A DNA stretch of 16,024 nucleotides, taken from Candidatus Heimdallarchaeota archaeon. GTDB lineage: Archaea > Asgardarchaeota > Heimdallarchaeia > Heimdallarchaeales > Heimdallarchaeaceae. Position numbers and translations under genes: made by a program. This document shows, one piece after another, positions 1 to 16,024 of the stretch. Positions within the stretch are counted from its first letter, which is position 1; the number at the start of each line of letters is the position of its first letter. The stretch spans positions 1-16,024 of the forward strand of contig DAOVET010000054.1 in assembly GCA_030668825.1 (NCBI GenBank), in the 5' to 3' direction. The notes under the pieces are model-generated. The model worked only from the letters and a program-made list of their open reading frames with translations. It did not search any database and had not been told where the DNA came from.

Positions 1-2
1 AA

Positions 3-569
3 AATCTCAAGAGTAACTATCAAACAGTAATTGGTTTAGGTATCTCTTTGGGTGCTGGAACCATTTTCGATTTTTTAGTAAACAAAGGAGGAAATCTAGA
101 TGCTGCCATATTACTTGGTACTGGAGGATTTGCGGCTAAAGAATTAGGTCTACTTACATGGTTAGTACGAATTTTCAACCTAAAAACTATGAGAAACCCT
201 TTCATCAACGAATTTGATAAACTTCTTGTTCCTTTGGAGTATTATAATTGGAAGATGAAAAATTTCCCCAAAGTTCCAGTCAAAATGCTTATGAAAGCTC
301 TCTATAAGCAAAAGAAGGAAGGATTATCACAAAAATTTGGGAGAATCCATTGTCCAATAATGTTAGTAAATGGTACTAGTGGATTACTAACTAATAGAAA
401 ATCAATTGCTCAATATTTCAAAGATATTCCATCAAAGAAGAAGTACGGGTTACTAGTGGAGGGTGCTACCCATGCTGTACACAAATCTAAATTCAATAAA
501 GAAATTTTAGCGCATATAATTGAATTCATAACCGGTGTTCTGGAATCTCAAGAAATTCCCAAGAAGTAG
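3..569 (+). CDS. Alpha/beta-fold hydrolase (esterase-like), 5'-truncated by the window edge
   Basis: The frame is open from position 3 (NLKSNYQTVIGLGISLGAGT), giving a GxSxG nucleophile elbow (GISLG). The C-terminal 'CPIMLVNGTSGLLT' and 'LLVEGATHAVH' match the acid and His loops. The ORF-track start at 48 is internal. Confidence 0.8.
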   Translation, partial: NLKSNYQTVIGLGISLGAGTIFDFLVNKGGNLDAAILLGTGGFAAKELGLLTWLVRIFNLKTMRNPFINEFDKLLVPLEYYNWKMKNFPKVPVKMLMKALYKQKKEGLSQKFGRIHCPIMLVNGTSGLLTNRKSIAQYFKDIPSKKKYGLLVEGATHAVHKSKFNKEILAHIIEFITGVLESQEIPKK

Positions 570-757
570 GGCTATATCTTTTCAATATTGGTGCAGGTGT
601 TCTCTTAGAATCAGGATTTATTCTATTGTTCTCAGCTTTATTGATAATTCTTAACAACTATAGAATCAAATCTCAAGAACGTTTGTGTTTAGTAAAATAT
701 GGAAACAACTATAAACATTATATGGAAAAACATCCACGTTATTTCCTCTTTTTCTGA
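542..757 (+). pseudogene. C-terminal remnant of an isoprenylcysteine carboxylmethyltransferase/PEMT-family membrane methyltransferase
   Basis: Hand translation from 542: GISRNSQEVGLYLFNIGAGVLLESGFILLFSALLIILNNYRIKSQERLCLVKYGNNYKHYMEKHPRYFLFF*. This matches the family pattern SR[NH]P..G-TM-EE..C..[KR]YG..Y..Y...[TV]PRY. There is no start codon, an in-frame TGA lies at 521-523, and it overlaps the end of the hydrolase. Confidence 0.7.
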
Positions 758-762
758 TAGTC

Positions 763-1371
763 TCAGATAGTTTCGTTTTTTTGGAATACTATACAATATA
801 TTTTAAAAATAAATTGTCTTGCTTTCTCTTCATAAATAATTTTAAAATTATTTTCTTCAAGAAATTCTGTTATATCCTTTGCTGAATAAAGCCCAAATTT
901 TCTAGAAAGGGGTTTGAAGATTTTAACGAGGTTTTTTGAGTAAGTTAAATCATGAAAGATGTAGTACCCCTTTTGTTTTAAAACTCTATTTATCTCACTT
1001 AGAGCTTCAGTCCACATAGGAATATGATGTAGGACAAATGTTGAAACTGCAAGGTCATACTTCTGATTTTCGCTAAACTTAAGTTTAGTAGCATCTGCTA
1101 CCATAAATTGTAAATTCTCCTTTTCCTCTTGATGTTCTTTTGCTAGCTTTATTTGTTCTGGATCAATATCTATCCCTAAAACATCCATATCATACTTCTT
1201 ATTCAGGTGTGCAGCAAGTATCCCGACTCCACAACCTATCTCTAGCACATTTTCAATACTATTTATATCGAATTTCTTAACCAATCTCTCAAATAGGTCT
1301 ATGTTCCTCAAGCCATGCTTTTTACTATTAACAAACTTCTTTTCCATTTTAGTAATTTTCAATAGAATCAA
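763..1371 (-). CDS. Class I SAM-dependent methyltransferase
   Basis: Motif I VLEIGCGVG, post-I GIDID, ADATKL, 'YDLAVSTFVLHH', 'EINRVLKQKG'. The start may be a few codons downstream. Confidence 0.9.
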   Translation of the reverse strand: MILLKITKMEKKFVNSKKHGLRNIDLFERLVKKFDINSIENVLEIGCGVGILAAHLNKKYDMDVLGIDIDPEQIKLAKEHQEEKENLQFMVADATKLKFSENQKYDLAVSTFVLHHIPMWTEALSEINRVLKQKGYYIFHDLTYSKNLVKIFKPLSRKFGLYSAKDITEFLEENNFKIIYEEKARQFIFKIYCIVFQKNETI

Positions 1372-1471
1372 ATTATTATTTCTCTAGAGACTATATAAAA
1401 ATATGCAAATTGCATTCAGAGTATTTTCTCTTTAGTAATCCACAGTAGAAATTTTTAACGCGATTTTTAAG

Positions 1472-1915
1472 TTGAGTTTGATGAAAAAAGAAATCTTAAA
1501 AAAAGCAGTTATAGACTCACAAAAGAAAAGAATCACCCCCCTTAAAGACATTTCTAAATTCCCAGAATCTGTTCATCGATACTTACGATATTCAATAGAG
1601 AAAGGAAAAGAAGCTGTTTGTTATGCAAAACTTGTTCATAGAGGAGAGTTTAGAACCTCTCCTACTCAACCCTGGTTCCCTATCAAAAGGTTTTATCATT
1701 ATCTAGCTTATTAACCTTCGTTTTACTGGAAAGGAGTAATTAAACCACTTCAAATTTTAGTTATTTCAGCAAAGGATTATTATTTTAGAGGAAAAGGGGA
1801 AATGAAGGTCAAACTTAATTCACTTATTCGTATTGTAAAGGCTTCTGGACCTGAAATCGATGAAGCATCATTAATGAGGTTTGTCACTGAGTCCATACCC
1901 CTGCAGATCAATTAG
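1472..1915 (+). pseudogene. DUF6544-like protein pseudogene (internal stop, 3'-truncated)
   Basis: 'FPESVHRYLRYSI...HRGEFR...WFPI' continues in frame past TAA 1712-1714 as PSFYWKG...SAKDYYFRGKGEMKVKL...SGPEIDEASLMRFVTE. Family similarity is lost at about 1891. Family recognised from remembered motifs. Confidence 0.7.
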
Positions 1916-2068
1916 AATAAGCTTATAGTTTTCTTTTAATGAATCTACATACCCATACTCATTCCATTCCTCAAGATCATCCTAGAAACCATGAAGCAAA
2001 ACAAATGGAGGTCCCTCTCCTTCAATTCTGTAATGAACCTTAATTCCATCATTATCAGCAAATGGCAT
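1871..2068 (-). pseudogene. N-terminal remnant of an alpha/beta hydrolase
   Basis: Minus-strand translation MPFADNDGIKVHYRIEGEGPPFVLLHGF*DDLEEWNEYGYVDSLKENYKLILIDLQGYGLSDKPH* shows the classic 'G.GPP..LLHG' and 'D..G.G.SDKP' motifs. It has an internal TAG at 1982-1984 and stops before the nucleophile elbow. Absent from the ORF track. Confidence 0.8.
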
Positions 2069-2206
2069 AAATAGAACAATAAACTATTCTCTATTAAATC
2101 TTATTAAGGCTAGTTTTGATTCTCTTTTTCCTTAATAAAATAAGAATCAGAGATGTTGCAGGTAATTATGCTTAAAGCAATGAAACAAAAAAAATAAAAG
2201 AAGAGA

Positions 2207-3154
2207 TTATTTCTTCTTCCTTCTTGCAATGACCCAAAATGTTGTTAATCCTAAGACAGCTAATAGTGGTTCAAGGAATGTAAGTCCTAGAGTAATAGTT
2301 TTTCCTGAACTAGATTTTTCGATAGCTATTTTCATATGGAGCGATGTTCTTACTCCTCCAATATTTATCTTGTAACTTAGTTCGTAAAGAAGACTATTAA
2401 CTAGTCCCTTGTTAGTATCTATATCTACATAGTACTTCGAATTTCCATGAATATTCCAAGCAATCTCAGTTAAAGTAACTCCTTCAAAATAATCTTGGTT
2501 TGTAACATTTAATTTGAAAATTCCGTCAATATATGAGACCTCTACAACCTTATTTGGAAGTACAGGGTTCAAAGTAGGATCTTCACTACCTGAATCATCT
2601 GCCGCTAAGTTAAAGATAGATGTACTATTAACTTGAGCTTTTACTTCTTCATAGAATGTTGTATTAGATGTAGCAAAAATTGGTAAGCCCATAATGAAGC
2701 TGTAATTTGATGTGTCAGGTACATTAACAACTATACCAGAAGGATCTTCAGGGTTAAATCCTAGTACTAACATAGAATAAAGAAACTCGATGCTGATGAA
2801 AGTGGAATACCACATGTCAAGAACAGTTTGAGCTTGGAAATCCTGCTCTCCTATAGATTCTGTAACATTAAGAATCGTGGTTTCATAAGGAAGACCGGGA
2901 TTATACATATCATTTGAGTCAAAAATCGCATCAACCGTTACTGTAATCTGGTTGTTTACAATCCCCTCACCTGTTTCTTCAGCTTGAACTACATTATTCT
3001 CTTCATACCAGAAATAAATTTTGGAAATTACGTATTTAAAAGAATCTCCAACTTCTACTTCAACAAAAGGATAAACAGCTGTAGTGAAAGGAGTTGAAGT
3101 GAGAATTGCTAGAAGGGATAATCCTGCTAGAAAAACTGTAAGTTCTTTTTTCAT
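2207..3154 (-). CDS. Secreted/surface protein with N-terminal signal peptide and C-terminal TM anchor plus basic tail (choice-of-anchor-S-like, Asgard type)
   Basis: MKKELTVFLAGLSLLAILTS signal peptide; 'VEVGDSFKY' near the mature N-terminus; several N-x-S/T sequons; C-terminal GLTFLEPLLAVLGLTTFWVIARRKKK. Confidence 0.7.
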   Translation of the reverse strand: MKKELTVFLAGLSLLAILTSTPFTTAVYPFVEVEVGDSFKYVISKIYFWYEENNVVQAEETGEGIVNNQITVTVDAIFDSNDMYNPGLPYETTILNVTESIGEQDFQAQTVLDMWYSTFISIEFLYSMLVLGFNPEDPSGIVVNVPDTSNYSFIMGLPIFATSNTTFYEEVKAQVNSTSIFNLAADDSGSEDPTLNPVLPNKVVEVSYIDGIFKLNVTNQDYFEGVTLTEIAWNIHGNSKYYVDIDTNKGLVNSLLYELSYKINIGGVRTSLHMKIAIEKSSSGKTITLGLTFLEPLLAVLGLTTFWVIARRKKK

Positions 3155-3257
3155 ATAATTTACACCTCTTAGATGGTCTAAAGGTACTAATGTTCAAAGT
3201 ATTATTTAACAATTCAGTTAGAAAAAAACAGAATTTCTACGTTGTATATGAAGTAAA

Positions 3258-3719
3258 CTATATTAATTGCTCAAAATCTAAAAGCCATTTTTTCTTCTCC
3301 AATCCTCCTCCATACCCTACGAGCTTACCAGTTTTACCAACTACTCTGTGACAGGGAATGAAGATACAGATAGGATTCTGCCCGTTAGCATTACCAACAG
3401 CTCTTACAGCTGCTATATTTCCAATTTTAGAAGCAAGCTCACTATAGGAGATAACACTACCAAATGGTATCTCAAGAAGTTTCATCCAAACCTTTTCTTG
3501 AAATTCTGTTCCAGAGGGAAACAATGTAAGATTAAACTCTTTTCTCTTGCCTGTAAAATACTCATCTAGCTGGACTAAGGCTTGCTTTAGAATTTTAGGA
3601 ATAGTTTTTGACTGGGTTTCCTTTTCTTTAAAATTACATGCTAGAATGCTGTTTTGGTCACTTATTATCTCTAAATTCCCAAGTGGTGAAGCATAATTGG
3701 CAACAAATTTTTCTGGCAT
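3258..3719 (-). CDS. ogt: Methylated-DNA--protein-cysteine S-methyltransferase
   Basis: GTEFQEKVW, IPFG..ISY, RAVGNANGQNP, active-site PCHRV, GYGGG. Confidence 0.95.
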   Translation of the reverse strand: MPEKFVANYASPLGNLEIISDQNSILACNFKEKETQSKTIPKILKQALVQLDEYFTGKRKEFNLTLFPSGTEFQEKVWMKLLEIPFGSVISYSELASKIGNIAAVRAVGNANGQNPICIFIPCHRVVGKTGKLVGYGGGLEKKKWLLDFEQLI

Positions 3720-3798
3720 TAAATCTCCTCAGTAGACATTAGTTCAAGGGAAAGTTTATTAAACTACACAATAAATATTTTTCTTGGTGAAATAAAAG

Positions 3799-4032
3799 AT
3801 GGCTTCCGCTTATGTTTTAATAAATTGCGAGATTGGTGAAGAGAGCAGCGTTATGTCCCAGCTAAAAGAAATGCCCAATGTTGTAGAAGTACACATTGTT
3901 TATGGTGTTTACGATTTAATTGCAAAAATTGAAGCAGACGATACTGATTCTTTAAAGAAAATCGTTACTGAGAATCTTAGGATCTTGGAGAGAGTTCGTT
4001 CAACTATGACCATGATTTGTGTCGATCAGTAA
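3799..4032 (+). CDS. Stand-alone Lrp/AsnC ligand-binding (RAM) domain protein
   Basis: 77 aa; AYVLIN, 'V.EVHIVYGVYDLIAKIEA', 'VRSTMTMI'; no HTH. Confidence 0.9.
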   Translation: MASAYVLINCEIGEESSVMSQLKEMPNVVEVHIVYGVYDLIAKIEADDTDSLKKIVTENLRILERVRSTMTMICVDQ

Positions 4033-4154
4033 ATTCACTCTTCTATCCTTTTTTACTTTTATTCCTTCTCAATAAACTTATAATATCTTTTTGTTATCTT
4101 GTCACCTTAAAAGGATGAGAAATATACTTAAAATGCTCTTTTGTGCGCGTATTT

Positions 4155-4168
4155 CAAGGGTTTTTATA
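4155..4168 (+). promoter_or_regulatory. Archaeal BRE/TATA promoter of tnpB copy 1 (probably leaderless)
   Basis: CAAGGG-TTTTTATA; the TATA 3' end (4168) is offset 23 nt from ATG 4191. Copy 2 has the same motif at the same spacing. Confidence 0.65.
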
Positions 4169-4190
4169 CTTAAGTCTAGCTGAACTTATG

Positions 4191-5435
4191 ATGACTACAG
4201 TTTTACGTGTGGAATGTATAGAAGTAAGTTATCATCCAGTGTTAAGCAAGCTTTGTCATCAAGTTAAGAATCTCTATAATCGAGCAAATTTTCTAGTAAA
4301 AACTTCATTGAAAAAGGACAACAAGCTCCTCTTTTACTATGACCTCAATACTCTACTAAACCATGAAGAATGTTATAAAAGTCTCCCTGCTCATACAGCC
4401 CAACATACCCTTAAACTCCTGTGTAGAAATTGGAAAGGGTATTTTACAGCTAAAAAGGAGTGGATACAGAATCCTGAAATGTTCTTCGCTATGCCCCAAT
4501 CACCTGGATATAAAGCTAAGGATGGGGAAGTGGTAGCGATTTTCTCCAACCAACAAGCAAGAATAGTCAATGGGTGGCTGGTTCTACCTAGAAAAGTGGG
4601 ATTTTATTGCAAAACACGTCTTAGTCCCCTTGCTAAACTAAGAGAAGTGAGGATCGTACCACGAAGAGTAGGGTATACAATTGAACTCGTCTATCAGAAG
4701 ACTTTACCTAAACTTAGGAAACGAACCAAAAGAAAAGGAGCAATCGATTTAGGGATGGTCAACCTAGTAACCTTTGTGGATAACCTTGGATCTCAACCGA
4801 TTGTTATCAAGGACACGGGGAAAGGAATAAAATCAATTACACAACATCATCTAAAAAAACAAACACAATTACGAGAACAATATGTACAACAGCAACGAAA
4901 ACAGCTGAAAGCTAAGAACAAACTTGAGTATGGTCCTGCATATTATAAACTCAGAGAAAAATGGAGAAAGAAAATGAAGGATGAAATACACAAATTAACT
5001 AGATATTTAGTAGACTTGTGGGTAGAAAGAGAGTTACATGAGGTTATCATAGGCTATAATCAGAAGTGGAAACAAGGGGTGCATTTTTGGAAGAAGATCA
5101 CCCAGATGTTTGTTGCTATTCCCGATATGCAAATCATCAACATATTGAGGTACAAGGCTGCGGAGAAGGGGATAAACGTTGAGCTCATTCCTGAAGAGTA
5201 TACCTCTAAATGTAGTTTTCTAGATAATGAATTTCCAGAAAAGAGAAAGAAGTATGCAGGACGAAGAGTAACTCGAGGGTTATTTCGTTCTGCTCAAGGG
5301 TTTCTCATTAATGCTGATGTCAATGCAGCATACAATATTTTAATCAAAAGCGATCCGAAAGCGCTTCCTAAACGAAGTGTGAACGGGGTAGGAGGATACG
5401 TGATGTATCCACTTAGAGTGAGTTTTCAACCATGA
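4191..5435 (+). CDS. tnpB: RNA-guided endonuclease TnpB (rearranged RuvC-II type)
   Basis: KNLYN.AN, RuvC-I GAIDLG, IIGYN..WKQ, EEYTSKCSFLD, RGLF, RuvC-III NADVNAAYNI. The start is set to 4191 by alignment with copy 2 (MTTVLRVEC vs MVEVLRVEC) and by TATA spacing. Confidence 0.95.
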   Translation: MTTVLRVECIEVSYHPVLSKLCHQVKNLYNRANFLVKTSLKKDNKLLFYYDLNTLLNHEECYKSLPAHTAQHTLKLLCRNWKGYFTAKKEWIQNPEMFFAMPQSPGYKAKDGEVVAIFSNQQARIVNGWLVLPRKVGFYCKTRLSPLAKLREVRIVPRRVGYTIELVYQKTLPKLRKRTKRKGAIDLGMVNLVTFVDNLGSQPIVIKDTGKGIKSITQHHLKKQTQLREQYVQQQRKQLKAKNKLEYGPAYYKLREKWRKKMKDEIHKLTRYLVDLWVERELHEVIIGYNQKWKQGVHFWKKITQMFVAIPDMQIINILRYKAAEKGINVELIPEEYTSKCSFLDNEFPEKRKKYAGRRVTRGLFRSAQGFLINADVNAAYNILIKSDPKALPKRSVNGVGGYVMYPLRVSFQP

Positions 5436-5516
5436 CCTCTAAGAAAGATGTTCAACTCATTCTTGTCTAGACGACAAGGAGACAACAACTCATCATAATT
5501 GTTTAATTATTGTTTT
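5345..5516 (+). ncRNA. Putative omegaRNA (reRNA) of tnpB copy 1: scaffold about 5345-5496, guide about 5497-5516
   Basis: Stems GCGCTTC/GAAGTGT, GGATAC/GTATCC (loop GTGAT 5400-5404, complementary to terminal ATCAT 5492-5496), CTTAGAG/CTCTAAG and CTTGTC/GACAAG. A 30-nt block is identical to copy 2. The 5' end is approximate. Confidence 0.75.
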
Positions 5517-5523
5517 TATTTGA

Positions 5524-5626
5524 TAACAATGTTACTCCTTAATCGCACTATTTAGCTACATGCGAGTGGACCTCGCGCTATAAAATTTGTATTATATTGT
5601 TTAGTAGCGAGTAGTTTACATTGTTA
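5524..5626. repeat. About 100-bp inverted-repeat-bounded structured element (MITE-like or ncRNA)
   Basis: Perfect 9-bp IR TAACAATGT (5524-5532)/ACATTGTTA (5618-5626); inner TCGC-ACTA/TAGTAGCGA, TAGC/GCTA and the hairpin GCGAG-TGGAC-CTCGC (5562-5576). Confidence 0.45.
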
Positions 5627-5777
5627 AAGAATTTTTCAAACATCTTTGAATAAATCAAAATCATTCCTGATTTCTTCTATTAGAAAACCTCTTTCTTTGT
5701 TTTTGTTACTAATTATGAACGAAACTTGAACTTAAACTAAGAAAAATTAAAGTAAATGAAAAACAGAAGGTGATAAG

Positions 5778-6761
5778 ATGAGTAATTATACAAAACTCAA
5801 ATGGTATAGATTCAATATAGCTAGAAGAATATGGAATCTTGAAGGCGAACAGTTAATAGCTGAATTAGAGGTGATCATCCAAGATATCCGTAATAAGAAA
5901 TTGGATAAAATGGGCATTTTCAAACTTCAAATTGAAGAATTGGAGAACATGATCTCTCAAGCTAAAGCTAAACCTAAGGTTAAAGGTAGGGATCACGACC
6001 CCTTTCATATTCCCTATTCTGGTGATGGTAGAATAGCTTTGTTTGGACTTTCAAATGTTGGCAAAAGCACACTGATGAACGCTATAACAAATACTGATGT
6101 TAAGGTTGGAGCCTATCTTCATACAACAAGGGAGGCTCTTGCTGGAACATTAGAATATGAAGATTTGAAGATACAGATTATAGATCTCCCTGGTTTCCTC
6201 GATTTCAGAGAAGATTGGGCTATCAGCAAACAAATCGTAAGAGTGGCGAGAACAAGTGATGCTATCTTAATGGTAATAGATTTATCAATGGATATTGATA
6301 GGCAGCTGAATTTTCTATTAAAACAGCTTGAAGATGCTAAGCTGATAATTGATGGTCAAACCTCTTACAAACTAGGTATCATAGCTACAAAAGGAGATCT
6401 TCCTAGGTCTAAGGAAAAATACGAAGAATTGATGAGTAAAACCAATCTCCCAGTTCATCCGATAACTATCAAATCAGAAGAAACACTCGAGGATTTAAAG
6501 AAAATGCTCTTTGAGCAGCTTGATGTAATTAGAGTATATACAAAGAAACCTGGTCAGAAAGCTGATCTCGAACAACCCTTTGTTATTTATGAAGGGTCAA
6601 CTGTTGCTGATGTTGCCAAGAAGATCCATACCAGTTTTATTAACAGATTTAGATTTGCTAGAGTTTGGGGAAAATCAGGTGAGTTCGAAGGACAACAAGT
6701 AGGTCTAGAACATGAACTAGCTGACAAAGATATCCTTGAGATAATTGTTGAGAGAAGATGA
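5778..6761 (+). CDS. OBG/DRG-family GTPase with C-terminal TGS domain
   Basis: G1 GLSNVGKST, G2 YLHTT, G3 DLPG, G4 TKGD; TGS 'IRVYTKKPG...GSTVADVAKKIH...ARVWGKS..F.GQQVGLEHEL.D.DILEI'. AAGGTGA precedes the ATG. Confidence 0.92.
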   Translation: MSNYTKLKWYRFNIARRIWNLEGEQLIAELEVIIQDIRNKKLDKMGIFKLQIEELENMISQAKAKPKVKGRDHDPFHIPYSGDGRIALFGLSNVGKSTLMNAITNTDVKVGAYLHTTREALAGTLEYEDLKIQIIDLPGFLDFREDWAISKQIVRVARTSDAILMVIDLSMDIDRQLNFLLKQLEDAKLIIDGQTSYKLGIIATKGDLPRSKEKYEELMSKTNLPVHPITIKSEETLEDLKKMLFEQLDVIRVYTKKPGQKADLEQPFVIYEGSTVADVAKKIHTSFINRFRFARVWGKSGEFEGQQVGLEHELADKDILEIIVERR

Positions 6762-6779
6762 TTTTCTCCAACTTTTTTT

Positions 6780-7061
6780 TTAAAAAACCAATTTTAAGTC
6801 ACAACTATTACAGAATATATGTCCTACTGGATCATTGATACCGATATTCTGTTTTCTATTAAGAGCTGTTTCTAGTGTTTTTTCGAAACATTCTGGGCAT
6901 CGTACTTGCGAAAAATCTGTACTTCTTTCAAAACATGAACTACATTGATACATAACTGCTCTTTCCAACATTTCAGCTGCTACTGCTCTCATGGGATTAA
7001 TAGCATCGACATATACATCTATCTCCCCCCCCCACAATTCAGGACACTCCATTGCTTTCAT
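6780..7061 (-). CDS. Small zinc-finger protein
   Basis: CSSC, CPEC and CNSC knuckles, plus a degenerate N-terminal knuckle (CPELWGG). Confidence 0.65.
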   Translation of the reverse strand: MKAMECPELWGGEIDVYVDAINPMRAVAAEMLERAVMYQCSSCFERSTDFSQVRCPECFEKTLETALNRKQNIGINDPVGHIFCNSCDLKLVF

Positions 7062-7159
7062 TGTTTTTCTACTTTTACTCTCTGTTTTAAACCTTCAGCT
7101 AGCAAAGATATCTTTTTGTGCACACCTTTTAAAAGTCAAATAATATATGTTTAGTAGAT

Positions 7160-8611
7160 ATGACTTCAATTACTCTCCATGGTGCTGTTGAAGAAATTGG
7201 TGGGAATAAAATCCTTATAGAAGATGGGGATACAAAACTCTTTTTCGATTTTGGTTTAAGTTTCGGAAAGTATGGTGATTTCTTTTCTCACTATCTCCAA
7301 CCAAGAAGACATAGTATTCTTAGTGACTATATGGATTTAGGATTGCTCCCTAATCTTTCTGGGCTTTATAGACAAGACTATGAAAAACGGTTTCGGGAAA
7401 GTAGTCCTGAGCCAAACTATGATGGGGTCATTCTTTCACATCCTCATCTAGATCATGCAGGATTTCTTTCCTATGTTCGTTCTGATATTCCTGCATACTG
7501 TTCTCCTGGATGCAAAGCAATTTTGCAAGTCTTTGAGGAATCATCATATGGTTTTCATGAATATACTCGACTCAAGGAGTCTTTCAAAATTAGAGAAAGT
7601 AAACGTGATTCAACAAAGATTGTTAAAGATAGAAGTTCAGTTATACCAAGAGAAGTCAATATCTTTAAACCTAATTTCAAAATAGATGATATAACTATCC
7701 ATCCTTTTCCTGTAGATCATTCTGTCCCTGGATCTAATTCTTTTGTAATAGAAACCTCGGAAGGGTCTATTGTTTATACAGGTGATATACGTTTTCATGG
7801 TCTAAAAGGGAATTTCAGTCAATTCTTCGTAGAAAAAGCAGCAGCTTTTGATCCGGATATACTCATCAGTGAGGGGACTAACATTCAAGATACCAAAAGT
7901 TATGGGGAACTTGACCTTCAACAAGATTTGTTCTCAGTACTAGAAAATGTACGAGGTTTAGTAATAGTAAATTTTCCTGTAAGAGATACAGATAGGATGC
8001 GTTCTTTCATAGAGGGAGCAAAACATACAGATCGCTCCTTGGTAATTAATATGAGACAAGCCTATACTCTCAAAACCTTAGCGGAAAATGGTGTTACACA
8101 TGTACCAAGATTAGATGAAGTGAAAATCTTCGTTCCAAGGAAAGGTTGGGGTGTTATTAATGATATGAATTATCCAATAGAGATTCAAATGCAAGATTAT
8201 CATAGTTGGGAAAACCAATTTATTGAACAAAATAACAGTGTAACAGCTGATGAAATTAGTAGCAGTCCAGAAAAGTATATTTTCAGATGTGACTTTTTTG
8301 AATTGAAGTATCTTTTTGATATTAAGCCACCCCAAGAATCAATTTACATTAGATCTATAACTGAACCTGTTGATGAAGAAATGGAATTAGATCAGATAAA
8401 AGTTGATAATTGGCTCAAGCATTTTGGTCTTTATCCATATATACAACTTCATTGCTCTGGTCATGCTTCTGGGTATGAAATCCAAGAAATGGTGAAACAA
8501 CTCAACCCTAAGAAAGTAATTCCTGTTCACACAGAAAAACCAGCTGAATTCAGTTCGTTCCATGGAGATGTGATTCTAAAGGGATTAGGAGAAAAATATA
8601 CTTTAAGCTAG
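7160..8611 (+). CDS. MBL-fold beta-CASP ribonuclease (RNase J-like)
   Basis: EIGGNKI, FDFG, SHPHLDH, DHSVPG, YTGDIRFHG, SEGT, HCSGH, IPVHTE. Confidence 0.9.
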   Translation: MTSITLHGAVEEIGGNKILIEDGDTKLFFDFGLSFGKYGDFFSHYLQPRRHSILSDYMDLGLLPNLSGLYRQDYEKRFRESSPEPNYDGVILSHPHLDHAGFLSYVRSDIPAYCSPGCKAILQVFEESSYGFHEYTRLKESFKIRESKRDSTKIVKDRSSVIPREVNIFKPNFKIDDITIHPFPVDHSVPGSNSFVIETSEGSIVYTGDIRFHGLKGNFSQFFVEKAAAFDPDILISEGTNIQDTKSYGELDLQQDLFSVLENVRGLVIVNFPVRDTDRMRSFIEGAKHTDRSLVINMRQAYTLKTLAENGVTHVPRLDEVKIFVPRKGWGVINDMNYPIEIQMQDYHSWENQFIEQNNSVTADEISSSPEKYIFRCDFFELKYLFDIKPPQESIYIRSITEPVDEEMELDQIKVDNWLKHFGLYPYIQLHCSGHASGYEIQEMVKQLNPKKVIPVHTEKPAEFSSFHGDVILKGLGEKYTLS

Positions 8612-9360
8612 CGTAAACAGGTTAGAAATCTTCCGCCATCTATGCTAACAGTTTCTCCTGTCATCCAAAGAGCTTTTTCGGAAGCTAGGAATAATATCAA
8701 ATCTGCTATTTCTGTAGGTGTACCAACTCTCCCAAGAGGATGAGTTTCTTTACTATGTTCTAGGAAATTGCTATATTGTTCTTCATTCATACCACTAGCC
8801 CTGTGAAGATTAGTTACAACAACTCCTGGATTCACAGCATTTACTCTAACCCCAAATGGTGCTAATTCAAGAGCTGAGCACCTAGTTAAATGATCAACAG
8901 CTGCTTTACTAACACAATACGATAAAACACCTGGGAAGGCTCTTAAACCGGTTACACTTGAAACATTGACAATGTTACCCTTGCTCTCTTTTAGGAAAGG
9001 AACAGCTGTTTGCATAAGTACAAAAACAGATCTTAGATTCACATCCATCATTCTGTCGAAATCATCAATTGATGTATTCATAATACTTCCAGTTTCAATA
9101 ATGCCAGCTGCATTAACTAAGATATCAATTTTATTCCACTCCAGAATTGTTTCACCTATAATTTGCTCTGCAGCTGCTTTAGTTGTTATGTCAATTGCGA
9201 TATATTTTGCATTTATTTCTTCTGAAATTTCCTTCAATCTTTCTTTAGATCTTGCGACCAGCAACACATTTGCATTCTCCTTCTTGAAAGCCCTTGCAGT
9301 AGCAAGACCTATTCCAGAGCTTGCACCAGTAACGATAACTGTCTTCCCTTCAAATGACAT
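8608..9360 (-). CDS. Short-chain dehydrogenase/reductase (classical SDR)
   Basis: TGASSGIG, NAAG, VNVSS, catalytic YCVSK, NAVNPG, TGETVSIDGG. Confidence 0.95.
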   Translation of the reverse strand: MSFEGKTVIVTGASSGIGLATARAFKKENANVLLVARSKERLKEISEEINAKYIAIDITTKAAAEQIIGETILEWNKIDILVNAAGIIETGSIMNTSIDDFDRMMDVNLRSVFVLMQTAVPFLKESKGNIVNVSSVTGLRAFPGVLSYCVSKAAVDHLTRCSALELAPFGVRVNAVNPGVVVTNLHRASGMNEEQYSNFLEHSKETHPLGRVGTPTEIADLILFLASEKALWMTGETVSIDGGRFLTCLR

Positions 9361-9619
9361 AATTAAACTGCAGTATAAAAGGTAAATAACTTTTCGGATT
9401 TGGAGGATAAAATTTTAAATGATTAGCTACAATTTACAAGTATGTTACAGGCGTTATTCTGGATTTAATCAATAAATGCGATATTTCTAATTCTACATGA
9501 GATTGAATCTGCTTATTGGAAGGAGTGGGAGTTGTTCAAAATGAAAGGAGGAATAACTGGATTCGTAATCTTGCATATACCAATACTTGCTTTGATTTTT
9601 CTGGGTTTAATTACTTTAT

Positions 9620-9852
9620 AACCTGTTTTTTGTACATTTTTTTGGTATTTAAATAGGGTAGTGTAGATTATAAGTTGAAGGATTATAGCTATGCACCAGT
9701 ACTATGGTGATCCTCGGGGCTATATCCAACGAACTTCCAAAAGCGAACCGTAAGCATCTTAGTAAGAGGATGTGGGCGGTGTAGGAGGGGATGTGGCGTC
9801 CCCATGATGTGCCTTGGGCACTTCTAAAGAATTTGTACAAAATTCATGTCAT
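9620..9852 (+). mobile_element. Non-autonomous, protein-free IS200/IS605-type mini-element carrying an omegaRNA-like scaffold
   Basis: Precise removal restores the host frame. Junction register TTTAT|AACC...GTCAT|ATGA (ATA microhomology allows a 3-nt slide). Internal homology to both tnpB 3' ends; TTTGTACA near both ends. Confidence 0.8.
9648..9655 (+). promoter_or_regulatory. Putative TATA box inside the mini-element
   Basis: TTTAAATA about 20-25 nt upstream of the start of the structured region (about 9674-9680). Confidence 0.45.
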
Positions 9853-9872
9853 ATGATCCTTCCCGAACTGGT
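9674..9872 (+). ncRNA. Putative stand-alone omegaRNA: 5' extra domain, scaffold to 9852, guide about 9853-9872
   Basis: 9738-9804 aligns without gaps to 5345-5411 and to 13435-13369 (44/67 identities vs copy 2), with covarying stems. Loop GTGGC (9793-9797) pairs with terminal GTCAT (9848-9852). Confidence 0.75.
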
Positions 9873-10151
9873 ATGGTTGTATCAATTCTTTTGTGTGCTG
9901 GAGGTATCTTTGCGTTTTCAATTCACACATATTTCATCAAACAAGGAAAAGAAGAATTTACTCTACCTATATCTAAAATACTTCTTTGTATCATTCTCGT
10001 GCTTTCTGTTGCTCAATTAGTAATTACAATACTAGCAATAATCAAGTTTGATCCATTATACGTTATCTCTTAGTAGTATTTTGTGATAACTTCTTTTCTT
10101 TTTTAGGGAAAAAAATATAAACATAAGCAATGTATTCACATCTTGATAGTA

Positions 10152-10364
10152 ATGTCAATTAAAGAATATGTTTCTGATGATTGGACAATAACAATTGATC
10201 ATGATAAATGCGTTGGAGCTGGAGATTGCGTTGATGTCTGTCCCTCTGATGTGTTTGTACTAGTAGATGGTAAATCGACCGCACCCAATGTTGATGACTG
10301 TATCGAATGCTGTGCTTGTATAGGGGCTTGTCCAGTCGAGGCTATAGAACATACTAGCTGCTAA
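10152..10364 (+). CDS. Dicluster ferredoxin (probable [3Fe-4S]+[4Fe-4S])
   Basis: CVGAGDCVDVCP and CIECCACIGACP motifs; ATG at 10152. Confidence 0.9.
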   Translation: MSIKEYVSDDWTITIDHDKCVGAGDCVDVCPSDVFVLVDGKSTAPNVDDCIECCACIGACPVEAIEHTSC

Positions 10365-10812
10365 ATTTAATATCTGCTAAGCTTTCAATTTTTTCTTTTT
10401 CTACTTCCTTAAAGGTAAATAGACCTTTTGTACAAATATCTCCCGCTGAATCATGAATGTAACCTTGAATGAATATATGTCTCCCTTCTACTTTTTGTAT
10501 TTCTCCCACTATTTTAATTGTATCTCCAATGTAAACAGGTTTTAGAAAGTTCATTTCTACTTTAACTGTTAACCCTGTTTTTTCTAATAAAGTAATCATG
10601 GCCCAACCACTGACTTCATCTAGAAGGACAGTTTGTAAACCTCCGTGAGCAATTTTTCCCCATCCACCCCAAGTGTCTGGTACCTCAAAATCTGCTCCTA
10701 AGGATTTTTCTGAAATCTTGTAGAAGTTTAGTTTGGCTCCAATAGGATTGGATTCTCCACACCCAAAACAGTAATCATTGATTCCCAATTCTTTATCGAT
10801 ATATTCTTTCAT
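10354..10812 (-). CDS. PaaI-family (hotdog-fold) thioesterase
   Basis: CFGCGESNPIG, HGG...LLDE, 'M.FLKPV..G'. Confidence 0.9.
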   Translation of the reverse strand: MKEYIDKELGINDYCFGCGESNPIGAKLNFYKISEKSLGADFEVPDTWGGWGKIAHGGLQTVLLDEVSGWAMITLLEKTGLTVKVEMNFLKPVYIGDTIKIVGEIQKVEGRHIFIQGYIHDSAGDICTKGLFTFKEVEKEKIESLADIKFSS

Positions 10813-10955
10813 TATGTTATGTTATAGCATAGGCATATCATTTTTTCTGTTTTAACATAGAAAGAAAATTGGGAAAGAGAATTAAATCTTTTTCTTCAAA
10901 TAACTTAAGGAAAACGCAGCAAAAGTTTTTGAAATACATCATACAATAAATCTTT

Positions 10956-11174
10956 ATGTCAACTGATACTAAGAAAATCTTGGAAATAAAAATTGATATG
11001 ATTATACTAATTATTGCTGGACTTCTAGGTTTGATCGCTTCCTTTATTTTGGTTTTTATACCTGATATTAATTCTACTATTGCCATTATTACAGCAATAT
11101 TTAGTAGTACAGCGCTTGTCATTGCTGCCATAGAAGGTGTTGGAAAAACAATTGTTGAAAAATTCGAAAAATAG
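10956..11174 (+). CDS. Small two-TM hypothetical membrane protein
   Basis: 72-aa ATG-started ORF with two hydrophobic segments and charged termini. Confidence 0.6.
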   Translation: MSTDTKKILEIKIDMIILIIAGLLGLIASFILVFIPDINSTIAIITAIFSSTALVIAAIEGVGKTIVEKFEK

Positions 11175-11303
11175 GATTAGATTCACCACTACCAAAATAA
11201 CAACCATTAAAACCTAAATATTTGTCAATGTATTCTTTCATTAAAATAAAATGAGATTTGAATTTCTTTCTTCTGTTTAAAAATGGCAGAAGTTAGAAAA
11301 ATG

Positions 11304-11600
11304 TTAGTCTTTTTCTTTAGCAGGGATTGCTAGTTTGTATGCTTTTATTCCACCAGATATCAACATAGCAATACCACATGCAAGTAGTGGAAATAGAATA
11401 ATTAGCCAGATTATCAAAAGAGGGTCACCTACTCTATCTTCTTTTGGAATATGAACGAGTTTGTTATAGAACCAGTAGTAAAATCCGTCCCAACCTAAAT
11501 AGAATCCCATTAATATCAATAGGATTGATGCTCCTCCTAAACCCTTTCCAACCTGTTTGAAGAAAGCTTTTCTTGTATCTTTATCGTATCTGACACTCAT
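11304..11600 (-). CDS. Hypothetical two-TM membrane protein
   Basis: 98-aa ORF with two hydrophobic helices; TTTAAA upstream on the minus strand. Confidence 0.7.
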   Translation of the reverse strand: MSVRYDKDTRKAFFKQVGKGLGGASILLILMGFYLGWDGFYYWFYNKLVHIPKEDRVGDPLLIIWLIILFPLLACGIAMLISGGIKAYKLAIPAKEKD

Positions 11601-11705
11601 TGAACTTCAAAATGCAGAAAAAAAGACACTTTAAATCTTTTTTGCTCGAGTAAAAATTACCTAAAAGCAAGATTTATCTTTTGTTAGGTAAAAAGAATAT
11701 CAGAA

Positions 11706-12515
11706 ATGACTAACGAAAATACAATTCCAAGTGAAAGGGAATTATTAGACTTGAATGAATATGGCTTTTATTACCATATGCCAGATTCTGAAGTTGTATT
11801 AAATGAGTTAGGTTATTTCATAAAAAATAAATCTATTGAAACTTATAGCTACGTTGTTCCAAAAAGATATGGAGATGAAAATTTCCAAGAACTTCTAGAT
11901 TTTACACATTCTTACTTCTCAGATGGTAAGGAATATTATATTATCAAAGTGTATAACAATGATACTTATCAGAAGAATTCAAAGATTTTGAGAAATAAGA
12001 AACTAATTCAGTACCATTTAGATACTGTTGTAATGTCATGGAGCGGCGATAACAAAGATAAACTTACTCCCCATTCATCTCTTGAAATTGACTTACTCTC
12101 CCTGAAGAAAGTTGATCGTTGGGTATCTGTCTTTTTTGATTCATTTATCTACCCATCTCATCTGAAAAAATACATAACTTCAATGGTAAAGAAGCAACAT
12201 GAGAACGGGATTGAGTTTTATGTAGGTAAGGTTTCTAATAAGGATGTGAGCTGCTTCTGCTCGTTTAAGGATAAGAACTATATTGGACTATACGGAGTAG
12301 GTACTAAGCAAAAATATCGACGAAAAGGGTATGCAAAAATCATGATGTCAAATTACTTTGCAGATAAGATTCAATTGGAACCTCATCTCCGTTTTTGTCT
12401 TCAAGTTCAGAAAAATTCTGGAGCTGAATTACTTTACAAAGGGATTGGTTTCGATTCACCATATCTTCAGAAAAGATTTGATTGGGATCCCTCTACCTCA
12501 AATATTTTACTTTAA
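11706..12515 (+). CDS. GNAT-family N-acetyltransferase
   Basis: C-terminal 'GLYGVGTKQKYRRKGYA' (motif A) and 'AELLYKGIGF'. Confidence 0.85.
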   Translation: MTNENTIPSERELLDLNEYGFYYHMPDSEVVLNELGYFIKNKSIETYSYVVPKRYGDENFQELLDFTHSYFSDGKEYYIIKVYNNDTYQKNSKILRNKKLIQYHLDTVVMSWSGDNKDKLTPHSSLEIDLLSLKKVDRWVSVFFDSFIYPSHLKKYITSMVKKQHENGIEFYVGKVSNKDVSCFCSFKDKNYIGLYGVGTKQKYRRKGYAKIMMSNYFADKIQLEPHLRFCLQVQKNSGAELLYKGIGFDSPYLQKRFDWDPSTSNILL

Positions 12516-13213
12516 TCTATTCCCTTCCATTCTTTGTCAGCTTCTTGGAGATCTTTAGGACTATCAATGCTTCTCCAATAGAATTGGGGATCAACTCTGA
12601 AAGCTTTTAGCTGTTTTTCCTTTGCTAACTCTACGAAAATTGTTTCTTCCATTTGCCCTATTTTGGGAAACCTATCCAAAATATCAGTTTTGAATAAGTC
12701 AATACCTGCATGTATCCAGTGGTCTAGTATAGGTTTTTCTCTGAATTCAGATATACAATCATCATTTTTTATTTCAACGATTCCAAATGGACTTCTCATT
12801 TTAACAACGGCTATTGTTCCAAGTTCTTTGCTTTCAATATGATGCTTAACAAGTTCATCTAGGTTGAAATTAGTCAATATATCCCCATTCATAATAACAA
12901 CATTATTACTCGATACAAAACTCTGTGCTAGATTTATTGCTCCTCCTGAACCGAGTTTCTCTTTTTCTTTACTATAACTAACTTCTATAGGCCCATAGGG
13001 TGTTTCATACACTCTTCCAAACTGCTCTTCAATATATCCCGCTAGATATCTTACAGCTAAAATAGCATGAGTTATGTTATATTTTCTTAACCATGACAAT
13101 TCCCAAGCTAAAATGGTTTTTCCCATGATTTCAACCATAGCTTTTGGATAACTGTCTTGAGTAACAGTTCGGATTCTAGTTCCTAGTCCTCCACAGAGTA
13201 TAATCGAGTCCAT
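12512..13213 (-). CDS. Sugar-phosphate nucleotidyltransferase (NDP-sugar synthase family)
   Basis: IILCGGLGTRI, PKAMV, EKEKLGSGG, NGDI, FREKP, AGI.LF, YWRSIDS. Confidence 0.92.
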   Translation of the reverse strand: MDSIILCGGLGTRIRTVTQDSYPKAMVEIMGKTILAWELSWLRKYNITHAILAVRYLAGYIEEQFGRVYETPYGPIEVSYSKEKEKLGSGGAINLAQSFVSSNNVVIMNGDILTNFNLDELVKHHIESKELGTIAVVKMRSPFGIVEIKNDDCISEFREKPILDHWIHAGIDLFKTDILDRFPKIGQMEETIFVELAKEKQLKAFRVDPQFYWRSIDSPKDLQEADKEWKGID

Positions 13214-13261
13214 GCTTTAATCGGTTTGAAGGAGGTTAAATAAGTTTTTGCCAATTTCCCC

Positions 13262-13435
13262 CTAGTAATTACACAAAATTAATGATGTGTAGTTATCACC
13301 TTGTCGTCATTGACAAGGATAGTTGAGAGTCTTTCTTAGAGGTTCATTGCTTGTAAGCTCACTCTGAGTGGATACATCACGTATCCTCCTACCCCGCCCA
13401 CACTTCTAGGTGGAAGTGCTTGCGGATCGCTTTTG
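13262..13435 (-). ncRNA. Putative omegaRNA of tnpB copy 2: scaffold about 13435-13282, guide about 13281-13262
   Basis: Same stems as copy 1 (GCACTTC/GAAGTGT; GGATAC-GTGAT-GTATCC; CCTTGTC/GACAAGG at 13299-13318) and terminal CATCAT. Confidence 0.75.
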
Positions 13436-14589
13436 AGTAAAATATTAAAGGCTGCATTCACATCAGCATTAATGTAAATTCCAAGGGAAGATTTGAAGAG
13501 TCCCCGAGTCACTCGTTGCCCTGCATAGTTTTGGTGCTTTTCTGGAAATTCGTTATCAAGAAAACTGCATTTAGAAGTATATTCTTCAGGAATAGTTTCA
13601 ACAATAATTCCAACATCTGCAGCTTTGTATTTCAATAACTTAATGAATTTAAGATAAGGGATTGTGACAAACATCTGGGTGATTTTTTTCGAGAAATGGG
13701 CTTTATGCTTCCACATGGGATTATACCCTATGTTCACCTCATCTAATTCCCGTTCCACCCACAGATCGATTAAAAATCTTGTGAGTTTATGGAGAGAATC
13801 CTTCATCTTCTTACGCCAGTCTTCCCGCAACTTATAATATGCTGGACCATAACGCAATCTATTCTTTTGTTTCAATTGCTTAAGTTGTTGTTGCACATAT
13901 TGTGCTCGTAGTTGAGTTTGTTTTTTTAAATAATACTGTGTAATTGATTTTATTCCTTTCCCTGTATCTTTAACAACAATCGGTCTATTCCCGAGGTTAT
14001 CCACAAAAGTCACAAGGTTCACCATCCCTAAATCTATAGCTCCCTTTCGTTTTGATTTTTTTCTTGGTTTTGGTATGGTCTTCTGGTAGACAAGTTCGAT
14101 AGTATACCCCACCCTTCTTGGAACGATTCTTACTTCTTGAAGTTTGGTAACGCAAGTGAGTCTAGTTTTATAGAAGAAAGGTACTTTCTTGGGTAAGATA
14201 AGCCACCCATTAACTATCCTAGCTTGTTGGTTTGTTAAAATAGCTACAACTTCACCATCTTTAGCTTTGTAGTTTGGTGGACGGGGCATAGCAAAGAAAT
14301 TTGAGGGTTTTTTTCGCCATTCTTTTTTAGCTTCGAAGTATCCTTTCCAGTTTCGAGTTAGAAGCTTGAGAGTATGTTGAGCTGTATGTACTGGAAGTAC
14401 TCTATAACATGTTTCGTGGTTGAGGATAGAATTAAGATTGTAATAATAGGGGAGTTTTCCATCCTTCTCCCAAGCGGTTTTCACTAAATAATTCGCTCGA
14501 TTGTAGAGATTTTTCACTTGATGGCAGAGAGTACTTAACGCTTGATGGTACTTCACTTCTATACATTCTACCCTTAGTACTTCTACCAT
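13336..14589 (-). CDS. tnpB: RNA-guided endonuclease TnpB (rearranged RuvC-II type)
   Basis: GAIDLG, NIGYN..WK, EEYTSKCSFLD, NADVNAAFNI; 69/91 identical to copy 1 over the N-terminal 91 aa (hand count). Confidence 0.95.
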   Translation of the reverse strand: MVEVLRVECIEVKYHQALSTLCHQVKNLYNRANYLVKTAWEKDGKLPYYYNLNSILNHETCYRVLPVHTAQHTLKLLTRNWKGYFEAKKEWRKKPSNFFAMPRPPNYKAKDGEVVAILTNQQARIVNGWLILPKKVPFFYKTRLTCVTKLQEVRIVPRRVGYTIELVYQKTIPKPRKKSKRKGAIDLGMVNLVTFVDNLGNRPIVVKDTGKGIKSITQYYLKKQTQLRAQYVQQQLKQLKQKNRLRYGPAYYKLREDWRKKMKDSLHKLTRFLIDLWVERELDEVNIGYNPMWKHKAHFSKKITQMFVTIPYLKFIKLLKYKAADVGIIVETIPEEYTSKCSFLDNEFPEKHQNYAGQRVTRGLFKSSLGIYINADVNAAFNILLKSDPQALPPRSVGGVGGYVMYPLRVSLQAMNL

Positions 14590-14611
14590 CCTTCATTAAG
14601 CTAGAGTTGAA

Positions 14612-14625
14612 TATAAAAACCCCTG
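14612..14625 (-). promoter_or_regulatory. BRE/TATA promoter of tnpB copy 2
   Basis: Minus-strand CAGGGG-TTTTTATA; the TATA 3' end (14612) is offset 23 nt from ATG 14589, the same spacing as in copy 1. Confidence 0.65.
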
Positions 14626-14734
14626 TAATTCCTTTATATTGCTCTTGTACTCTTGCAATTATTGTGAATTCTTAGTAAGGAGAGAAGGAGACAGAGACAA
14701 CTTTTATAATGAAGGAAATTCTCGTCTAAACATC

Positions 14735-15316
14735 ATGGAAGGTACAACTAAAACTCCCTTAGAAGAATTCATTGAACTCTACTCGCATATTAAAGATAAA
14801 TTCGCAGAACTTCCAACAGTATTAACAAAGCTTTCGAGTTATTCTGATGAAATAGTTAAAGAAAACACAGACTTGAAATCCAAGCTTAAGGAGATAGAAG
14901 AAAAATTCTCTAAACTCAAAAAAGAATATGAGGCAAAGGATAATTCTATTGAAGATGCTTTGAAAGAAGCTAATCAATATAAAATCAAGTTTGAAAGTGT
15001 CGAAGAACAGATGAAAGGGTTGCGTAAGATATATGAAGAAATGGCTCAAGAAAGAGCTGAAGATATCGAAATACAAGATCTTCTAGCAATCTATACTGTT
15101 CTTTTTGAAAAGGTCTTTGCAGCTAATCCCCACACTAAAATTCTCTTGTTACTCCAAGGTATCGACAAGGAAGAATGGACAAGGGATGAGCTAGTTAAAA
15201 CCACTGGATTCTCTCCTGCAGCTATTATTAAATCGCTTCATGATCTGCGAAACAGCGGTATTGTTGAGACAGATGATTCTGCTACTAAGGTTAAACTAAT
15301 TAAAAAACTGGCTTAA
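14735..15316 (+). CDS. Coiled-coil protein with C-terminal winged-helix-like domain
   Basis: E/K-rich heptad region followed by 'PHTKILLLL...WTRDELVKTTGFSPAAIIKSLHDLRNSGIVE'. ATG 14735 is preceded by TTTTATAA at 14702-14709. Confidence 0.8.
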   Translation: MEGTTKTPLEEFIELYSHIKDKFAELPTVLTKLSSYSDEIVKENTDLKSKLKEIEEKFSKLKKEYEAKDNSIEDALKEANQYKIKFESVEEQMKGLRKIYEEMAQERAEDIEIQDLLAIYTVLFEKVFAANPHTKILLLLQGIDKEEWTRDELVKTTGFSPAAIIKSLHDLRNSGIVETDDSATKVKLIKKLA

Positions 15317-15351
15317 TGGAGTTCTAATTCTAAAGAAGTAATATAGACTCC

Positions 15352-16023
15352 TTAATCTTTTTCTTCATCAGCTTTTTCTTCATCAGGTTCTTCTTCTGAA
15401 TCATTATCATCTTCTTTGTTCTTCAGATTTACAGCTGCTTTAACATAAACTAAATCTGCCAAATAAGCTTTTAAAGGAACAACAATTAACCCCATGACTG
15501 TTACAATTCCTCCTATTACTGAAAGAGTCCAACCAATAGCTCCCCCCAACAGGAAAACTGGGGCTAACATTAAAGCTAGTAAGGCAAATACTAGTACTCC
15601 TAGAGAATAATTCATGATTACTATGCTCAATCTAACTGGTCTCTTTATTTCAAATGCTCTGTAAAGCCATCTTGAGCTAATAAAGTATAAACCAAACATA
15701 GGAGCTGAAAAAACAAAAATACTTCCAATTATACCCATAATTACTGCAAAAGTCTCTGACTTAAAAGTAGTTAATCCTATTGCAACAACACCTACACCAA
15801 ATGCAATTAGAATTAAAGCGATTCCAAAAGCTTCAAGAGTAGCAGCTAAAGCACTTGAACTGGGAATAGATCCTTCAAGAAAACCTATAAACTTGACTTT
15901 TTTGTATTTATACTCTAATTTTTCAGGTTCATAAGTTGGTTCAATTTCAGTGAACTGAATTGCTCTTTGAGCGGGAGGGAATGGTCTAGGATAAGCAGCT
16001 GTGCTTGGTTGCTGAGCTGACAA
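15352..16023 (-). CDS. Multi-pass membrane protein, 5'-truncated by the window edge
   Basis: Open to the window end; Pro-rich linker, about 4 TM helices, acidic C-terminal tail. Confidence 0.75.
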   Translation of the reverse strand: MSAQQPSTAAYPRPFPPAQRAIQFTEIEPTYEPEKLEYKYKKVKFIGFLEGSIPSSSALAATLEAFGIALILIAFGVGVVAIGLTTFKSETFAVIMGIIGSIFVFSAPMFGLYFISSRWLYRAFEIKRPVRLSIVIMNYSLGVLVFALLALMLAPVFLLGGAIGWTLSVIGGIVTVMGLIVVPLKAYLADLVYVKAAVNLKNKEDDNDSEEEPDEEKADEEKD

Positions 16024-16024
16024 A

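What the first reader, a model, noticed from the sequence alone, without database searches (positions are those of the whole stretch)
9620..9872. Stand-alone mobile omegaRNA cassette (protein-free TnpB guide element) inserted in a host gene
Seen in sequence: a 233-bp insertion splits a DUF6713-like gene. Its 9738-9804 segment aligns gaplessly with the tnpB 3' ends (44/67 vs copy 2). The TnpB reading frame is dead (KSEP*AS**EDVGGVGGDVASP*), but the pairing is preserved by compensatory changes. Stem GCACTTC/GAAGTGT becomes GCATCTT/AGGATGT (3 double changes), GGATAC/GTATCC becomes GGGGAT/GTCCCC (2 double changes) and TCCG/CGGG becomes ACCG/CGGT. The loop:3'-end pseudoknot GTGAT:ATCAT becomes GTGGC:GTCAT. 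A TATA box lies upstream inside the element. Established knowledge: TnpB omegaRNA overlaps the ORF end and the IS right end, has a terminal pseudoknot and takes its guide from flanking DNA; non-autonomous IS200/IS605 derivatives are known. Inference: this is a minimal element under selection for RNA structure only, borrowing TnpB (and a transposase) in trans, in a probable Asgard archaeon.
Basis: partly seen in the sequence, partly recalled or inferred. Interest (0 to 1): 0.9.

Follow-up and report, generated by a model that had tools for sequence, protein, structure and literature searches.

The report
Protein-free guide-RNA mini-transposon, Asgard archaeon
A 233-base mobile element that has lost its nuclease gene but keeps the promoter and the folded guide RNA of a TnpB transposon sits inside a broken host gene of a Heimdall-group archaeon; such stand-alone guide elements are already described in bacteria and haloarchaea, so this is a very well documented new example, not a new kind of thing.

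Summary
Window 9620-9852 (233 bp; one-base ambiguity) is an insertion in a DUF6713 gene. Two same-genus genomes carry the uninterrupted site, one reading exactly TTTAT|ATGATCCTTCCCGAAC. The element is a repeat: 6 copies in this genome, and matches in 14 of 24 sampled congeners. Its 3' 113 nt are homologous to the omegaRNA region at the 3' end of the genome's 19 tnpB genes (44/67 gapless identities). The stems are kept by compensatory changes, both against the tnpB-linked copies and within the tnpB-less family. Its TATA box aligns with the tnpB promoter's. It is therefore a non-autonomous IS200/IS605 (IS1341-type) derivative, a PATE or "stand-alone omegaRNA". It probably makes a guide RNA used in trans by resident TnpB. 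That step is inferred: no RNA data were found. No Y1 transposase was found in this genome or in 24 congeners. The kind is already in print (PMC10055086, PMC10691335, PMC3119063). Verdict: real, correctly read, and a new member of a known kind. Interest is moderate.

The parts
9616..9619 (+). TTAT target / TAM on the left flank
   Evidence: 26 of 31 distinct left junctions of the family end in TTAT; the others are 3 ATAT, 1 TTTT and 1 TATT. The tnpB-bearing copies also follow TTAT.
9620..9852 (+). The 233-bp tnpB-less element (PATE / stand-alone omegaRNA element). It can equally be written 9621-9853.
   Evidence: Empty sites in G018 and G012. There are 5 further copies in the genome at 82-97% identity with other flanks.
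9620..9647 (+). Short left end. It holds TTTGTACA (9629-9636), which recurs in the right end (9832-9839).
   Evidence: direct repeat D3; ends 9617-9643 and 9827-9853 are 20/27 complementary.
9648..9655 (+). Archaeal TATA box TTTAAATA. The predicted transcript start lies about 9677-9682, at the invariant GAAGGA.
   Evidence: It aligns with the TATA boxes upstream of 19 tnpB copies. It is invariant or nearly so in 26 family members. The start site is inferred from spacing, not measured.
9680..9727 (+). 5' domain H1: an outer stem GGAT.TATAGC/GCTATATCC around a hairpin CACCA/TGGTG
   Evidence: RNAalifold on 26 copies. Four pairs change on both sides: 38-78 GC:18/AU:8, 42-73 CG:16/AU:9, 41-75, and 49-61.
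9739..9852 (+). omegaRNA 3' domain (about 113 nt), homologous to the 3' end of tnpB plus the IS right end
   Evidence: Alignment A1 with 19 tnpB-linked copies. Covariance model R1 scores it at 122.5 bits.
9747..9780 (+). Stem H2: ACCG/CGGT around GCATCTT/AGGATGT
   Evidence: 5 of its 7 inner pairs change on both sides across 41 sequences.
9787..9803 (+). Stem H3: GGGGAT/GTCCCC with loop GTGGC (9793-9797)
   Evidence: Pairs 52-64 (GC:26/AU:15) and 53-63 (GC:22/UA:19) are compensated against the tnpB-linked form.
9806..9824 (+). Hairpin H4: GATGTGCC TTG GGCACTTC
   Evidence: Pair 170-174 reads CG:8/UA:7/UG:7 within the family.
9829..9845 (+). Subterminal hairpin H5 (GAATTT GTACA AAATTC). It is a candidate right-end hairpin for a transposase.
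   Evidence: 99.3% of cells paired, with no double changes. The role is inferred.
9848..9852 (+). Right terminus GTCAT, the proposed 3' strand of the pseudoknot with loop 9793-9797
   Evidence: Pair 60-168 reads CG in 22 tnpB-less copies and UA in 19 tnpB-linked copies. That is one event.
9853..9872 (+). Flank that would be read as the guide (ATGATCCTTCCCGAACTGGT)
   Evidence: With TTAT in front it equals the empty site of G018 letter for letter. Its use as a guide is inferred.
9442..9619 (+). N half of the split DUF6713 gene, with nonsense TAA at 9466-9468
9853..10073 (+). C half of the split DUF6713 gene
4082..5496 (+). tnpB IS copy 1 (tnpB 4191-5435, omegaRNA 3' domain 5347-5496). The left boundary is approximate.
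13282..14705 (-). tnpB IS copy 2 (tnpB 13336-14589, omegaRNA 3' domain 13282-13433). The left boundary is approximate.

Best explanation
Window 9620-9852 is a non-autonomous deletion derivative of a tnpB-only IS200/IS605-family element (IS1341 type). It is a PATE, or 'stand-alone omegaRNA' element.

Shown:
- It landed 3' of TTAT in a DUF6713 gene without a target duplication.
- It belongs to a genus-wide repeat family.
- It keeps the tnpB promoter's TATA box, a structured 5' domain and the roughly 113-nt omegaRNA 3' domain up to the right end.
- The stems are maintained by compensatory substitutions although no protein is encoded.

Inferred:
- Transcription starts about 25 nt after the TATA box, runs through the scaffold and out of the right end, and so takes the flank (ATGATCC...) as its guide.
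- A TnpB made by one of the genome's roughly 19 tnpB elements loads this RNA in trans.
- The complex cuts TTAT-flanked copies of the site that lack the element. Repair from a filled copy then restores the element there (the published homing/retention mechanism).
- Movement to new TTAT sites needs a transposase supplied in trans. None was found.
For: Insertion and ends:
- Empty sites in 2 congeners.
- One DNA-run contig skips exactly 233 bp, though the shorter side of the joint is only 27 letters.
- Six copies in the genome have sharp common ends and unrelated flanks.

Family:
- Matches in 14 of 24 congeners and in 0 of 16 genomes of other genera of the order.
- An exact 23-mer of the element was found at 28 public loci, all in Heimdallarchaeota MAGs or metagenomes. 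22 show the short tnpB-less form and 6 are cut by a contig end.

Homology:
- 44/67 gapless identities, against at most 36 for shuffles.
- The covariance model scores the element at 122.5 bits, among tnpB-linked copies at 110-130 bits.

Structure across 22 tnpB-less plus 19 tnpB-linked copies:
- 97.6% of 901 cells are paired.
- 9 of 22 pairs change on both sides.
- The covariation score is 0.394, against 0.199 for shuffles (0/500 reach it).
- Slid controls give 34-51% paired.

Structure within 26 tnpB-less copies:
- 98.0% of cells are paired.
- 11 of 48 pairs change on both sides (0/500 shuffles reach this).
- Slid controls give 37-49% paired.

Other:
- The TATA box is in register with the tnpB promoters.
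- No conserved ORF: the longest frames differ in frame, strand and sequence among 23 copies.
- A second, unrelated-looking tnpB-less family carrying the same core exists (C133, C105, C127).
- Published precedent for trans use: passages read in PMC10691335 and PMC10055086.
Against: - No transcript evidence. No listed run is on record as RNA. The one 'RNA?' run is probably DNA and covers only the repeat.
- Y1 TnpA (PF01797) was found in 0 of 25 genomes of the genus (63-94% complete) and in 3 of 16 other genomes of the order. No DDE_3 or Cas1 was found in this genome. The transposase partner is therefore unknown.
- No tnpB carrying the element's own H3/terminus variant was found in the searched collections.
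- The resident TnpBs have Gly at the canonical RuvC-II Glu and lack the C4 zinc finger. PMC10691335 says the activity of such rearranged forms 'remains to be studied experimentally'.
- The measure 'further pair types' did not exceed shuffles (252/500 and 242/500).
- Shuffles ignore relatedness, and the structure was derived from these sequences.
- H3 invariance among L001-L028 is by construction, because it was the search pattern.
- The pseudoknot has one compensatory event. An alternative partner (AUGA:UCAU) was seen by eye and not tested.
Confidence: 0.75

Rival explanations
1. The conserved pairing serves DNA rather than RNA. The stems would be single-strand DNA hairpins that a transposase needs at the ends of IS200/IS605-type elements, and the element makes no functional guide RNA.
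For: IS200/IS605 elements are recognised through subterminal hairpins on one strand (passages in PMC10055086 and PMC3119063). H5 (9829-9845) sits 7 nt from the end. The two ends are 20/27 complementary. Sequence alone cannot tell an RNA stem from a top-strand DNA stem.
Against: H2 and H3 lie 50-105 nt from the end. They are the stems shared with the tnpB-linked omegaRNA region, where they overlap coding sequence and still co-vary. G.U pairs are kept (G110.U130 in 26/26, U149.G155 in 26/26). A TATA box is kept at the right distance upstream.
Confidence: 0.1
2. It is an inert deletion remnant that still hitch-hikes on the transposition machinery. The omegaRNA part would be there only through recent descent, with no selection on the RNA and no trans use.
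For: PATEs arise by core deletions, and some are only fused ends (PMC3119063 passages). Solo right-end fragments of this family exist (L096). The own-genome copies are 92-97% alike, so they are young.
Against: The family spans 74-98% identity across 15 genomes, yet 98% of cells stay paired and 11 pairs change on both sides. Loops take indels while stems are kept. A second tnpB-less family kept the same core independently.
Confidence: 0.1
3. It is a terminal-inverted-repeat MITE moved by a DDE transposase with a TA target duplication, and not an IS200/IS605-type element.
For: The ends are 20/27 complementary. Read as TA|ACCTG...GTCA|TA, the filled and empty sites of this copy also fit a TA duplication (my reading). 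TA stands before the element in 31/31 left junctions, and A follows GTCAT in 34/35 right junctions. PMC10691335 reports TnpBs in IS630-type elements with symmetrical ends.
Against: The repeat is offset by 2 nt from such termini. One copy has GTCAT|TA. The homologous tnpB-bearing copies end in ATCAT followed by a base other than A in 9 of 19, so TA duplication fails for them. No DDE_3 was found in the genome.
Confidence: 0.05

Closest known systems
Stand-alone omegaRNAs of OMEGA systems (Altae-Tran et al. 2021, as summarised in the introduction of PMC10691335; I read only that passage)
   Same: A mobilised guide-RNA locus without effector or transposase, in a genome that also holds effector-bearing loci. 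The guide is taken from the flank outside the transposon end. It is said to work in trans with compatible effectors.
   Different: This one is in an Asgard (Heimdall-group) archaeon. It has its own archaeal TATA box and an extra 5' domain not evident in the tnpB-linked copies. Its scaffold variant (H3 plus terminus) was not found attached to any tnpB. Trans activity was not tested.
PATEs, palindrome-associated transposable elements (Haloquadratum, PMC3119063; Geobacillus stearothermophilus, PMC10055086; passages read)
   Same: No target duplication; too short to encode a transposase; derived from IS605-type elements by core deletion. [quoted passage not shown] Meers et al. state that PATEs 'often encode omegaRNAs' that would need TnpB in trans. 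The puzzle of mobility without an intact IS200-type transposase is shared.
   Different: A left-end palindrome is not evident here. The ends instead share TTTGTACA and are partly complementary to each other.
ISDra2 TnpB omegaRNA (cryo-EM, PMC10097598; passages read)
   Same: The functional scaffold is of similar size (116 nt there, about 113 nt here). It overlaps the tnpB 3' end and runs to the right end. A pseudoknot uses the last nucleotides before the guide. The 5' part is dispensable or disordered.
   Different: There is no detectable sequence similarity. No Rfam family matched and the protein found no solved TnpB by phmmer. In ISDra2 the pseudoknot partner lies in the loop of the 5'-most stem; here the proposed partner is a 5-nt loop of the middle stem, which is sterically tight. 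TAM is TTGAT there and TTAT here.

Membership tests
IS200/IS605-family non-autonomous element (PATE) | No target-site duplication | tested here: met
   The empty site of G018 equals left flank plus right flank with nothing duplicated. The junction can slide by 1-2 bases because the left flank ends TAT and the element ends CAT+A.
IS200/IS605-family non-autonomous element (PATE) | Insertion 3' of a fixed short oligonucleotide, with a similar oligonucleotide at the right terminus | tested here: met
   TTAT in 26 of 31 distinct left junctions. The terminus is ..GTCAT in all 35 right junctions matched by a pattern that also allowed GTTAT. tnpB-bearing relatives show TTAT and ATCAT.
IS200/IS605-family non-autonomous element (PATE) | No terminal inverted repeats; palindromes close to both termini | tested here: inconclusive
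   A right-end hairpin is predicted at 9829-9845. No left-end hairpin was found. The ends are 20/27 complementary to each other through a shared TTTGTACA.
IS200/IS605-family non-autonomous element (PATE) | Too short to encode a transposase; no conserved ORF | tested here: met
   The element is 233 bp. The longest frames (30-69 aa) differ in strand, frame and sequence among 23 copies.
IS200/IS605-family non-autonomous element (PATE) | A Y1 (HUH) TnpA available in trans | tested here: not met
   PF01797 found in 0 of 25 genomes of the genus; this genome is 90.6% complete. MAGs can miss such genes, so this does not show absence.
TnpB omegaRNA | Homology to the region overlapping the 3' end of tnpB and reaching the right end | tested here: met
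   (122.5 bits with model R1).
TnpB omegaRNA | Conserved secondary structure supported by covariation | tested here: met
   with the caveats stated there.
TnpB omegaRNA | Pseudoknot involving the nucleotides just 5' of the guide | tested here: inconclusive
   5 of 5 pairs are possible in all 41 sequences, but there is only one double change (CG:22 against UA:19), which is a single event.
TnpB omegaRNA | Transcribed, bound by TnpB, and guiding TAM-dependent cleavage | not testable with these tools
   No RNA holder was listed.
Rfam families (any) | Match to a curated covariance model | tested here: not met
   cmscan of the window at E<=1 gave only 2 chance-level matches elsewhere and none in 9620-9872.

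The most novel reading that the evidence does not exclude
The tnpB-less elements may be an independent lineage of 'guide-RNA parasites'. They have their own promoter, their own 5' domain, and a scaffold variant (H3 plus terminus changed in concert) found on no tnpB gene in the collections searched. They would exploit RuvC-II-rearranged, zinc-finger-less TnpBs. The genus shows no Y1 transposase in 25 genomes. New insertions, and the head-to-tail RE-TAT-LE junction seen in two DNA runs, would then reflect a way of spreading that does not use the canonical TnpA.
Probability: 0.1. Interest if true: 0.75.

Novelty: new member of a known kind. Interest (0 to 1): 0.38.

Why it matters
It is a clean natural experiment. 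Once the protein frame is gone, what stays conserved marks what the RNA itself needs: single-stranded AAAGCGA.CCG and GTAGGAGG, three stems, and the terminus. This gives a natural roughly 113-nt minimal scaffold for a little-studied archaeal TnpB clade (Gly at RuvC-II, no zinc finger). It extends stand-alone omegaRNAs to Asgard archaea. It also sharpens an existing puzzle: tnpB-only and protein-free IS605-type elements with recent insertions in genomes where no TnpA is seen. It does not open a new category.

Tried and rejected
Rfam: no family matched the element.

Expression: the look-up of sequencing runs listed no holder on record as RNA. The one 'RNA? (probably DNA)' run, X20, gave 3 contigs inside the repeat and none on the flanks. 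This says nothing either way.

Cognate tnpB: I looked for a tnpB carrying the element's own H3/terminus.
- The exact 23-mer found only the short form, or contig-cut copies.
- Three internal hits to the right-end tail alone (L096-L098) are short remnants without tnpB or core.
- A degenerate core pattern found nothing in viral contigs.

Transposase candidates in this genome: Y1 none; Cas1 none; DDE_3 none. There are 3 resolvase genes, on contigs that hold no tnpB hit. I did not examine their neighbours.

TA-duplication/TIR model: considered after and kept only as a minor rival. I tried to settle it with the one copy whose right flank starts with T (L064). The orthologous intergenic region differs by an extra 15-20 nt in the relatives, so there is no clean empty site.

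Small protein on the minus strand (63-aa ORF 9649-9840): rejected, because it is not conserved.

H1 as a relic of a stem inside tnpB: I compared by eye with the tnpB-linked copies. No supporting covariation was seen, so the origin of H1 is left open.

Solved structures: phmmer with TnpB copy 1 found no TnpB. No structure prediction or complex prediction was run.

Supplements of papers were not opened. Extended Data Fig. 2e of Meers et al. and the supplements of Altae-Tran et al. may show closer precedents. Altae-Tran et al. 2021 itself was not read; it is known to me only through the citing passage.

Full report
**Where it lies.** The window is contig C26 of a 2.76-Mb, 138-contig genome that is 90.6% complete. 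It holds two tnpB genes, at 4143/4191-5435 (+) and 13336-14589 (-). Both match Pfam OrfB_IS605 and Cas12f1-like_TNB. The finding lies between an SDR gene and the remains of a DUF6713 gene.

**The insertion is real.**
- The frame 9469-9618 matches DUF6713 profile positions 7-53 (E 1.9e-17).
- The frame 9846-10073 matches positions 59-114 (E 3.6e-13).
- A search with the C half found the gene in 9 of 24 congeners besides this genome.
- In G012 and G018 the two flanks of the window abut. G018 reads ...GGGTTTAATTACTTTAT|ATGATCCTTCCCGAACTGG..., and both have an open frame (137 aa in G018).
- The extra stretch is 233 bp, at 9620-9852. Because an A stands at 9620 and at 9853, it can equally be written 9621-9853.
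- Nothing is duplicated.
- The window's gene also has TAA at 9466-9468 where both orthologues have Tyr. It is decaying as a pseudogene.
- A contig of DNA run X3 skips 9617 to 9851 (233 bp). It carries several other differences and its shorter side is only 27 letters, so it is probably the empty site of a related strain.

**It is a repeat family.**
- blastn in the genome found five more copies: C123 at 97%, C38 at 96%, C109 at 94.5%, C53 at 92% and C92 at 82%. All span the same ends and have unrelated flanks.
- In a sample of 40 relatives the element matched in 14 of 24 same-genus genomes, with up to 14 matches each and many at contig ends. It matched in 0 of 16 genomes of other genera of the order.
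- An exact 23-mer from the element occurs at 20 loci of the species-representative genome collection, all titled Candidatus Heimdallarchaeota MAGs, and at 8 metagenome loci.
- 22 of these 28 show the short form with the left end or TATA region in register. The other 6 are cut by a contig end.
- Among distinct junctions, 26 of 31 left flanks end in TTAT (3 ATAT, 1 TTTT, 1 TATT). All 35 right ends read ...GTCAT, and 34 of 35 are followed by A.

**It descends from the tnpB elements.**
- tblastn found about 19 tnpB copies of this family at 54-83% amino-acid identity. The TNB Pfam search counted the same 19, 15 of them with open frames of 391 aa or more.
- All end ...ATCAT. Upstream alignment puts TTAT before their left ends.
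- Segment 9738-9804 aligns without gaps to copy 2 with 44/67 identities and to copy 1 with 43/67. The next best place in the window scores 33, and 200 shuffled 67-mers reach at most 36.
- In the TnpB frame the element reads KSEP*AS**EDVGGVGGDVASP*, starting at 9739.
- The TATA box TTTAAATA (9648-9655) aligns with the TATA boxes 22-27 nt upstream of the tnpB start codons.
- The element therefore looks like an internal deletion that puts the tnpB promoter directly in front of the RNA.
- The left end is much shorter than in the tnpB copies: 28 nt from TTAT to the TATA box, against about 95 nt.

**RNA structure.** I aligned the 3' domains of 22 distinct tnpB-less copies and 19 tnpB-linked copies (A1).
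- 97.6% of 901 cells are standard pairs, against a shuffle mean of 86.7% (0/500 shuffles reach the observed value).
- 9 of 22 pairs change on both sides, against a shuffle mean of 6.7 (6/500).
- 131 cells carry double changes, against 47.1 (0/500).
- The covariation score is 0.394, against 0.199 (0/500).
- With the 3' partners slid by 1-3 columns, 34-51% of cells pair and 1-3 pairs show double changes.
- The measure 'further pair types' was not above shuffles (252/500).
- The pseudoknot (loop columns 56-60 with the last five bases) can pair in all 41 sequences. Its only double change is CG in the 22 tnpB-less copies against UA in the 19 linked copies, which is one event.

Within the tnpB-less family alone (26 sequences from the TATA box to the right end, A2), RNAalifold predicts 38 pairs, 11 of them with double changes. 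My count of 48 pairs, which includes H5 and the pseudoknot, gives:
- 98.0% paired, against 94.0% for shuffles;
- 11 pairs with double changes, against 6.0 (0/500);
- slid controls at 37-49% paired, with 0-4 such pairs;
- 'further pair types' again not above shuffles (242/500).

This includes a 5' domain, H1 (9680-9727), which I could not find in the tnpB-linked copies.

Caveats on these counts:
- The shuffles ignore relatedness.
- The structure was derived from these sequences.
- H3 is invariant in L001-L028 by construction, since it was the search pattern. The 6 own-genome copies, found by BLAST, also all have it.

**Covariance model.** Model R1 (139 positions, 17 pairs) finds 30 loci in the genome at E<=0.01:
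- 19 tnpB-linked copies;
- the 6 copies of this family;
- C133, C105 and C127, which belong to a second tnpB-less family of about 340 bp (TTTAT...AAATCAT, 73% identity between C133 and C105 over 328 bp);
- a weak hit at C82;
- a hit cut by the start of contig C12.

So at least 9, and perhaps 10-11, of 30 omegaRNA-type loci have no tnpB. In relatives, R1 matched in 13 of 15 congeners and 0 of 9 genomes of other genera.

**Mechanism.**
- The shown steps are the insertion, the family, the homology, the maintained pairing and the promoter alignment.
- The inferred steps are transcription from about 9677-9682 through the right end, loading by a resident TnpB, and TTAT-dependent cutting of the empty site. 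In G018 that site equals TTAT plus the would-be guide letter for letter. Repair from a filled copy would then follow.
- This is the published homing model (PMC10055086, passages).
- The ISDra2 structure paper gives a 116-nt functional scaffold whose last bases form a pseudoknot (PMC10097598, passages). The size matches. The position of the pseudoknot partner differs.

**Weak points.**
- There is no RNA evidence.
- Y1 TnpA was found in 0 of 25 genomes of the genus and in 3 of 16 others. No Cas1 or DDE_3 was found here.
- In 8 aligned TnpBs the invariant residues are D186, IGYN with Gly at the usual RuvC-II Glu, E335, and D376 in NADVN. There is no C4 zinc finger. This resembles the 'RuvC-II rearranged' clades of PMC10691335, whose activity that paper says remains to be studied. 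I did not place these proteins on that tree.
- The ends are 20/27 complementary. A TA-duplication reading fits this one copy, but it fails for the tnpB-bearing relatives, where 9 of 19 right flanks do not start with A.

**Novelty.** Three papers already describe this kind of element.
- PMC10055086 states that PATEs 'often encode omegaRNAs' that need TnpB in trans.
- PMC3119063 defines PATEs and describes one that keeps a disrupted C-terminal coding part.
- My searches for TnpB together with Heimdallarchaeia/Heimdallarchaeota listed no paper containing both. Passages of an archaeal IS survey (PMC13343696) mention MITEs only in general.
- So this is a new member of a known kind. It is well supported, and its modest added value is the Asgard setting and the clean evidence of RNA-level constraint.

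Noticed in passing
G000 C133:16543-16699, C105:7942-8099, C127:11296-11459 (own genome, not in window): A second tnpB-less family of about 340 bp with the same omegaRNA core. It follows TTTAT, has its own TATA box and a different 5' part, and ends AAATCAT. C133 and C105 are 73% identical over 328 bp. The C105 copy follows what looks like a tRNA 3' end; this was not tested with ARAGORN.
   Followed up: partly
window 9852 joined to 9617, in contigs of DNA runs X2 and X3: A head-to-tail junction ...GTCAT+TAT+AACCTG... appears in one contig in each of two runs. Its depth is 32-36, like the single-copy flanks, and its shorter side is 45-46 nt. It is three bases longer than a canonical IS200/IS605 circle junction. 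It could be a tandem pair or a circular form. It is not in this genome's assembly or in the loci then held.
   Followed up: partly
window 9466-9468: An in-frame TAA in the N half of the split DUF6713 gene, where both orthologues have Tyr. This is secondary decay of the disrupted gene.
   Followed up: yes
whole genus (25 genomes): No Y1 transposase (PF01797) in any of 25 same-genus genomes. Yet there are up to 31 omegaRNA-type loci per genome, and insertions differ between species.
   Followed up: partly
window 4191-5432 and 13339-14589; L105-L110: The TnpBs of this family have IGYN (Gly where RuvC-II Glu usually stands), an invariant Glu in I.E.YTSK, and NADVN. They have a single Cys, or none, where the C4 zinc finger usually lies. 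phmmer finds no solved TnpB.
   Followed up: partly
L099 (G013:C81) about 224-538: The orthologue of the C92 copy carries a nested insert of about 315 bp inside the omegaRNA, between AAACCGT and CGTAAGC. The insert is related to repeats on C127, C138, C15, C45 and C133. On C133 the matches lie beside two of four large TNB-domain ORFs of 635-671 aa (C105:44376, C133:6669, C133:8904, C4:6241).
   Followed up: no
G000 C27:2503-2709: A further TNB-domain ORF of 523 aa from another TnpB-like family.
   Followed up: no
window 9677-9687 and 9852-9862: The predicted 5' end of the RNA (GAAGGATTATA) is 10/11 complementary to the would-be guide of this copy (TATGATCCTTC). The other five copies of this genome have other flanks, so this is probably chance.
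   Followed up: no
L096 1728-1777; also L097, L098: Solo fragments of about 50 nt of the family's right end (H4 plus tail), with no core, left end or tnpB upstream. They are remnants.
   Followed up: yes
L014 913-1014 (+) and 1280-1391 (-): A tnpB-type omegaRNA core and a copy of the short element lie head to head within about 270 nt in another MAG.
   Followed up: no
G000 C82:6406-6524: A weak, tnpB-less match to the omegaRNA model (34 bits, E 0.007), with a GGAGGGGCTGTGGCGTCTC-like stem. It may be a degraded or third family.
   Followed up: no
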